64,000 nt of DNA, taken from positions 928,001-992,000 of the forward strand of contig CAVRAL010000004.1 in NCBI GenBank assembly GCA_963719085.1. The letters are read 5' to 3'. The notes below the pieces were generated by a model. It searched no databases and was not told where the DNA came from. It worked only from the letters and a program-made list of their open reading frames with translations. The number at the start of each line of letters is the position of its first letter. The stretch's first letter is position 1. This stretch comes from a candidate division FCPU426 bacterium (lineage in GTDB: Bacteria > Oederibacteriota > Muellerivitia > Muellerivitales > Muellerivitaceae). The position numbers and the translations under genes are program-made. Below are positions 1 to 64,000 of the stretch, one piece after another.

Positions 1-249
1 GTGGCCGTGGCGCGGGCCTTGATCCACCGGCCCAAACTTCTTTTGGCCGACGAACCCACCGGCAATCTTGACAGTGTGAACGGCCAGTTGGTTCTTCAAT
101 TGATCCAAAAGGTGGCTCAGGCGGAAAACTGCGCGGTCTTGATGGCCACCCACAGCCGGGAAGCGGCGGATCAGGGCGATACCTTGATCCTTCTTAAAGA
201 CGGTCAAGTGACGGGCCTTTATCCCCGCCAGAAAAACGCGCATGCCTAA
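1..249 (+). CDS. ABC transporter ATP-binding protein, LolD/MacB-type (5'-truncated by window edge)
   Basis: ARAL...LLLADEPTGNLD (Walker B/D-loop) and ATH H-loop; overlaps downstream permease start. Confidence 0.9.
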   Translation: MAVARALIHRPKLLLADEPTGNLDSVNGQLVLQLIQKVAQAENCAVLMATHSREAADQGDTLILLKDGQVTGLYPRQKNAHA

Positions 250-2818
250 CGGGCTTCATTTACGGCTGACCTTCCGGCATTTTCAGCAGGATCCCTTCCG
301 AACCCTGGCCACGCTTTTGGGCGTGTCGCTCGGCATCGCATTGGTGGTGGCCATCCGGCTTTCCAGTGAGGCGGCCCTTTCGTCCTTTGAGAATTCGGTG
401 GATCTTTTGGCGGGCCGCTCCGACTTAAGCCTGACCCAAAACGGGGAGCCTTTTTCCGAGGATCTTTTGCGTGAGCTGGGTCCGACCCGGGACCAGGGTC
501 TGATGATTCCTTTGATTAAGGACAAGATGGCCCCGGCGTCCACTCCCCAAGACCTGCTGACAGTTTTGGGCATCGACCTTATCAAAGACGGGTTGGTGCG
601 GGACTATCAACTGTTAGGCCCCGGTCAAAAGCCCCTTCAATGGCGGGACCTGCTTCAATTGCTTCCTGAGCCCGACGCGGTTTTTCTTACCCAAAAATAC
701 GCCGACCGACATGGGATCAAGGCCGGTGACTCCGTGGATTTTCTCGTTGAGGACCAATGGCAGCGCCTCAAGGTCGAGGGCTTGCTGGCCGATCAGGGCG
801 CGGGCCGCGCGCTGGACGGGTCCTTGGCGATCATGGATATCGCGGCGGCCCAAAAGGTTTTTGGAAAAGTCGGCCAGTTGGACGAAATCCAGTGGGTCTC
901 CCATTCCGCCGCCGACCGCGACGAGTTGGAAGCCGCGCTTCAAAAACAACTTCCGCCTTCTTTTAAAATTGAACGGCCCAGCCAGCGCAACGGCCAGATT
1001 GAAAAGATGCTCCGGGCTTTCAAAGCCAATCTGTTGGCGCTGGCTTTGGTGTCGCTTTTGGTGGGGGCCTTCCTGGTCTACAACTCCATGTCCATCGCGG
1101 TGCTTCGGCGGCTGCAGGAAATCAGCGCCTTGCGGACCTTGGGATTTACCCAGGGACAGGTTTTAAAACTCGTTTTGCTGGAAGCCTTCAGTTTGAGTTT
1201 GGCCGGCGCTTGCGCCGGAATCCTTCTGGGACGGGCGATGGCCCAGCAAGCCCTGGCGCTGGTGGGCGGCACCATGAGCAATCTTTACCTTTATTCACCC
1301 CTGGAAAACCGCATCCCCTTGGCCACGGACACTTGGATTTGGGTTTTGGCGGGCGTCGCGGTGATTACCCTGGCCAGCCTTCCCCCGGCGATTTTAGCCT
1401 CGAAGATTCCACCCTCGCTTTCCACCCGCAAAGGTTATTTGGAGGGCGCCTTTCATCCATTCTCCAACCGGCTGGCCTTTTTTGGCGCAACGGCTTGGCT
1501 TTTAGCGGCGTTTTTAACCCGGATCTCCGCTTGGAATGGGTTGCCGGTGGGGGGCTACGCGGCGGCATTTGGATTACTGGTGGGCGCGGCCTTGTTCACC
1601 CCTTTATTTTTAAGGGTCTTTTGCGCCTTGGGCGAAAGACTCGCCGGAAGCTTTATTCCGGTGGAAGGCTGGCTGGCCCTGCGCAATTTAATCTCCGGGC
1701 TCGGCCGATCCAGTGTGGCCGTGGCGGCCTTGGTGATGGGGGTCGCGCTCATGGTGAGCGTGGCGGTGATGGTGGGAAGTTTCCGCTCGACCGTCATTTT
1801 GTGGCTCGACCAGACACTGAAGGCCGATATCTACCTCCGGCCCGCGTCCGACCAGGCGGGGAAGCTGGAGTCTTTTTTGAGCCCGGAAACCATCCAGTCC
1901 GTGGCCGCGTCCGGCGGGGTTTTGGCGGTGGAGCGGCTGCGCGGGATTCCTTACCAGTGGAAGGGAAAAGAACTTTATCTGGCGGCCTTTGACCTCGAGG
2001 CGCTTCAAAAATACGGCAACCTGGTTTTCAAGACCAAGGGCCGGGCGCAAGATTTCCTTTCTCAAATCCAAAAGACGCCCGGCGTGATCATCTCCGAGCC
2101 GCTTCAATTAAAAGACGGCCTGAACGCGGGAGACTTCTTTCTCCTTCAAACGCCTTCGGGACCGGTCAGCCTGCCCATCGCGGCGGTCTATTACGATTAT
2201 TCCAACGACCGCGGAACGGTGATTTTGGACCGCGCGCTTTTCGCCCGGCTTTTTCACGACGATCATGTGAACGGCTTGGCGGTTTACCTGCGGCCGGGGA
2301 TTGACGCGGAAGCCGCGCGGGGACTGATTCTCAAAAACCTGCCCAAGGGCGCGCAGGTTTTCGCCCGCTCGAACGCGAATTTGAAAAAAGAAGTGCTCCG
2401 AGTTTTCGACCAAACCTTCGCTATTACCTATGCCATGGAAGCGATCGCGGTTTTGGTGGCGGTTCTCGGCATCTTGACCACCTTGACCGCGCTGATATTG
2501 GAACGCAGTCAGGAGATCGCCATCCTGCGGTATGTGGGCGCCGCGCGCGGCCAAGTGCGCCGGACCCTTTTATGGGAAGCGGGTTGGATGGGGCTGGTGG
2601 GCATTGGTTTGGGGCTGGGGGTGGGCCTGCTCCTGGCGCTGCTTTTGATCGACGTCATCAATGTGCAGTCGTTCGGGTGGACGATCCAATGGCGCGCGCC
2701 TTGGGGCTTTTTATGGAAGGCCTTGGCGTTGGTTTGGGCGGCCACGCTTTTGGCGGGGGTTTATCCGGCCTGGCTGGCGTCCCGCCTTCCTACCTTAAAG
2801 GAGGTAAATCCCGAATGA
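242..2818 (+). CDS. FtsX/MacB-like ABC transporter permease with duplicated architecture (AttF/G-like)
   Basis: 858 aa; two repeats of TM + periplasmic domain + FtsX block (RRLQEISALRTLG; ERSQEIAILRYVG). Confidence 0.9.
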   Translation: MPNGLHLRLTFRHFQQDPFRTLATLLGVSLGIALVVAIRLSSEAALSSFENSVDLLAGRSDLSLTQNGEPFSEDLLRELGPTRDQGLMIPLIKDKMAPASTPQDLLTVLGIDLIKDGLVRDYQLLGPGQKPLQWRDLLQLLPEPDAVFLTQKYADRHGIKAGDSVDFLVEDQWQRLKVEGLLADQGAGRALDGSLAIMDIAAAQKVFGKVGQLDEIQWVSHSAADRDELEAALQKQLPPSFKIERPSQRNGQIEKMLRAFKANLLALALVSLLVGAFLVYNSMSIAVLRRLQEISALRTLGFTQGQVLKLVLLEAFSLSLAGACAGILLGRAMAQQALALVGGTMSNLYLYSPLENRIPLATDTWIWVLAGVAVITLASLPPAILASKIPPSLSTRKGYLEGAFHPFSNRLAFFGATAWLLAAFLTRISAWNGLPVGGYAAAFGLLVGAALFTPLFLRVFCALGERLAGSFIPVEGWLALRNLISGLGRSSVAVAALVMGVALMVSVAVMVGSFRSTVILWLDQTLKADIYLRPASDQAGKLESFLSPETIQSVAASGGVLAVERLRGIPYQWKGKELYLAAFDLEALQKYGNLVFKTKGRAQDFLSQIQKTPGVIISEPLQLKDGLNAGDFFLLQTPSGPVSLPIAAVYYDYSNDRGTVILDRALFARLFHDDHVNGLAVYLRPGIDAEAARGLILKNLPKGAQVFARSNANLKKEVLRVFDQTFAITYAMEAIAVLVAVLGILTTLTALILERSQEIAILRYVGAARGQVRRTLLWEAGWMGLVGIGLGLGVGLLLALLLIDVINVQSFGWTIQWRAPWGFLWKALALVWAATLLAGVYPAWLASRLPTLKEVNPE

Positions 2819-3894
2819 AAAGCTTCGCTTTCTTTTTCCTATTTCTTTTGGGATTCGGACCTCTTTGGGCCGGGGATGGGTTTATTCCCGCCAAGCCCGG
2901 TTACGCCTGGAAATTTCCCTATGACCACGGCAACCATCCTTCCTACCGAACCGAATGGTGGTACTACACTGGCCATTTAACGACGGCCGGCGGAAAACGG
3001 TATGGGTTTGAACTGACCTTTTTCCGGCAAGGCCTGACCCGGCAAGTGGACAATCCTTCTACCTTCACGGCCCGGGATCTTTATTTCGCCCATTTCGCCC
3101 TGAGTGATTTGGGCGCTAAAAAATTCTGGTTCGCCGAAAAGATAAACCGGCCCGGCCCCGGCCTCGCGGGCGCCAAGAGCGGCGGCGTGGATGTTTGGAA
3201 CGAGGATTGGCGGGCTTTTCATGAGGCCCCCGGCCATCATTTAATCGCCCAAGACGGCGGCCATTCAATTGACTTGAAGCTGGCGTCGCCCTTCGCGCCA
3301 ACGCTGGAAGGAAAAGGCGGATATAGCGTGAAGGGTGGAGCCCAGGCCTCGCTTTATTATTCTTTTCCCCTCATGACCGTGACGGGGAATTTAGGAATCA
3401 ATGGAAAGACCCAGCCCGTGACCGGCCAAGCCTGGATGGACCATGAATTTTTCAGCGGCGGCCTTTCGCCCGGGGAAACGGGTTGGGATTGGTTTGGATT
3501 GCAATTTTCCGACGGCACTGAACTGATGCTTTACCGCCTGAGACTGGCCCCGGGCGGAATAAGTCCGGCTTCCAGTGGAAACTTTATTGACCGGACGGGA
3601 AAAGCGCTTCACCTTCAAGGACCGGATTTTAGGGCGCAGGCTTTGGAAAGCTGGAAAAGCCCCCGCACGGGTGTGGTCTATCCCACAAGGTGGCTGATCC
3701 AGATTCCCAAACTTGAACTTTCGTTTGAGGTGGGAGCCGATTTTCCCGACCAGGAATTGGATACCTCTGCCAGCACCCAGGTACTTTACTGGGAAGGTTC
3801 GGTGAGTTTGGCGGGCCAACGGGGATTCAAGAAGCTGAAGGGCGAAGGCTATATGGAACTCACCGGGTATGACCGTCATTCCTCAGGTTTTTAG
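2815..3894 (+). CDS. Secreted lipocalin-like protein, CrtC/AttH family
   Basis: ATG at 2815 in ATGA overlap with permease stop, AAGGAGGT SD; signal peptide; motifs DHGNHP, EWWYYTG, WMDHEF, GWDWF, YWEG, GYMELTGY. Confidence 0.85.
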   Translation: MKSFAFFFLFLLGFGPLWAGDGFIPAKPGYAWKFPYDHGNHPSYRTEWWYYTGHLTTAGGKRYGFELTFFRQGLTRQVDNPSTFTARDLYFAHFALSDLGAKKFWFAEKINRPGPGLAGAKSGGVDVWNEDWRAFHEAPGHHLIAQDGGHSIDLKLASPFAPTLEGKGGYSVKGGAQASLYYSFPLMTVTGNLGINGKTQPVTGQAWMDHEFFSGGLSPGETGWDWFGLQFSDGTELMLYRLRLAPGGISPASSGNFIDRTGKALHLQGPDFRAQALESWKSPRTGVVYPTRWLIQIPKLELSFEVGADFPDQELDTSASTQVLYWEGSVSLAGQRGFKKLKGEGYMELTGYDRHSSGF

Positions 3895-4403
3895 CCGTTC
3901 AGGATCGGTAGTTGTTCCCGCAGGTGCAGGTATTCCTTCACGCCGGACAAAATCATCCTCACATCCTCGTCCGTGACTTGGCGGACAATCTTTCCCGGCA
4001 CGCCCACCACCAAAGACCGGGCCGGGATTTTTTTGCCCTCGGGCACCAGCGCGCCCGCGCCGATGATGCACTCATCCCCAATCTCCGCGCCTGTCAATAG
4101 GATCGAGCCGATACCGATTAGACAACGATTGCCGACTTTGCAGGCATGGACACAGGCTTGATGCCCCACCACACAGTCCTCGCCGATGATGGCTGGAAAA
4201 TTCGTGTCCGTATGAAAGACACAGCCGTCCTGGATATTGGTTCGGTTTCCCACTTGGATAAAATCCATGTCACCGCGCAACACCGCGCCGGGCCAAAGGC
4301 TCACGTCTTCCCCTAGGGTGACCCGGCCGATGACAACCGCCGTTTCGTGGATCCGGACATTCTTTCCGATTTGGGGTTTATGGTTTAGGTAAGGCTGAAT
4401 CAT
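3891..4403 (-). CDS. Gamma carbonic anhydrase family protein (hexapeptide repeat)
   Basis: VLRGD...IQVGNRTNIQDG..H, VGH...H metal ligands, hexapeptide repeats. Confidence 0.9.
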   Translation of the reverse strand: MIQPYLNHKPQIGKNVRIHETAVVIGRVTLGEDVSLWPGAVLRGDMDFIQVGNRTNIQDGCVFHTDTNFPAIIGEDCVVGHQACVHACKVGNRCLIGIGSILLTGAEIGDECIIGAGALVPEGKKIPARSLVVGVPGKIVRQVTDEDVRMILSGVKEYLHLREQLPILNG

Positions 4404-4406
4404 GGG

Positions 4407-4859
4407 TTAGAGATTTTCTAAAACGTCGACAGCGTGCCCTTTGACCTTAACGGGGGACCAGATCTTCTTAATCTTCCCGTCGGGTCCAATCAGGAACGTC
4501 GACCGGACGATTCCCATAAATTCCCGGCCCATGAACTTTTTCTTTTTCCAAACGCCGTAGGCCTTCAGCATCTTCAAGCTTTCATCCGACAATAGCGGAA
4601 AAGGAAGTTTGTATTTTTCTTTGAAGCTGACGTGCCGTTTCACCGCGTCGGCGCTGACGCCCCAAACCAAAGCGCCTTTTTTTTGAACCGCGGACCAATT
4701 GTCCCGAAAGTCGCAGGCCTCTTGGGTGCAGCCCGGCGTCAAATCCTTGGGATAAAAATAAAGCACCAGGCTTTTACCCTTGGCGTCCTTCAGGGATACC
4801 TTTTGGCCTTGGTCATCGTCCAATTGAAAGTCGGGCGCTTTTTGGCCTTCTTTGAGCAT
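4407..4859 (-). CDS. bcp: Thioredoxin-dependent peroxiredoxin Bcp/PrxQ
   Basis: LYFYPKDLTPGCTQEAC motif, RSTFLI; start chosen at MLKEG. Confidence 0.9.
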   Translation of the reverse strand: MLKEGQKAPDFQLDDDQGQKVSLKDAKGKSLVLYFYPKDLTPGCTQEACDFRDNWSAVQKKGALVWGVSADAVKRHVSFKEKYKLPFPLLSDESLKMLKAYGVWKKKKFMGREFMGIVRSTFLIGPDGKIKKIWSPVKVKGHAVDVLENL

Positions 4860-5228
4860 GGGAAACTCCTTGGATTTAAGTAGCGCCATCATGGGCAAGT
4901 CGTTTTATGAAGACAAGCCCTTTGCGGGGGCGGTTTTAGGGTTCTTTTTTAAGGGGAAATGGGCGTTAGGGCGAGTTAAAATCTGTGTAAAAATTGACAA
5001 TTTTTGGACAAAACTGACCCTTTTTAGCATGTCTATCACTTTGAAAGTTTAAGATTAAACCCTCATAAATCGTTAAAAATTAAGGTTTTATAGATGTTTT
5101 TAGTAACTTTTAGTTTGTTTTGGGAGGTACAAGGAGTATAGTTTTTGAAATCGAAAAAGTCGGTGCCATCCCGCTAATAGGGGTTATTGTTTAGGCCCAG
5201 TAGAGGGAGCAGAAAGAGAGTTTAGGAA

Positions 5229-5897
5229 ATGAATTTTTACTTCTCGCTTTATCAGCTCATCGAAACCGTGGAGCGCGTGAACCACGACATTCAACACTTA
5301 GCCGGCCGGGCCCTTCGCATCAGCCCCCGGGACGCCCGCGCCAACCGCGAACTGCTGGAGCAATGCGAAACGAAGCTCGGCGAGGTGAAGCACCTGCTCA
5401 ACAACAAGACCCACATCAGCAAGATCACCCTCCGCAAAGCGGCCTTGCTTTTCCAAATTTTGGAAGTCAGCTACCGCCGGGTGATGCACTTGGCTACCGC
5501 GACCTCCAGCGTGGGATTGGAAGACGATCATTCGGTCAAGGTGGTTTGGCAGCTCTTGGCGATGGCCCAACGCCATTACCAGACTTTGGTCAAGACCTTA
5601 AACGATATGACCGGCATTCCGAACACATTGGTTTTGCATCCGGAGGCGGAATCGTTGACTTTGGATTTCACCACCACGGTCAAAAAAGAATGGGCACTTC
5701 AGCAGGAAACTTTGAAGCAATTGGAACGGGCCATCGAGGTTTTCGGCGAGGAGCAAGAATTAGCCGATACCTTGTCCGGCATCCGGAAAGAATTGCTGGA
5801 AGCCAAGAAGCGCTTGAAGCAGTTCGCGCCCAACAGCGTGACCGTGGAAAAGCACGAAGCGCCCGTGGCGGTAGCCGCCCCCGCCTCGAAGAATTAA
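5229..5897 (+). CDS. Hypothetical helical protein
   Basis: 222-aa ORF with AGGA SD, genome-like codon usage, after AT-rich intergenic region. Confidence 0.75.
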   Translation: MNFYFSLYQLIETVERVNHDIQHLAGRALRISPRDARANRELLEQCETKLGEVKHLLNNKTHISKITLRKAALLFQILEVSYRRVMHLATATSSVGLEDDHSVKVVWQLLAMAQRHYQTLVKTLNDMTGIPNTLVLHPEAESLTLDFTTTVKKEWALQQETLKQLERAIEVFGEEQELADTLSGIRKELLEAKKRLKQFAPNSVTVEKHEAPVAVAAPASKN

Positions 5898-5974
5898 TCG
5901 GAAGTTTTTGATCCGATGAGTTTCCGCTTGAAAACTTTCTGTCCGTCGACGGGCTCTTTCCCGAAGGTTGGGGG

Positions 5975-7267
5975 ATGAGCCCCCGTCGTTCCAGACCCCC
6001 AGCCCTTTATACCAAAGCCCCTTTTCTCCAAAACGTTTTGGATGGAATGCCGGATTCGGTAAAGATCATCGACACCCGGTATCGGGTGGTCTACGCCAAT
6101 GACTTCGCCCAAAAAACACTCAAGCGTGATTTGAATGACCTGCGCGGACGGCCTTGCCACGAGTCCTTTTACGGTTTCGCCCAAAAATGTTTTTTTTGCT
6201 CCATGAAAAGCGTTTTTGAGGAAGGCGAATCCAAGGTTTCTTACTGCACCATGGGTGTCAACGGATCGGACCGGGAGTTTGAGGTTTCGGTTTTCCCTTT
6301 AAGAAGCGCCAATCAAAAAGTGGATTACGCGGTGGAAATCGTCAAGGACGTCACCTGTCTGGCCCGGGGAAGCGCCAGGACCCAGTTGGCCGGAAAAGTT
6401 TCCAGCCGGGACCGCGCCTTCAGCATGGTCTTCGAGCAAATGTCCCAATTGGCGGGGGACCAACGTCCGGTTTTAATCCAAGGGGAAAAGGGAACGGGAA
6501 AAAAATCCGTGGCCCGCGCCCTGCATCAACGCGGCGCCCGGGCCGAGGGGCCTTTCCGGGTTTTTCATTGCGCCGACCATCCCCAGGGGGATTACGGCGA
6601 GGCGCTCTTCGACGCCTGGCAAAAGGCCCAGGACGGCTCCCTCTATTTAGATGAGATCACGCTGTTAGGGCCGGACAGCCAGCGCTTGTTGGCCGACCGG
6701 TTATCGATGAATCCCGGCCCCTCGGATCCCCGGATTGTGGCGGCTACCCGGGAAGATCTTTTAAACCTGGTCCAAGAAGGAAAGATTCTCGGCGATCTTT
6801 ACAACCTGTTCGGCGCCCGGGTGATCCGGCTTCCCGCGCTCAGGAACCGCAAACAAGACCTGCCTTTTTTGGCCCATCATTTCATTGAGACCTATAAGGT
6901 TTTGACCGGGTCGCCGGCCGAAAAACTTTCCCCGGAAGCGGTTTGCCAGCTTATGACCTATACCTGGCCCGGCAATATCCGGGAGTTGGAAACCCAAATT
7001 GAGCGGGCCTGCCTTTTGGCCACCGGCGCCGACATCCAACAGCTGGACCTTCCCATTTGCGCGCCCACGGCCGAGCGCCTCGGCGACCTTTTAGAAATCA
7101 CCGAAAAAGCTTATCTGGTGGATGCCCTGGCCAAGGCCGAGGGTAATCTGTTGATGACCGCCCGCCAAGCCGGACTGGGCCTGAAGACTTTGCAGCGCAA
7201 AATGCGCAAGTACGGGTTGACCGGCAAAGATTTCCGCGGCCTTTCGGAAGGCCCGCCGTCCGCCTAA
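5975..7267 (+). CDS. PAS + sigma54-interaction-type AAA+ + Fis-HTH regulator lacking GAFTGA
   Basis: N-terminal PAS; GEKGTGK, LYLDEI, LPALRNRKQD, WPGNIREL; C-terminal HTH. Confidence 0.85.
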   Translation: MSPRRSRPPALYTKAPFLQNVLDGMPDSVKIIDTRYRVVYANDFAQKTLKRDLNDLRGRPCHESFYGFAQKCFFCSMKSVFEEGESKVSYCTMGVNGSDREFEVSVFPLRSANQKVDYAVEIVKDVTCLARGSARTQLAGKVSSRDRAFSMVFEQMSQLAGDQRPVLIQGEKGTGKKSVARALHQRGARAEGPFRVFHCADHPQGDYGEALFDAWQKAQDGSLYLDEITLLGPDSQRLLADRLSMNPGPSDPRIVAATREDLLNLVQEGKILGDLYNLFGARVIRLPALRNRKQDLPFLAHHFIETYKVLTGSPAEKLSPEAVCQLMTYTWPGNIRELETQIERACLLATGADIQQLDLPICAPTAERLGDLLEITEKAYLVDALAKAEGNLLMTARQAGLGLKTLQRKMRKYGLTGKDFRGLSEGPPSA

Positions 7268-7371
7268 CCCGCTTTTTAAAAATCAAAGCGCCGCCCAGCC
7301 ACTGGCGAATGGCCTTGAGCTTCTGTTAAACTGCCCGCGATTTTCTTGTCATCCCATCCAAGGAGCCTCCC

Positions 7372-8631
7372 ATGGCTTACGCTTACCAATCGGTGAAAGC
7401 GCCCCAAGGCGAAAAAATCCGTATCGAAAATGGAGTTCTGAAAGTGCCGGACCATCCCGTCATACCCTTTATCGAGGGTGACGGAACGGGGCCCGATATT
7501 TGGCGCGCCTCGGTGCGGGTTTTTGACGCCGCCGTCGAGAAGGCCTACCAGGGAAAGAAAAAAATATCCTGGTTCGAGGTTTACGCGGGGCAGACCGCTT
7601 TTGATAAATTCCAGAATTGGCTGCCGGACGACACGGTGGAAGCGTTTAAGGAATATTTGGTGGGCATCAAGGGCCCGTTGACGACGCCTGTGGGTAAGGG
7701 TATCCGGTCGCTGAACGTGGCATTGCGCCAGATGCTGGACCTTTACGTATGCCTCCGGCCCGTCCGTTATTTCAACGGCGTGCCCTCGCCGGTCAAGCAT
7801 CCGGAGAAGGTCGACATGGTGATCTTCCGGGAAAACACCGAGGACATCTACGCCGGGATTGAATGGGCCGCCGATTCGCCTGAGGCGAAAAAAGTCATTG
7901 AGTGGCTTCAAAAAGAGATGGGCGTGAAAAAAATCCGGTTCCCCCAAACCTCCGGGATCGGCATCAAGCCCGTGTCCCAGGAAGGCACGGAGCGGCTGGT
8001 GCGTTCGGCCATCGAGTACGCCATCAAACACAAGCGCAAAAGCCTGACCTTGGTGCATAAGGGCAATATCATGAAATTCACCGAAGGCGCTTTCCGGGAT
8101 TGGGGCTACGCCCTGGCCAAAAAAGAATTCGGCGCGGTCGAGGTGGACGGCGGGCCTTGGTGCAAAATCGCCCCCGGGAAACCCGGCGCGGGCATCGTGA
8201 TTAAAGACGCGATCGCCGACATCACCCTTCAGCAAGTTTTGACCCGGCCGGAGGATTTTGACGTGATCGCCACGCTGAACCTGAACGGCGATTATCTTTC
8301 CGACGCGCTGGCGGCCCAGGTGGGCGGCATCGGCATCGCGCCCGGAGGCAATATCAATTATCTCACCGGCCACGCCATTTTTGAGGCCACCCATGGCACG
8401 GCTCCCAAATACGCCAACCAGGATAAGGTCAACCCCGGCTCGGTGGTGCTCTCGGGCGTCATGATGTTGGAACATCTGGGCTGGCAGGAAGCGGCGGATA
8501 TGATCGGCAAAGCCTTGGAAAAAACCATCGATCAAAAGGTGGTCACTTACGACTTCGCCCGGCTCATGGAAGGGGCGAAGGAAGTGAAGTGTTCGGAATT
8601 CGCCACGGCGATGATCAGCAATATGGCTTAA
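7372..8631 (+). CDS. icd: NADP-dependent isocitrate dehydrogenase
   Basis: [52 protein letters not shown]. Confidence 0.97.
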
Positions 8632-8667
8632 AAATTGAATCACTGGGCCCCGACAAAAAGTCGTCCG

Positions 8668-8724
8668 GCGAAAGAAGTAAAGTGTTCGGAGTTGGCTGTG
8701 ACGATGATCTCAAATTTCGCTTAA
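8668..8724 (+). pseudogene. Diverged duplicate of the icd 3' end ([18 protein letters not shown])
   Basis: 44/57 nt match to 8575-8631, same frame, same stop, many synonymous changes. Confidence 0.85.
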
Positions 8725-8777
8725 ATTGAGAATTGCAGGGCTTCGCGGCGGTTTTATTATATTTTTACGGAATTTTT

Positions 8778-8802
8778 GGAATAAATGGGGCGAGCTGACG
8801 AC
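8778..8802 (+). promoter_or_regulatory. Putative ECF sigma promoter GGAATAAA-N13-CGAC
   Basis: Same motif and spacing as at 11888 and 13371. Confidence 0.6.
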
Positions 8803-9168
8803 TAGATAATAGCGAGACCTCTTCGTTATGCCGCTGGAGGTCGTGCCTTATCAAGCAACACCGCCCTATGCTGAAAAAATTATATCTGAGCCACCCGGAT
8901 GGACCGGTGTTTCCGTCCGGTTTTTATTTTGGCCGCTCTCCTTGCCAAGGGGCCCGAGTGGGTCCTGAAACGCCTTCCTTCATCATCCAGTTTTAAACGT
9001 TATACCTGCCCCAAAATCCATGGAACCGGTCGATTTTCCGGCCCCTTCAAACCGCCAGCGGCTGATGAAGAATTTTTGAAAAAAGTTGGCATAGGGATTG
9101 TCCCATCCTTTATGCTTCTGGCTTATTTCGATCATTATCAGCCGGATCAAGCGACTGGGATTTAAAAC

Positions 9169-10386
9169 TTGTTCAAACTTTATCGCGGTTACCTTCTATT
9201 TATCCTTTTCCTCTTTCCGCTATTGGCGCCCGATCGCGCGCTCTGGGCCCAAACCCCCACCCCGACTTCCACCCCGGATTGTTGTCAAACCGCTTGGTCC
9301 TACCCTAATGGAAATTCAACCTATAGCTCGGATACCGTCGGGTTGGCTTATGACCCGGCCAACCAGACGCTTTACGTGGGAGGCGACACGTCCATTCAAG
9401 CTGTGAACCCGGCCAACGGGGCGCCGATCTCCACACTGCCGGGGACCTATGGACACATCACGATGATGAGTTTCGGCCATGACGGCTATATTTACGCGTC
9501 GGATTACAACAACCAGGTGATCGATAAGGTTGATCCTGTCTCCGGACTGGTGGCGAAAAGCTATTCCTTCCCGGCCTCCGAAAGGACCCGGGCGGTTTAC
9601 GCGGATGACGAAAGCGTCAATGAGGATATTTATGTGGGAGGTGACACCGGAACCCTCTATGAAATCGATCAAGCGGCCGCCACGGTGAAGACCTTAAGTT
9701 TGAGCGGGACATTACCGAATGCCGTGGGAGGCGTCCTGTTTCAGGACGGATCCCCGGCTACCCTTTATGTCGCGGACACGAACGGTGACCGTATCCTGCA
9801 ATATTTGAAGACGGGAAGCACGAGTTACGCGTACAACGCGACGGAAACAGCCGGCGGTTTTATTTTTCCACATCAATTGCTCCAGGGCCCCGGGGGGGAT
9901 ATTTACCTGGTCGGTACGGGACAATATCTGCAGTACGACGCGAATTTTAATTTCTTAAGAAACTGTTTGACGTCGACCTGGGTGGGAGATCCACAGGGAA
10001 TGGCGGTGGATCCGCAGGGCGGCGCCTATATCGGGTCTGAATTGGATGGCGGAGCCCTGCTCAAAATGAACGGTTGCGCGGACGGCCCGGCGGCCCCCGT
10101 GTCCATCCCCTCGGGAACTTGTTATGTGTATCCTTCGCCGGTCCGTAACGGCCACGCGACCCTCGCCTACGACATGGGCGGATCGGGAAAAATGGAAATG
10201 GTGATTTGGAATCAAAACCGGGAAAAGGTCGCCGATGTCACCGACCATAAACCGGCGGGTTCCCAAACGACCGCTTTCAGCCTTTCGGGATTTTCCCCCG
10301 GCGTTTATCTTTACCTAGTGACCCTCAGTTATGATTCCGGATCTTCTGTAAAATTAAAGCCCGGCAGATTCGCGGTCATCCCATGA
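9169..10386 (+). CDS. Secreted NHL/beta-propeller protein with C-terminal T9SS type A-like sorting domain
   Basis: Signal peptide, TPTPT linker, propeller blades (LYVAD, GMAVD), C-terminal YVYPSP...GVYLY Ig-like domain. Confidence 0.75.
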   Translation: MFKLYRGYLLFILFLFPLLAPDRALWAQTPTPTSTPDCCQTAWSYPNGNSTYSSDTVGLAYDPANQTLYVGGDTSIQAVNPANGAPISTLPGTYGHITMMSFGHDGYIYASDYNNQVIDKVDPVSGLVAKSYSFPASERTRAVYADDESVNEDIYVGGDTGTLYEIDQAAATVKTLSLSGTLPNAVGGVLFQDGSPATLYVADTNGDRILQYLKTGSTSYAYNATETAGGFIFPHQLLQGPGGDIYLVGTGQYLQYDANFNFLRNCLTSTWVGDPQGMAVDPQGGAYIGSELDGGALLKMNGCADGPAAPVSIPSGTCYVYPSPVRNGHATLAYDMGGSGKMEMVIWNQNREKVADVTDHKPAGSQTTAFSLSGFSPGVYLYLVTLSYDSGSSVKLKPGRFAVIP

Positions 10387-10396
10387 GGCGCCCAGG

Positions 10397-11875
10397 GTGA
10401 AAAGGTTCCTTCGGATTTGGATCGGGGCCCTGTTGTTGGTTTTTCTTTTTACCACCGGGGGGCGGGCGGGCGAGGTGGTGTCCCCGCCGGCGGGGCAATA
10501 TCTTCCCTCGGAAGATACAGGCCTGCCCGCCCGGACGGTCATTTTGGGGGCCGCCTTCGCGGGCGTAGCGGATGACGCTTCCGCCCTTTTCTTAAATCCG
10601 GCAGGTTTGGGAGAACTCAATTTTTCCCAGATCAGCGTCACCAGCGATTTCGGCGACTTAGAGGCTTTCCGGGAAACCGGACTTTTAGGATGGCGGCTGG
10701 CGCCGGGTCTGGGAATGGGTTTGTCCGGGGCCTACTTGGGGTTTGGGAGCTTGGAGGGCCGGGACGAATTTGGAAATCCTACCGGCGGGTACGGGGCCGA
10801 CCAAATTTCCGGTCAAGTCGGTTTGGGGGCCGAGATCTTGGAAGGGATCGCGGTGGGGGGCAGCTTTCAGTTTTCCCAAGAATCCCTCGACGGAACGGCT
10901 TACCAGGATTTTCGGCCTGACTTGGGGCTCTTGGTCGGTTTTGGAAAACAATGGAAATTGGGTTTGGATTACGGTTTCGCGGGCGGGGGATCTTGGCCGG
11001 GAACCTATGTTTCCGCCCTCACGGCCGGGTTGTCGTGGGAGGGGTTTCTCAATCCGGACGCCCGGATTTTGGCCGCGATCGGCGGTCTTTTCCAATCCGA
11101 CCAAACGGACCTTCTGCAGGGCGGGTTGGAATTCGCTTACGAATCGAGCTTTTTTGTCCGGGGAGGATATGCGGTCAATCCTCAGCCGGACGGGCAGCGG
11201 GTGCTTTCCCTTGGAGCCGGATTTGTAGTGGCCGGATTGACTTTGGATTACGCTTACTTACCTTATGGGGATAATTTCGGGGATACCCACCGGTTCAGCT
11301 TGGCCATTCCTTTGGACAGCGGGGAAGTTTCCCCCTCGACGGCGCAGGGTTCCGTTCCGGCGGCAACTTTAATGGAGGAATCGGCCCACGATTTATCCGC
11401 TCCGGCTCCGAGCCCGGCGTTGGCTTCGGATTCTTCTTCGTCCCATCCCGAACTTCAAAGCGGTTCTTATTCTTCGGCCGGGAACGAGGAAAAACTCCAG
11501 GCGCCCCCGGCTCCATCCGCGGCCGGGAGCGTGGAAAAGGTTCCACCTCCCATGAGCCCGCCCGCCGCCGTGGGCTCCCCAACGCCTTCCTCGAGCCTGG
11601 TGGTGGAGTTCAGCATTCCCGCGGACTTTGGGGCTCAGGCCGATTTAATGGCGTCTCAAGGCCATTGGGCCCAAGCGGTAGAGCTTTATTTGCAGGCCCT
11701 GGCGCAACAACCGCAAAATGTGCATCTGTGGTGGGCTTTAGGCGAGGCTTACGGAAAACTCGGGCGCGAGGATTACGCCGTGCGTTGTTATAAGAAGGTT
11801 CTTGAATTCGACCCGTCTCAAAAAACCTTAAAAGAATGGGTCGACCAGTACGAGCAAAACCATCCAGCCCCCTAA
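10397..11875 (+). CDS. PorV/PorQ-like outer-membrane beta-barrel with Pro/Ser linker and C-terminal TPR
   Basis: AR...LGAAFAGVADDASALFLNPAGL start, LDYAYLPYG...THRFSL end, then TPR repeats. Confidence 0.75.
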   Translation: MKRFLRIWIGALLLVFLFTTGGRAGEVVSPPAGQYLPSEDTGLPARTVILGAAFAGVADDASALFLNPAGLGELNFSQISVTSDFGDLEAFRETGLLGWRLAPGLGMGLSGAYLGFGSLEGRDEFGNPTGGYGADQISGQVGLGAEILEGIAVGGSFQFSQESLDGTAYQDFRPDLGLLVGFGKQWKLGLDYGFAGGGSWPGTYVSALTAGLSWEGFLNPDARILAAIGGLFQSDQTDLLQGGLEFAYESSFFVRGGYAVNPQPDGQRVLSLGAGFVVAGLTLDYAYLPYGDNFGDTHRFSLAIPLDSGEVSPSTAQGSVPAATLMEESAHDLSAPAPSPALASDSSSSHPELQSGSYSSAGNEEKLQAPPAPSAAGSVEKVPPPMSPPAAVGSPTPSSSLVVEFSIPADFGAQADLMASQGHWAQAVELYLQALAQQPQNVHLWWALGEAYGKLGREDYAVRCYKKVLEFDPSQKTLKEWVDQYEQNHPAP

Positions 11876-11887
11876 AGGGAGTTCGAG

Positions 11888-11912
11888 GGAATAAAACCAC
11901 CGCTTTTTCGTC
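11888..11912 (+). promoter_or_regulatory. Putative autoregulatory ECF promoter GGAATAAA-N13-CGTC
   Basis: About 40 nt upstream of the ECF sigma start; bipartite GGAA../CGTC ECF-like pattern. Confidence 0.7.
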
Positions 11913-11953
11913 TTATGATATTGGGGATATCTTTATAAATAGAGGCGCTTATT

Positions 11954-12526
11954 TTGGAAGATCGTGAATTGGTCCGGCGGCTATTAGAGAAGGATCCGCA
12001 GGCGGAAAGTTATTTCTTTCACGCTTATCGGGACCGGTTGTGCCGCGTTTGTCATTATGTTTTGGGATACCATGACGCCGAGGCCGAGGATGTGACTCAA
12101 GAAGCCTTTATGGCGGCCCTTCGCAAATTACCCGAGTTCGAATTTCGATCCACCCTCTACAACTGGCTTTTTAGGATCTGCATGAATCTTTGCTATGACC
12201 GTATCCGGCGGCGCCAACGCCAGATTGTGCGGGCGGAGGAAGAATTGGAGGCCTTGGCCGGTCCGCCTTCGGTGGACAAGGCCCGGTGGGCCCAGGAAGA
12301 CGCCCATCGGCAAAAGATGCTGGATTTGGTGGAAACCCAAAGGGAAGTCATGGGAGACCCCTGCCGGGATCTTTTAAAACTGAGGGATACGCAAAACCAA
12401 AGCTACGCCGCCATTTCGGAAAAACTCAAGATTCCCATCGGGACCGTCATGTCGCGCCTTTCCCGGTGCAAGGAAGCCCTGAAACAATTAGTGTTGAACG
12501 CGCTGGGGGAGGGTTCCCATGTCTGA
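11954..12526 (+). CDS. ECF RNA polymerase sigma factor
   Basis: DAEAEDVTQEAF, WLFRICMN region 2; SYAAIS...IPIGTVMSRLSR region 4. Confidence 0.92.
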   Translation: MEDRELVRRLLEKDPQAESYFFHAYRDRLCRVCHYVLGYHDAEAEDVTQEAFMAALRKLPEFEFRSTLYNWLFRICMNLCYDRIRRRQRQIVRAEEELEALAGPPSVDKARWAQEDAHRQKMLDLVETQREVMGDPCRDLLKLRDTQNQSYAAISEKLKIPIGTVMSRLSRCKEALKQLVLNALGEGSHV

Positions 12527-13307
12527 ATTGGTGGAAAAGTATTTTCAAGAAGACCTGAGCGAATCCGAGCAAGACCTATTGGCCCAAAGCCTGTTGGAGT
12601 CTGAAGACGCGGCGTTTCAATTCAGCCGGCTGGCCCGGGAAGCTTATCTGCGCTTTGGCCTGCCCGAGCCCGAGCCGGAGTGGAAGGATCTTCCCCCCGC
12701 TTTCGACGCGGAAAAGGGTGGAGCCTTTTCGATTTTGGGGATTCTATTTTTGGCGCTAGGTTTGGCGGCGGCGGGCGCCGGTGCGGCTTGGCATTTTGGG
12801 CTGTTGCCGGGCTTTTCAAAAACACGCGCTTGTGGCCCAGTCAACGTTTGCGCGCCCCCGGCCTCCGGCAAAGGGTTGGCGACGGCTCCGGGCGATTCTT
12901 TAGGGGCGGGTCTTTCGGCGTCAGGTCGCTATGGCAAAAACAGGGTGAAAAAAGAATTGGAAACGGGTTCTTCCGCCAACCATGCTCCGGCTGCGGCTTC
13001 TTCTGTCGTTTCGGCGGCCCCCGAAGAAGCGATTACCCCGGTAAATTTGGATGTCCACCCCGCCACCCAGTTCCCCAACCTGTCAGTCGTGGTCAATCAG
13101 GCGCAAGCCGAGCCCCTGAAAGTCAGCGTTCTGGACCCGACGGGGGCGGAAGCCCGAGTTCTTTATCAGGGCACCTTGACGCCGGGCCATTGGGTTTTTG
13201 AATGGAACGGTTTGCTGGCGGGGGGCCAAAAGCCCCCGGCGGGTTTTTATCAAATTCAGGTCCAGTCGGGGCTTTTTGCCCAGCAAAAGACGGTTCAAAT
13301 TCAGTAG
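12519..13307 (+). CDS. Probable membrane anti-sigma factor with C-terminal FlgD-Ig/CTD-like domain
   Basis: Overlaps sigma gene; N-terminal helical domain, single TM, linker, C-terminal VSVLDPTG...WNG...GFYQIQV. Confidence 0.7.
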   Translation: MSELVEKYFQEDLSESEQDLLAQSLLESEDAAFQFSRLAREAYLRFGLPEPEPEWKDLPPAFDAEKGGAFSILGILFLALGLAAAGAGAAWHFGLLPGFSKTRACGPVNVCAPPASGKGLATAPGDSLGAGLSASGRYGKNRVKKELETGSSANHAPAAASSVVSAAPEEAITPVNLDVHPATQFPNLSVVVNQAQAEPLKVSVLDPTGAEARVLYQGTLTPGHWVFEWNGLLAGGQKPPAGFYQIQVQSGLFAQQKTVQIQ

Positions 13308-13370
13308 ATTCGGTAGATTTTTCCTTTCTTTTGGGCGCGAATCCTTCCATAAGATTTTTTATTTTTCCTT

Positions 13371-13395
13371 GGAATAAACCCGGCAAGGCTGCGTC
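13371..13395 (+). promoter_or_regulatory. Putative ECF promoter GGAATAAA-N13-CGTC
   Basis: Third copy of the motif, identical spacing. Confidence 0.7.
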
Positions 13396-13500
13396 CTATG
13401 GACAAGCTTTCGTTCAACCTTTCGACAGATGTCGAAAGGGTAGGCCGGTTTCCTATGAACCTGAACTTGGGTATGAACCGGAAGGTTTATGAAGGGACTT

Positions 13501-13526
13501 GGGTGGCCGTTTGGCCACCCTTTTTT
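13501..13526 (+). terminator. Rho-independent terminator
   Basis: GGGTGGCC-GTTT-GGCCACCC followed by T6. Confidence 0.75.
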
Positions 13527-13824
13527 ATTTTGAGCCGGGGCGCGGCGGGGAGATTTCCGCGTCGTTTCTCATCGCCCGGGTTCTTTAAAACCGTGACGCT
13601 CGCCCCCGGCATAGGGAAGTCGAGGCCGCGTTGGGTGGATCCTCGGAGGATTCATCCAAGTTCGGCCGGGCTTTTTCACCCAACCAAGCTGGTTCAGCCC
13701 CTGCCGCCATTCCTCCGGCCGATGGCCCCGTCCTTTTTTTTAAGGTAAACTATCCGGTATATAACCGAGGGGATGAAGCCCCGTCTCGCTGGCTGCCGGA
13801 CCTATTGGATTTAGGATATCGCTT

Positions 13825-16800
13825 ATGCCCCGTTGGAACCGAATCTCACCGAGAATTCTCTTAGTTCTTGGGCTGCTCCTGCCGATGCCGGGTTTTTCCT
13901 CTCCCGTGCGGGGAGTGACCGGCGATTATTGGGCGGACCTGGTGTTGGGACAGCCTGATTTTTCCAGCCAAGCCATCAATCAAGTCACCAACCGCAGGAT
14001 GTTCAATCCCAGCGGCGTGGTGGTAGACCGATTTTCCACGCCCAACCGGCTCTATGTGTTTGACGGCGGCAACAACCGTGTCCTCGGGTTTAGTGACATC
14101 GCCAACGCGCTTTGTTCGGGATCCAATTCATCAGCCGTGCCGCAAGGCGCCGATATTGTTTTGGGACAGCCCGATTTTTCCCATTCGGCCTGCAACGGCG
14201 ACTCGAATTGGCAAAATTATCCCGTGGTGGCTTCGCCCAACGCGTCCTGTCTTTGCAGTGTGCGGCAAAGCGAAATATCCCCGACCGAAGCCCATTACTA
14301 CGCCAACATGGCGGTAAGCCCTCAAGGCGATCTTTTCGTGCCGGATTATTTCAACAACCGGGTCCTGCGTTATCCCGCGCCCGTCGCCAGCGCGGAAGCG
14401 GCGGATCATGTTTGGGGCCAGAGCGATTTTACCAGCGGGTATCAGGACGCCTTTACTTCTTGCGGGACTCCCAGTTCTTCCAGCCTTTGTTTCACCGCCG
14501 CCAGCGATTGGGGCGCGGGCGTGGGGGTGGATCCCCAGGGAAATCTTTGGGTGGCCGATTCGGGGAACAACCGGGTCCTGCGTTTTCCCAATCCCAACGC
14601 CCCGAGCGCGGGTGTGCCGTCTTCCACGGCGGACTTGGTTTTGGGCCAGGCGGATTTTAATTCCAACCAGGCGGCTTCCGGCCCCTCGGACCTCAATCAC
14701 CTTACGAACCCCTTGGCCGTGCGGGTCGATAGCGCGGGCAATGTTTACGTGGCGGACGAGGCCAGCGGCGGCAACCGCGTGGTGGTGTACCTGGCGCCTA
14801 TCACCTCGGGAAAAGCCATCGGTTATGTGCTCACCCAATATATCCAGGCGCCCCGGGGACTGGAATTTGACCCCGCGGGCGGACTTTGGATCAGCGACGC
14901 GGGCACCAATCAGGCCGTCCTGTTCAACGTGAGTCCGGGAAGCCCCACGAACTTCTCGCCCTTAAAAGTCTTACTGCGAAGCCAACCCTGGACGGGATCC
15001 GGAAGCCCCGCGGCCACCAGCGGCGGGGACGGCGCGAATTTCAATTACCAAGATGGAAATTCGGTCGGTTCTTACACCATGAATCCTCCGGCGGGCGGGT
15101 TGGGCGTGGATTCGACCGGGGACGTTTTTATCACTTCCCGGGATAATGATTTTGACGTTTGGCGGTTTCCCGCTCCCATTCCCGCCATTGGAACGCTTCC
15201 CGCGGGAGAGGCCCATTCGGCGGACTGGGCGGTTTTCAAGGCCGCCCAATATGGCATGGCCAACCAAGTAAGTCCGCTGGGACTTCGGTTTGGAAAAGGC
15301 ATGGCGGTGGCCGCGGGGCAGGTCATTGTTTCGGACTCTTCGCACCTTCGCTATTGGAACATCCCTTCCGGCGTGCAGGCCCTATCTAGCGGCCAGGCCG
15401 CCGATGGGACCGCAGGAGTCCCCGCGGCGGACGTCTCCCTCGGAACCCAGCCCGAAATGGATCGTATCCGCGAGGACCATGCCAGCCCCCAGCACCTTTG
15501 GGTGTTGCGGGGTTACAGCCCCTCGGTCCACCTGGAGCTTTACAACCTGCCCCTCACGCCGGGTGAGCTGCCCGTGACCTACCTGACTTCGCCCCTGCCG
15601 GTTTTGGGCGGAGGCACCATTTCTTTTACCCGGGTGGACGGCTTGACTACCGACCCCACGGATACCAACGGCACCTATCTTTGGTTTTCTGATACGGTCG
15701 GCAACCGGGTGATTCGGGTGCGAAACGCCGAGAATCCCGCTATGGCGGTCGTGGATATTGTTTTGGGCCAAAACGGGTTGTCGGCGACCGGTTGCAACGG
15801 CAATCCCAGCGCCTCCGTTCTTCCGGGCTGTGAGTACTGCGCTCTCTCCTGCGGGGCGGGGGAAATCGCGCCCACGGCCTCCAGTTTCGCTTATCCGGGG
15901 TCCTTACGAATCGATCACCATGGAAACCTTTATGTCAGCGACGGGGCTTTGGAGTGGGCGGGCAACAACCGGCTTTTGCGTTTCAACCAAGCCAACATCC
16001 AAAATAACTCGGCGGGCACCCCGCTGTTCGGGGTTTCGGCTTCGGCGGTTTACGACACGGGCGGCAATTTCACCGCCACCAGCCCCTCCAGTTCCAACGG
16101 GGTGTGGGGCCCTTGGGAAACGGCGTTCAACTCGGACGATTCCATCATGGTGGCGGGCATGAACGAATACACAGGCTCCCGGTTTCCCGTGGTTTATTCC
16201 AACCCGATCGGCTCGGACAATCCGGCGGCCCATTTGAGCGATTACACCACCCACGCTTATTCTTCCACCTTTGATGATCAGGACAATCTTTACATGGCGG
16301 ACTTGAATAAAAGCCGGGTGCTGGTTTACTTCAAGCCTTTTATCGGAGCCTTCCCGACAAGCACCCCGACGGTTTCCCCCACGCCCAATTGCTGTCAAAC
16401 CGCCTGGAGCTACAGCTCGGGCAACGGAACTTTTAGCTCGTCCACCGATGGAGTGGCCTATGACCCGACGGGTTCGGGTACGCTCTATGTGGGAGGCGTC
16501 ACGGCGGTTCAAGCCGTTAATCCCGCCACGGGGGCGATACTGGGAGCTTTACCCAATACCTATTCGTACGTGAATAACATGGCGCGCGGGAAGGACGGGT
16601 TCCTTTACGCGTGTGATTCCAGCCACAACCTCTACAAAATTACCCTGCCGGGCGGGAGCCGCGCCACGCTCGCGAACTTTTCCCCGTATGGTAACGACAC
16701 GCTCTACACCATCGCCGTTGATGATCAAAGTACTGGAGAGGACCTCTACGTGGGGGGCGCCAATGACACGGTCTACCGGGTTACCCAGGGGCCGCCCGTG

Positions 16801-17712
16801 GTGGTCACCCCGCTCACCTTGAACGGGACGCCTTCCACCGCGCCAAACAGCGATGTCTCCGGGCTTTTCTTTCAAGAAGGCTCGGGCGGGGCGCCGGCCA
16901 CGCTTTACGTGAGCGATGAGCATAACAACCGGCTCCTACGCTACCTGCAGGCTTCCCCAGGGAGCGCGGCCTTTAATTTTTCGTCGCTGGTGAGCACTTC
17001 AGTCGCCTTCCCACACCAGATCACGGCGGACCCCGAAGGGAATCTTTATGTCTGCGGGGCGAGCGGATACGCCGCTTATGATTCCAACTTCCTAAACCTT
17101 TGGAGGGACTGCGGTAGTTCCATCGTACCGGACACGACTGGTCTGGCGGTGGACGGCCAGGGCGGCGCCTTCCTGGGAGCCGGCTCGGATAACGGGGCCT
17201 TGATGAAGGTGGGGGGATGCGGCATTCCCGGCGGACCACCCACGGCCACACCCACCCTTACCCCGACCTTCACGGCGACCTATAGTCCCACCATTTCGCC
17301 CAGCCCTACGCCGACCGCGTCGCCTACGGATACGGCGACGGTTACCGCGACCTTCACCCCCACTTTGACGCCTACGGTGACCCCGACCGCGACCTCTACC
17401 CCGTCCCCGACGGGCACGCCAAGCGCGACGGCCACGCCCGAGCGGTTGGTCCTTTATCCCAATCCGGGGAAGGGAAGCGATGTGCACCTGTTGGTGCCTT
17501 TAAGCGCGAATGTCGGCGTCCGGGTCCAGCTGTTCACGGTGGCTTTCCGTAAAATTTTGGACCATGATTTTGGCCTCCAGAGCGCCCCCCAAGTAGTGTT
17601 GGATTTACCCCTTCAAGACCAATGGCAAAGGCCCCTGGCCAACGGGCTTTATTACGTGGCCGTCATTACCCCTGGGGGGCGGCAAATCCTGAAACTCCTG
17701 GTTTTGCGCTAA
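13825..17712 (+). CDS. Large secreted NHL-repeat beta-propeller surface protein with Thr/Pro linker and T9SS type A-like CTD
   Basis: Signal peptide; repeated ADxVLGQxDF and LWVADSGNNRVL NHL units; long TPT linker; LVLYPNP...LANGLYY..KLLVLR end. Confidence 0.85.
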   Translation: MPRWNRISPRILLVLGLLLPMPGFSSPVRGVTGDYWADLVLGQPDFSSQAINQVTNRRMFNPSGVVVDRFSTPNRLYVFDGGNNRVLGFSDIANALCSGSNSSAVPQGADIVLGQPDFSHSACNGDSNWQNYPVVASPNASCLCSVRQSEISPTEAHYYANMAVSPQGDLFVPDYFNNRVLRYPAPVASAEAADHVWGQSDFTSGYQDAFTSCGTPSSSSLCFTAASDWGAGVGVDPQGNLWVADSGNNRVLRFPNPNAPSAGVPSSTADLVLGQADFNSNQAASGPSDLNHLTNPLAVRVDSAGNVYVADEASGGNRVVVYLAPITSGKAIGYVLTQYIQAPRGLEFDPAGGLWISDAGTNQAVLFNVSPGSPTNFSPLKVLLRSQPWTGSGSPAATSGGDGANFNYQDGNSVGSYTMNPPAGGLGVDSTGDVFITSRDNDFDVWRFPAPIPAIGTLPAGEAHSADWAVFKAAQYGMANQVSPLGLRFGKGMAVAAGQVIVSDSSHLRYWNIPSGVQALSSGQAADGTAGVPAADVSLGTQPEMDRIREDHASPQHLWVLRGYSPSVHLELYNLPLTPGELPVTYLTSPLPVLGGGTISFTRVDGLTTDPTDTNGTYLWFSDTVGNRVIRVRNAENPAMAVVDIVLGQNGLSATGCNGNPSASVLPGCEYCALSCGAGEIAPTASSFAYPGSLRIDHHGNLYVSDGALEWAGNNRLLRFNQANIQNNSAGTPLFGVSASAVYDTGGNFTATSPSSSNGVWGPWETAFNSDDSIMVAGMNEYTGSRFPVVYSNPIGSDNPAAHLSDYTTHAYSSTFDDQDNLYMADLNKSRVLVYFKPFIGAFPTSTPTVSPTPNCCQTAWSYSSGNGTFSSSTDGVAYDPTGSGTLYVGGVTAVQAVNPATGAILGALPNTYSYVNNMARGKDGFLYACDSSHNLYKITLPGGSRATLANFSPYGNDTLYTIAVDDQSTGEDLYVGGANDTVYRVTQGPPVVVTPLTLNGTPSTAPNSDVSGLFFQEGSGGAPATLYVSDEHNNRLLRYLQASPGSAAFNFSSLVSTSVAFPHQITADPEGNLYVCGASGYAAYDSNFLNLWRDCGSSIVPDTTGLAVDGQGGAFLGAGSDNGALMKVGGCGIPGGPPTATPTLTPTFTATYSPTISPSPTPTASPTDTATVTATFTPTLTPTVTPTATSTPSPTGTPSATATPERLVLYPNPGKGSDVHLLVPLSANVGVRVQLFTVAFRKILDHDFGLQSAPQVVLDLPLQDQWQRPLANGLYYVAVITPGGRQILKLLVLR

Positions 17713-17774
17713 CCCGAACGGGGTTTTAAGTTGAAAAAAGAACCCGCATCGGCTTCACTAGGCGCCTTCTTCGC

Positions 17775-18425
17775 TTGAAATCAAGAAAGGCCCCGGTGAA
17801 ACCCAACCGCCTCATCCTTTTTGACCTCGACGGCACGCTGACTTACGGTATTTCCACCACCCGGTTTCTTTTTCGCCGGGCGGGTGACGAGGCTTTTTTT
17901 AAAGAGCTGGAGCGCCAATGGATGAACGATTTGACCGACCACCTCACCTTAGCCCGGCAAGTGACCCGCCGCATGACGGGTTGGAAGATACGCGAAGTTG
18001 AGAAATCCTTACACCCCGTCCCTAAAATGACCGGCATCGCCCCAACGGTCCGGGCCCTCAAGCGCTTAGGGTTTTACGTGGCGCTTTCCACTTTGGGTTA
18101 TGAATTGTCGGCGCGGTATTTTAAAAAACGCTACGGTTTTGATGAGGTCCGGGGGACCACGCTGGAGATTAAGCGGGGCGTCATTACGGGCCGGGGCATG
18201 CGGATCTTTCAGGAGCGGCAAAAGGCCCTTTATCTCAAACAGCTTTCCCGGCGGCTCAAGATCCCCTTGCGCCAAACCGTGGTGGTGGGGGATAGCCGCT
18301 CGGACCGGGAAGTCTTCAAGATCGCCGGGCTCCGCATCGCCATGAACCAAGATGGGTTCCTCAAAGGTTTGGCGGATGTGGATTTGAAGGGACGGGACCT
18401 GCGCCGGGTTCTTCGCGTGTTATGA
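17775..18425 (+). CDS. HAD-IB phosphatase (SerB-like)
   Basis: FDLDGTL motif I, VVVGDSRSD motif IV. Confidence 0.85.
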   Translation: MKSRKAPVKPNRLILFDLDGTLTYGISTTRFLFRRAGDEAFFKELERQWMNDLTDHLTLARQVTRRMTGWKIREVEKSLHPVPKMTGIAPTVRALKRLGFYVALSTLGYELSARYFKKRYGFDEVRGTTLEIKRGVITGRGMRIFQERQKALYLKQLSRRLKIPLRQTVVVGDSRSDREVFKIAGLRIAMNQDGFLKGLADVDLKGRDLRRVLRVL

Positions 18426-19312
18426 GCTTCGCGCGCAGTGGAATCGCCCTCATCCTCCTCAGCGACCTTTTGTTCGCCTTCGTGCCCATCACGGTGAAAT
18501 GGGCGCATGGTTACAATTACTCCGCGGTGCAAGTGACTTTTTTCCGGTTCGCTTTCGGCCTTTTGGGGGCGGGGGCGCTGGCGGCGGCGGGTGTCCAAAA
18601 AATAAGAATCGTTAAACTCAAGCCGCTTTTTTGGCGGGGGTTTTTCGGCGGATTGGCGGTTTTCTTTTATTTTATCAGCCTCGACTTTACCACCGCGGCC
18701 CGGGCCACCCTTTGGAACTACACCTACTCTATTTGGGCCAACGTCTTCGCTGTTTTTTTTCTCAAGCGCCAAGCCCCCCGGCATTTTGGTTGGATGCTGG
18801 CCCTGGGCGTGACCGGGGTTTGGCTGGTTTTGGGCGCGCGTTTGGAAGATGTGGGAAGGGGCGATTGGGCGGGTCTTTTATCCGGCGCCGCCGCGGGCGC
18901 TTCCGTGGTGGCTATCAAGGAAGCCCGCCGCACGGATAACGCGCTGAGTATTTTTTCAAGCTTCAGTCTTTTTGGTTTTGTTTTCGCGGGAGTCTTTTTG
19001 GCGCTGGCGGCGGTCCCCGCCGCTCCCGCCCTGGCTCAATCCCTGGGTCATTGGACGGAGATTTCCGGCGGGGGGGGCGGACTTTTAGTTTTGATGGGGC
19101 TCTTAGGGATGGCGGCCCAACTGCTCTTGACCCAATCCCTGGGATTTTTAAGTTTGCCCATGGGAACCCTCTTGTCACTTTTGGTGCCGATCGGGGCGGC
19201 GGTCTTGGGGCTTTTATTACTGGGGGAAGCTTTGACCCCGCATTTTTTGGCCGGAACCTTGCTGGTTTTGGCCGCCTGCGCCTGGCTGGGATGGCGTGAA
19301 AATAAGGGGTGA
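18422..19312 (+). CDS. DMT/EamA family transporter
   Basis: About 10 TM helices, two EamA repeats (FFRF, LGEAL). Confidence 0.85.
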   Translation: MSFARSGIALILLSDLLFAFVPITVKWAHGYNYSAVQVTFFRFAFGLLGAGALAAAGVQKIRIVKLKPLFWRGFFGGLAVFFYFISLDFTTAARATLWNYTYSIWANVFAVFFLKRQAPRHFGWMLALGVTGVWLVLGARLEDVGRGDWAGLLSGAAAGASVVAIKEARRTDNALSIFSSFSLFGFVFAGVFLALAAVPAAPALAQSLGHWTEISGGGGGLLVLMGLLGMAAQLLLTQSLGFLSLPMGTLLSLLVPIGAAVLGLLLLGEALTPHFLAGTLLVLAACAWLGWRENKG

Positions 19313-19390
19313 TTATTTTCCCCTCAAGCCGGGGGTTCTTTTTTAGGTATGATAATCAAGCTCATATCCCTTTAGGAATCGAGGCGCGCT

Positions 19391-19831
19391 ATGGCGGGAA
19401 AAACCGGATGGGTGGAAAAACGCCAGCATGAACGCGTGGTGGCCACCATTAAGATCAGCTACCGGGTGATTGAGTCCAAGGACGCCAAGGCGGTCCTTTC
19501 GCAGGATTCCTATCGAAGCACCACGGCGGACCAACTGCCGGGGCTTTCCCAGGTTTCCCCCCTTTATGACGCCGTCACGAGGGATATTTCAGTGGGCGGG
19601 CTTTCGGTCATCAGCGAACAGCCGATCCCCAAGGGAACGGTGGTGGAGGTGGGGTTGACCCTGCCCAATTACAAAACGATCCTTAAATTTTTGGCGGAGA
19701 TTGTGCATGTGGAATCCGTGACCGAAATGGGACGAACCTTACAGCGGTCCGGCGTGAAGACTTTGGCCATTAACAAGGAAGACGTCACCCGGATGGAAGA
19801 ATACTTGATTGAAAAGGCCCGCAAGAAGTAA
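19391..19831 (+). CDS. PilZ-domain protein
   Basis: EKRQHER (RxxxR) and DISVGG (DxSxGG) c-di-GMP motifs. Confidence 0.85.
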   Translation: MAGKTGWVEKRQHERVVATIKISYRVIESKDAKAVLSQDSYRSTTADQLPGLSQVSPLYDAVTRDISVGGLSVISEQPIPKGTVVEVGLTLPNYKTILKFLAEIVHVESVTEMGRTLQRSGVKTLAINKEDVTRMEEYLIEKARKK

Positions 19832-19836
19832 CCGGG

Positions 19837-20418
19837 TTACTTTCGCTGAAGGCAGCTCAGCCAAGCCTGAACCGGTTCGGGGCGGAGGTTGGTCTCATAG
19901 GTGGCGCGCTGAATGAGCGCGATGTCGAATTGTTTTTGGAAAGTCCGTCGAATTTCCCCCTGGGTGACCCGCCGGGGCCCCCAGCCTTCGGGTTCCTTCT
20001 CGCTGAAACAAACCACATAAGCCACGCCCTTGGGCCGCAAAATGGAAGCCAGGCTCTCCGCGTACAAAAGGCGTTCTTTGTCGGTAAAAACATGGAAGAC
20101 CGCCGAGTCGATGACCGTGTCAAAGGAGCGTTTTAAGAGGGAAAGTTTTAAGGCGTTGCCCACCCGGAAGAGGGCTTTTAAACGGCGCTGCTCGGCTTTT
20201 TCCTGCGCCAGCTCAATGGCGGTGCGGGAAAAATCAACGCCGGTGACATTGAGCCCTTTGGATGAAAGATAAAGCGCGTTTTCGCCCGTGCCGCAGCCCA
20301 CGTCCAGTACTTCGCCCTCGAAGGCTTCCTGGTCGAAAAGTTCCACGACCCAGGATTGGGGGCGGCCGATTTCCCAAGGAGGCACGCCTTCCTGGTAGCG
20401 TTGCTCGAAAGTATTCAT
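19837..20418 (-). CDS. Class I SAM-dependent methyltransferase
   Basis: VLDVGCGTGENA, VTGVDFS. Confidence 0.9.
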   Translation of the reverse strand: MNTFEQRYQEGVPPWEIGRPQSWVVELFDQEAFEGEVLDVGCGTGENALYLSSKGLNVTGVDFSRTAIELAQEKAEQRRLKALFRVGNALKLSLLKRSFDTVIDSAVFHVFTDKERLLYAESLASILRPKGVAYVVCFSEKEPEGWGPRRVTQGEIRRTFQKQFDIALIQRATYETNLRPEPVQAWLSCLQRK

Positions 20419-20434
20419 CGGTGGCCCGTCCGGA

Positions 20435-21370
20435 TTATTTCAAGGCTTTCATGGTCTCGCGGATGAGGTCGGCGGATTTTTTCAACATGCCTTTCTCCTC
20501 TTCGTCCAACTTGTACTCAAGAATTTCTTCCAGGCCTTTGCGGCCCAGCTTGACCGGCACGCCGAAGTACATGTTCTTCAAACCGTATTCGCCTTCCAGA
20601 TAAGCCGCGCAGGGGACGATCAGTTTTTTGTCCTTCAAGATGGCTTCCACCATGAAACCGGCGGCGGCTCCCGGCGCGTACCAAGCGGACACGCCCAATA
20701 AATTCACCAGTTCGCCGCCGCCCTTGCGGGTGCGGTCCACGATGGCGGCGATTTTCTCCGCCGACAAATAATTGGCGATCGGAACGCCCGCCACCGAGCA
20801 GTAACGGACTAAGGGAACCATCTCATCGCCGTGGCCTCCGATGACCGAGGCGGTCACGTTCTCGACCGCCACTTTGAGTTCGGCGGCTAAAAAGGTGCGC
20901 ATGCGGGCCGAGTCCAAAACGCCCGCCTGGCCGATGACCCGGTGTTTGGGAAGTCCGGCGGCTTTATAAGCCACATAAGCCATGGTATCGAGCGGATTGG
21001 TGACAACAATGAGGATGGTATTGGGCGAGCCGGCCACCAGGTTCTTCACAACGTCTTGCACAATGCCCTGGTTGATCGCCACCAGGTCTTCCCGGCTCAT
21101 GCCGGGCTTTCTCGGCATACCCGCGGTAATGACGCAAATATCCGAATCCTTTGTGTCGGCGTAATCGGTAGTGCCGGTCAAGTGGGAGTTATAATTGGAG
21201 ATGGGCCCGACCTGCTGCATATCCAGCGCCTTGCCCTTGGGCATGTCTTTTGCCGCCGGGATATCCAAAAGCACAATGTCCCCCAGGTCGCGTTCGGCCA
21301 TCCAGACCGCGCAAGAAGCGCCGACGTTTCCGGCTCCGACCACGGTAATTTTGGGGCGTTGGGTCGACAT
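20435..21370 (-). CDS. mdh: Malate dehydrogenase (LDH-like)
   Basis: VVGAGNVG, TAGMPRKPGMSREDL, GVLDSAR, GGHGD. Confidence 0.95.
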   Translation of the reverse strand: MSTQRPKITVVGAGNVGASCAVWMAERDLGDIVLLDIPAAKDMPKGKALDMQQVGPISNYNSHLTGTTDYADTKDSDICVITAGMPRKPGMSREDLVAINQGIVQDVVKNLVAGSPNTILIVVTNPLDTMAYVAYKAAGLPKHRVIGQAGVLDSARMRTFLAAELKVAVENVTASVIGGHGDEMVPLVRYCSVAGVPIANYLSAEKIAAIVDRTRKGGGELVNLLGVSAWYAPGAAAGFMVEAILKDKKLIVPCAAYLEGEYGLKNMYFGVPVKLGRKGLEEILEYKLDEEEKGMLKKSADLIRETMKALK

Positions 21371-21480
21371 GTTGAATCCTCCGAACGAGTAAAATGGGAA
21401 AAACTGGAGCTCAGTTTATCCAAGCCCTAGGGGAATGTCTACGCAACAGGCGGGCGGAACCCGCTCGAGGGTTGAAGCTG

Positions 21481-21760
21481 GAAAGCTTGAGCGCGTTAGC
21501 CTCAAGCCTCCAGGGGTTGGCGTTGGAAAGCTTGAGTGCGTCAGCCTCAAGCCTCCAGGGGTTGGCGTTGGAAAGCTTGAGTGCGTCAGCCTCAAGCCTC
21601 CAGGGGTTGGCGTTGGAAAGCTTGAGTGCGTCAGCCTCAAGCCTCCAGGGGTTGGCGTTGGAAAGCTTGAGTGCGTCAGCCTCAAGCCTCCAGGGGTTGG
21701 CGTTGGAAAGCTTGAGTGCGTCAGCCTCAAGCCTCCAGGGGTTGGCGTTGGAAAGCTTGA
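21481..21760. repeat. Tandem array of a 45-bp palindromic unit (6 copies + 10 bp)
   Basis: GAAAGCTTGAGTGCGTCAGCCTCAAGCCTCCAGGGGTTGGCGTTG at 21481, 21526, 21571, 21616, 21661, 21706; first copy has 2 changes. Confidence 0.97.
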
Positions 21761-21815
21761 CTGATAGGATGAGGATTATTAAGGTTGGGGAATAAGCACG
21801 AGAAAGGGGCCGCAC

Positions 21816-22340
21816 TTGTCCAAGGGATTCACGCTTTGGTTCACCGGGCTTTCGGGATCGGGGAAGTCGACGATTTCGGAGCGGGTGGCCCAACAACTGA
21901 AAAAAGACGGCCTGGCGGTCGAGCTGCTCGACGGCGACATCGTGCGCACGAACTTGTCCAAGGGTCTGGGTTTTTCCCGCGAGGACCGGGACGAGAATAT
22001 CAAGCGGGTGGGATTTGTGTGCCAGCTTTTAACCCGCAACGGCGTGGCGGCGGTTGCCTCGGTCATTTCCCCCTACCGGGCGGCCCGGGACCATAACCGA
22101 AAAAAAATAGGAAACTTCATTGAGGTCTATGTGCGTTGTCCCCTGGAGGTATGCGCGCGGCGCGACGTGAAAGGCTTGTACCAAAAGGCGCAGGCGGGCG
22201 AGATTAAAAATTTCACGGGCGTGGATGATCCTTATGAGGAACCGCTGACGCCTGAGATTATCTGCGACACGGACAAAGAAAACGTGGAGCAGAGCGTGGA
22301 AAAGGTTCTCGGGCGGGTTAAAGAGCTGGGATATCTTTGA
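21816..22340 (+). CDS. cysC: Adenylyl-sulfate kinase
   Basis: WFTGLSGSGKST, LDGDIVR, RDVKGLY, FTGVDDPYE. Confidence 0.95.
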   Translation: MSKGFTLWFTGLSGSGKSTISERVAQQLKKDGLAVELLDGDIVRTNLSKGLGFSREDRDENIKRVGFVCQLLTRNGVAAVASVISPYRAARDHNRKKIGNFIEVYVRCPLEVCARRDVKGLYQKAQAGEIKNFTGVDDPYEEPLTPEIICDTDKENVEQSVEKVLGRVKELGYL

Positions 22341-22341
22341 G

Positions 22342-24600
22342 TTGAGCCCTTTCAAGGCGGATTCCCCAACGGCGCGGGCCGCCTCCCCTTCACCGGGATG
22401 GGTGGCGCCGGTTTTAGCCCTGGCGGTCTTGTTTGTTTTTGGGAATTTCCTCAATCCCCACACCCGCTTGATCCTGTCCGAAGGCCACCAGGATCTGGAC
22501 ACCCAAATCCTTTGGTGGCGGCAATTTGGTTTTTCCGAGTTGGCGAAAGGCCATTTCGCGCTTTGGATCCCCCATTTATTTTGCGGCACCCCCTTCTTTG
22601 GCTATCTCCAACCGGCCCTGCTTTATCCCCCCAATTGGCTCTATATGGTTTGGCCCCTGCCCTTCACGGTGAATTTTCTCATCGCCCTGCACGTTTTTTT
22701 AGCCGGTTGGTTCACCGCGCTCTGGATTTTGAGACGGGGCTTCTCCACTCTGCCGGGGCTTTTGGCCGGTTTCATGGTGATGTTTGGAGCGGCCGTGTTT
22801 TTAAGGATCGTGCCGGGCCATCTTTTGAACTTAAGCGCCATGCCTTGGACTCCGCTGACCCTTTGGGTGATCGAGGGCTATCGGCAGGAAAAAAAGCCGG
22901 GATGGATTCTTTTAGGCGTTTTCGCCGTTGCGATGCAGGTGCTTTCCGGGCAGATGCAGCTTTTTTACTACAGCGTTTTGTTCACGGCCGCTTATGTTTT
23001 TTTCACGCTTCCGTCCCAGGGCAAAAAATCATTCCTGATCGGGGTTTTCGGCATGGGCCTGGGCGGGGTTTTGATCGGCTCGGTCCAGCTATTGGCCGGA
23101 TGGGACGCCGCCCGTGAAAGCCTGAGGGGCGGCGGGATGGCGCTGGACGTGGCTTCCTCGACGCCCATGCCGGTGGAAAGGCTTTGGTGCCTTTTGGCGC
23201 CGAACTTTTACGGTGATTGGAAAAATTACTGGGGCGCCGGGCTTTATTGGGAGGGCGTGTGTTATGTGGGATTGACGGGTTTTGTTTTGGCGGCGATGGG
23301 CGTTACCAGCCGCCGGCCGCAAAAGAAATTTTTCGTATGGGCTTTGATTCTATTGGTTTTGGTCGCGCTGGGCCGGCGGACATTTTTATTCGCCCTTTGT
23401 TACCACGCCTTGCCCCTCTTCAACCATTTCCGGGGCGTGGCCAAGCTGGATTTTTGGATAACCCTCTGCCTGGCCGCCCTAGCGGCGATGGGGCTCGAGG
23501 AAATTTTGGAAAATCCGGAAAGGCTCAAAGGGTTGATGCGGTGGACGGCTCTCGGGGCCGGGATTTTTCTTTTCCTGGCGCTGGGCGTGAAGGCCATCGC
23601 CCAGCGGGGGGACGCCGGTCATTTCGCCCGGTATCTGCCTTACGCGGGCGGGATGATCGAAAGCCTGCTGATGGGAGCTTGGTTATTGGGGCTTAACTCG
23701 CTGGTGGCTTGGACCAGTTTGAAAAGACCAGCCTTCCGCCATGCTTTCTTATTATTGGCTTGCGTCGAACTTTCGGCCTTCGCGTTGGATAATCGCCCCT
23801 TTTTTGATATCCAGGCCCTTCAACAAAAGATCGATCCTTTACGTCAGGTGTATCAGCTGGATCCCGGGGATTACCGGGTTTTGGCCGACTCCCGGAATTA
23901 CGCGCTGGGCACGGGGGGGAGGGATATTTGGGGTTATGACACCAACATCCCCTCCCGTTACGCCCGGTTTGTGGCGCTCACCCAAGCCTGTGACACGAGC
24001 GAGTTTTTGAAGGATTCCACCCTGCGCCGGGTTTCGCCCGCCTTGGGGCTGGTCGGCTTGCGTTATGTTTTTAACGACGCGGGGAACCATTTAACCGTGA
24101 GCCGGCTCCATCTGAAGGAAGCGCCTCGTTTTTTTGTGGATGACCGTTGGGAAGGGGCGAGCCAAGACGAGGCCCTCCAAGCGGATGTTCGGGCCGGCTT
24201 TGATCCTTTAAAGGAAGTCTTTTTGGAATCCGATCCCGGCTTCCCCGTGGCGCCGGGAAAACTTAAAAGCGAAGTCCATCTTCAAGACCTCTCCAGCGAC
24301 CTGATCCGTCTGGACGTCAAATTGTCCAAGCCCGCCGTGCTGGTTTTGGATGAAAATTACAGCGCCGGATGGAAGGCCCTGGCCTTGCCCGGCTCGGCCC
24401 AAGCCGCCTACCGGGTGATCCCCGCCGATGGGTTTTTACGGGCGGTTCCTTTGGGCGCGGGGGAGCACCATTTTCTTCTACAATACCGTCCGACGGCCTT
24501 CGTGGCGGGCAAGTGGATTTCGATCGTTTCGCTAGGGCTCTTTTTGGCCTTCAGCGTTTGGTGGATGGGATTTCGCTTTTCTCATCCCCGTAAGATTTGA
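22342..24600 (+). CDS. YfhO-family polytopic membrane protein (putative GT-C glycosyltransferase)
   Basis: LWIPHLFCGTPF..LLYPPN, many TMs, C-terminal ENYSAGWKA...AVPLGAGEH. Confidence 0.8.
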   Translation: MSPFKADSPTARAASPSPGWVAPVLALAVLFVFGNFLNPHTRLILSEGHQDLDTQILWWRQFGFSELAKGHFALWIPHLFCGTPFFGYLQPALLYPPNWLYMVWPLPFTVNFLIALHVFLAGWFTALWILRRGFSTLPGLLAGFMVMFGAAVFLRIVPGHLLNLSAMPWTPLTLWVIEGYRQEKKPGWILLGVFAVAMQVLSGQMQLFYYSVLFTAAYVFFTLPSQGKKSFLIGVFGMGLGGVLIGSVQLLAGWDAARESLRGGGMALDVASSTPMPVERLWCLLAPNFYGDWKNYWGAGLYWEGVCYVGLTGFVLAAMGVTSRRPQKKFFVWALILLVLVALGRRTFLFALCYHALPLFNHFRGVAKLDFWITLCLAALAAMGLEEILENPERLKGLMRWTALGAGIFLFLALGVKAIAQRGDAGHFARYLPYAGGMIESLLMGAWLLGLNSLVAWTSLKRPAFRHAFLLLACVELSAFALDNRPFFDIQALQQKIDPLRQVYQLDPGDYRVLADSRNYALGTGGRDIWGYDTNIPSRYARFVALTQACDTSEFLKDSTLRRVSPALGLVGLRYVFNDAGNHLTVSRLHLKEAPRFFVDDRWEGASQDEALQADVRAGFDPLKEVFLESDPGFPVAPGKLKSEVHLQDLSSDLIRLDVKLSKPAVLVLDENYSAGWKALALPGSAQAAYRVIPADGFLRAVPLGAGEHHFLLQYRPTAFVAGKWISIVSLGLFLAFSVWWMGFRFSHPRKI

Positions 24601-26897
24601 CGGAGGTGGAGGTGGAACCGACTTTAGCGGCGAAAGGATCCAAGGCGGATTTTCCCTTAAGCGGGGCGGCGTTGATTCTGGCGGCCGCGACCCTCGCGGT
24701 GTTCGGGCATTTTTTGAACCCCCAGGGATCCCAGGTGCTTTCGCTTTTAGGCGAGGACTTGAGCGGCCAATTTGTCTGGTGGCGGCAATTTGGCTTTGAG
24801 CAATTAAGGCAGGGCCATCTGGCCTTATGGAACCCCCATCTTTATTCCGGCGCGCCCTTTTTAGGCGGCTTCCAATCGGCTTTGCTTTACCCGCCCAATT
24901 GGCTTTATCTGATCTTACCTCTGGCCTTCGCCATTAATTTGGGCGTGGCGCTTCATGTTTTTTTAGCGGGTCTTTTCACGTATCTTTGGACCCGCTACCA
25001 GGGGTTTCATCCGGCGGCCTGTCTTTTGGCGGCCTTCATGTTTATGTTCGGCGGCGCCTATTTCCTTCATATTGTTCCCGGCCATCTGCCGAACCTATGC
25101 ACCATGGCCTGGATCCCCTTAACCTTTCTCGCGCTGGACGGCTGGGCGAAAGAAAGAAACGAGGGCTGGGTGGGTTTGGGGATATTGGCTTTTGCCATGG
25201 AAATTTTGGCCGGGCATATCCAATATTTTTATTACACCCTCCTGGCCGCCGGGCTTTACGTCTTCATCCAACTTCCTCAAGCCGCGCGGAAATTTTCTTA
25301 TTTGGCCGGGCCGCTCTTAATGCTCATCGGGGCTTCGCTTTTGACCGCGATTCAATTGTTGACCGGATGGGACGCCACCCAGGAAAGCGTCCGGGGTCAG
25401 AACCTGCCGCTGGATTTAATTCTTTCCAACGATTTGATGCCTGAGCGGATGTGGTCCTGGTTCGTCCCGGCCTTTTATGGGACCGCGCTGCGCCGGGATT
25501 ATTGGGGCGGAGGGATGTATTGGGAAGGCTCCCTTTTCGCCGGTGTCACGGGGATCACCCTGGCCTTTTACGGTTTTTTCGCCTCGCGCGAGCCCCGGCG
25601 GTGGAAGGTGGCGGGCCTGACCTTGTTTCTTTTGCTTTTGGCCATGGGCAAACGCACCCCTCTGTTTCTTTTGTTTTACCATTGGGTCCCCCTGTTCTCC
25701 GCTTTCCGGGGCGCCGCCAAATTCAACATTCTGATCTCGTTGGGGATTTGTTTTTTGGCCGCCGCCGGACTGGATCATTACTTAAAAGCCGGGGGAACCG
25801 GAAAAGCGCTGCGGCATTGGACCTTGGGTTTCGGCTTATTCGTCGGGGCCTTGGCGCTTTTGTTCCACGACGCGCCGATTTTGGGGCTCGCGCGCTTGGC
25901 CCAAAAATTCAGCCCGCATTGGTCCGGCATGGTTGGAAGCCTTGGGGTTTGCGCCTTGTCGCTTCTGTTGGTCTCGCTGGCGTCTTGGGCGGGCGGGCGC
26001 ACAAGCTATTTAAAGTTCGGATTATTGGCGCTGGCCTTTTTCGAGTTGTTTCTTTTCGCCCGGGCTAACCGGGGCGGGTTTGATTTGACCGAACTCGAGA
26101 AAAAAGTCGGTCAAATCCAGGCGGTCTATGACAAGGATCCCGGGGACTACCGGGTGACCGCTGATCCCACCAACGACGTTTTAGGCACCCAGGGGTTTGA
26201 TGTTTGGGGCAACGATCCCATGATCCTCAACCGTTACGCGCTTTTTATGGCCCAAAGCCAAGGGTTGGATATGGGAAACCATTTCGTGGACAAACCCTTT
26301 TTCAGGTCTTTCCCGCCCATGTTGCGGCTCACCCGGCTTCGGTATGTTTTTCGGGACCAGGGGGATGATTTTTCGGTGGAGCGGCTTCCTTTTCATGAAC
26401 AGCCCCGGATGAGTTTGGTGGGCGGATGGCGGATGGCCTCCGGGGAAGCGGCGTTGAAACAGCTGGCCGACCCGAAATTTAATTTCAGCAAGACGGCGCT
26501 GGTGGAGTCCGATCCGGGTTTCCCGTCCGGGTCCCAAAACCCCAAAGGCCAAGTGAGCTTCAAAGACCTCTCGACGGACCGGATTGAGATTCAATCCCAA
26601 AACGACAAAGCCTGTCTCTTGGTGATCAGCGACAATTACGCCCGCGGATGGCGCGCGAAAGGCCTGGCGGGGGATATCCAAGGCGTTTATCAAGTTTTGC
26701 CGGTTAACTTTTTCCAGCGGGGCATTCCCTTGTCGGCGGGAAGCCATCATTTCATCCTCGAATATTTGCCCCGGTCTTTTGAGGCGGGCAAGTGGATTTC
26801 GCTGGTTTCGCTGGGGCTTTTGCTGAGTTGGGGTTTGGGCGCGTGCGGACTCTTTTTTTACCGGTTCGTTTTCGCGGCCCGAAAGCAGGCGCTTTAA
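24597..26897 (+). CDS. YfhO-family polytopic membrane protein, paralog of the preceding gene
   Basis: LWNPHLYSGAPF..LLYPPN, DNYARGWRA; collinear with 22342-24600. Confidence 0.8.
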   Translation: MTEVEVEPTLAAKGSKADFPLSGAALILAAATLAVFGHFLNPQGSQVLSLLGEDLSGQFVWWRQFGFEQLRQGHLALWNPHLYSGAPFLGGFQSALLYPPNWLYLILPLAFAINLGVALHVFLAGLFTYLWTRYQGFHPAACLLAAFMFMFGGAYFLHIVPGHLPNLCTMAWIPLTFLALDGWAKERNEGWVGLGILAFAMEILAGHIQYFYYTLLAAGLYVFIQLPQAARKFSYLAGPLLMLIGASLLTAIQLLTGWDATQESVRGQNLPLDLILSNDLMPERMWSWFVPAFYGTALRRDYWGGGMYWEGSLFAGVTGITLAFYGFFASREPRRWKVAGLTLFLLLLAMGKRTPLFLLFYHWVPLFSAFRGAAKFNILISLGICFLAAAGLDHYLKAGGTGKALRHWTLGFGLFVGALALLFHDAPILGLARLAQKFSPHWSGMVGSLGVCALSLLLVSLASWAGGRTSYLKFGLLALAFFELFLFARANRGGFDLTELEKKVGQIQAVYDKDPGDYRVTADPTNDVLGTQGFDVWGNDPMILNRYALFMAQSQGLDMGNHFVDKPFFRSFPPMLRLTRLRYVFRDQGDDFSVERLPFHEQPRMSLVGGWRMASGEAALKQLADPKFNFSKTALVESDPGFPSGSQNPKGQVSFKDLSTDRIEIQSQNDKACLLVISDNYARGWRAKGLAGDIQGVYQVLPVNFFQRGIPLSAGSHHFILEYLPRSFEAGKWISLVSLGLLLSWGLGACGLFFYRFVFAARKQAL

Positions 26898-26946
26898 GCC
26901 CTTTTTTGTCCTATGATGAGGACGAAATTTTTAACTTGAGGCCTTT

Positions 26947-27810
26947 ATGAGCAAAGTCGCCGACCTTCATATGCATACCACCCACTCGGATGGAACCCTG
27001 ACGCCGGTGGAGTTGGCCCGCTTGGCCAAAGAACAAAAGGTGGACGCGGTGGCCCTGACGGACCATGACACGGTCTCAGGCATCGAGGAACTGGTGGAAG
27101 AAACCGGCAAGCTGGGCCTGGAAGCCATTCCGGGGGTGGAACTTTCGGCGGCTTTCGGCCCGGGTACCCTGCATATTTTGGGATACGGCTTCGATCCCCG
27201 GGGACCTATTGAGGCGCGCTTGGTTCAATTTCAAAAGGCCCGGGAAGAGCGCAATCCGCGTATTTTGGAAAAATTAAAAGAACTCGGCATGCCGCTGACC
27301 CTGGAAGAAGTTAAAACCCTTTCGAAGGCCGCGGGACAAGTCGGCCGCCCCCATATCGCCCGGGCTTTGGAACTCAAAGGCTATGTGGCTTCTTACGCGG
27401 AAGCCTTTGATAAGTTTTTATCCAAGGGAAAACCCGCCTACCTTTCCAAGGCCGGCCTTTCGGCCAAGGATTGCGTGGAACTGATCCACGAGTCCGGGGG
27501 CGTGGCGGTGGTGGCCCATCCGGTCCAGATGCGGCTTAAGGGCGAGGAGCTGACCAGCAAGATCAAGGAATTGGTGGCCTTGGGGATGGACGGGCTCGAA
27601 GTGATCCATCCGGATCATTCGCCCGAAAACCAAACGCTTTTTTCCGACCTGGCCGACGAGTTCGGTTTGTTCAAGACCGGAGGCAGCGACTTTCACGGCG
27701 CCCACAAACCCGGCGTCCAATTGGGCCAGGGCCGCCCGCCCTATTTTTTCCTCGAGAAGATGCGCGATAAAATCAGCGAGCGCCGCCGCCGCTACGCGCT
27801 TCGGAATTAG
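26947..27810 (+). CDS. PHP-domain phosphoesterase (TrpH/YciV-like)
   Basis: DLHMHTTHSDG, TDHD, GRPHIA, AHP, GGSDFHG. Confidence 0.92.
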   Translation: MSKVADLHMHTTHSDGTLTPVELARLAKEQKVDAVALTDHDTVSGIEELVEETGKLGLEAIPGVELSAAFGPGTLHILGYGFDPRGPIEARLVQFQKAREERNPRILEKLKELGMPLTLEEVKTLSKAAGQVGRPHIARALELKGYVASYAEAFDKFLSKGKPAYLSKAGLSAKDCVELIHESGGVAVVAHPVQMRLKGEELTSKIKELVALGMDGLEVIHPDHSPENQTLFSDLADEFGLFKTGGSDFHGAHKPGVQLGQGRPPYFFLEKMRDKISERRRRYALRN

Positions 27811-27816
27811 AAAGCC

Positions 27817-28497
27817 ATGCCTGAATTCACCACCGAACAACTGATTGAAAGCATGCAAACCTGGAAGCCCGCGCCGGACCTGGCGGAGCGCCTGTTGGCC
27901 CGCTTCAACCGCAAAGAAATTGCCCCGGAATTTCAAAAGGCGCTGTCGACAGCGATCGTTCAATGCGCCCGGTCCACCTACGATTACATCCAGTATATCC
28001 ACGAGTTTTCCACGGTCCGGGAGCTGGACGCCAAAAATTTAATGACCCAGGTGGCCCATTGGATTTTTTTGACGCAGGATTTGAAGACCCAGGCCAAGGT
28101 TTATGGCGAGGCCTTTCAAAAATACAACGCCGCCGTGGAGCCCCGGCTTCAAAAAGACAGTTTTGACACCTATTACTATGACGCCATCGTGGGGTTGGAC
28201 GTTCGGGAAACCTTGAAAGGCATCCTGGGCGAAGTGGAAGTGCTGCTCCAATCCATGGCCCTGACCAGCCCCGAGCTTTCGGGAGTGGATGGTTTGGCGA
28301 TTTATGAGACTTGTGTCCGGTTTCAGCTTTTTTTACAGTACCTCCAAATTCAAGCGAAGTTCAACGTGGAAGAAATGTGGTCGGTGCTTTTTGACCTTTA
28401 TAATTTGTTAAACGAGGTGGAAAACCCGGCCGAGGGGCCGAGCTCAGCGGAGTTGGGCGAGTTGCATGAGCGGGTGAGGAATTATAAGAAGAATTAA
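27817..28497 (+). CDS. Hypothetical protein
   Basis: 226-aa ORF directly after the PHP gene, genome-like codon usage. Confidence 0.75.
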   Translation: MPEFTTEQLIESMQTWKPAPDLAERLLARFNRKEIAPEFQKALSTAIVQCARSTYDYIQYIHEFSTVRELDAKNLMTQVAHWIFLTQDLKTQAKVYGEAFQKYNAAVEPRLQKDSFDTYYYDAIVGLDVRETLKGILGEVEVLLQSMALTSPELSGVDGLAIYETCVRFQLFLQYLQIQAKFNVEEMWSVLFDLYNLLNEVENPAEGPSSAELGELHERVRNYKKN

Positions 28498-28555
28498 GCC
28501 GGGCTTCGGGCGGATTGTCCGTTCCGAAAGGTTCAACTTGAAAGGGGTTTGAATC

Positions 28556-29431
28556 ATGCGGAAATTATTATTTTATTTGATTTTTGGATTGTCGTTTATG
28601 AGCGGCGGTTTCGCGGCGGCGCAGGACCAAGCGGCGGCCTATTACCAAGCGGCCAATGTGGCTTATACGGGTAAGGATTATGACGCCGCGATGGCGAATT
28701 ACCAGGAAGCCATCGAAATGGACGCCACGTTATGGCAGGCCTACCAGGGTATGGGAAATTGTTTTTATGCCCAGGGACAAAAGCAGTCCGCCTTGGTGGA
28801 TTATCAAAAGTCGTTGGACTTAAACCCCAACAATCCCCAATTGGTGGCCTTTGCCCAATCCTTGCGCGAGCAAATCGGGGCGCCGCCGCCCGCGCCCATC
28901 AGCCAAACCACAAGCCAAACCGCGAGCCTGACAGCCACTCGGGTGGCCGCCTCGGCTGGCCATTTCACGTGGGGCATCGGCTTGGCCGGGGCGATTCCGG
29001 GTACTAACGGCTCGGACGAGACCGTGGGATTTGGGGTGAACGGCAATGTGGGATACGCCTTTGACGAGAATTTGGCGATCCTGTTGGAAGTCGATGGGTT
29101 GGTTTTCCCCACGACGGACCCCGAGTTCACCAGCCTGGAAACAGACGTTTTTCCCGCGATTCAATATACCTTCACTTCGCCCGGCTCCACGGTCCATCCC
29201 TTTGTGTTCGGCGGCATCGGGCTTAACGACAATATAGCCGAATATGATTACTACTACGGCGAGTCTGAAACATTTTCGCAGACGGAGCCCTTACTGGCGA
29301 TCGGCGGCGGCCTGGATTTTTTCATCGCCAATAAACTTGATTTGGTCGTTAAGGCGAAATATGTGGAGGTCCTGAGCCCGGGCGGCGGGTTCTCTTTCCT
29401 GCCTATTTCCGCGGGACTGCAGTTTAATTAA
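28556..29431 (+). CDS. TPR + outer-membrane beta-barrel protein
   Basis: Signal peptide, TPR repeats, amphipathic strands ending GLQFN. Confidence 0.75.
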   Translation: MRKLLFYLIFGLSFMSGGFAAAQDQAAAYYQAANVAYTGKDYDAAMANYQEAIEMDATLWQAYQGMGNCFYAQGQKQSALVDYQKSLDLNPNNPQLVAFAQSLREQIGAPPPAPISQTTSQTASLTATRVAASAGHFTWGIGLAGAIPGTNGSDETVGFGVNGNVGYAFDENLAILLEVDGLVFPTTDPEFTSLETDVFPAIQYTFTSPGSTVHPFVFGGIGLNDNIAEYDYYYGESETFSQTEPLLAIGGGLDFFIANKLDLVVKAKYVEVLSPGGGFSFLPISAGLQFN

Positions 29432-29442
29432 GGCTCAATGAG

Positions 29443-29477
29443 AAAAGCCCCGTCCCGGCAAGGGGCGGGGCTTTTTT
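29443..29477 (+). terminator. Rho-independent terminator (possibly bidirectional)
   Basis: AAAAGCCCCGTCCC-GGCAA-GGGGCGGGGCTTTTTT. Confidence 0.85.
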
Positions 29478-29499
29478 ATTTTTGAAAAGCTTTCAAAGG

Positions 29500-29542
29500 G
29501 GGGCTCCGGTTCGTCCATTTAGACCGGGATGGCTAAACCTTC
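29500..29542 (-). repeat. 43-bp direct repeat of the MBL hydrolase 3' end plus downstream flank
   Basis: 39/43 identical to 29686-29728. Confidence 0.85.
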
Positions 29543-29704
29543 TCCCTAAAGGGATTCAGGTTTGTTTGTATTTAAAAATAGCGGAAAGGCGTGCCATTTT
29601 TATACAGGGATGACGAGTCTCGCCCCCTCCCGTTGGTCGGGGACCAGGTTTATCCGTATTAAATTGCCGCAACCTCCGCCCGAACGGGGCTCCGGTTCGT
29701 CAAT

Positions 29705-30646
29705 TTAAACTGGGATGACTAAACCTTCGTACGCGGCGATGGAATTGGTGAAGAGCTTTTTGGCGGCTTCTTCCTTCTTGGCGATGGCCGCGTCATCGTG
29801 GTTGGGGTCGTGATGGTAAAGCACCAGCTGTTTCACGCCGGCTTCTTTGGCCACGTGGGTCGCCATCTCCACTGTGGAGTGGCCAAACCCTTGCAAAGGC
29901 ATGGGCCCGGCGTATTGGTCGGCGAAATACTGGGTGTCGTGGATCAAAAGATCCGCGCCCTTGGAGAAATTGATCAGCCGCCGGTCCCCGTCCACATAGC
30001 CCTCAATGTCGGTGGCGTAAACAATCGATTTGCCGGCGTACTGCAGTTTATAAACCAAGGTTCCATTCTTCGGGTGCGAGTAGCTGCGGTACTGGCTGAT
30101 GATCACCTTGTCTTTGAAGGAAAGCTTGGTATCGGTCTGCAAATTGGCCAATTCGGGCTCGCCCACGCCTTCGCCTAAGAAAATTTGGTCGAAGGGTTTC
30201 AGGGTATGGATGCTCTTGATCGAGTTGGTTTCCTTGAGGTCGATCGGGAAAAACATCTGGTCCATCATCATCTCCAGCACATGTTCCAAGCTGGATTCCA
30301 TGGCGTGTTGGACCGGGGCGTAAATCGAGGGACCGTAAATATAGAGGGAAGAATCCGGCAGGTACAGGGGCGGAAAAAAGGGAAGACCCATAATGTGATC
30401 ATGATGGGTATGGGAAATAAGGACGGTTGTGGAAAGGCGCTTGACCTTTTCCTTGTTGGCGAAAAAATTACGGGCGATCTGCTGGCCGGCGGAGACAATG
30501 CCGGTGCCCGCGTCCAAAAAGATCGTGTGATCCAAGACATTGACTTGCACGCAGGAAGAGTTGCCGCCGATTTTCAGCGTGGAAGGTCCCGGAACCGGAA
30601 TGCTGCCCCGGACCCCCCGAAAAGTGATGGTGAAGTCGTGTGCCAT
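29705..30646 (-). CDS. MBL-fold metallo-hydrolase
   Basis: GVRGSIP, LDAGTG, SHTHHDH, HDTQY, GHST, YHHDP. Confidence 0.92.
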   Translation of the reverse strand: MAHDFTITFRGVRGSIPVPGPSTLKIGGNSSCVQVNVLDHTIFLDAGTGIVSAGQQIARNFFANKEKVKRLSTTVLISHTHHDHIMGLPFFPPLYLPDSSLYIYGPSIYAPVQHAMESSLEHVLEMMMDQMFFPIDLKETNSIKSIHTLKPFDQIFLGEGVGEPELANLQTDTKLSFKDKVIISQYRSYSHPKNGTLVYKLQYAGKSIVYATDIEGYVDGDRRLINFSKGADLLIHDTQYFADQYAGPMPLQGFGHSTVEMATHVAKEAGVKQLVLYHHDPNHDDAAIAKKEEAAKKLFTNSIAAYEGLVIPV

Positions 30647-30723
30647 GGGGCTCCTGGGGTGGAATTGCTAACCTAAACTCCCGTTATTATTTCTGAAAAA
30701 AGGGGGTTTTTCAACGAAGAACG

Positions 30724-30972
30724 TCAGGGTTCCCAGAGCGCCCGGGGGCCGCATTGGGGGCATTGGGGCGCCAGATTGCCCGCTTTTAAATAAACGCTGA
30801 CGGTCCGGTTCTCCGCCGCGCAGGTGACGCACAAGTGGGGGCCGGTGTAAAGCAGGCTTTCCCCGGGCTTCCGGGCGGAAATATCGATGTTCATTTTGGC
30901 CGACTTTTTTCCCAAGGCCAGGGAAGGGTCGGCGTCCGGGTTTAAGGGTGTTCCGGAGGGTAAGGTTTCCAT
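30724..30972 (-). CDS. Small zinc-ribbon-like hypothetical protein
   Basis: 82 aa with CVTC...CPQC. Confidence 0.6.
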   Translation of the reverse strand: METLPSGTPLNPDADPSLALGKKSAKMNIDISARKPGESLLYTGPHLCVTCAAENRTVSVYLKAGNLAPQCPQCGPRALWEP

Positions 30973-31201
30973 GGAATTGTTTTACGGCATTTGCCCGCGC
31001 TTTTCAATCAATCCGACGCGCCGGCTGGCGCGACGACGGCGAAAAAAAGAGGGGCGGGCCGGCTTAAGTGAAGTAAAATTTGGGACGGCTTTTAACCCGC
31101 CCCTTCCTGATCCGTCAGGAATTTGGGTTTATCCGAAAATGGCGGAGAGGCTTGCCATTTTCAAAAGTTAATGATTAAACCACGCGTCTTAAGGAGAAAC
31201 C

Positions 31202-31816
31202 ATGCTGGATCTATTTTTAAAGGGCGGCCCGGTGATGTGGCCCCTGCTTTTACTTTCGATATTGGTCTTAGGCGTGGTATTGGACCGGCTTTGGTTCTTC
31301 TTCCGGGAAAAAAACTCGAGAAATCCCCAGGCCTCCGAGCTGGTTTGGACTTTGGTGGAGAAACACGAATTCAACTCGGCGGCCGTGGAAGGCTTAAAGT
31401 CGAACGATTATGTTTTGAGGATTTTGGCCTACGCCCTGGAGCATCGAAGCCAGGGATTGGCCAATGCCCTGCTCCAAGCCTCGAACCGGGAACTCAAGCG
31501 CTTTTCCAAGGGGCTGGTGCTTTTGGATACCAGCATCACCCTGGCGCCTTTTTTAGGGTTGCTCGGAACCGTGGTGGGGCTCATCCGTTCCTTCGGCCTT
31601 TTGGGCGACGACCAACTACAGTCGCCCTCGGTCTTGACCGGCGGCATCGCCCAGGCCTTGATCGCCACCGCCTTCGGGCTTTGCATCGCCATCGTGGCGC
31701 TGGTCCCCTTTAATTATCTTCAGGCCCAGGTGGAAGAAGCCCGCCACGAGATTGAGGACAACGCCACCCAGCTGGAACTGGCGCTTCAAAAGCCGGGATT
31801 CTTTCCGCCGCTATGA
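31202..31816 (+). CDS. exbB: MotA/TolQ/ExbB proton channel
   Basis: GGPVMWPL, APFLGLLGTV, GIAQALIATAFGL. Confidence 0.9.
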   Translation: MLDLFLKGGPVMWPLLLLSILVLGVVLDRLWFFFREKNSRNPQASELVWTLVEKHEFNSAAVEGLKSNDYVLRILAYALEHRSQGLANALLQASNRELKRFSKGLVLLDTSITLAPFLGLLGTVVGLIRSFGLLGDDQLQSPSVLTGGIAQALIATAFGLCIAIVALVPFNYLQAQVEEARHEIEDNATQLELALQKPGFFPPL

Positions 31817-32235
31817 GGATTCCGTCTCCCTTCCCAAGAAAACGCGCCCGGCTCGAGATCATCCCCTTGATCGACATCATGTTTTTTCTTTTGGCCACCT
31901 TCATCATGGTGTCCTTGTCCATGATCCAAAATAAGGGGCTGGTGGTGAACCTGCCGGGCGCGGCCGCCGCCACGACCCAGCCCCAAACCCCTTCGGTTAC
32001 GCTCAGCCTCTCGGCGGCGGGCCGGCTTTATTGGAACAAGCAAATGATCGATTTCAATGAGTTGAAATTAAGGCTCCAAGGGCTGAAGGCGACCGACCCG
32101 GACCCGAAAGTTTTCATCCACGCCGACGCGAAGGCCGATTACGGGGATGTGGTCCAGATCCTCGATGGGTTGCGGGAAGCGGGCATTCAGAAAGTGGCTT
32201 TGCGCACCAAGGCCCGCGAGCCCCTGTCGCCATGA
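31813..32235 (+). CDS. exbD: Biopolymer transport protein ExbD
   Basis: IIPLIDIMFFLLATF; ATGA coupling to exbB. Confidence 0.9.
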   Translation: MRIPSPFPRKRARLEIIPLIDIMFFLLATFIMVSLSMIQNKGLVVNLPGAAAATTQPQTPSVTLSLSAAGRLYWNKQMIDFNELKLRLQGLKATDPDPKVFIHADAKADYGDVVQILDGLREAGIQKVALRTKAREPLSP

Positions 32236-32783
32236 GCCTCCTGGGAGTGGACGCGCGCTTTCTTTTGGCCGCGGCGGTTTTGCACGCGCTGGTTTTGTGG
32301 GCCGGAAATTTCGGCGGCCAAAGGGCCCAATATGGAATCGCCGCTTCCGTCGGATCCTCGGCGGTTCAGCCGGCCCCCCTGAAGCCGGAAGAATCGGATA
32401 ATTTAACTCTGGACTTAAGCGATCAGGCTTGGGACGCGCCGCGCCGAAGGCAAAGGCCCGCGCCTCGGGCGGCTCAGCCGATTGGCACGGGGGAGACTAA
32501 AGAATCCCCTGGATACCTGCTGAATCCCCATCCGCCTTATCCGGAAGAAGCCCGCCAGCTTCGCCAAGCCGGACAGGTCCTTTTAAGGGTGAAGGTCGAC
32601 GACCAAGGAGCGGTGGAATCCGTGGAGCTGGCGAAAAGCTCCGGTTATCCTTTGCTCGACGAGTCGGCGCTTAAAACCGTGGAAAGTGAGTGGAAATTTC
32701 AACCCGCCCGTTTGGCCGGGGTGGCCGTGTCGTCCACCGTGGATGTGCCGATTGTTTTCAGCCTGACGGACGGAGCCCCTTAG
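32232..32783 (+). CDS. tonB: Energy transducer TonB
   Basis: N-terminal TM with His, PPYPEEAR, SSGYPLLD, WKFQPA. Confidence 0.88.
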   Translation: MSLLGVDARFLLAAAVLHALVLWAGNFGGQRAQYGIAASVGSSAVQPAPLKPEESDNLTLDLSDQAWDAPRRRQRPAPRAAQPIGTGETKESPGYLLNPHPPYPEEARQLRQAGQVLLRVKVDDQGAVESVELAKSSGYPLLDESALKTVESEWKFQPARLAGVAVSSTVDVPIVFSLTDGAP

Positions 32784-32788
32784 CGCGT

Positions 32789-32826
32789 AAAAAAAGCCCC
32801 GGCCTTTTTTAAAGACCGGGGCTTTT
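32789..32826. terminator. Bidirectional terminator between tonB and aconitase
   Basis: A-tract-GCCCCGG...CCGGGGC-TTTT. Confidence 0.8.
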
Positions 32827-32856
32827 GATTATCCAACGCGACTTTAGAAAATGGGG

Positions 32857-34842
32857 TTATTTCTTGGCTTTGGCCTTAGGCTTGGCCGCCGCTCCCGCGG
32901 GAGCCGCGCTTTGCTGCTTGGTCCAATTGAGCAGGCCCCCCGCCGTGATAATTTCTTTCTGCCGCTCGGTCAAGCCATGGGTGACTTGGAGGGTCTTGCC
33001 CGTGGTCAGGTTTTTCAGCGGGAAAGGATGATCGGCCTTCATGACCTGCTTGAGGTCGGGAACCTCGATTTGGTCGCCTTGGGAGATGGCCTCGTAATCG
33101 GCCGCCTGGATGAAGGTCAAGGGCAGGATGCCGAAGTTGATGAGATTGGCCCGGTGGATCCGCGCGAAGCTCTTTACCAGCACCGCCCGCAGGCCCAAAT
33201 ACATGGGCGCCAGGGCCGCGTGTTCCCGGGACGATCCTTGGCCGTAATTGTCGCCGCCCACGACGAACCCGCCGCCCAGTTCTTTGGCGCGCTTCGGGAA
33301 AGTGGGATCGATGATGTTAAACACGAATTCCGAGATGGCCGGGATATTCGAGCGCAAGGGAAGCACCTTGGATCCCGCCGGCATAATGTGGTCGGTGGTG
33401 ATATTGTCGCCCACCTTCAAAAGCACCGGGCCTTCCAGTTTTTCGCTCAAGGCTTCTTTAATCGGCAGCGGTTTGATGTTGGGGCCGCGGACGACCTCCA
33501 CTTTTTTCGGGTCCTTCGCGGGCGGGATGATGCCGTCATCGTCCCAGGTAAACTTGTCGGGCACCTCGACTTTGGGCGGTTTGCCCAAGCTGCGGGGGTC
33601 GGTGATTTTGCCGGTCAAGGCGCAAGCCACGCAAACTTCCGGTGAGGTCAAATAAACCTTGGCGTCCCGGGTTCCCGAGCGGCCCTCGAAATTACGGTTG
33701 AAACTGCGGATGGAAACGGCTCCCGAGGACGGCGCCTGTCCCATGCCGATGCAGGGCCCGCAAGCGGACTCGATGATGCGCGCGCCCGAGGCGATGATAT
33801 CGGCCAAGGCGCCGTTTTTAGCGATCATCTCGAAAACTTGCTTGGAACCGGGGGTAACCGTCATGGACACGTTGGGGTGGATATGTTTGCCCTTGAGCAT
33901 CTTGGCCACCATCATCAGGTCGCGGTAAGAGCTGTTGGTGCAGGAACCTACGCAAACCTGTTGGACATCGATGTTCTTGAGCTTCGCTACCTCAATCACG
34001 TTGTCCGGGCTGTGGGGCTGGGCGATCAGGGGCTCAAGCTTGTTCAAGTCGATGATGAGTTCCTCATCATAAGTAGCGCCCGTATCGGCGGCTAAGGGCG
34101 CCCAATCTTTGCCCCGGCCTTGGGCCTTCATATACTCCCGGGTGTTCTCATCCGAAGGGAAGACGGAGGTGGTGGCCCCCAGCTCGGCCCCCATATTGGT
34201 GATGGTGGCTCGCTCCGTGGCCGACAGGCTTTTCACGCCTTGGCCCGTATATTCCAAAATTTTTCCCACGCCGCCCTTGACCGTCAGTTGGCGCAAAACT
34301 TCCAGGATGACATCCTTGGCGGTGACCCAAGGCTGAAGCTTGCCCTTGAGCTCCACGCGAAGCACCTTCGGCATGGTCATATAGAAGGGGCCGCCGCCCA
34401 TGGCGACCGCCACGTCCAAACCGCCGGCGCCGATGGCAAGCTCGCCCAAACCGCCGCAAGTGGGGGTATGGGAATCGGAGCCTAAAAGGGTCATGCCGGG
34501 AACCGCGAAGCGTTCCAAATGAACCTGATGGCAGATGCCGTTGCCGGGCCGGGAGAAATAGATGCCGTGTTTGGCGGCCACCGACTGCAGGTAGCGGTGG
34601 TCATCGGCGTTCTCAAAGCCGGTTTGGAGCATATTGTGGTCCACGTAAGAAACCGAGAGTTTGGTTTGGACCTGGGGAACGCCAATGGCCTCAAACTGAA
34701 GGTAGGCCATCGTGCCGGTGGCGTCTTGAGTCAAGGTTTGGTCAATCTTGATGCCGACTTCCTCGCCGGCGATGGGTTTGCCCGAAACCAGGTGGGCCTG
34801 AATAATCTTTTGAACTAAATTCAACCGGGGAGTGGCAGCCAT
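32857..34842 (-). CDS. Aconitate hydratase (short, Aquifex-type)
   Basis: LTQDATG, GSDSHT, GSCTN, CGPCIGMG, NRNFEGR, TTDHI, YGQGSSREHA. Confidence 0.93.
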   Translation of the reverse strand: MAATPRLNLVQKIIQAHLVSGKPIAGEEVGIKIDQTLTQDATGTMAYLQFEAIGVPQVQTKLSVSYVDHNMLQTGFENADDHRYLQSVAAKHGIYFSRPGNGICHQVHLERFAVPGMTLLGSDSHTPTCGGLGELAIGAGGLDVAVAMGGGPFYMTMPKVLRVELKGKLQPWVTAKDVILEVLRQLTVKGGVGKILEYTGQGVKSLSATERATITNMGAELGATTSVFPSDENTREYMKAQGRGKDWAPLAADTGATYDEELIIDLNKLEPLIAQPHSPDNVIEVAKLKNIDVQQVCVGSCTNSSYRDLMMVAKMLKGKHIHPNVSMTVTPGSKQVFEMIAKNGALADIIASGARIIESACGPCIGMGQAPSSGAVSIRSFNRNFEGRSGTRDAKVYLTSPEVCVACALTGKITDPRSLGKPPKVEVPDKFTWDDDGIIPPAKDPKKVEVVRGPNIKPLPIKEALSEKLEGPVLLKVGDNITTDHIMPAGSKVLPLRSNIPAISEFVFNIIDPTFPKRAKELGGGFVVGGDNYGQGSSREHAALAPMYLGLRAVLVKSFARIHRANLINFGILPLTFIQAADYEAISQGDQIEVPDLKQVMKADHPFPLKNLTTGKTLQVTHGLTERQKEIITAGGLLNWTKQQSAAPAGAAAKPKAKAKK

Positions 34843-35038
34843 GGACAGCCTCCATCGTTAATTTCTGAATCTAAGGATTATTCGTCAAGAAAGGAACGTT
34901 CCTATTATGGGAGGGGCCCTTTGACGAATTCAACCCAAAAGCCCCGGCTGGTTCTTGAATTTGGCCCTTAAAATCCCCAAACTAACCCCGGTGAGCCGTT
35001 TTCACGCCTGTTTTTCAAATGAATCCTAAGGAAATTCC

Positions 35039-35260
35039 ATGGCCCAAGCCCTTTTCAAAATAAAAGGAATGACCTGCAATCATTGCGTTCAAACCCTGCA
35101 ATCGGTTTTAACCCAAGTGCCGGGGGTGAAAGAGGCTGTGGTGAGTTTAAAGGACCACCAAGCGACCCTCCTATATGAGGGTCAATTGGAAGCTAAAGCC
35201 GTATTGGACGCGGTGGCCGAAGCCGGTTATGAAGCCGCTTTGGCTCAGACCCGGCCTTAA
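35039..35260 (+). CDS. copZ: Copper chaperone / HMA protein
   Basis: GMTCNHC, AGY. Confidence 0.85.
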   Translation: MAQALFKIKGMTCNHCVQTLQSVLTQVPGVKEAVVSLKDHQATLLYEGQLEAKAVLDAVAEAGYEAALAQTRP

Positions 35261-35302
35261 GGATTTAAAAGTTTTCTTTTGATTAAAGGACAACAAGACA
35301 TC

Positions 35303-37561
35303 ATGCCTTTGGTTTCCGAAAGCCCCGCGCGCGCCGCTTCCCCCGACCATCCGGTCATTCTTTCCATTGAGGGCATGACTTGCGCCTCCTGCGCGGCCCG
35401 AATTGAGCGAAAACTTAAAAGCACTCCCGGCGTGCGGGAAGCCAGCGTCAATTTCGCCTCCCAAAAAGCTTATGTGGGAATCGCGCCTGACTTCGGCGGC
35501 CTTCAAAGGCTGGAACAGGCTGTCGCGGCGGCGGGCTATGGGGCGAAGGTCTATCATCCCAACCAGGAGAACCGTCCCTCTTTTTCCTTCCGGCAGGAAG
35601 AACACCGGCTGAGGAAGCGGCTGATCGTCGGGGCGGTTTTTACCCTGCCCTTTTTAGTCAATCACGCGGTTGGAATGTTTGGCCCCTTTGAGCTGCCGGT
35701 CATTCTCCAATTCGCCTTGGCTTTGCCCGTTTATTTTGTGACCGGGTGGGGGTTTCACCGATCGGCCCTCAACCGCCTTCGGCATGGGGAGGTGACCATG
35801 GACACGCTGGTGTCGCTGGGGTCCACCGTGGCTTTCGCCGCGTCCTTGCCGGCTTTGGCGGGCGGGCACGCTTCCGCGCCGGTTTATTTTGACGCCGCCT
35901 CCCTCATTCTTTTTTTCGTGGCCTTGGGCCGTTACCTGGAAAGCATGACCAAACGCCGGGCGGGAAACGCGCTGGAACTTTTAATGGACCTGCGGCCCCA
36001 ATCGGCCCATATCTTAAAAACCAGTTATCAAGTCGACGTCCCTTTGGAAGCCGTGGGGCCGGGCGATCTTCTTTATGTCCGGCCCGGGGAACAGATCCCG
36101 GTCGACGGTGAGGTGGTGGAAGGCAAGGGCTGGGTGGATGAGTCGCTGTTAACGGGCGAATCCGCTCCCGTGGAAAAACGCCCGGGCCGGCCCGTTTACG
36201 GCGGAACCTTGAACGGTCAAACTCCCTTGACCTTGCGGGTGGAACAAGTGGGGGAAGAAAGCGCGCTGGGCCGGCTCATCCAGTTGGTGGAAGAAGCGCA
36301 AGGGTCCAAGGCGCCCATTCAAGTTTTGGCTGACCGCGCGGCGCTTGTCTTTGTGCCGGCGGTTCTTCTGATAGCCCTGGCCACCTTTCTCGGATGGGTT
36401 TTTCTCGCGGGCGCGCCTTGGAGCCGCGCGCTGGAGCAGGCGGTTTCAGTTTTGGTCATCGCCTGTCCCTGCGCGTTGGGGTTGGCCACGCCGGTGGCGC
36501 TCATGGCGGGCGTGGGTATCGCGGCGCGCCGGGGCATCCTGATCCGCCGGGCGGAAGTTTTGGAGAAGTCCGAAAGCCTTCAAGATTTGGTTTTCGACAA
36601 GACCGGAACCTTGACCGAAGGCCGCCCCCGGCTGGTCGATCTTTTGGTGACCGAGGGGTGGAGCGAGGAAAAAGTTTTGCGTTACGCCGGCGCGTTAGAA
36701 AAAGGGGTGAACCATCCCCTGGCCGCGGCGGTTTTGCGGGAGGCCATGCTGCTCGATCTGGTTTTGCCGGCCACGGAAAACGTGACCGAGGTGCCGGGGG
36801 CTGGCGTGAAAGGCTGGGTGGAGGGACATCAAGTGGCGGTGGGGACCAAGGCTTTTGTGGAATCGATCGAGGGCGTGATTCCCTCGCCGCAGGTTCGCGC
36901 CAACGCGGAAGCCTACCGGCAAGCGGGCCAAACAGTTTCGCTGATGGCCATCGAGGGGCAAGTCGTGGGGGTTTTCGCCATGGAAGACCCGGTGCGGCTT
37001 CGCGCCAAGGAAGTGGTGGGAGAGCTTAAAAAATTGGGGCTTCAAACCCATCTATTGACCGGCGACGGACCGGTCGTGGCGGCGCGGGTGGCGGCGCGGG
37101 TGGGCGTGGACGCCTTTCAGGCATCGGTGAGCCCCGCTGAAAAATTGGACTATGTGCGAAAACTCCAGGCCGAGGGAAAAAAAGTGGCCATGGTGGGCGA
37201 CGGTTATAACGACGCGCCGGCTTTGGCGGCGGCGGATTTGGGGATCGCCATGGGCTCGGGTACGGACGTGGCCAAGGCCTCCTCGGACATTATTCTTTTG
37301 CACGGGGAAATGGAAAAGGTGGTGGAAGCCCTGACCCTTTGCCGGCAAACCATGCGGGTCATCCGGCAAAATCTTTTTTGGGCTTTTGGTTACAACTTAA
37401 TGGCCCTGCCCTTGGCCATTTTCGCGAAGGTGCCGCCCTCGCTGGCGGCGCTGGCCATGGCGCTGTCCTCGCTTTCGGTGGTCTTGAACGCCTTAAGACT
37501 TTATCGGATTCCCGCCGGGCCCCGGCCGGAGATTTCGGAGGATTTCAGCCCCGCTTCTTGA
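35303..37561 (+). CDS. copA: P1B-1 Cu(I)-translocating ATPase
   Basis: GMTCASC, TGES, CPC, DKTGT, HP, GDGYND, YN and MALSS TM motifs. Confidence 0.9.
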
Positions 37562-37635
37562 CAGCCCCGGGAGGCCTTTTTATCCTACCTGCACTTCACC
37601 TCGTTGGTGAACCCATCCCTTGAGCGAGGTGTTCC

Positions 37636-38772
37636 ATGAAACGTTCCTTTTTAACGATTGGGTTATTTTTTGTGGCGGCGGGGTTTCTGACCTCCTGCGG
37701 CCCCAAGGTCAATCCCAATGAAATCGTGATCGGGGAATACGGCGCGCTCACGGGGGCCGCGGCCACTTTCGGCCAATCCAACCACGAGGGCGTGCTATTG
37801 GCGGTGGAAGAGATCAACGCCGCCGGAGGCATCAATGGAAAAACCTTAAGAGTGATCAGCCTGGATGATGAGGGCAAGCCCGAGGAAGCCGCCTTGGCGG
37901 TGACCAAACTGATCACCGAAGACAACGCCCAGGTCATCATCGGGGAAGTGGCCAGCTCCAATTCTTTGGCCGCGGCGCCCATCTGCCAACAGCACCAGAT
38001 CCCCATGATTTCTCCCTCGTCCACCAATGTCCAAGTCACCCAGGTGGGGGATTATATTTTCCGCATGTGCTTCATTGACCCCTTTCAAGGCCAGGTCATG
38101 GCGGATTTCGCCATGGGAAAACTCAAAGCCAAGACCGCCGCGGTGTTCCGGGACCAAAAGAGCGATTACAGCATGGGATTGGCCGACGCCTTCGTGAAGC
38201 GCTTTAAGGAGAAGGGCGGCGTGATTGTGACCGACCAGAGCTATGTCCAGGGGGACATCGACTTTAAGTCCCAGCTCACCACCATGCGGGGGAAGAAACC
38301 CAATGTTGTTTTCATCCCCGGCTACTACACCGAAGTGGCTTTGATCGCCAAGCAAGCCCGGGAATTGGGAGTCAAGGTTCCTCTGTTGGGGGGGGACGGC
38401 TGGGATTCCTCGAAACTTTTTGAGATCGGCGGAGCGGCTCTCGACGGCTGTTATTTCTCCAACCATTATTCGGCCACCGCGCCGGACCCCAAGGTGCAGG
38501 CTTTCGTGAAAAAATACCAAGAACACTATCAGCATATCCCGGATGGTTTGGGGACGCTGGCTTATGACGCCACCGGTTTTTTGGGGGTCGCGCTTAAAAG
38601 CGCCAAAAGTTTTTCCGGGCCGGATATCCGCGACGCTTTAGCCGGAGTGAAGAACTATCCTGGAGTGACGGGGACGATTACGCTGGACGCGAATCGCAAT
38701 CCCATTAAGTCGGCGGTGGTGTTGAAAATCGAGGATGGAAAAGCCGCGTATGTGACGACGGTCAAGCCTTAA
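37636..38772 (+). CDS. livK: Branched-chain amino acid ABC substrate-binding lipoprotein
   Basis: Lipobox LTSC; EINAAGGING, FRMCFID, GGDGW. Confidence 0.88.
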   Translation: MKRSFLTIGLFFVAAGFLTSCGPKVNPNEIVIGEYGALTGAAATFGQSNHEGVLLAVEEINAAGGINGKTLRVISLDDEGKPEEAALAVTKLITEDNAQVIIGEVASSNSLAAAPICQQHQIPMISPSSTNVQVTQVGDYIFRMCFIDPFQGQVMADFAMGKLKAKTAAVFRDQKSDYSMGLADAFVKRFKEKGGVIVTDQSYVQGDIDFKSQLTTMRGKKPNVVFIPGYYTEVALIAKQARELGVKVPLLGGDGWDSSKLFEIGGAALDGCYFSNHYSATAPDPKVQAFVKKYQEHYQHIPDGLGTLAYDATGFLGVALKSAKSFSGPDIRDALAGVKNYPGVTGTITLDANRNPIKSAVVLKIEDGKAAYVTTVKP

Positions 38773-39205
38773 AAGACGAAAAAAGCCACCCCAAGGGGAA
38801 GTAGGGTTGGTTTAAAAATCCACAAGCTGATTTCTTTTGATCGCGGGCGGCCTTTTTTCAAAAAACCGCACCCTTGTTGTCCGAAGTCCGCCCCGGCAGG
38901 TCTTGGCGGGCGCGCTGAATTGGTTGCCTTTCACCGCGGCCGATTCGATCATCGTGAATTCATTGAAAAACCCAGCGGTAGGCGTTTGGCTTGGGCCTTG
39001 CGGCCCCGCCCGAGGTCTGTTTTTTTTCGCGGTTGAGAGTGTGATCTTTTTTCACTGTCACGTTTTTTTTCGCCCGATTTTTGGGAGCCGCGGTTCTATT
39101 TTCCCCTTCCCGGGATTTTGAAACCACTTTACAAACTGTTTTCTTGAAAAGGCTTTTTGGTTTTGATTCTATAGAGGGGCTTGCCGACGACCACTGGAGG
39201 AGCCA

Positions 39206-40480
39206 ATGGCTAAAGGAACGCTCATGCACAAAACCAACCCCGGCTCATTCGACCTGCAGGAAGTCATCGATGGCGAGTTGATTGAATCCCATTTCCAACC
39301 GATCGTCTCGCTCAAGCGCAAACGGGTCGTGGGATACGAGGGCTTGAGCCGGGGCATTCATCCCGTGGATCAATCCCTGATCTCGCCGGTGGCCTTGTTC
39401 GTCGAAGCCGGCGTCCAGGGGCTTCAATTGGAACTGGACCGCCTCTGCCGCAAAAAGGCGATGGAAAGTTTCAGGTCCCTTCCCGGCAACGCCTCTGATT
39501 TTATTTTATCCCTGAACCTGGACGCTTCCGTGATGGACCAAGGCGCGGCGGGATCGGGCCATTTACGCAATCAGGTCATGGAAATGGGCCTCAATCCCAG
39601 TAATATCGCCATCGAGATCATTGAATCCAATGTAGACGACATGAAAGAGCTTCAAAAATTCGTCCACACCTACCGCGGTTACGGCTTTCTCATCGCCTTG
39701 GATGACGTGGGCGCGGGTCATTCCAACTTGAACCGGATTCCGCTTATCCGGCCCGACATCCTGAAAATCGACCGCTATTTGATCCAGGACATCCAAGGCG
39801 ATTTTTACAAGAAGGAAGTTTTGAAATCGCTTTTAAGCATGGCGCGGCACTTGGGCACCCTGATCATCGCCGAGGGGGTGGAAACCGAGGAAGAGTGTAT
39901 GACCTTGTTGGACATGGGCGTGGATATGATTCAGGGTTATTTTTTCGCCAAGCCCCTGCCGCCGGCCAAGCTCGACAACGCGGCGGTGCTCGATAAGGTG
40001 GAGCGCTTGGGAACGGCGTTTAAACAGAAGCTCATTCGCAAAATCGACCGCCGGCGCTTCAACATGGATAAGTATTATTCCATGATTTTGGAAATGCAGA
40101 TTGATTTGGAAAAAGCCCCTCCCGCGCAGTTTGACGCCCAGTTGGAAACCATGATCCTGAAATTTCCCCAGGCCGAGGCGCTTTATGTTTTGGATGAGAG
40201 CGGCCTGCAGGTAACCGAGACGGTGTTCGACCCGCGCGCCAAGACCCGGCGCAACCCGGTCATGTTCCATCCCGCGTTAAAGGGATCGGACCATACCTTG
40301 AAGGATTATTTTTATTTCCTGATGGAGGCCGATTTAGGGAAGGCGAGTTTCGTGACGGAGCCCTACCTGTCCATGGCCTCGGGCAACGTCTGCGTGACCT
40401 TGTCGGCGCTTTTCAAGGATTCGGAGCAGAAAAAGTACATTCTCTGCATCGACATCAGCACCGAAGGCCTATCGGTTTAA
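39206..40480 (+). CDS. EAL-domain protein with C-terminal PDC/YkuI-like domain
   Basis: FQPIV, YEGLSR, LDDVGAG, LKID, AEGVET, QGYFF; GGAGG SD. Confidence 0.9.
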   Translation: MAKGTLMHKTNPGSFDLQEVIDGELIESHFQPIVSLKRKRVVGYEGLSRGIHPVDQSLISPVALFVEAGVQGLQLELDRLCRKKAMESFRSLPGNASDFILSLNLDASVMDQGAAGSGHLRNQVMEMGLNPSNIAIEIIESNVDDMKELQKFVHTYRGYGFLIALDDVGAGHSNLNRIPLIRPDILKIDRYLIQDIQGDFYKKEVLKSLLSMARHLGTLIIAEGVETEEECMTLLDMGVDMIQGYFFAKPLPPAKLDNAAVLDKVERLGTAFKQKLIRKIDRRRFNMDKYYSMILEMQIDLEKAPPAQFDAQLETMILKFPQAEALYVLDESGLQVTETVFDPRAKTRRNPVMFHPALKGSDHTLKDYFYFLMEADLGKASFVTEPYLSMASGNVCVTLSALFKDSEQKKYILCIDISTEGLSV

Positions 40481-40647
40481 AAAAATCGGAATCATTCAAA
40501 TCGCAAAGCAAGACCGTCCAAACATTGATCGAGGCTGATAAGGCCCGATTTTTTCGCTTCAAATATCAGCCTTCATCGGGATTCATCATTGTTTCAAAAA
40601 CGGGCCTTGCTCGCTTTGTCAAAAGCATGGTTCCGAAACAAATTAAT

Positions 40648-40810
40648 AATGATGGACGCCGATGCCCCACATCTCGTTTATTAAAATTGTTCAAGTGGAT
40701 GTGGGACAATACCGCCCTCTTTAAAGCCTTAAAGGAAGGGCGGCAAGAACGCGGATGAAATTCTTCGGTTGATGTTTATTCGATATCGGCGTTTATCCGC
40801 GCTCATCATT
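40648..40810. repeat. Palindromic element with 10-bp periodic arms and two nested hairpins
   Basis: Left AATGATGGACGCCGAT...GAACGCGGAT, right ATCGGCGTTTATCCGCGCTCATCATT; related to 54447-54529. Confidence 0.7.
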
Positions 40811-40824
40811 GTAAAATGCCCGCC

Positions 40825-41964
40825 TTATTGCAGTTCCAAAAGGCTGATCTCCGGCGGAAGGCCGAACCTGAAAGGGATCATCCAAAAACCCGTGCCGACC
40901 GTCACGTAAAGCTGGCAGCCCTGTTTCTCATAATGGCCCATGTGCCAGGGCGTGAAAGCTTTCGCCAAAGACCAATCCAAAAACCGGATTCCCAATTGTC
41001 CCCCGTGGGTGTGGCCGCTCAAGGTCAGTTCCACCTTGTGCCGCACGGCTTCCTCAAAGGCGTGGGGTTGATGGGCCAGAAGCACCGTGGGGGCGTTCTT
41101 GGGCCGGCCTTTAAGGGTTTTAGCCAGGTCCGGGGACAGGTCCTGGAAGCGCGCGTGCCGGTTCGCGGCGTAATCCGAAAGTCCGGCGATCCAAAGGGCG
41201 GATTTTCCCCGGCGAAGGGCGAAGCCTTGATTGACTAAAATCCGCAAGGCGCTGCCTTTCAGCTCCGCGATGGTCTCGTGGCCGCCCCCATAAAGGTCGT
41301 GATTGCCCAGGATGGCCACCATGGGAACTTTCGATTGGGCCTGTTTTAAACACCGTAAAAACTTAGGGATGTAATAAGCGTTGTCATCGGTGATGTCCCC
41401 GGCGATCACGATGAGGTCCGGGTGATTGCGAAGCGCGATTTTAATAAATTGCCGGAGGCGCGAGGGCCTGGTGAAAAGTCCCACGTGCAGGTCCGACAGC
41501 ATGGCGATTTTGAATCCCCGGAACGCGCGGGGCAGGCGGGGAATCCCGACCTTCACCCGGGCCACGTGCCATCCCACCAGGGCCTGGGCCATCCCGATGA
41601 TCCAAACGACCGCGAGAAAAACAAGATAGGCGTTAGCCAGCGGATGGGTGAAGGCCGTAAAGGATACGAATCCCATCGAACAACGCAGGCCCCAGAAGAA
41701 AGTATCCAAGACCAAAAAGAGGGAAAACAAAACCATGAAAAGGGTCCACATAAACCAAGGCGGGCCCAAATAGGCCCGGGCCCAACGCAAACGGGTGGTG
41801 GTTTTTCGCCGGAAAATTTTGGGGACGAAGATCCAAAGAATGTTGCCAAAAAAACAAGCGAGTAAAAACCAATGAAAATAAGAGGGGTAAAGGACCCCCG
41901 TGGCGGCCAAGGTCGTGACATTAAATAAGAGGAAGGCACCGATGATCAGAAAAAGTTTGATCAT
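40825..41964 (-). CDS. Membrane-anchored metallophosphoesterase (YkuE-like)
   Basis: SDLH, GD, GNHD, LAHQP, SGHTHGGQ; N-terminal TMs. Confidence 0.9.
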   Translation of the reverse strand: MIKLFLIIGAFLLFNVTTLAATGVLYPSYFHWFLLACFFGNILWIFVPKIFRRKTTTRLRWARAYLGPPWFMWTLFMVLFSLFLVLDTFFWGLRCSMGFVSFTAFTHPLANAYLVFLAVVWIIGMAQALVGWHVARVKVGIPRLPRAFRGFKIAMLSDLHVGLFTRPSRLRQFIKIALRNHPDLIVIAGDITDDNAYYIPKFLRCLKQAQSKVPMVAILGNHDLYGGGHETIAELKGSALRILVNQGFALRRGKSALWIAGLSDYAANRHARFQDLSPDLAKTLKGRPKNAPTVLLAHQPHAFEEAVRHKVELTLSGHTHGGQLGIRFLDWSLAKAFTPWHMGHYEKQGCQLYVTVGTGFWMIPFRFGLPPEISLLELQ

Positions 41965-42129
41965 GGCTTTGGGAGTGGGCAAGGCCGGTCCGTTTCTTTT
42001 TAAGGTTTCTTTTCTTACTATTCGGCGTTCCCGGGCCTTTGTCAAGGCAAGCCGGCGGCCTCGTTTTTATATTGGGGGTTGGGGGTTTCAAGGTACAATC
42101 GGGCCCAACGCCAGTCCTGAAGGAACGCG

Positions 42130-43032
42130 ATGGAAGGATTTTTCCAGCTGCTTTTAAATGGAACCGCCCTAGGCTCCATTTACGCCTTGATTGCCTTGGG
42201 TTACACCTTGGTTTACGGCATTTTGAGCCTCATTAATTTCGCCCATGGGGACTTGGTCATGGTGGGCGCCTATACGGGCCTTTTCGCCGCCCTGGCCTTG
42301 GGCGCGGCCGACCATCCTTCCCCGGGCCGTTTTTTTCTGGTGCTTTTAATCGCCATGCTGGTCTCCGCCTTGGTGGGGCTCGCCATTGAGCGATTCGCTT
42401 ACCGTCCCCTGCGCAACGTGCCGCGGCTTAACCTTTTGATCACGGCGGTGGGAGTCTCGCTTTTACTGGAAAACCTCGGCCAAGTGTTCTTTGGCGCCAC
42501 CCCCCGGGTGTTTCCCGACATCATGCCGTCCGTCAATCTTTTTCAATTCGACCAGATCGGGATCAGCAACCAGCAAGTGGTTGTTTTCGGGACCGCGTTG
42601 GTTTTGATGGTTATTTTGGAATGGATCGTTCAGAAGACCCAGCTGGGGCGCGCCATGCGGGCGGTGTCCCACTCCCATGAGACGGCGGCCTTGGTGGGCA
42701 TCCCCACGGATTTCATCATCGCTTTTACCTTTGCCATCGGCTCGGCCTTGGCGGCGGCGGCGGGCATTTTAGTCGGGATTTCCTATCCCCGGGTGGATCC
42801 CTTAATGGGCATCATGATCGGCATGAAGGCTTTCGTGGCCGCGGTTTTGGGCGGCATCGGCAGTATCCGGGGCGCCGTGGTGGGCGGGTTTCTTATGGGC
42901 ATCCTGGAGGCTATGGTAGTAGGTTACGGCTCGTCCACTTACCGGGACGCTTTGGCCTTCATTACTTTAATTCTCATCCTTCTTTTCAAACCGGCGGGGC
43001 TTTTTGGCAAGTACCAGCCGGAAAAAGTTTGA
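42130..43032 (+). CDS. livH: Branched-chain amino acid ABC permease
   Basis: GSIYALIALGYTLVYG..INFAHG. Confidence 0.93.
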   Translation: MEGFFQLLLNGTALGSIYALIALGYTLVYGILSLINFAHGDLVMVGAYTGLFAALALGAADHPSPGRFFLVLLIAMLVSALVGLAIERFAYRPLRNVPRLNLLITAVGVSLLLENLGQVFFGATPRVFPDIMPSVNLFQFDQIGISNQQVVVFGTALVLMVILEWIVQKTQLGRAMRAVSHSHETAALVGIPTDFIIAFTFAIGSALAAAAGILVGISYPRVDPLMGIMIGMKAFVAAVLGGIGSIRGAVVGGFLMGILEAMVVGYGSSTYRDALAFITLILILLFKPAGLFGKYQPEKV

Positions 43033-44000
43033 TCATGAACAACCTGCGTTGGTTCCTCATCCTCGTCGGCCTGGCGGCCATGACCCAAGGTTTTGTTTTG
43101 GTGCTGCCGGCCTATTTCAGGGATCTTTTCACGATCGCCTCCATCAACGCGATTCTCGCGGTTTCCCTCAACTTGGTGAACGGGTTGTCGGGGCAATTTT
43201 CTTTGGGCCAAGCTGGTTTCATGGCCGTGGGCGCCTATACCTCGGCCTCAGTTGATTTATTCTGGATCTCGTCTTGGCATGGAAGCGCTTTTGGAAATCA
43301 GGCGGCCTTTGTGGTTTCACTCCTGGCGGCGGCCTTGGCCGGCGGGTTGGTGGGTTACTTGGTGGGGCTTCCCACCCTTCGGCTCAAGGGTGATTACTTG
43401 GCCATCGCGACGTTGGGCGTGGGCGAGATTATCCGGGTGGTCATCCTCAACATCAACGCGGTGGGCGGCGCCCGCGGGCTTTTCGGCATCCCCTCGGCGA
43501 CCAGCGCCTTTATGACGACCCTCATCCTTTTAACCTGCGTGCTGGCCACCCACCGGTTTGTCCATTCCACGCATGGCCGGGCGCTTTTGGCGGTGCGGGA
43601 AAATGAGATCGCGGCCGAGGCCATGGGCGTGGATACGACGGCCTATAAAGTGAAAGCTTTCGTGGCGTCTTCCGCCGTGGCGGCGGTCGCGGGCGGGTTG
43701 TTCGCCCATTACCTTTGCTATATCAATCCCGGTTCCTTTGATTTCATGAAGTCGGTTGAGATCGTCATTATGGTGGTTTTGGGCGGGATGGGTTCGGTGT
43801 CGGGATCGGTGTTGGCGGCGTTTGTTTTAACCCTCCTGCCGGAAGCCCTGCGGCCCCTGCAGGCGGTGACCCATGTGGACCTTCGCATGGTGATTTACGC
43901 GCTTCTTCTTATTCTCATGATGATCCTTCGGCCCCAGGGGATTTTTGGCCGCAAGGAAATTTGGCAAATGATTATGCTCAAACGAAGGAAACGGGAATGA
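43029..44000 (+). CDS. livM: Branched-chain amino acid ABC permease
   Basis: GQFSLGQAGF, LRLKGDYLAIATLG, VVLGGMGS. Confidence 0.93.
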   Translation: MIMNNLRWFLILVGLAAMTQGFVLVLPAYFRDLFTIASINAILAVSLNLVNGLSGQFSLGQAGFMAVGAYTSASVDLFWISSWHGSAFGNQAAFVVSLLAAALAGGLVGYLVGLPTLRLKGDYLAIATLGVGEIIRVVILNINAVGGARGLFGIPSATSAFMTTLILLTCVLATHRFVHSTHGRALLAVRENEIAAEAMGVDTTAYKVKAFVASSAVAAVAGGLFAHYLCYINPGSFDFMKSVEIVIMVVLGGMGSVSGSVLAAFVLTLLPEALRPLQAVTHVDLRMVIYALLLILMMILRPQGIFGRKEIWQMIMLKRRKRE

Positions 44001-44779
44001 GCGCGGCCCCGGTGCTGGACATTCAAAAGGTGACCCTGGCCTTTGGCGGCCTGGTCGCGGTCGACCGCCTTTCGATGGGCTTGAACGAGGGGGAACTGGT
44101 CGGGCTCATCGGGCCTAACGGCGCGGGTAAAACCACGGTTTTCAATATTTTGTCCGGCATCTACCGGCCCCAATCCGGCGACGTCCGGGTTTTTGGCAAG
44201 CCCATCTTGGGACTCAAGCCCCACCAGATCACCCACTTGGGGCTGGTCCGGACCTTCCAAAATATCCGGCTGTTCAAGGAACTGTCGGTCGAGACCAATA
44301 TCCAGGTGGCCTTTCATCACGGGCAGCCTTATAGCGTGGCGGCGGCTTTGCTCCAAACCCGAAGGTACCGTTATTTTGAGAAGGCTTTTGGGGAAGAGAC
44401 GGAGCGGCTGATGGAAACGCTGGAACTGACCCACCGCCGGGGCGCCCTCGCGGGGGCCCTGCCCTATGGGGATCAGAAAAAGCTGGAGATCGCCCGGGCC
44501 CTGGCCACCGGCGCGCGAATCTTGCTTTTGGACGAGCCCGCCGCGGGCATGAATCCCCAGGAATCCCAATGGCTGGTCCAGGCCATCCAGCGCATCCGCA
44601 AAGAATTCAACCTGACCATTCTGGTGATCGAGCACGACATGAAATTCGTGATGGGCCTTTGCGAAAGGATCGTGGCCGTGGACCACGGCGTGAAGATCGC
44701 CGAAGGTTCCCCGGCCCACATCCAAAAAGACACAAAAGTCATCGAAGCGTATTTAGGAAAAAAGAAAAGCAAAGGCTGA
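43997..44779 (+). CDS. livG: Branched-chain amino acid ABC ATPase
   Basis: IGPNGAGKTT, RTFQNIRLF, LPYG, LLDEPAAG; ATGA coupling. Confidence 0.93.
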   Translation: MSAAPVLDIQKVTLAFGGLVAVDRLSMGLNEGELVGLIGPNGAGKTTVFNILSGIYRPQSGDVRVFGKPILGLKPHQITHLGLVRTFQNIRLFKELSVETNIQVAFHHGQPYSVAAALLQTRRYRYFEKAFGEETERLMETLELTHRRGALAGALPYGDQKKLEIARALATGARILLLDEPAAGMNPQESQWLVQAIQRIRKEFNLTILVIEHDMKFVMGLCERIVAVDHGVKIAEGSPAHIQKDTKVIEAYLGKKKSKG

Positions 44780-45265
44780 TTTTCACCACCAAGGCACCAA
44801 GACACCAAGAAAGGCGTTATAAATGGAAAGGGAACCGCTTGATCCATCCTTGGACCCGATTGCACAGCAGATCGTTGACTCGGCTTTCAAGGTTCATTCC
44901 GTCTTGGGACCCGGGTTATTGGAACAAATTTACGAAACATGCATAGCCAAGGAATTGGTCAAGAGGGGGTTGCGGGTAGATCGCCAACTTGAAGTTCCAG
45001 TTTCATATGATGGGGAAAAGTTAGACACGGGGTTTCGGTTGGACTTGCTGGTGGATGAAAAAGTTATTATTGAAGTGAAAGCCGTGGAAAGCCTGGCGTC
45101 TGTCCATCACGCGCAAATTTTGACTTATCTAAAATTATCGGGACGACGATTGGGTTTATTGATTAACTTTAACGTTCCCGTTATTCGACAGGGAATCAAA
45201 CGAGTTGTTCTTTGAGGGGGTCGCTTTGAATTTCTTGGTGCCTTGGTGCCTTGGTGGTGAAAATC
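44778..45265. mobile_element. Inverted-repeat-bounded GxxExxY cassette
   Basis: 35-bp IRs 44778-44812 and 45231-45265, 34/35 match, each with three CACCAAG(G/A) units. Confidence 0.75.
44823..45215 (+). CDS. GxxExxY protein (PD-(D/E)xK nuclease superfamily)
   Basis: LGPGLLEQIY, RLDLLVD..IIEVKAVE, QILTYLK, GLLINF. Confidence 0.92.
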   Translation: MEREPLDPSLDPIAQQIVDSAFKVHSVLGPGLLEQIYETCIAKELVKRGLRVDRQLEVPVSYDGEKLDTGFRLDLLVDEKVIIEVKAVESLASVHHAQILTYLKLSGRRLGLLINFNVPVIRQGIKRVVL

Positions 45266-45278
45266 GAGGTGATCTTTG

Positions 45279-45995
45279 ATGGGTCATTTGTTGGAAATCA
45301 AGGATTTGTCTGTTTTTTATGACGGGGTTCAGGCCTTGAAGGGCGTCAGCCTGAGCGTGCCGCAAGACGGGATTGTATGTTTGATTGGCGGTAACGGCGC
45401 GGGGAAATCGACCGTGCTGCGGACCGTTTCGGGGCTTAAGCGGCCGACCAGCGGAGAAATTTTATTTAAGGGAGAATCGATCAGCGAGGCTGCTCCACAC
45501 AAGTTAGTGGAAAAGGGGTTGGTTCAATGCCCCGAAGGCCGGGGTATTTTCCCGAAGCTGACGGTTGAGGAAAATCTCGATTTGGGCGCTTACGTGCGCA
45601 AGGACCCGGCGGAAATCAAAAAAGACCTGGAAGAGGTTTACGCGCTTTTTGAGAGGCTCAAGGAGCGCCGCAAGCAATCGGCGGGAACCTTGTCGGGCGG
45701 GGAACAACAAATGTTGGCCATTGGCCGGGCGCTCATGGCGCGGCCCCAATTGCTTTTATTGGATGAGCCTTCTTTAGGCTTGGCGCCCCAAATGATCGAG
45801 ACCATTTTTGAGACCATTGTCGACATCAACCGCCGGGGCACCACGATCCTTTTGGTGGAACAAAACGCCCAGATGGCCCTGGAAATTTCCAACAAGGCTT
45901 ATGTGATGGAAACGGGAACGATTCTTTTGCAAGGCAAGGCGTCCGAAGTCGCGCAAAACCCCAAGGTTCAGCAAGCTTATCTCGGTGAATCTTAA
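45279..45995 (+). CDS. livF: Branched-chain amino acid ABC ATPase
   Basis: GGNGAGKST, PEGRGIF, LSGGEQQMLAIGRALM, DEPSLGLAP. Confidence 0.95.
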   Translation: MGHLLEIKDLSVFYDGVQALKGVSLSVPQDGIVCLIGGNGAGKSTVLRTVSGLKRPTSGEILFKGESISEAAPHKLVEKGLVQCPEGRGIFPKLTVEENLDLGAYVRKDPAEIKKDLEEVYALFERLKERRKQSAGTLSGGEQQMLAIGRALMARPQLLLLDEPSLGLAPQMIETIFETIVDINRRGTTILLVEQNAQMALEISNKAYVMETGTILLQGKASEVAQNPKVQQAYLGES

Positions 45996-46057
45996 AAATT
46001 TTCCTTAAAATTAGAGCTCCGCTTGATTGCTTGTTTTGATCTGGGGGGGCCTTTAAG

Positions 46058-47509
46058 ATGACCCGCTCACTATTTGTCCGGGAGAAGGTTTTGAAAAGCG
46101 TTTTTGAAAGCAAGCTGTTTAAATTTCTGTCCTCGGTCAAATTGGCCCTGCCCATGATCCTTATCCTGGCGGCGCTTTTGGCCGCCGGCACGATCGTGGA
46201 ATCGCTTTATTCCACTCCCGTGGCCAAGCGGTTCGTTTACGGTACCTGGTGGTTCGGAGGTTTTCTTTTTCTTTTAGGGCTCAATGTTTTTTGTTCCGCC
46301 CTGTCCCGGCTTCCTTGGAAAAAGCATCACACGGGTTTTGTCATCACCCACTTGGGCATCCTTTGCGTTTTGGCCGGGTCGCTCATCACCCGCCAATCGG
46401 GCACGGACGGTCAAATCGCTTTGGCCGAAGGCGCGCAAGGCTCCATTTTTCAGGAAGATAAGCCGATCCTTTCTTGCCGCATTGATTCGAATCCGGCTCG
46501 AGCGATCCCAGCGGGGTTTATGTTTTTGGAACCGAGGCCCTCGATTCCCTTTACTTACGCCATCCCGCCGGACGGCGTTTTAAAAATCGACCGGGTTTAT
46601 TTGAACGCCCAAAGGGTTGTGGGCGCCCGGGCGGCCGGACCGCAAGACTCAATTGGAGTTGAGGCGGTTCATTTGAAGCTTCAAAGCTCTTTTGTCCAAC
46701 AAGACAACTGGTTGTTTTTGGGCAAGGATGGCTATGACCGGGTAGATTTGGGACCGGCTTCGGTCTATTTCTCGACGCCTGGAAGCTGGAAAAGCCTGTT
46801 TCGTAAAGAAGGAGCTCATTTTCCTTCGAACGCCCTCGTTTTGCTGAAGGCTCCCTCAGGGGGTTTTGAGTTTCAAGTCCGGCGCCGGGATGTTTGGGGT
46901 CCGGTCCAATCGCTCCAGGTTGGAGTTTTAGAATCGACCGGCTGGATGGACATGCAATTCCAAATTACCGAAGCCATGTCTAACGCGATGCCCGATATCA
47001 CCTATGCCCCCAGCCCCTTGGCTTATCAAAAAGACCCCCAGCCCGCGCTTCACTTTGAGGCCCAAGACGGTCCGCGCCGGGCCGAAGGCTGGCTTGGGTT
47101 TGAGGATCAAATCAATTTTTCTTTGAACGGACGGACTTGGGCCCTCACTTACGGGCCCCGGCAGGCGTCCCTGCCCTTTACGCTTTTCTTGCGCAAGTTC
47201 AACTTAGGGCTGGATCCTGGTACGGAAAACCCCGCTTCCTATGCCAGCGATATCGCCACCTCGACGGGCGGTTCCGCTCCAGGTACGCCTTATACCATCA
47301 GCATGAACCATCCTTTGCATAAGGCAGGCTATACCCTCTATCAGGCTAGTTATTTCCCCTTGGGGGATGGAAAATACACCTCAGTTTTTTCCGTAGGACG
47401 GGATCCGGGGCTGCCTTTGAAATATGGCGGGGCCTTGATCATGGTTTTGGGCATTATTTTCATGTTTTGGTTTAAAAATCCGGCCTGGAAAAAGAAGGAC
47501 GTGAAATGA
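46058..47509 (+). CDS. Cytochrome c biogenesis protein ResB/CcsB-like
   Basis: LSSVKLA..GTIVES, THLG, MNHPL...YQASY, DPG before final TM. Confidence 0.8.
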   Translation: MTRSLFVREKVLKSVFESKLFKFLSSVKLALPMILILAALLAAGTIVESLYSTPVAKRFVYGTWWFGGFLFLLGLNVFCSALSRLPWKKHHTGFVITHLGILCVLAGSLITRQSGTDGQIALAEGAQGSIFQEDKPILSCRIDSNPARAIPAGFMFLEPRPSIPFTYAIPPDGVLKIDRVYLNAQRVVGARAAGPQDSIGVEAVHLKLQSSFVQQDNWLFLGKDGYDRVDLGPASVYFSTPGSWKSLFRKEGAHFPSNALVLLKAPSGGFEFQVRRRDVWGPVQSLQVGVLESTGWMDMQFQITEAMSNAMPDITYAPSPLAYQKDPQPALHFEAQDGPRRAEGWLGFEDQINFSLNGRTWALTYGPRQASLPFTLFLRKFNLGLDPGTENPASYASDIATSTGGSAPGTPYTISMNHPLHKAGYTLYQASYFPLGDGKYTSVFSVGRDPGLPLKYGGALIMVLGIIFMFWFKNPAWKKKDVK

Positions 47510-49284
47510 TCAGGCTTCTAGAAGCGGTAAACCAACAAAAACTTCGCACGCGAAGACGCAAAGACGCCAAGGAAACCTTTTCTTTCATAAAGTCAAAAAT
47601 ATTTGACGATTTTTTTCTATTAAGGCCCTTCTTGGCGTCTTGGCGTCTTTGCGTGGGTAGTTTGTTTTGGTTAGTCGTAATTTTGGTTCCGGCTTTTGGC
47701 GCGGAAACGTTCGACTTTTCAACCCTCCAGCTTTTGCCCATCCAGAACGGCGGCCGGGTCAAGCCTCTGGATAGTTTCGCGCGTGAAAGCGCCCGGCAGG
47801 TGACGGGCCATGAAAACTATCAAGGCCTCTCTTCCATGGATTTACTGATGAATTGGATCGCCAAGCCGGATGACTGGAGCGGCCAAAATTTTATCCTGGT
47901 GGAAAACCTTGAGCTCAAAAAAAAGTTGGGGGTGCCGGCCGCCCAAACCGCGGTGTCCCCTGAATTTTTATTGAAGAACAGCGGCTTCCTGGATTTCGTT
48001 AAAGCCGTTCTTCAAAAACAACAGGACAAGGTCGCGTTGAACCCGTTGGAAAAGGAAACCCTGGCCCTCTTTGGCCGTCTGCAAAAGTTTGGGGACATCG
48101 AGTCCGGCGACGCTTTGGCCTTCATCCCCGTGCCCGACTCCCCCAACTGGCTTTCCATGGGCGAACTGCGCCGGGCTTATGACAAGGCCCCGAAAAAGAT
48201 GCCTCCAGTCGCCCAGCTTTTACTTTTTCGTTTCGCCGAGGTGCTGAAGGCTTACGCCGAAAATAACCCCGCTGATTTTACGGCCCAGAGCCTGCAGCTC
48301 GAGGCCATGCTCAAACCGGCGCAAGAAAATCCGCAGGTGAGGCCCGGCCGGTTGGCGTTGGAAGTGACCTATAACCAGTTGAAGCCTTTTCGTTGGGCTT
48401 GGATTTTACATTTGACGGCGGCCCTATTGATCGCGCTCTCAATTCTTTTGAGCCGGGTTTGGCTCTTCCGGATCGGACTTGTCTTTTTTGGAGGCGGAAT
48501 TTTGGTCAGCGCTTTTGGCTTCGCGGCCCGGTGTTTGATCGCGGGCCGCCCGCCGGTTTCCAATATGTACGAATCGCTCATCTGGGTGACTTTCGGAATG
48601 ACGCTTTTCGCGGCTTTGTTCGAGATTCTATTTAAAAACCGCTCTTTTGTTTTGGCCGGCTCCATTCTGGCGGTGGCGGGGTTTGTTTTGGCGGACAACG
48701 TGCCGTCGGTTTTGGACCCTTCCATTCAACCGCTGGAGCCCGTGCTTCGAAGCAATTTCTGGTTGACGATCCATGTGCTCACCATCACGCTCAGCTACGC
48801 GGCGTTTCTTTTGTCCCTCGGCATCGGTCATGTGGGCCTTTGGACGCTTTTTCGACATCCCAAGGATAGACAAAAACTCAAAGACCAAGCCCAGCTGCTT
48901 TACCGGGTGGTGCAGGTGGGGATCGTGCTTTTGGCTTCCGGCACTATTTTGGGAGGGGTTTGGGCCAGCTATTCCTGGGGCAGGTTTTGGGGATGGGACC
49001 CGAAAGAAACCTGGGCCTTGATCGCGCTATTGGGCTACGTGGCGCTGTTACACGGCAAGATGGCCGGTTGGCTTCAAGAGCGGGGATTCATTATGGGTGT
49101 GGTCTGCGCCTTTCTCGGGGTGCTCATGGCCTGGTACGGCGTTAATTTCGTTTTAGGCGTGGGACTGCACAGCTATGGTTTTTCCAAAGGCGGATTGCCT
49201 TATGTGATCTCATTTGTGGCCGCGGAGTTTATCTTAGTGGCGTTGGCGGGGGTTTTATCTTCTCCTCGAAAGGAAGCGCGATGA
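47506..49284 (+). CDS. ccsA: Cytochrome c biogenesis protein CcsA (system II)
   Basis: GRVKPLDS, PVSNMYES, WLTIHV, WASYSWGRFWGWDPKETW (WWD), GLHSYG. Confidence 0.9.
   Translation: MIRLLEAVNQQKLRTRRRKDAKETFSFIKSKIFDDFFLLRPFLASWRLCVGSLFWLVVILVPAFGAETFDFSTLQLLPIQNGGRVKPLDSFARESARQVTGHENYQGLSSMDLLMNWIAKPDDWSGQNFILVENLELKKKLGVPAAQTAVSPEFLLKNSGFLDFVKAVLQKQQDKVALNPLEKETLALFGRLQKFGDIESGDALAFIPVPDSPNWLSMGELRRAYDKAPKKMPPVAQLLLFRFAEVLKAYAENNPADFTAQSLQLEAMLKPAQENPQVRPGRLALEVTYNQLKPFRWAWILHLTAALLIALSILLSRVWLFRIGLVFFGGGILVSAFGFAARCLIAGRPPVSNMYESLIWVTFGMTLFAALFEILFKNRSFVLAGSILAVAGFVLADNVPSVLDPSIQPLEPVLRSNFWLTIHVLTITLSYAAFLLSLGIGHVGLWTLFRHPKDRQKLKDQAQLLYRVVQVGIVLLASGTILGGVWASYSWGRFWGWDPKETWALIALLGYVALLHGKMAGWLQERGFIMGVVCAFLGVLMAWYGVNFVLGVGLHSYGFSKGGLPYVISFVAAEFILVALAGVLSSPRKEAR
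47547..47655. repeat. Gene-less palindromic element with 8-bp periodic arms inside the ccsA 5' end
   Basis: CACGCGAAGACGCAAAGACGCCAAG vs reverse complement of 47631-47655: 23/25 match. Confidence 0.85.
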
Positions 49285-49952
49285 AACTCATTATTACCGG
49301 GGCTACCGGCACGGCGGGGTCCAAGACCCTGGAAGCGGCTTTGGCGGACAAGCGGGTTAAGAAGGTGACGGTTCTTTCGAGAAAGCTCCTCAATGTGAAG
49401 CACCCTAAGTTGAAGCTTATCTTGATGGATGATTTTTCCAATTATTCGAAAGTTAAAAAAGACCTGAAGGGCCAGGACGCCTGTCTTTGGTGTTTGGGTA
49501 TCTCCCAAAACGCCGTGGACGAGGCGGAGTATATCCGCATTACCTACGATTACACCTTGGCGGCGGCGAAGGCGATGAAGGCCGCCAGCCCGAAAATCAC
49601 CTTTTGTTTTTTAAGCGGGGACGGAGCGGCCACCAGCGAAAAAAGCCCGATGTTGTTTGGGCGGATCAAAGGGAAAACCGAAAACGCCCTGGGCCGGATG
49701 GGGTTCAAGCGCCTGTACCATTTCAGGCCCGGTTACATCCATCCTACCAAGGACCAGCCGAAGAAGCTGGTTTATGAACGGATTTTTGAGCCGCTGACGC
49801 CCTTGCTACACCGGTTCCTGCCCAGCATGATCATTTCCTCGGCGGACTTGGGCAAAGCCATGGTGCAAGCGGCTTACGCGGGCGCGCCGAAGACGATTCT
49901 GAACAATTTGGATATTCGGGAATTGGCGGCAAAATCGCCGGCGAAAGATTAA
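49281..49952 (+). CDS. NAD(P)-binding Rossmann protein (atypical SDR/epimerase)
   Basis: IITGATGTAG, CLWCLG, KGKTE, FRPG. Confidence 0.85.
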   Translation: MKLIITGATGTAGSKTLEAALADKRVKKVTVLSRKLLNVKHPKLKLILMDDFSNYSKVKKDLKGQDACLWCLGISQNAVDEAEYIRITYDYTLAAAKAMKAASPKITFCFLSGDGAATSEKSPMLFGRIKGKTENALGRMGFKRLYHFRPGYIHPTKDQPKKLVYERIFEPLTPLLHRFLPSMIISSADLGKAMVQAAYAGAPKTILNNLDIRELAAKSPAKD

Positions 49953-50049
49953 CCAACATCCCGAGATTTTAATTCCTTCCGCTGAAGCTCCAGGAAAATC
50001 TTCGGGATTCAAGCCCGCTTTGAAACGAAAGACTTATGGAAGCGGGCTA

Positions 50050-51567
50050 TCAAAACCCATACAACTTCCCGAATTTTTTCTCTAAATAGTTCAAAAAGAA
50101 ATCGCTGCTCAGCGGCTTGCCGGTGACTTTTTCGCAAAGCTCGCCCGCCAGATATTTTTGGCCTTCGGCGTGGATTTTTTCATTCAGCCACTTTTTCAAT
50201 GGCGAAAAATCCCCCTTTTTAAACTTATCCTCAAAAGGCCCGGCTTCTCTTGACGCGGCATCAAAGAACTGAGCCGAATAAAGATTTCCCAAAGTATAGG
50301 TCGGGAAGTAGCCGAAACTTCCATGGCTCCAATGCACGTCCTGCAAACAGCCTTTGGAATCATTCGGCGGGGTGACGCCTAAAGATTCTTTCATTGCCTT
50401 GTTCCAGGCCTCTGGCACATCGGCGGCCTTGAGTTTTCCCGAGATCAGGGACACCTCAATGTCGTAGCGCAGGGCCACGTGCAGGTTATAGGTGACTTCG
50501 TCGGATTCGGTGCGGATGAAGGACGGCGCCGAATGGTTGATGGCGAAATAAAAGTCTTCCAGGCTGAGGTCGTCAAAGATGCCGGGGAAAGTCTTTTTCA
50601 ACTCTGGAAAGGCGAAAGTCCAAAAGGCAAGGCCGCGGCCCACCAGGTTTTCCCAAAGCCGGGACTGGGATTCGTGAATCCCCAAGGACACCGCGGAAGC
50701 CCGGGGCGTGCCGTAATGGCCGTTTGAAGGCAAGCCTTGGTCGTAAAGGCCGTGGCCGCCTTCGTGCAAGGTGCTGAAAAAAGAATTCTCGAAATTAGTT
50801 TCCTCGAACCGGGTGGTAATACGGGTGTCCCCCGGCCCCAGCCCGGTGGTAAAGGGATGGGCTGAGATATCAATGCGGCCCCGGTTAAAGTCGAAGCCGA
50901 TCACCTCAGCCAAGCGGCGGCAAAAGTCCTGTTGGGCGGGGATGGGGCAGGCGCGTTTTAAAATTGAGAGATTGGGTTGTTTCTTAGACGAGGTGATTTT
51001 TACCACCAGTTCGGCCAGGCGTTTTTTTAAAGGCGGGAATAAAACATTGAGCTGGGCGGTGGTCAGGCCCGGTTCGTAATCTTCCAGCAAGGCGTCATAA
51101 GGATTGTCCTTGTAGCCGTAGCATTTGGCCTGTTCCTGGGTGAGGGTGATGATCTTTTCGAGCCAAGGTTGGAATTTGGAAAATTGGTTTTGTTTGCGGG
51201 CTTCCACCCACTCGACCTGGGCATTGGAAGTGACCCGGGCCATTTCTTCCACCAAGGCTTGAGGAATTTTTTTAGACCTTTCGTAGGAGCGGGCCCATTC
51301 CCGGATATTGACCGCGCTGTCGCTTAAAGGGTCCTGGGTCAGGCTCTTGGCGGTGGCGGCTTGGGCTAAGAGATCACCCACGGCCGGATCAGTGAATTTT
51401 TGATGGCACATGCCCGCCAAAAGCGAAAGCTGGTCCGCGCGGTAAGGCGCGTTGGCGCCGGGCATGTAAACTTCCTGGTCCCAGCCCAGGACCCCGGCCG
51501 TGTTGCCGAGTAGGGCCAATTCCTTCATGCGTTCCAAAAGATTTTCGTAAGCTTGTTCGGGTGTCAT
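50050..51567 (-). CDS. Carboxypeptidase M32
   Basis: HPF, HEGGH, HESQ, IRTESDE, QDVHW, GYFPTY. Confidence 0.95.
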   Translation of the reverse strand: MTPEQAYENLLERMKELALLGNTAGVLGWDQEVYMPGANAPYRADQLSLLAGMCHQKFTDPAVGDLLAQAATAKSLTQDPLSDSAVNIREWARSYERSKKIPQALVEEMARVTSNAQVEWVEARKQNQFSKFQPWLEKIITLTQEQAKCYGYKDNPYDALLEDYEPGLTTAQLNVLFPPLKKRLAELVVKITSSKKQPNLSILKRACPIPAQQDFCRRLAEVIGFDFNRGRIDISAHPFTTGLGPGDTRITTRFEETNFENSFFSTLHEGGHGLYDQGLPSNGHYGTPRASAVSLGIHESQSRLWENLVGRGLAFWTFAFPELKKTFPGIFDDLSLEDFYFAINHSAPSFIRTESDEVTYNLHVALRYDIEVSLISGKLKAADVPEAWNKAMKESLGVTPPNDSKGCLQDVHWSHGSFGYFPTYTLGNLYSAQFFDAASREAGPFEDKFKKGDFSPLKKWLNEKIHAEGQKYLAGELCEKVTGKPLSSDFFLNYLEKKFGKLYGF

Positions 51568-51699
51568 GGGGTCCTCGCTTGGGATGATGAAAACGTGATT
51601 TTACAGGGTTTGATCGCGGGACTAAAGAGTCCTATTAGATTTCTGAAAGCCGGTTTACTCCAAAATAAAAAGCCCCGGGTTGGGCCCGGGGCCGCCTTA

Positions 51700-52131
51700 T
51701 TAAACGGCTTTTTCCCATCTTTGGATGATCTTGCGGTCGATCCTCGCCAGGGCTTCGGCGTCCTGGGGCGCGGCCCAATCCGGGCCGGTGAGGGCCAGGT
51801 CGGGATCATTCATGGCGATCCCCAGCCCCTCAACGTAATCGGGTTGGCTCACAAAAAATTGCCGACGATAGGGGAGTAGAAATCCGCCGTTTTGCCGGTG
51901 CAGGGTCCGCGCTTCTTCGTAGGTCTTGCACCAGTGATTCGGCAAACTTCCGGTGGGCCGCCAATAAAGGTCTTTTTCAACGGGCGATCGCCGCAGCTCG
52001 CGCCAAGAAGAATGGCCGGAAAGGCGGGCCAGCTTGTCCAAGGCGTCCTTGAGGCTGAAGGTTTCGCCGTTTTTTTTCTTGGCTTTGACCAGCAATTTGG
52101 CTTTGAGTTTCAACTTTTCCAGGTGGGACAT
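51700..52131 (-). CDS. Hypothetical protein with N-terminal Glyoxalase_8-like helical domain
   Basis: AAAGGAG SD before MSHLE; pattern KAKLL...AL..LAR..G..SW..L. Confidence 0.7.
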   Translation of the reverse strand: MSHLEKLKLKAKLLVKAKKKNGETFSLKDALDKLARLSGHSSWRELRRSPVEKDLYWRPTGSLPNHWCKTYEEARTLHRQNGGFLLPYRRQFFVSQPDYVEGLGIAMNDPDLALTGPDWAAPQDAEALARIDRKIIQRWEKAV

Positions 52132-52253
52132 CGAGTGACTCCTTTGTCGTGCATCTACCGTTTGCTCGGGAACGGTAGACAAAGGTGATCAATTGTTTTG
52201 GGAAGGTGAGATTCTCTTGGCGAGCGAAAGGCGCCCTTCAAAGCCTTGGAACC

Positions 52254-52282
52254 AATTTAGGGACTTCCCCCCGCTTTGTCAA
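52254..52282 (-). promoter_or_regulatory. Sigma70-type promoter TTGACA-N17-TAAATT
   Basis: Perfect -35, 17-nt spacer, about 120 nt upstream of the 52131 start. Confidence 0.7.
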
Positions 52283-52291
52283 ATCCGGCCT

Positions 52292-53263
52292 TCAGGCGGC
52301 GAAAGTTTCCTGGATGAATTTAATGTCCCCGGGCGTGAGGGGTTTGTCCGCGCCGGAAAGGTTCACCTGGACCTGATTCAAGTTGCGGAATCCCGGGATG
52401 ACGCAAGCCACTTGAGGGACCGCCAATAGATATTGCAAAGCCACCCGGGCCAAGTCTTTCACTTCGCTCCCAAAACGGGCCTTTAGTTTTTCAATCTTAG
52501 GCGTGACTTTCAAAAGGGCCTCCGACGTAAAACGCTGATCGCCCAGCCGGTGGTCGCCCGCCTCGAACTTAGGCGGGTTCTTGGGGTCGAACTTGCCCAA
52601 AAGCACCCCTTGATTCAGCGGCGAAAAGGCCACGAAGCTCATTTTCCTCTCTTCCAAAAGCTTTCGAACCGGGGAACCTTCCCGAATATATTGGTCATCC
52701 ATGATATTGGCCCAGCTTTGAAGCACGTCAGGCTGCACCTTGGGCACCAGGCGGGTGAAGTCGGCGGCCGAATAGGCGGATTGGCCGATGAGCCGGATTT
52801 TTCCCTCTTTCTTCAACTGGCGCATGACGGCCACGGCATCCTCCAAGTAGATGTCATTTTTGCCGAAGTCGCCGTGGTGGAAATAGTAAAGATCGATGGT
52901 TTCCCGTTGGAGGTTGATGAGGGACTGCTCGCATTGGTGGCGGATATGGGCGGGTTCATAAGCGTTCGCCGCGGTTCCCGGGAACCAACCGACTTTGGTG
53001 GCCAGGATCATTTTTTTCGAGCGGCCGCCCAAAACCCGGGCCAGCAGCTGCTCAGCCTTGCCGTTGCCGTAAACATCCGCGTTATCGAAATGGTTGACGC
53101 CTGAGTCCAGCGCGTGGTCCACGGCTTTTTTTACCTCGGCCTCATTCACGTCGGCCCAGCCATTCGGGCTGCCGTTGACCCAGTTGAGCCCGCCTAAGGT
53201 CCAACAGCCCAGGCTGATTTCCGAGACTTCGATGCCCGATGTTCCCAGCACGCGATAACGCAT
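52292..53263 (-). CDS. Aldo/keto reductase
   Basis: SEISLG, FDNADVYG, ATKVG, IDLYYFH, FSPL. Confidence 0.92.
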   Translation of the reverse strand: MRYRVLGTSGIEVSEISLGCWTLGGLNWVNGSPNGWADVNEAEVKKAVDHALDSGVNHFDNADVYGNGKAEQLLARVLGGRSKKMILATKVGWFPGTAANAYEPAHIRHQCEQSLINLQRETIDLYYFHHGDFGKNDIYLEDAVAVMRQLKKEGKIRLIGQSAYSAADFTRLVPKVQPDVLQSWANIMDDQYIREGSPVRKLLEERKMSFVAFSPLNQGVLLGKFDPKNPPKFEAGDHRLGDQRFTSEALLKVTPKIEKLKARFGSEVKDLARVALQYLLAVPQVACVIPGFRNLNQVQVNLSGADKPLTPGDIKFIQETFAA

Positions 53264-53451
53264 TCGATCTCCTAAAAGTGCAGTTTTTTTGCCTTGAGGG
53301 CTTCATGGTACCAAAGGGAAGCTCTCATTTCGACGAAAGTGGGTAATTTTTTCTCACCGGTCCCGGGCTATCTTTTTCGGTGCTTTGGGTTGGCGCCATT
53401 GTTGTTTTAAAATAAGACCAGTTTTTTTCATTAAACCCAGGAGCCGCCAAC

Positions 53452-53856
53452 ATGAAAAAGCGCTCGGAGTATAAAATCCTGATCGCGGAGGACGAGATTG
53501 GTATTCAAAAGGTCTACGAAAAAACATTCGCCCAAGAAGGCTATCAAACCGTCATGGCGGCAACCGGCGGGGAAGTCATGGCCGAATTGGCGGAAACCCG
53601 TTTCGACCTGCTTATTACCGACCTGAAGCTGGATCATACCAGCGCGCTGGAGGTATTGCCCTTTATCAGCAAACAGTATCCGAGCCTGCCGATCATCGTG
53701 GTATCCGGGCATTATGACCAGTTGGGGGATACTTTCAGCCGCAAGGGCTACAACATCCGGCTGTTCTTCAACAAGCCCTTGAGCACGAGCGTTCTGAAGA
53801 GCGCCGTGCGCAATCTTTTGGGCATTCCCGAGGATGTCCCGTCGGCGGAAGTTTGA
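53452..53856 (+). CDS. Single-domain response regulator
   Basis: ILIAEDE, LITD, VSG, KP. Confidence 0.9.
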   Translation: MKKRSEYKILIAEDEIGIQKVYEKTFAQEGYQTVMAATGGEVMAELAETRFDLLITDLKLDHTSALEVLPFISKQYPSLPIIVVSGHYDQLGDTFSRKGYNIRLFFNKPLSTSVLKSAVRNLLGIPEDVPSAEV

Positions 53857-53942
53857 ACCGGATTGAACCGGGTCATTTCGGGAGTCCTGGGTTCTTTTTT
53901 CCCAAAAATGACCCGATTTTGTCGGTTTCCCTGATTTCAAAT

Positions 53943-53958
53943 TGGCACATGGCTTGCT
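53943..53958 (+). promoter_or_regulatory. Sigma54 -24/-12 promoter
   Basis: TGGCAC-ATGGC-TTGCT, consensus match, 36 nt before the 53995 start. Confidence 0.8.
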
Positions 53959-53994
53959 TTATCTAAAGGTGATTCACATCAAACTTTAGGGAGT

Positions 53995-54414
53995 ATGGCC
54001 ATGAAGAAGATATCCGATTTCCGTATTTTAATCGCTGAGGACGAAGCCGGCATCCGCCGGGTTTATGAGAAGGCTTTCGCCGAGGATGGTTATGAAATCG
54101 TGATGGCCACTTCGGGCGGGGAAGTCATGGCCGAATTGGAAGAAAGCCGTTTCGATCTTTTGATCTCCGACTTGAAGCTGGAACACACCAGCGCCTTGGA
54201 CGTGCTGCCTTATATCCGCAAGCAGCATCCGAACCTTCCGATCATCATCGTGTCGGGCCATTACGCCCAATTGAGCGAGGATTTTAAAAGACGGGGTTAC
54301 AACGTGAAGATGTTCTTCAACAAGCCCTTGAGCTTGAATGTGCTGCGCGAAGCCGTCCGCGAAATCCTGGGAATTCCGGAAGAAGCCGAATCGAAGAAGC
54401 CGTCATTCTTTTAA
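53995..54414 (+). CDS. Single-domain response regulator (paralog of 53452-53856)
   Basis: ILIAEDE, LISD, VSG, KP; collinear with preceding gene. Confidence 0.9.
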   Translation: MAMKKISDFRILIAEDEAGIRRVYEKAFAEDGYEIVMATSGGEVMAELEESRFDLLISDLKLEHTSALDVLPYIRKQHPNLPIIIVSGHYAQLSEDFKRRGYNVKMFFNKPLSLNVLREAVREILGIPEEAESKKPSFF

Positions 54415-54446
54415 GAACTTCCGGCAAAATTAAAAGGCACTTGAGC

Positions 54447-54529
54447 AATGATGGACGTTGATCAACACGGATTTTTATGAAACATGGGATTGGATCATTT
54501 TTTATCGGCGTTCATCTGCGGTTATCATT
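54447..54529. repeat. Palindromic element with 26-bp, 10-bp-periodic arms
   Basis: AATGATGGACGTTGATCAACACGGAT / ATCGGCGTTCATCTGCGGTTATCATT; right arm 22/26 identical to 40785-40810. Confidence 0.7.
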
Positions 54530-54560
54530 ACTGAAAAGGTTTTTGTTAAAGGTTTAGAAC

Positions 54561-55502
54561 TTAAATATGGGCGGCTCTCGTTAGGCGGTCATTGATCGCT
54601 CGGCCCAAGCCTTGTTGGGGAACCCGAAGGGCCACAATTTGATCCAGCCCCAACTCATCCAACCGGCGCATGGCCGCGAAAAGATTGGAAGCGGCTTCGC
54701 GCAAGTCCCCGCTGGAAGATAAAATCTCAACCGCCTGGAAGGGCGAAAAATCAGAGGGCGGGCCGAGCGAAAGCAGGCCCGTTTTTTTATTTTTATCCAG
54801 TTCGGGTATCCGCTCGGCCAGCGCCAAGGGCGTCCGGGGCGCGTAATGACTTTCCAATTGTCCCGGCGCTTGGGGCGCTGCGGAGCTATGGCCGCCCACG
54901 CTCACCGGGCCGATGACCGCCTCAATGTCCTCCAAAGACAATCCGCCGGGTCTTAGAAGGACCGGCGCTTCGCCCGTGAACGAAATGACCGTTGATTCCA
55001 CCCCCACGGAACAGGGGCCTCCATCCAAAATCAAATCAATCTTATCACCCAAGGACCGGCGCACATGCTGGGCGGTGGTGGGACTGATGCCGCCAAAAAG
55101 ATTGGCGCTGGGCGCGGCCAAGGGCCGGCCAGAGGCGAGGATTAACTCTAAGGCTAAGGGGTGATTCGGAACCCGTAAGGCCACCGAAGGAAGCGACGAG
55201 GTGACCAAGTCGGGGATGACGGGCCCTTTAGGAAGGACCAGGGTTAAGGGTCCGGGCCAAAATTTTTCCGCCAGTTTGAGCGCGGCTTGGGGAAACCGGG
55301 TCACCAGAATTTCCGCTTGCCGCAAATCCGACACATGCACGATGAGGGGGTCAAATTGGGGGCGGTTTTTGACCTCAAACACCCGGGCCACGGCTAAAGG
55401 ATTGGTCGCGTCGGCGCCCAGGCCGTAAACCGTTTCGGTCGGGAACGCCACCAACCCGCCGTCCTGGATGATTCGCGCGGCTTTTTGGATTTCGGAGTTC
55501 AA
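54561..55502 (-). CDS. tsaC: L-threonylcarbamoyladenylate synthase (Sua5-type)
   Basis: AFPTETVYGLGA, KNRP, WPGPLT, APSAN, GVESTV, C-terminal SUA5 domain (HYAP). Confidence 0.95.
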   Translation of the reverse strand: MNSEIQKAARIIQDGGLVAFPTETVYGLGADATNPLAVARVFEVKNRPQFDPLIVHVSDLRQAEILVTRFPQAALKLAEKFWPGPLTLVLPKGPVIPDLVTSSLPSVALRVPNHPLALELILASGRPLAAPSANLFGGISPTTAQHVRRSLGDKIDLILDGGPCSVGVESTVISFTGEAPVLLRPGGLSLEDIEAVIGPVSVGGHSSAAPQAPGQLESHYAPRTPLALAERIPELDKNKKTGLLSLGPPSDFSPFQAVEILSSSGDLREAASNLFAAMRRLDELGLDQIVALRVPQQGLGRAINDRLTRAAHI

Positions 55503-55541
55503 GGGGGAGCTTTCGATTTTACTGAAAATAAAGCCTCGCGC

Positions 55542-58364
55542 TCAGCCCGTGTTCTTCAGGCCGGCGGCGATGCCGTTGATGGTCAAAAGGATGGCGTCTT
55601 CCAAGTGGGACTTTTCTTCCTCGGACGGGTTGTTGCGGGCCCGGCGAAGCAGCTCAATCTGGATGAAGCTCAAAGGGTCGATGTAGGGATTGCGCAGTTT
55701 GATGGAATGGGAAAGGTCCGGCTCCCGTTCCAACAACTCACGGACCTGGGATACCTGGCAGATCACCCCGACCGTGCGGTTATATTCACCCTCAATACGG
55801 CCGAAAATTTCCCGGCCCAAAGCCTGGTCCGGGACGAGTTCGGCGTAGCGGCGCGCGATATCCATGTCGGCCTTGGCCAAAATCATTTGGGCGTTATCCA
55901 AGAGCCTTTGGAAGAAGGGCCATTGGTTATACATTTCCTGCAGGGTGGCCAGGCCTTGCGGGTCGGTTTTCAAATAGTCCTCAATGGCGGTGCCGATGCC
56001 GAACCAACCTTGAATGGTATGGCGGCTTTGCATCCAACTAAAGACCCAGGGAATGGCCCGAAGGTCGTCGATGCTGCGTTTGGCGCCCCGGCTCGCCGGG
56101 CGGCTGGCGATGCGGTGCTGGCTGATCTCGTTGATGGGCGTGGCCGCGCTGAAATATTCCAAGAACCGGGGATGGTCGTAAATGAGGCCCCGGTACATTT
56201 TGTAGGAAGTCTGCGCCAGTTTTTCCAACACCTGTTCCCAGGTGCGGCGCGGCACCACTTCCCGGGGCGGGAAAGACCCGCGGAGGACGGCGTTCACGAT
56301 TTGTTCTAAATGGCCCCGGGCGTTGTCCGGTTCGCTGTAAAGGTCGCTGATCACTTCGCCTTGCTCCGTGATCTTGATGCTGCCCCGGATGGTGCGGGGC
56401 GGCTGGGCCAAAATCGCTTTGTTGGCCGGGCCGCCGCCGCGGCCGATACTGCCGCCGCGGCCGTGAAAAAGTTTTAAGGCCACCACATGATTGTCCGCCA
56501 CCCGCACCAACTCCACTTGGGCGCGGTAGAGGGCCCAGTTGGCGGCCAAGTAGCCGCCTTCCTTGTTGGAGTCGCTGTAGCCCAACATGACTTCCTGCTG
56601 GTTGTTCCTGAATTCCAAGTGCTTGCGATAAATCGGGATGTTGAAAAGCTGGTCCAAAAATTGGCCCGCGTTCCTTAAATCCAGGCTGGTTTCCAATAGC
56701 GGCACCACGTTGATGCGGCTATAGGAATCGGGTTTGAAAAGCCCGGCCTCGCGGAAGAATAAAAGAACCGCCAGGACATCGCTGATGTTTTTGGTCATGG
56801 AAATAATGTAGCTTTCGGTGGCCTGGGGATCGAGGTTTTCCAACACATGGTTGGCCATGCGGAAAGTCTCGATGGTCTCCAAGGTTTCCGGGGTGAAGGG
56901 CGTGCGTTCGGGGATCAGGGGGCGGTTGCTTTCCAATTCCTTGACGAGGAGCTCAATCTTTTTTTCCTCCGGCAAGCCGGCGTAATCCTCGGCCAGACCC
57001 ACATACTTGAATATCTCGGCGATGGCCGACGTGTGGCGGCCGCTATGCTGGCGCAAGTCTAATTTGGCCAATTGCAGGCCGAAGACCTGGACCCGGGTGC
57101 GGATGTCTTCCAAAAAGCCGTCGGCCAAGGCGGTGCCCTTATGGGCGCGCAGGCTCTCGTCCATCACCTCCAAGTCCTCCAGCAGATGGCCCATATGGGC
57201 GTACCAGCTTCCGGGTGCCAGGGAGTTTTCGGCGCCGGTGCCCGTGGTTTTGTAATTTTCGGTATAAGCCAGGGTTCTTTGCAATTTCTCGAAAATGAAA
57301 CTGCATTTTTGGCGGTACATCTCATTGGGCGTGCGCTGGTTTAGGCGGTCCGCCAGCTCGGGGAAAAGCAAAGAGTCCAGTTCCAAGGATTGGCGCAAAC
57401 GGTCGCTGATGGGAACCTGGCGGCAGGAGGAACTGAGCCGGTCGCTCAAAAGCTCCATCGACGTGGAGTAATACTGCAGGGCGCAGCGGCGCATGATTTT
57501 GAGCGTGTCCACGGTGACTTCGGGCGTGACAAAGGGGTTTCCATCCCGATCCCCGCCCATCCAGGAACCAAAAGCCAGGAAAGGCCTGGATTCCCAGGGG
57601 GTTTTGGAAAATTCCTCTTTCAGCGACTTTTCCAGGTCCCGGTAAAGTTTGGGCACGATTTTAAAGAGGGTTTCCTCGAAATAATAAAGATGGCCTTTCA
57701 CCTCGTCCAAAACATCGGGGCGAAATTGGCGGATCTCATCGGTTTGCCAAAGCGAGACCAGTTCTTCCACGATATGCTGCATCAGTTCCTGACGCTCTTC
57801 CGGCAAGGCGTCCTCGCTGGTCATACGCCGGGCGGACTTGGCGATGCGGTGCAGTTTTTCCAGCGTGGTCGGCCGCTTGGATTCGGTTGGGTGAGCGGTA
57901 AAGACCATGGTGATCCGGGCCGTATCCAAAAGGCCCTGAATTTTTTTGGGGGGAATCCCCTGTTTGCGCAAGGTTTGGACGGCGGCGGGAATGGAGCCTT
58001 CCCGTTTGGCCTGGGGGTCTTTCAGGACAATCTCGCGGGCTTGGTGGCTCTGGTCGAGTTTTTCCGCCAGGTTGATCAAACCAAAATAATGGGTGAAGGC
58101 CTTCGTCAGCTGGTTGAGCTTGTCGACCGAAAGTTTCGAGAAAATTTGATTGAGCGATTCCACGATGGCCGGGGAAGGCTGGGTACGGAGGTCCTTGCAA
58201 AGGATGCGCACCTTTTCCACCCGCGAAAGGGTTTCAGGGCCTTCTTGGTCGGAAATGACTTGGCCCAAGGTGCCGGCGAGGATCCGAACCAAATGGGGCA
58301 GGGCATAGGGATCCGATTGAGGAATGGAATTGAGGCCGAGTTGTTTAATTTCTTCTTGGAACAT
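55542..58364 (-). CDS. ppc: Phosphoenolpyruvate carboxylase
   Basis: VFTAHPTE, SWMGGDRDGNP, VMLGYSDSNK, FHGRGG, LRAIPWVF, GLKNTG. Confidence 0.97.
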   Translation of the reverse strand: MFQEEIKQLGLNSIPQSDPYALPHLVRILAGTLGQVISDQEGPETLSRVEKVRILCKDLRTQPSPAIVESLNQIFSKLSVDKLNQLTKAFTHYFGLINLAEKLDQSHQAREIVLKDPQAKREGSIPAAVQTLRKQGIPPKKIQGLLDTARITMVFTAHPTESKRPTTLEKLHRIAKSARRMTSEDALPEERQELMQHIVEELVSLWQTDEIRQFRPDVLDEVKGHLYYFEETLFKIVPKLYRDLEKSLKEEFSKTPWESRPFLAFGSWMGGDRDGNPFVTPEVTVDTLKIMRRCALQYYSTSMELLSDRLSSSCRQVPISDRLRQSLELDSLLFPELADRLNQRTPNEMYRQKCSFIFEKLQRTLAYTENYKTTGTGAENSLAPGSWYAHMGHLLEDLEVMDESLRAHKGTALADGFLEDIRTRVQVFGLQLAKLDLRQHSGRHTSAIAEIFKYVGLAEDYAGLPEEKKIELLVKELESNRPLIPERTPFTPETLETIETFRMANHVLENLDPQATESYIISMTKNISDVLAVLLFFREAGLFKPDSYSRINVVPLLETSLDLRNAGQFLDQLFNIPIYRKHLEFRNNQQEVMLGYSDSNKEGGYLAANWALYRAQVELVRVADNHVVALKLFHGRGGSIGRGGGPANKAILAQPPRTIRGSIKITEQGEVISDLYSEPDNARGHLEQIVNAVLRGSFPPREVVPRRTWEQVLEKLAQTSYKMYRGLIYDHPRFLEYFSAATPINEISQHRIASRPASRGAKRSIDDLRAIPWVFSWMQSRHTIQGWFGIGTAIEDYLKTDPQGLATLQEMYNQWPFFQRLLDNAQMILAKADMDIARRYAELVPDQALGREIFGRIEGEYNRTVGVICQVSQVRELLEREPDLSHSIKLRNPYIDPLSFIQIELLRRARNNPSEEEKSHLEDAILLTINGIAAGLKNTG

Positions 58365-58549
58365 ATTTTTTTCCAGTACTTAAATAAAGCCCCCGCCCTA
58401 AAGGGCGTTTCCATTTAAAAAGCTAAGGCTCTTTAAAGGGTGGTCCTCTAAAGGGGATTCCCGTAATTAAAGCTTCTGTCATTTTTAAAGGGTCAGCCGA
58501 CCACCCAATAAAAAGCGCCAGCTTTATATTACGGAAGTCCCTTCAGGGA

Positions 58550-59041
58550 TTACGCCAGCTTTTCCGCCAGGATCTTTGCCGCTTGGTCCTCGCGGAATTT
58601 TTTTAACTTGGCTTTTAAGTCGGAATCTTGGGTCGCCAAGATGGCAATGGCTAAAAGAGCGGCGTTGACCGCCCCGGCCTTGCCGATGGCGAAGGTTCCC
58701 ACGGGAATCCCCGCGGGCATTTGAACTGTCGAAAGAAGGGAGTCCAAACCGTCCAATTTACTTTCCATCGGGACGCCCAGAACGGGTAACAGGGTATGGG
58801 CCGCGCAGACGCCGGCTAAATGCGCCGCGCCGCCGGCCGCCGCGATCACGACCTTCACGCCCCGGCCTTCGGCGCCCGAGACATACTCGGAGGTCTGGTG
58901 GGGGGTTCGATGGGCGGATAAGACCCGGCTTTCATGGGCGACGCCAAATTGGGTCAGCGTGTCGGAAGCGTTTTTCATGACTTCCCAGTCGCTTTTACTT
59001 CCCATCAAAATGTTCACTAGAAGTGGGGTATTCGCGGTCAT
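58550..59041 (-). CDS. purE: N5-carboxyaminoimidazole ribonucleotide mutase
   Basis: [27 protein letters not shown]. Confidence 0.95.
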
Positions 59042-59182
59042 TCCAAAAGCCTTTCGTTGGTGGAATCCACTAAAATCCCACTGAGTTTCGCCTGGGACGG
59101 GAAAAAATGCAACTGCGCAGAGGGGTTGGGGGCGATGAACTTCCATCTTTCGCGCTTCCTGGCCCTGCTGTAGAATGCCTCC

Positions 59183-59893
59183 ATGGAAACAACCCTTATG
59201 ACCAGTCAAACCTTTATCTTGATCTACAAGGCCATCACCCAAGGGCTCATCATCGGTTTTTGCACCGCGGCCCTGATCGGCCCCATTAACTTCATGGCGG
59301 TGCGCCGGGGCATTATGGGTGGGTTCCCGCAGACCTTCCTCGTTGGGGCAGGCGCGGCCTTGATTGACGCCACTTGCGCTTACGCGGTGTTCGCCGGCTT
59401 GTTAAAAGAGGGTTTTTCAGGGCTTTGGAAGATCATTTTGTGGGGCATTTGCGTGGTCTTCCTCTTATATATGGCCTATGCCTTCTTAAATGAAGTCCGG
59501 GATAACCCGGAAATCATGGAAAACTCCAAGGTCCAGCGTCAGACCCAGTTCGTGGATAACTCCTTCTTTATGGGATTACTTTTAGCCGGCAGTAATCCCT
59601 TCACCCTCATCTATTGGATCGGGATGGTCAGTACCCTTCAGTTGTCGGGCAATATCGATTTAACCGGGGGGGCGGCCACCTCTTTTTTCTCGGCGATCCT
59701 GGTCAGTGAACTGGTTTGGTTTTCCTGCCTAGGGGTGGGGGTGCATTACAGCCGGAATCTTTTCAACCGTAATATTCTGAAGGTCATTACCTGGTTCTCC
59801 GGCATCTTGCTCATTTTCTATTGTTGTTTCATGGCCGTGAAGGTGTTCATGAACCTGGTGCACACCGGCGGCACCCCCTTTATCAACCCCTGA
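59183..59893 (+). CDS. LysE family translocator
   Basis: IGPIN, G...D, NP motifs, about 6 TMs. Confidence 0.8.
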
Positions 59894-59962
59894 CAAAAGG
59901 CAATTTTAAGTCGAAACATTCCAGAACTTAAAACGCATAACTTCGAACTCAAAACTATTATG

Positions 59963-60142
59963 TTAATCCTGTTCCCGGCCGACCTCAAATTCCTCAAGCT
60001 CGCCCTGCCGGACCCGGGCTTTTAACGTAATGGGACGGCAGCAATTCTCGCAGTCCGTGGTCCATTCTTGAAGCCCGGAGACCGGATCCAGGGGCGAGAA
60101 GTTGGGATGGCCGCAATAGGGGCACTCGAATTCAAGATTCAT
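59963..60142 (-). CDS. CPXCG-motif cysteine-rich small protein (59 aa, absent from the ORF track)
   Basis: Manual translation MNLEFECPYCGHPN...TTDCENCCRPI...REQD*. Confidence 0.8.
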   Translation of the reverse strand: MNLEFECPYCGHPNFSPLDPVSGLQEWTTDCENCCRPITLKARVRQGELEEFEVGREQD

Positions 60143-60167
60143 TTTTTCCGCCGGTAAGTAAAAGGGG

Positions 60168-60827
60168 TTAGTAGGTAGGCGAGGGTTGGATCAGCGGATC
60201 GCCGTTGAAAAAGCGGTCGAAGTTGACGATATCCAAACTGTCCATCGAATCCGGGTCGCCGGTTTGGACCAGGCTCCCGGCTTTCCAGTCCCAAACGGAG
60301 GCGTCGGCATTGAAGTGATGCTCGCCATCCTTATCAAAGACGCTGATCTTCCCCCGGATGTGTTGGACCTGAAGATGGTCCTGGACGGGGTCATAAGAAA
60401 TGATCAGCTGCGAGTTGGCCAGCGAGGTCACCACCGATCCGGTATGAATCTCAAAATAACTTTGTTGGGACGAGGAGTCGTTGGCCTTCAACAAAAGGGT
60501 CCCGTGCTTGAGGATGATCCGGATTTCCCGGTCCCCGCCTTCCTGATCCAATTGGTCGAAAGCGGCCTGGGTGCCGCCTGAAAAGCCGATCTCGTCCCCC
60601 TTGTGGGTTTTCACGATGGCCCAGCTTTTGTCGTAGACGGTCACCGCGTCGCCTTCTTCCACGATGCTACCGGTTTGAAGGGCCGTGGCGGGGGAACCGT
60701 CGGCTTTTTCGACCATGATGGTGCCGTCCAGCTGCTTCACCGCGGCGTCCTTGTAAACGGTGGACGCTCCCACGAAGGAAGGGAGAAGGATCAGGCCCAA
60801 TAAAAAGGCGATAGTTGAGCGAAGCAT
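60168..60827 (-). CDS. Secreted FecR-domain-like protein
   Basis: Signal peptide; beta-rich, EGDAVTV, ILKHGTL, FEIHT pattern; AAGGAG SD. Confidence 0.65.
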   Translation of the reverse strand: MLRSTIAFLLGLILLPSFVGASTVYKDAAVKQLDGTIMVEKADGSPATALQTGSIVEEGDAVTVYDKSWAIVKTHKGDEIGFSGGTQAAFDQLDQEGGDREIRIILKHGTLLLKANDSSSQQSYFEIHTGSVVTSLANSQLIISYDPVQDHLQVQHIRGKISVFDKDGEHHFNADASVWDWKAGSLVQTGDPDSMDSLDIVNFDRFFNGDPLIQPSPTY

Positions 60828-60949
60828 GAAAAGCTCCTTAAAATGAGAGGACTTAAAAATTGCCGGATTCTACCGATGGCATCAGTTTAACTTTTTTTGC
60901 TTTCCCGGTAAAGGTTTAGCGGCTGGGTGTGGTGAAATAGGCCGGGAGT

Positions 60950-62713
60950 TTGAGCGTGAATAAAGGAGAACAAATGCGATCTGTCCCTGTGGCCCTCATC
61001 ACCGGTTGTTCCACCGGCATTGGATATGAGGCTGCCCTTAGGCTCGCCCGAAAGGGGTTTGTGGTTTTCGCGACCATGCGCGATCTGACGAAGGCGGGCC
61101 CTTTGAAAAGGGACGCCCAGGGCCTGGACCTTCGTTTCCTTCAACTCGACGTGGACAAGCCGGCCTCAGCGCGCCGGGCTGTGGCCAAGGTCATCGCCCA
61201 GGCCGGGCAAATTGATCTTCTCATTAACAACGCCGGCTATGGCGCCTTTGGGGCTTTGGAGGATTTCACCGACGCCGAAATCAAGGCCCAATATCAAACC
61301 AATGTTTTGGGTTTGACGCGGGTGACCCGCGAGGTTCTGCCCTTTATGCGCGCGCGCCGCTTGGGCCGAATCATTCATATCGGGTCCTTGGCCGGAAAAA
61401 TGACCTTCGCCGGGATCGGTCTTTATTGTTCCAGTAAACACGCGGTGGAAGCCGTGACGGAGTCCTTGCGGATGGAAACGCGCCCCTTCGGTGTTCAGGT
61501 GGCCGTGGTGGAACCGGGCTCCATGAATACCGCGTTCAAGGCGAACCGGCGGAAGAACGGCGTCTTTCAAAAAGGGAAATCGGCTTATCAGGGAAGCCTT
61601 CAAAAGATCCTCGATTTCGGAAACGAGCAATCGGCCCGGGCGCCGGGCGCCTCCCAGGTGGTGGACGTTTTGGAAAAAGCGATCGGAGACAAGGTGATGA
61701 AAACCCGCTACCCGGTGGGGTTTGACGCTTTCGTTTATCCCTTGATCCGATGGGGAATGCCCGAAGTGCTCTGGGATCATTTGATGCGCCGGGTGGATGA
61801 AAAGTTTAAGGCCGGGACGTCCTTGAAAAAAGCGGCGCTTTCGAGCGCGCCGGCCAGCGCGCCGGTCGCCCTCGTGACCGGCGCCACATCGGGATTTGGT
61901 TTGGAGACGGCCAAACTGCTCGCTCAAAACGGCTTTCGGGTTTACGGGACCTATCGAAATCCCCACAAACTGGACGCCCTGAGAGCCTTGGCCCAGGAAA
62001 ACTCAAACCTGTTTCCGCTTTTTATGGACGTGACGCGGCCCTTGACGGTCACCCAAGGAGTGGCCCGCCTGATCCAAAAAGAAAAACGTTTGGATCTTTT
62101 AGTGAACAACGCGGGGTTCGTCATGGCCGGGTTTCTCGAGGAGCTGTCCGACGAGGAACTGGCCGGCCAGTTTGAGACCAATGTCTTCGGTCTCTTGCGG
62201 GTGACCCGGGCGGTTTTGCCCGTGATGCGCCGCCAACAGAGCGGAAAAATCGTGAATGTGGGAAGTATCTCGGGCCGGGTTTCGTTCCCCGGGCTGGGCG
62301 CCTACGCGGCGTCCAAATTCGCCGTGCGCTCCTTGAACGAAGGCCTGCGGCAGGAAGCGCGGCCCTTCGGCGTTCAAGTTTGTGAAATCGCGCCGGGGTC
62401 CTATGGCACCCAGGTCTTGAACTCGACCCGTTACGGGGCTAAGGTCAAGGCTTCCGGATCGCCCTATCAAGGTTTTACGCTCCAAATGGAAGCGTTGGTA
62501 AAAAAAGAATTCGCCAAGGGCCGCGACCCGAAAGAAGTGGCCGAGCTCATCCTCAAAGCCGCGCGAAGCGCGTCGCCCCGGCCGGTTTACTTGGCGGGGC
62601 CGGACGCGAAATTTATGAACTTGATGAAATGGCTGCTGCCGGACGCGGTTTGGGAGTGGGGTTTAAAAAAGATTTTTACTTGGAGCCGGACTCCGGTTGA
62701 GCCGAAGGATTGA
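60950..62713 (+). CDS. Tandem double short-chain dehydrogenase/reductase
   Basis: Two sets of TGxxxGxG, NNAG and YxxSK. Confidence 0.88.
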   Translation: MSVNKGEQMRSVPVALITGCSTGIGYEAALRLARKGFVVFATMRDLTKAGPLKRDAQGLDLRFLQLDVDKPASARRAVAKVIAQAGQIDLLINNAGYGAFGALEDFTDAEIKAQYQTNVLGLTRVTREVLPFMRARRLGRIIHIGSLAGKMTFAGIGLYCSSKHAVEAVTESLRMETRPFGVQVAVVEPGSMNTAFKANRRKNGVFQKGKSAYQGSLQKILDFGNEQSARAPGASQVVDVLEKAIGDKVMKTRYPVGFDAFVYPLIRWGMPEVLWDHLMRRVDEKFKAGTSLKKAALSSAPASAPVALVTGATSGFGLETAKLLAQNGFRVYGTYRNPHKLDALRALAQENSNLFPLFMDVTRPLTVTQGVARLIQKEKRLDLLVNNAGFVMAGFLEELSDEELAGQFETNVFGLLRVTRAVLPVMRRQQSGKIVNVGSISGRVSFPGLGAYAASKFAVRSLNEGLRQEARPFGVQVCEIAPGSYGTQVLNSTRYGAKVKASGSPYQGFTLQMEALVKKEFAKGRDPKEVAELILKAARSASPRPVYLAGPDAKFMNLMKWLLPDAVWEWGLKKIFTWSRTPVEPKD

Positions 62714-64000
62714 GCGCCGCGGCTGTGGAAGCGGCTTGGCAGACAAAGAGTGTGGCGGAAAGCGGGGGTAGGTCCAGGTCGAATTGATTTTGATGAAGTT
62801 TATCCTGGCGGACGAGTCTCAAGTCCGGCGATTTCGCGTCAAATCCATAAGCCTGGTAGCTTTCGTAAATCCGGGCCCCGTCAATTTGAAACCGGCCGTG
62901 AATCGAGTCTTTTTGGTTTTTGTTCAATACCACAATCCAAAGTTTGTCAGGGGATTTTGAATCCACCGCCGCGTAAACCGAGGAGTGGATTATGTCTTCC
63001 GAACCGGCTGAGACGGCGGTGTCGCCAAAGGTTGACTTTTGTCCGTCGTAATTTCGGTAAAGTTTAAACGCCGCCTGGTTATAAGGCTTTAAATCCCCCC
63101 AATAACTCGCCAGGAAGATCTCGTATTTTCCGAAAATCCCCAAAACGTCCGCTTGGGCCAATCCGCCGGAAACATGATCACCCGCCCCATAGTCATACTC
63201 GCTGAACGAAAGTTTCGTGCCGGGATAATGCCGGTCGATTTTCGCTTTCAGCCAAGGGATCAGTTGGATCGGTTGGCCCTGGGTGGAATATTGGGTGATC
63301 CAGCTCTTTTCCACATAGCCCGGGTCCCAAAGGCTTCGGGGCGCCTGCAAACGCGCTTCCACGGATTCGGGGGAAATGTCGCCTAAGGTGATTCGCTTAC
63401 CGCCGCCCACCGCTTCCGGATACCAATGCAAGTCCAGCACGTGAAGCAGGCGCCGGCCATGCCGTTTTTCCAGTTCCTTCATTTGATCCAAATAGTAGTC
63501 CACATAGGTGGTGTAGGTTTTATTGAACCGCGCGCTATCGGGAGCGTCTTGAAGGGTTAAAAATTCCTGCCAGCCATACATCACCGGTCCCAGAATTTGG
63601 GCGGAAGGGTCGACCTTCAGGACCGCGCCGGCGAGCGCCTCTGTTTTTTCGACCATTTCCTGATAAGTGGGTTTGGCCGGATGCAGGCGCGGGTGGGTAG
63701 TGGGCCAAAGGGCCGGTTCGTTGTCCAGGTCATAAAACTGGACCCCGCCTTGGGAGGCGGGATGAAAATTCGCCACCAGGAAATTCACGAATTCATCGTC
63801 ATAAACGGTTTTAGCCTTCGGATCGGGTGAAAGGGTAAAGGGGGCGTTTTTTCGGGGATTCTCGGCTACCCAACGGCCGCTGGGCGCGGTTTGCGCCTCG
63901 GTCACATCTCCTAGTTTATCGGCGGCCACGAAACCCGCCATCGGCAGGGTGATAAGCGAGGCCATGCCTAAACTTTGGTTTTGATCCACGAAATGCCGGA
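62676..64000 (-). CDS. Glycoside hydrolase family 44 endoglucanase (5'-truncated by window edge)
   Basis: LDNEPALW, DLHWYPEA, APRSLWD, SEYDYG, ADVLGIFG. Confidence 0.88.
   Translation of the reverse strand, partial: RHFVDQNQSLGMASLITLPMAGFVAADKLGDVTEAQTAPSGRWVAENPRKNAPFTLSPDPKAKTVYDDEFVNFLVANFHPASQGGVQFYDLDNEPALWPTTHPRLHPAKPTYQEMVEKTEALAGAVLKVDPSAQILGPVMYGWQEFLTLQDAPDSARFNKTYTTYVDYYLDQMKELEKRHGRRLLHVLDLHWYPEAVGGGKRITLGDISPESVEARLQAPRSLWDPGYVEKSWITQYSTQGQPIQLIPWLKAKIDRHYPGTKLSFSEYDYGAGDHVSGGLAQADVLGIFGKYEIFLASYWGDLKPYNQAAFKLYRNYDGQKSTFGDTAVSAGSEDIIHSSVYAAVDSKSPDKLWIVVLNKNQKDSIHGRFQIDGARIYESYQAYGFDAKSPDLRLVRQDKLHQNQFDLDLPPLSATLFVCQAASTAAALNPSAQPESGSK

What the first reader, a model, noticed from the sequence alone, without database searches (positions are those of the whole stretch)
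44778..45265. GxxExxY nuclease-like gene enclosed by near-perfect periodic inverted repeats and inserted in the liv operon
Seen: left arm GATTTTCACCACCAAGGCACCAAGACACCAAGAAA (44778-44812) and right arm 45231-45265 are reverse complements at 34/35 positions. Each arm contains three 8-bp units CACCAAG(G/A). They tightly bracket one 130-aa gene that looks more AT-rich than its neighbours. The left arm starts inside the livG stop codon and the right arm ends directly before the livF SD (GAGGTG), so the operon is not disrupted. I see no target-site duplication and no transposase or integrase. Established: livG and livF are normally adjacent, and GxxExxY proteins belong to the PD-(D/E)xK nuclease fold with no known function. 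Inference: this is a small autonomous mobile cassette whose nuclease recognises the repeats (analogous to RAYT/REP), or one whose arms pair in the mRNA to loop the gene out.
Basis: partly seen in the sequence, partly recalled or inferred. Interest (0 to 1): 0.85.

Follow-up and report, generated by a model that had tools for sequence, protein, structure and literature searches.

The report
Nuclease gene inside a word-repeat hairpin
A tiny nuclease gene wrapped in two inverted arrays of an 8-letter word has been inserted between two transporter genes, and it belongs to a very widespread, apparently undescribed partnership between such genes and about a hundred gene-less hairpin repeats scattered through the same genome.

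Summary
A 35-nt inverted repeat (34/35 complementary), each arm holding three CACCAAG(G/A) units, brackets a 130-aa GxxExxY (PF13366) gene exactly between livG and livF. It is an insertion: four relatives have livG's stop overlapping livF's start.

It is not a local oddity:
- All 4 GxxExxY genes of this genome sit between periodic inverted repeats.
- 63 of 75 GxxExxY loci from many phyla do too, against 6 of 140 shifted controls.
- This genome holds 91 paired copies of the same arms, and 85 of them are gene-less hairpins, mostly 2-50 nt after a stop codon.
- Four-helix-bundle ("23S rRNA IVS protein") genes in the phylum are wrapped the same way, but with other words.

Best reading (0.5): a REPIN/RAYT-like or IVS-like selfish gene-plus-hairpin family whose nuclease recognises its own arm words.

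This copy is old, not freshly mobile. An orthologous cassette lies at dS about 1 with dN/dS 0.06.

Pairing in RNA gets no support from the G·U versus A·C counts. No RNA data were available.

I found no paper that links GxxExxY genes to such repeats. Earlier agents of this scan reported the same phenomenon in at least 9 other genomes.

The parts
44778..44812 (.). Left arm of the inverted repeat: GATTTTCAC + three 8-nt units CACCAAGG / CACCAAGA / CACCAAGA + AA. It begins inside the livG stop codon.
44823..45215 (+). 130-aa GxxExxY / PDDEXK_3 gene. It has G31xxE34xxY37 and the PD-(D/E)XK residues D74 and E84-x-K86. GC is 0.43-0.47.
   Evidence: Invariant or nearly invariant columns. AlphaFold model with pLDDT 94.9.
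45231..45265 (.). Right arm, the reverse complement of the left arm at 34 of 35 positions.
45266..45271 (+). GAGGTG, a Shine-Dalgarno-like hexamer 7 nt before the livF ATG (45279). Together with TC before it, it is shared with the orthologous cassette L128 and is missing from empty junctions, so it probably came in with the insertion.
43961..44779 (+). livG-like ABC ATPase (context). Its last codons (…SKG*) differ from the …KKKK* of empty-site relatives.
45279..45995 (+). livF-like ABC ATPase (context).
47530..47672 (.). Second element of the same super-family in the window: a gene-less hairpin. Arms are AACCAACAAAAACTTCGCA + CGCGAAGA CGCAAAGA CGCCAAGG and their complement, with a loop of about 55 nt. 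It lies between the resB-like and ccsA-like genes.
   Evidence: DNA fold -36.9 kcal/mol, z -7.2. (C4:975549-975654).

Best explanation
The 488-bp unit is one gene-bearing member of a large family of 'gene in a hairpin loop' elements.

Anatomy:
- A small PD-(D/E)XK nuclease gene (GxxExxY) lies between two inverted arrays of a 7-nt word (consensus C-R-C-N-A/G-A-G) repeated every 8-9 nt.
- The same arms, closed over short, unrelated, AT-rich loops, form about a hundred gene-less hairpin repeats just downstream of stop codons throughout this genome.

How I think it works:
- The nuclease most likely recognises the words of its own arms, as duplex or as an extruded or single-stranded DNA hairpin.
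- This protein-repeat interaction keeps the arms conserved and drives gain, loss and spread of the hairpins at the DNA level.
- That makes it a functional analogue of the RAYT/REPIN partnership, built on a different enzyme.

At this locus:
- The element entered the livG/livF junction.
- It replaced the overlapping stop/start and supplied a new stop for livG and a ribosome-binding site for livF.
- It has since been kept for a long time under strong purifying selection.

Shown: the insertion, the architecture and its generality, the dispersal of gene-less copies, conservation of the catalytic residues, selection on protein and arms, and the absence of a RAYT.
Inferred: protein-arm recognition, and any transposition or homing chemistry.
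For: (1) Insertion.
- The same-genus G001 and family relatives G002, G018 and G014 have 13-16 nt where G000 has 522 nt, with ATGA stop/start overlap.

(2) Generality.
- 4 of 4 PF13366 genes in the genome are flanked by periodic inverted repeats, with different words for the divergent paralogue.
- Of 80 loci from many phyla, 75 had both flanks. An inverted repeat scoring >=12 was found in 63 of 75, against 6 of 140 shifted controls.
- The strict word pair was present in both flanks, inverted, in 46 of 75, against 1 of 140.
- ORF calls of homologues often start with HQDTKTPR-type peptides, which are translations of the arms.

(3) Dispersed partners.
- There are 91 paired arm sets in G000, and 85 are gene-less with loops of 24-103 nt.
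- 80 of those 85 do not overlap the stop side of an ORF, and most start 2-50 nt after a stop.
- Only 4 of 85 lie between divergent genes, against 348 of 2524 gene pairs genome-wide.
- The two-word pattern occurs 254 times in G000, against 4 for the reversed control.

(4) Words track the cargo.
- Four-helix-bundle genes are also wrapped (18 of 25, against 0 of 48 controls).
- Their words are different (GACAGTC, GGTTCGCA, GTTACAGG and others), and by eye none of the 25 arms listed shows the CRCNRAG word.

(5) Sequence is conserved, not only pairing.
- C1, C3 and G7 were fixed by my search pattern. Of the positions it left free, 6 is mostly A (128 of 143), 5 is A 113: G 30, and 2 and 4 vary across phyla.
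- Arms of the orthologous cassette L128 stay about 90-100% identical, while dS of the flanking genes is 1.4-1.6.

(6) The protein is functional.
- E34, D74 and K86 are invariant and E84 nearly so in 107 sequences.
- dN/dS is 0.057.
- The model is confident and has a PD-(D/E)XK fold nearest Cas4, restriction enzymes and Hjc.

(7) No RAYT.
- There is no Y1 transposase in the 99%-complete genome.

(8) Co-occurrence in the phylum.
- The word-pair pattern has >=20 hits in 30 of 44 genomes with PF13366 and in 5 of 55 without (my tally).
- 23 of the 30 belong to one family, so these are not independent.

(9) DNA-level turnover.
- Presence (G000, L128) and absence (G001) of the cassette disagree with the LivG/LivF tree, which gives (G000,(G001,L128)) at 100/99.
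- Only the junction-proximal 60 nt are closer between G000 and L128.

(10) Mismatch types.
- There is no G·U over A·C excess in the stems: 43:48 and 78:56.
Against: - Loops of gene-less copies are unrelated. Only 2 of 3403 loop pairs share an extended match. Ordinary copy-paste of a whole element is therefore not what spreads them.
- This cassette is old (dS 0.98 to its orthologue) and under strong purifying selection. That is more like a kept gene than a jumping one.
- Hairpins occur where no GxxExxY gene was found: G030, 100% complete, has 31 pattern hits and 0 genes. G001, G075 and G045 do too, but they are incomplete.
- 14 of 44 genomes with the gene have few hits of this word pattern. They may use other words, which I did not test.
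- The commonest word in G000 (CGCCAAG, 257 units) is not the word of the livG/livF cassette (CACCAAG, 98 units).
- No target-site duplication, no excision or insertion intermediates and no empty-site contigs were seen.
- Fold matches are generic (all Z < 8) and name no substrate.
- The co-occurrence and co-variation could reflect joint inheritance alone.
Confidence: 0.5

Rival explanations
1. IVS-like RNA element. The arms pair in the liv transcript into a 35-bp double-stranded stem that RNase III cuts. This would excise a stem-capped GxxExxY mRNA and split the operon RNA, as intervening sequences with an ORF are cut out of 23S rRNA. Under this reading the gene-less hairpins are RNA processing or stability sites.
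For: - The anatomy matches the Coxiella IVS. That element is 428-444 nt with a 28-bp terminal stem, one small ORF and GC below the genome, and RNase III cuts it in vitro (PMC4990558, passages read).
- The IVS ORF family PF05635 is wrapped by periodic inverted repeats in this phylum: 18 of 25, against 0 of 48 controls.
- The RNA minimum-free-energy fold closes the terminal stem: -174 kcal/mol, z -4.6.
- Hairpins sit in transcribed positions just after stop codons.
- No sigma-70-like promoter was found in 44500-45500, so the gene is probably read from the operon transcript.
Against: - There is no clear G·U over A·C preference on the sense strand: 43:48 and 78:56. RNA stems under selection tolerate G·U but not A·C.
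- The word sequence itself is conserved across phyla, not only the pairing.
- The element reads the same on both strands.
- This rival does not explain why the words differ by cargo family.
- It is not exclusive of the best explanation.
Confidence: 0.2
2. Host-serving REP-like repeats. The word arrays are binding sites for a host protein (a nucleoid or global regulator), or mRNA-stabilising hairpins kept by the host. The GxxExxY gene is then a passenger, or a domesticated factor that happens to lie in some loops.
For: - Paired inverted arrays of tandem octa-, nona- and heptanucleotide repeats in Geobacter metallireducens were read as sites for unidentified global regulators or IHF/HU (PMC2700814, passages and supplement legends read).
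- The hairpins sit at 3' ends of genes and are depleted between divergent genes.
- The cassette and protein have been retained for a long time under purifying selection.
- Hairpins occur in a complete genome without the gene (G030).
Against: - The tight, phylum-spanning wrapping of one protein family by one word type, and of another family by other words, is not expected for a passenger.
- Content turns over at the same junctions among close relatives.
- Many GxxExxY copies are truncated or carry stop codons, which indicates birth and death.
Confidence: 0.2
3. A one-off local inverted duplication or a chance repeat around an ordinary gene.
For: None beyond the fact that a single locus was reported.
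Against:: the same architecture recurs at all paralogues, at 91 sites in the genome, and in 63 of 75 loci of other phyla.
Confidence: 0.01

Closest known systems
REPIN / RAYT systems (REP doublets forming hairpins and REP-associated tyrosine transposases; Bertels and Rainey 2011, PMC3116915, abstract read)
   Same: - A low-copy gene is flanked by inverted copies of a short repeat.
- The same repeat is dispersed as hairpin-forming doublets in extragenic space, largely at gene ends.
- Distinct repeat groups pair with distinct gene copies.
   Different: - The enzyme is a about 130-aa PD-(D/E)XK nuclease, not an HUH/Y1 transposase; none is present in the genome.
- The arms are arrays of a 7-nt word at 8-9 nt spacing rather than one palindromic REP.
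- The gene lies inside the loop of the hairpin.
- Loops of gene-less copies are unrelated.
- No mobility intermediate was seen.
Intervening sequences (IVS) of 23S rRNA with an ORF (Coxiella IVS, PMC4990558, passages read; Leptospira IVS of Ralph and McClelland 1993, known to me only through citations)
   Same: - The element is about 430-490 nt with a terminal inverted repeat forming a 28-35 bp stem.
- It carries one small ORF of unknown function.
- Its GC is below the host's.
- Its distribution is sporadic.
- The IVS ORF family (PF05635) shows the same periodic-arm wrapping in this phylum.
   Different: - It sits in an mRNA operon, not in rRNA helix 25 or 45.
- The ORF is PF13366, not PF05635.
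- The arms are periodic.
- RNase III processing was not tested here.
- There is no G·U bias.
Paired 'global regulator binding sites' of Geobacter metallireducens (Aklujkar et al. 2009, PMC2700814; passages and supplement legends read, the supplementary alignments themselves not seen)
   Same: - Pairs of sites lie on opposite strands at variable distance.
- Each site consists of 3-5 tandem 7-9-nt repeats.
- Some lie between operon genes (for example proB/proA).
- The class 2 consensus TCTCCGTS is the complement of a CRCNRAG-type word.
   Different: - The sites were interpreted as protein-binding regulatory sites.
- No link to GxxExxY or any enclosed gene was drawn in the passages I read.
MITEs (miniature inverted-repeat transposable elements; from my own knowledge)
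   Same: Short, non-coding, intergenic, multicopy, with terminal inverted repeats.
   Different: - There is no target-site duplication.
- The interiors are not conserved between copies.
- There is no transposase-bearing parent.
- The arms are internally periodic.

Membership tests
GxxExxY / PDDEXK_3 (TIGR04256, PF13366) | Profile score above the curated cut-off | tested here: met
   PF13366 scores 145.8 bits against a cut-off of 22. TIGR04256 scores 147.7 bits against 35.
GxxExxY / PDDEXK_3 (TIGR04256, PF13366) | GxxExxY motif and the PD-(D/E)XK catalytic set (D … E-x-K) | tested here: met
   G31, E34, Y37, D74 and K86 are invariant and E84 is >=90% conserved in 107 sequences. The alpha-alpha-beta-beta-beta-alpha-beta core is modelled at pLDDT 94.9.
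PD-(D/E)XK nuclease fold | Structural likeness to solved members | tested here: met
   VIA-align gives Cas4 SSO0001 Z 7.8 (99 residues aligned, rmsd 3.6), BpuSI Z 7.7, 3ijm Z 7.7 and Hjc 1gef Z 6.6. Nearly all top rows are PD-(D/E)XK enzymes. Foldseek's best E-value is 1.6e-3. All Z values are below 8, so the fold class is supported but no subfamily is.
REPIN/RAYT system | A Y1 (HUH) REP-associated transposase gene | tested here: not met
   PF01797 has 0 matches in the 99%-complete genome. The control search rings in 6 of 14 named genomes.
REPIN/RAYT system | Repeat doublets in inverted orientation forming hairpins, dispersed in extragenic space | tested here: met
   There are 91 paired arm sets, 85 of them gene-less and intergenic. 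Fold z is -7.2 for the copy at 47535-47670.
REPIN/RAYT system | The gene is flanked by its own repeat type | tested here: met
   4 of 4 genes in G000.
23S rRNA intervening sequence | Located in 23S rRNA (helix 25 or 45) | tested here: not met
   The element lies between livG and livF. No paired element of my census lies within the 23S gene at C1:612517-615544.
23S rRNA intervening sequence | Terminal complementary sequences forming a long stem around the element | tested here: met
   The stem is 35 bp with 1 mismatch and is present in the RNA minimum-free-energy fold.
23S rRNA intervening sequence | Excision from the transcript by RNase III | not testable with these tools
   No RNA run is listed.
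MITE | Target-site duplication | tested here: not met
   No direct repeat abuts the arms. No recurrent duplicated flank appears among the 91 copies listed.
MITE | Copies share their internal sequence | tested here: not met
   Only 2 of 3403 loop pairs show an extended match.
Homing endonuclease gene (free-standing) | The nuclease cuts the empty allele and the element is copied in with co-conversion of flanks | tested here: inconclusive
   Cassette presence is discordant with the flank tree. Only the junction-proximal 60 nt are closer between the two cassette bearers. This rests on three sequences and noisy windows, and cleavage cannot be tested here.

The most novel reading that the evidence does not exclude
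GxxExxY proteins are the catalytic engine of a new class of prokaryotic DNA element. Each nuclease subfamily reads its own 7-nt word, arrayed periodically in two inverted arms. It acts on the hairpin or cruciform that they form to seed, homogenise, delete or move the arms. The four-helix-bundle 'IVS proteins' would be a second, unrelated engine using the same architecture. This would assign a role to two of the largest families of tiny unexplained bacterial genes. It would also explain a large share of the word-periodic intergenic hairpins in many phyla, including ORF-bearing rRNA intervening sequences.
Probability: 0.3. Interest if true: 0.88.

Novelty: new variant of a known kind. Interest (0 to 1): 0.72.

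Why it matters
- **An unexplained protein family.** GxxExxY/PDDEXK_3 is a very large family. One word-limited search scored 7963 hits among 8000 candidates. Its function is listed as 'Unknown' in the PD-(D/E)XK survey (PMC3424549, table row read).
- **A testable substrate.** A rule that these genes sit in the loop of a word-periodic inverted repeat, and that the same arms populate intergenic space as hairpins, gives the family a concrete candidate substrate: its own arms.
- **A link to rRNA intervening sequences.** The same rule ties the family to the long-unexplained ORF-bearing intervening sequences of rRNA.
- **Practical consequences for annotation.** It explains a class of repeats that break assemblies. 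It also explains spurious N-terminal extensions and junk ORFs.
- **Possible tools.** If the nucleases are word-specific, they would be a natural library of small sequence-specific DNA- or RNA-binding nucleases.

Tried and rejected
- **Rfam:** nothing relevant at E<=1 over 44000-48500.
- **Solved structures by sequence:** no relative. The best hit has E 0.052 and is unrelated.
- **PADLOC and PHROGs:** only marginal hits, Cas4b at E 0.0067 and phrog_5928 at 0.0041.
- **Sequencing runs:** no RNA holder is listed.
- **Contigs of four DNA runs:**
  - They break at the arms. Their 'joints' across the cassette carry 16-30 other letters and different flanks.
  - So they are other gene-less copies of the arms, not an empty livG/livF site.
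  - No piece spans the stretch.
- **Orientation of the gene relative to its neighbours:**
  - The upstream neighbour has the same strand in 58 of 74 loci, the downstream one in 46 of 69.
  - About 72% of adjacent gene pairs in G000 share a strand, so there is no signal.
- **Fixed-period autocorrelation as a periodicity test:**
  - It was too insensitive because the spacing alternates between 8 and 9 nt: 15 of 63 arms against 11 of 300 control pieces.
  - I relied on the word-pair pattern instead.
- **My recollection that the HEPN survey treats the IVS protein:** wrong. There is no mention in PMC3710099.
- **The 22-nt imperfect direct repeat** (45198-45219 and 45262-45283, 18/22): it is not kept in the orthologue L128, so I treat it as chance.
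- **Two large enclosures** found by self-BLAST (C1:376802-378333 around a dihydroorotase-like gene; C4:61912-63175 around a dehydrogenase-like gene): these are arms of two separate neighbouring hairpins, not cassettes.
- **Complex prediction:** not used.
Full report
**1. The observation**

The inverted repeat is real.
- Its arms are 44778-44812 and 45231-45265, each 35 nt. They are complementary at 34 of 35 positions and lie 418 nt apart.
- Each arm reads GATTTTCAC followed by three 8-nt units CACCAAG(G/A).
- The two-unit word occurs four times exactly in the 64-kb window, all in these arms. One 2-mismatch match lies at 47631-47645. Chance expectation is 0.25, and 0 of 100 shuffles reached five.

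The arms enclose a single 130-aa ORF, 44823-45215 (+).
- It scores 145.8 bits on PF13366 PDDEXK_3 (cut-off 22).
- It scores 147.7 bits on TIGR04256 GxxExxY (cut-off 35).

- They are livG-like (43961-44779) and livF-like ABC ATPases.
- The left arm begins inside livG's TGA.
- GAGGTG follows the right arm directly, 7 nt before the livF ATG at 45279.
- GC falls to 0.43-0.47 in the cassette, against 0.55-0.64 and 0.52-0.56 on either side.

**2. It is an insertion**

The window is G000:C4:928001-992000. I compared the livG/livF junction in 12 related genomes.
- Four have 13-16 nt where G000 has 522 nt, with livG's stop overlapping livF's start (…AAAAAATGACC…). They are G001 (labelled same genus), G002, G018 and G014.
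- G009 has 33 nt.
- The others carry different small inserts:
  - G005 has 49 nt, G008 113 nt and G003 92 nt.
  - G006 has 81 nt, which by eye is a hairpin of AGTTYTAA words.
  - G004 has 216 nt holding another repeat family.
  - G015 has 449 nt with an AT-rich ORF.
- The junction is therefore a hot spot for insertions.

In G000 the last livG codons are …SKG* where the empty sites have …KKKK*. The start of livF also differs. The event replaced about 12 nt, gave livG a new stop codon and gave livF a Shine-Dalgarno-like site.

**3. It is one of a family, in this genome and far beyond**

*The other GxxExxY genes of the genome.*
- G000 has four PF13366 matches, one with an in-frame TGA. All four lie between periodic inverted repeats.
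- Two use CGCAAAG/CGCTAAG words.
- The divergent paralogue (41% identical) uses a 10-nt period, GATGAACGCA.

*Gene-less copies.*
- A self-comparison of the genome found 42 inverted-repeat pairs within 1.5 kb. Most are gene-less hairpins with the same kinds of arm.
- A word-pair census (CRCNAAG, 1-2 nt, CRCNAAG, and its complement downstream) found 91 paired elements.
  - 85 have loops of 24-103 nt, 2 have loops of 121-300 nt and 4 have loops of 301-800 nt.
  - There are also 42 unpaired arm clusters.
  - Only three of the 91 enclose a GxxExxY gene.
  - One encloses a 154-aa ORF without any Pfam, PADLOC or PHROG match.
- Position of the 85 gene-less copies, against my crude ORF map:
  - 80 do not overlap the stop side of an ORF.
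  - Most begin 2-50 nt after a stop codon.
  - 64 lie between co-directional ORFs, 17 between convergent ORFs and 4 between divergent ORFs. Genome-wide the gene pairs number 1826, 350 and 348.
- Their loops are AT-rich (GC 0.31) and unrelated to each other. Only 2 of 3403 loop pairs share an extended match.
- One such hairpin lies in the window at 47530-47672.

*Other phyla.*
- A profile scan of one genome per species returned 80 loci. They come from Verrucomicrobia, Planctomycetes, Acidobacteria, Chloroflexi, Bacteroidetes, Ignavibacteria, Alpha-, Delta- and Zetaproteobacteria, Nitrospiraceae and Nostoc.
- Five were dropped for short flanks.
- Of the other 75, 63 have an inverted repeat of score >=12 bracketing the gene, against 6 of 140 windows shifted by 800 nt in the same loci.
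- 46 of 75 carry the strict word pair in both flanks in inverted orientation, against 1 of 140. In 40 the CRCNRAG strand is 5'; in 6 the arrangement is reversed.
- Many ORF calls of homologues begin with HQDTKTPR or HQDAKTPRE, which are translations of CACCAAGACACCAAG-type arms.

*A second cargo family.*
- The 'four-helix-bundle / 23S rRNA IVS protein' family (PF05635) is present in 71 of 99 genomes sampled from the phylum, though not in G000.
- It is wrapped in the same way. Of 30 loci, 25 had both flanks, and 18 of those 25 scored >=12 against 0 of 48 controls.
- Its words are different: GACAGTC, GGTTCGCA, GTTACAGG, ACAGAGAA, GTTTATAA.
- So the architecture is shared while the word goes with the cargo.

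**4. What the protein is**

- In 107 aligned sequences G31, E34, Y37, D74 and K86 are invariant and E84 is nearly so. For this alignment I picked 26 of the 120 listed hits, added two paralogues and 78 of the 80 loci, and left out L071 and L077 for in-frame stops.
- AlphaFold gives a confident model, with pLDDT 94.9 and pTM 0.87.
- Its nearest solved folds are PD-(D/E)XK enzymes:
  - Cas4 SSO0001 at Z 7.8;
  - the BpuSI nuclease domain at 7.7;
  - a Spirosoma restriction-endonuclease-like protein at 7.7;
  - Hjc at 6.6.
- All are below Z 8, so only the fold class is established.
- No relative has a solved structure by sequence.

**5. DNA or RNA?**

The element reads 5'-word array … complement array-3' on both strands, so either strand can form the hairpin.

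If the stem were kept for an RNA, mismatches on the sense strand should be G·U rather than A·C. The counts do not show this.
- In the 63 gene-bearing loci with a scored repeat they are 43 G·U, 48 A·C, 85 other and 1540 Watson-Crick pairs.
- In 64 gene-less hairpins between co-directional ORFs they are 78, 56, 123 and 1667.

That is at most a slight, non-significant lean.

Together with conservation of the word itself across phyla, this favours recognition of a sequence, most simply as DNA. It does not exclude an RNA role.
- The RNA fold does close the terminal stem, with z -4.6.
- No promoter-like site precedes the gene.
- No RNA run was available.

**6. Age and movement of this copy**

A metagenome contig (L128) carries the same cassette at the same junction with the same boundaries. 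Its protein is 90% identical.
- Between G000 and L128 the GxxExxY gene has dS 0.98 and dN/dS 0.057.
- The livG 3' part has dS 1.42 and dN/dS 0.077.
- livF has dS 1.63 and dN/dS 0.12.
- The arms remain about 90-100% identical, and L128's right arm is the exact complement of G000's left arm. The short spacer between the gene and the right arm has diverged.

Protein and arms are therefore both under constraint, and the copy is old.

A LivG(C-terminal)+LivF tree of 13 rows places the empty G001 as sister of the cassette-bearing L128 (100/99), with G000 outside them (98/98). In 60-nt windows, L128 is closer to G000 only next to the junction and closer to G001 in most of livF.
- Either G001 regained an ancestral-type empty junction, or the filled allele moved between lineages.
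- Both are DNA-level replacements at one site, and I cannot tell which happened.
- The evidence rests on three sequences and two genes.

Contigs of four DNA runs show only other copies of the arms, with no empty site.

**7. Association across the phylum**

- PF13366 is found in 44 of 99 sampled genomes.
- The word-pair pattern has 254 hits in G000, against 4 for the reversed control.
- By my tally of the two tables, the pattern has >=20 hits in 30 of 44 genomes with the gene and in 5 of 55 without. The five are G001, G075, G045, G030 and G025; in G025 all hits are on one strand.
- 23 of the 30 belong to one family, so this is not an independent test.
- G030 is 100% complete and has 31 hits and no gene, so hairpins can outlive or do without the gene.
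- The many truncated or stop-bearing PF13366 matches fit a birth-and-death process.
- G000 has no Y1/RAYT transposase.

**8. Comparison with what is known**

*REPIN/RAYT (PMC3116915, abstract read).* The logic is closest to this system. The enzyme, the periodic arms, the gene-in-loop layout and the unrelated loops all differ.

*ORF-bearing 23S rRNA intervening sequences (PMC4990558, passages read).* The anatomy is closest to these. That paper itself records that the origin of IVSs and the role of their ORF are unknown. It also records the old idea of a mobile element whose ORF aids mobility.

*Geobacter metallireducens (PMC2700814, passages and legends read; supplementary alignments not seen).* Paired inverted arrays of tandem 7-9-nt repeats were catalogued there as putative global-regulator sites.

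*Literature searches.*
- 'GxxExxY' gave 3 papers and 'PDDEXK_3/PF13366' gave 2. In the passages or abstracts I saw, none links the family to inverted repeats.
- I also searched the IVS-protein names and 'octanucleotide repeats'+Geobacter. No listed title or abstract connects GxxExxY genes with such repeats.
- The library lacks most subscription journals.

*Earlier notes of this scan.* They report the same phenomenon in at least nine other genomes with the same reading. I treat them as leads. My own tests of the main claims are.

**9. Verdict**

- This is a real, widespread and, as far as I could find, undescribed gene-plus-hairpin partnership.
- Its mechanism is inferred, not shown.
- This particular copy is an old, well-kept resident rather than a fresh arrival.

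Noticed in passing
window 47530-47672: A gene-less hairpin with CGCGAAG/CGCAAAG/CGCCAAG words lies between the resB-like gene (46058-47509) and the ccsA-like gene. The ATG-started ORF at 47506 reads through it in frame, but a GTG just after the right arm gives a signal-peptide-like start. G001 has no hairpin here. G008 and G010 have hairpins of other words (CACGAAG; CGCAGAG/CGCGAAG) at the same junction.
   Followed up: partly
G000:C4:1219844-1220557 (outside the window): Arms of the AACCAACAAAAAC…CTCACGCAAAGACGCTAAGACGC type enclose a 154-aa ORF (GC 0.47) with no Pfam, PADLOC or PHROG match. It may be a third cargo family.
   Followed up: partly
L097-L126 (relatives in the phylum): Four-helix-bundle (23S_rRNA_IVP) genes are bracketed by periodic inverted repeats with their own words: 18 of 25, against 0 of 48 controls. 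This may tie ORF-bearing rRNA intervening sequences to the same element class.
   Followed up: partly
L009 (G015) and L010 (G004), livG/livF junction: Other inserts lie at the same junction. G015 has a 449-nt AT-rich segment with an ORF and no obvious inverted repeat. G004 has 216 nt containing a GTCATTGCGAGGAG…CCTCGCAACGAC-type repeat that I recall as common in other bacteria.
   Followed up: no
G000:C4:693687-694144 (L004): One of the four GxxExxY genes carries an in-frame TGA inside otherwise intact periodic arms, so it is a decaying copy.
   Followed up: no
G000:C5:32652-34061: A 644-nt inverted repeat, 99.4% identical, with 124 nt between the arms, is AT-rich and lies on the low-GC contig C5 (GC 0.49). 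It is unrelated to the word hairpins.
   Followed up: no
G000, several sites, e.g. C1:328050, C1:365969, C4:218863, C4:405769: A different repeat is fused to a CGCCAAGT word: GACAGTGCCGCCCCCATTAA…GGAGGGGCGGC, itself a GC-rich hairpin.
   Followed up: no
G048:C3:889230-889774: In a phylum relative the word pair CGCCAAGCCGCAAAG recurs seven times on one strand at 88-90-nt spacing, next to a PF13366 gene at 889964-890314. This is a tandem array of arms rather than a single hairpin.
   Followed up: no
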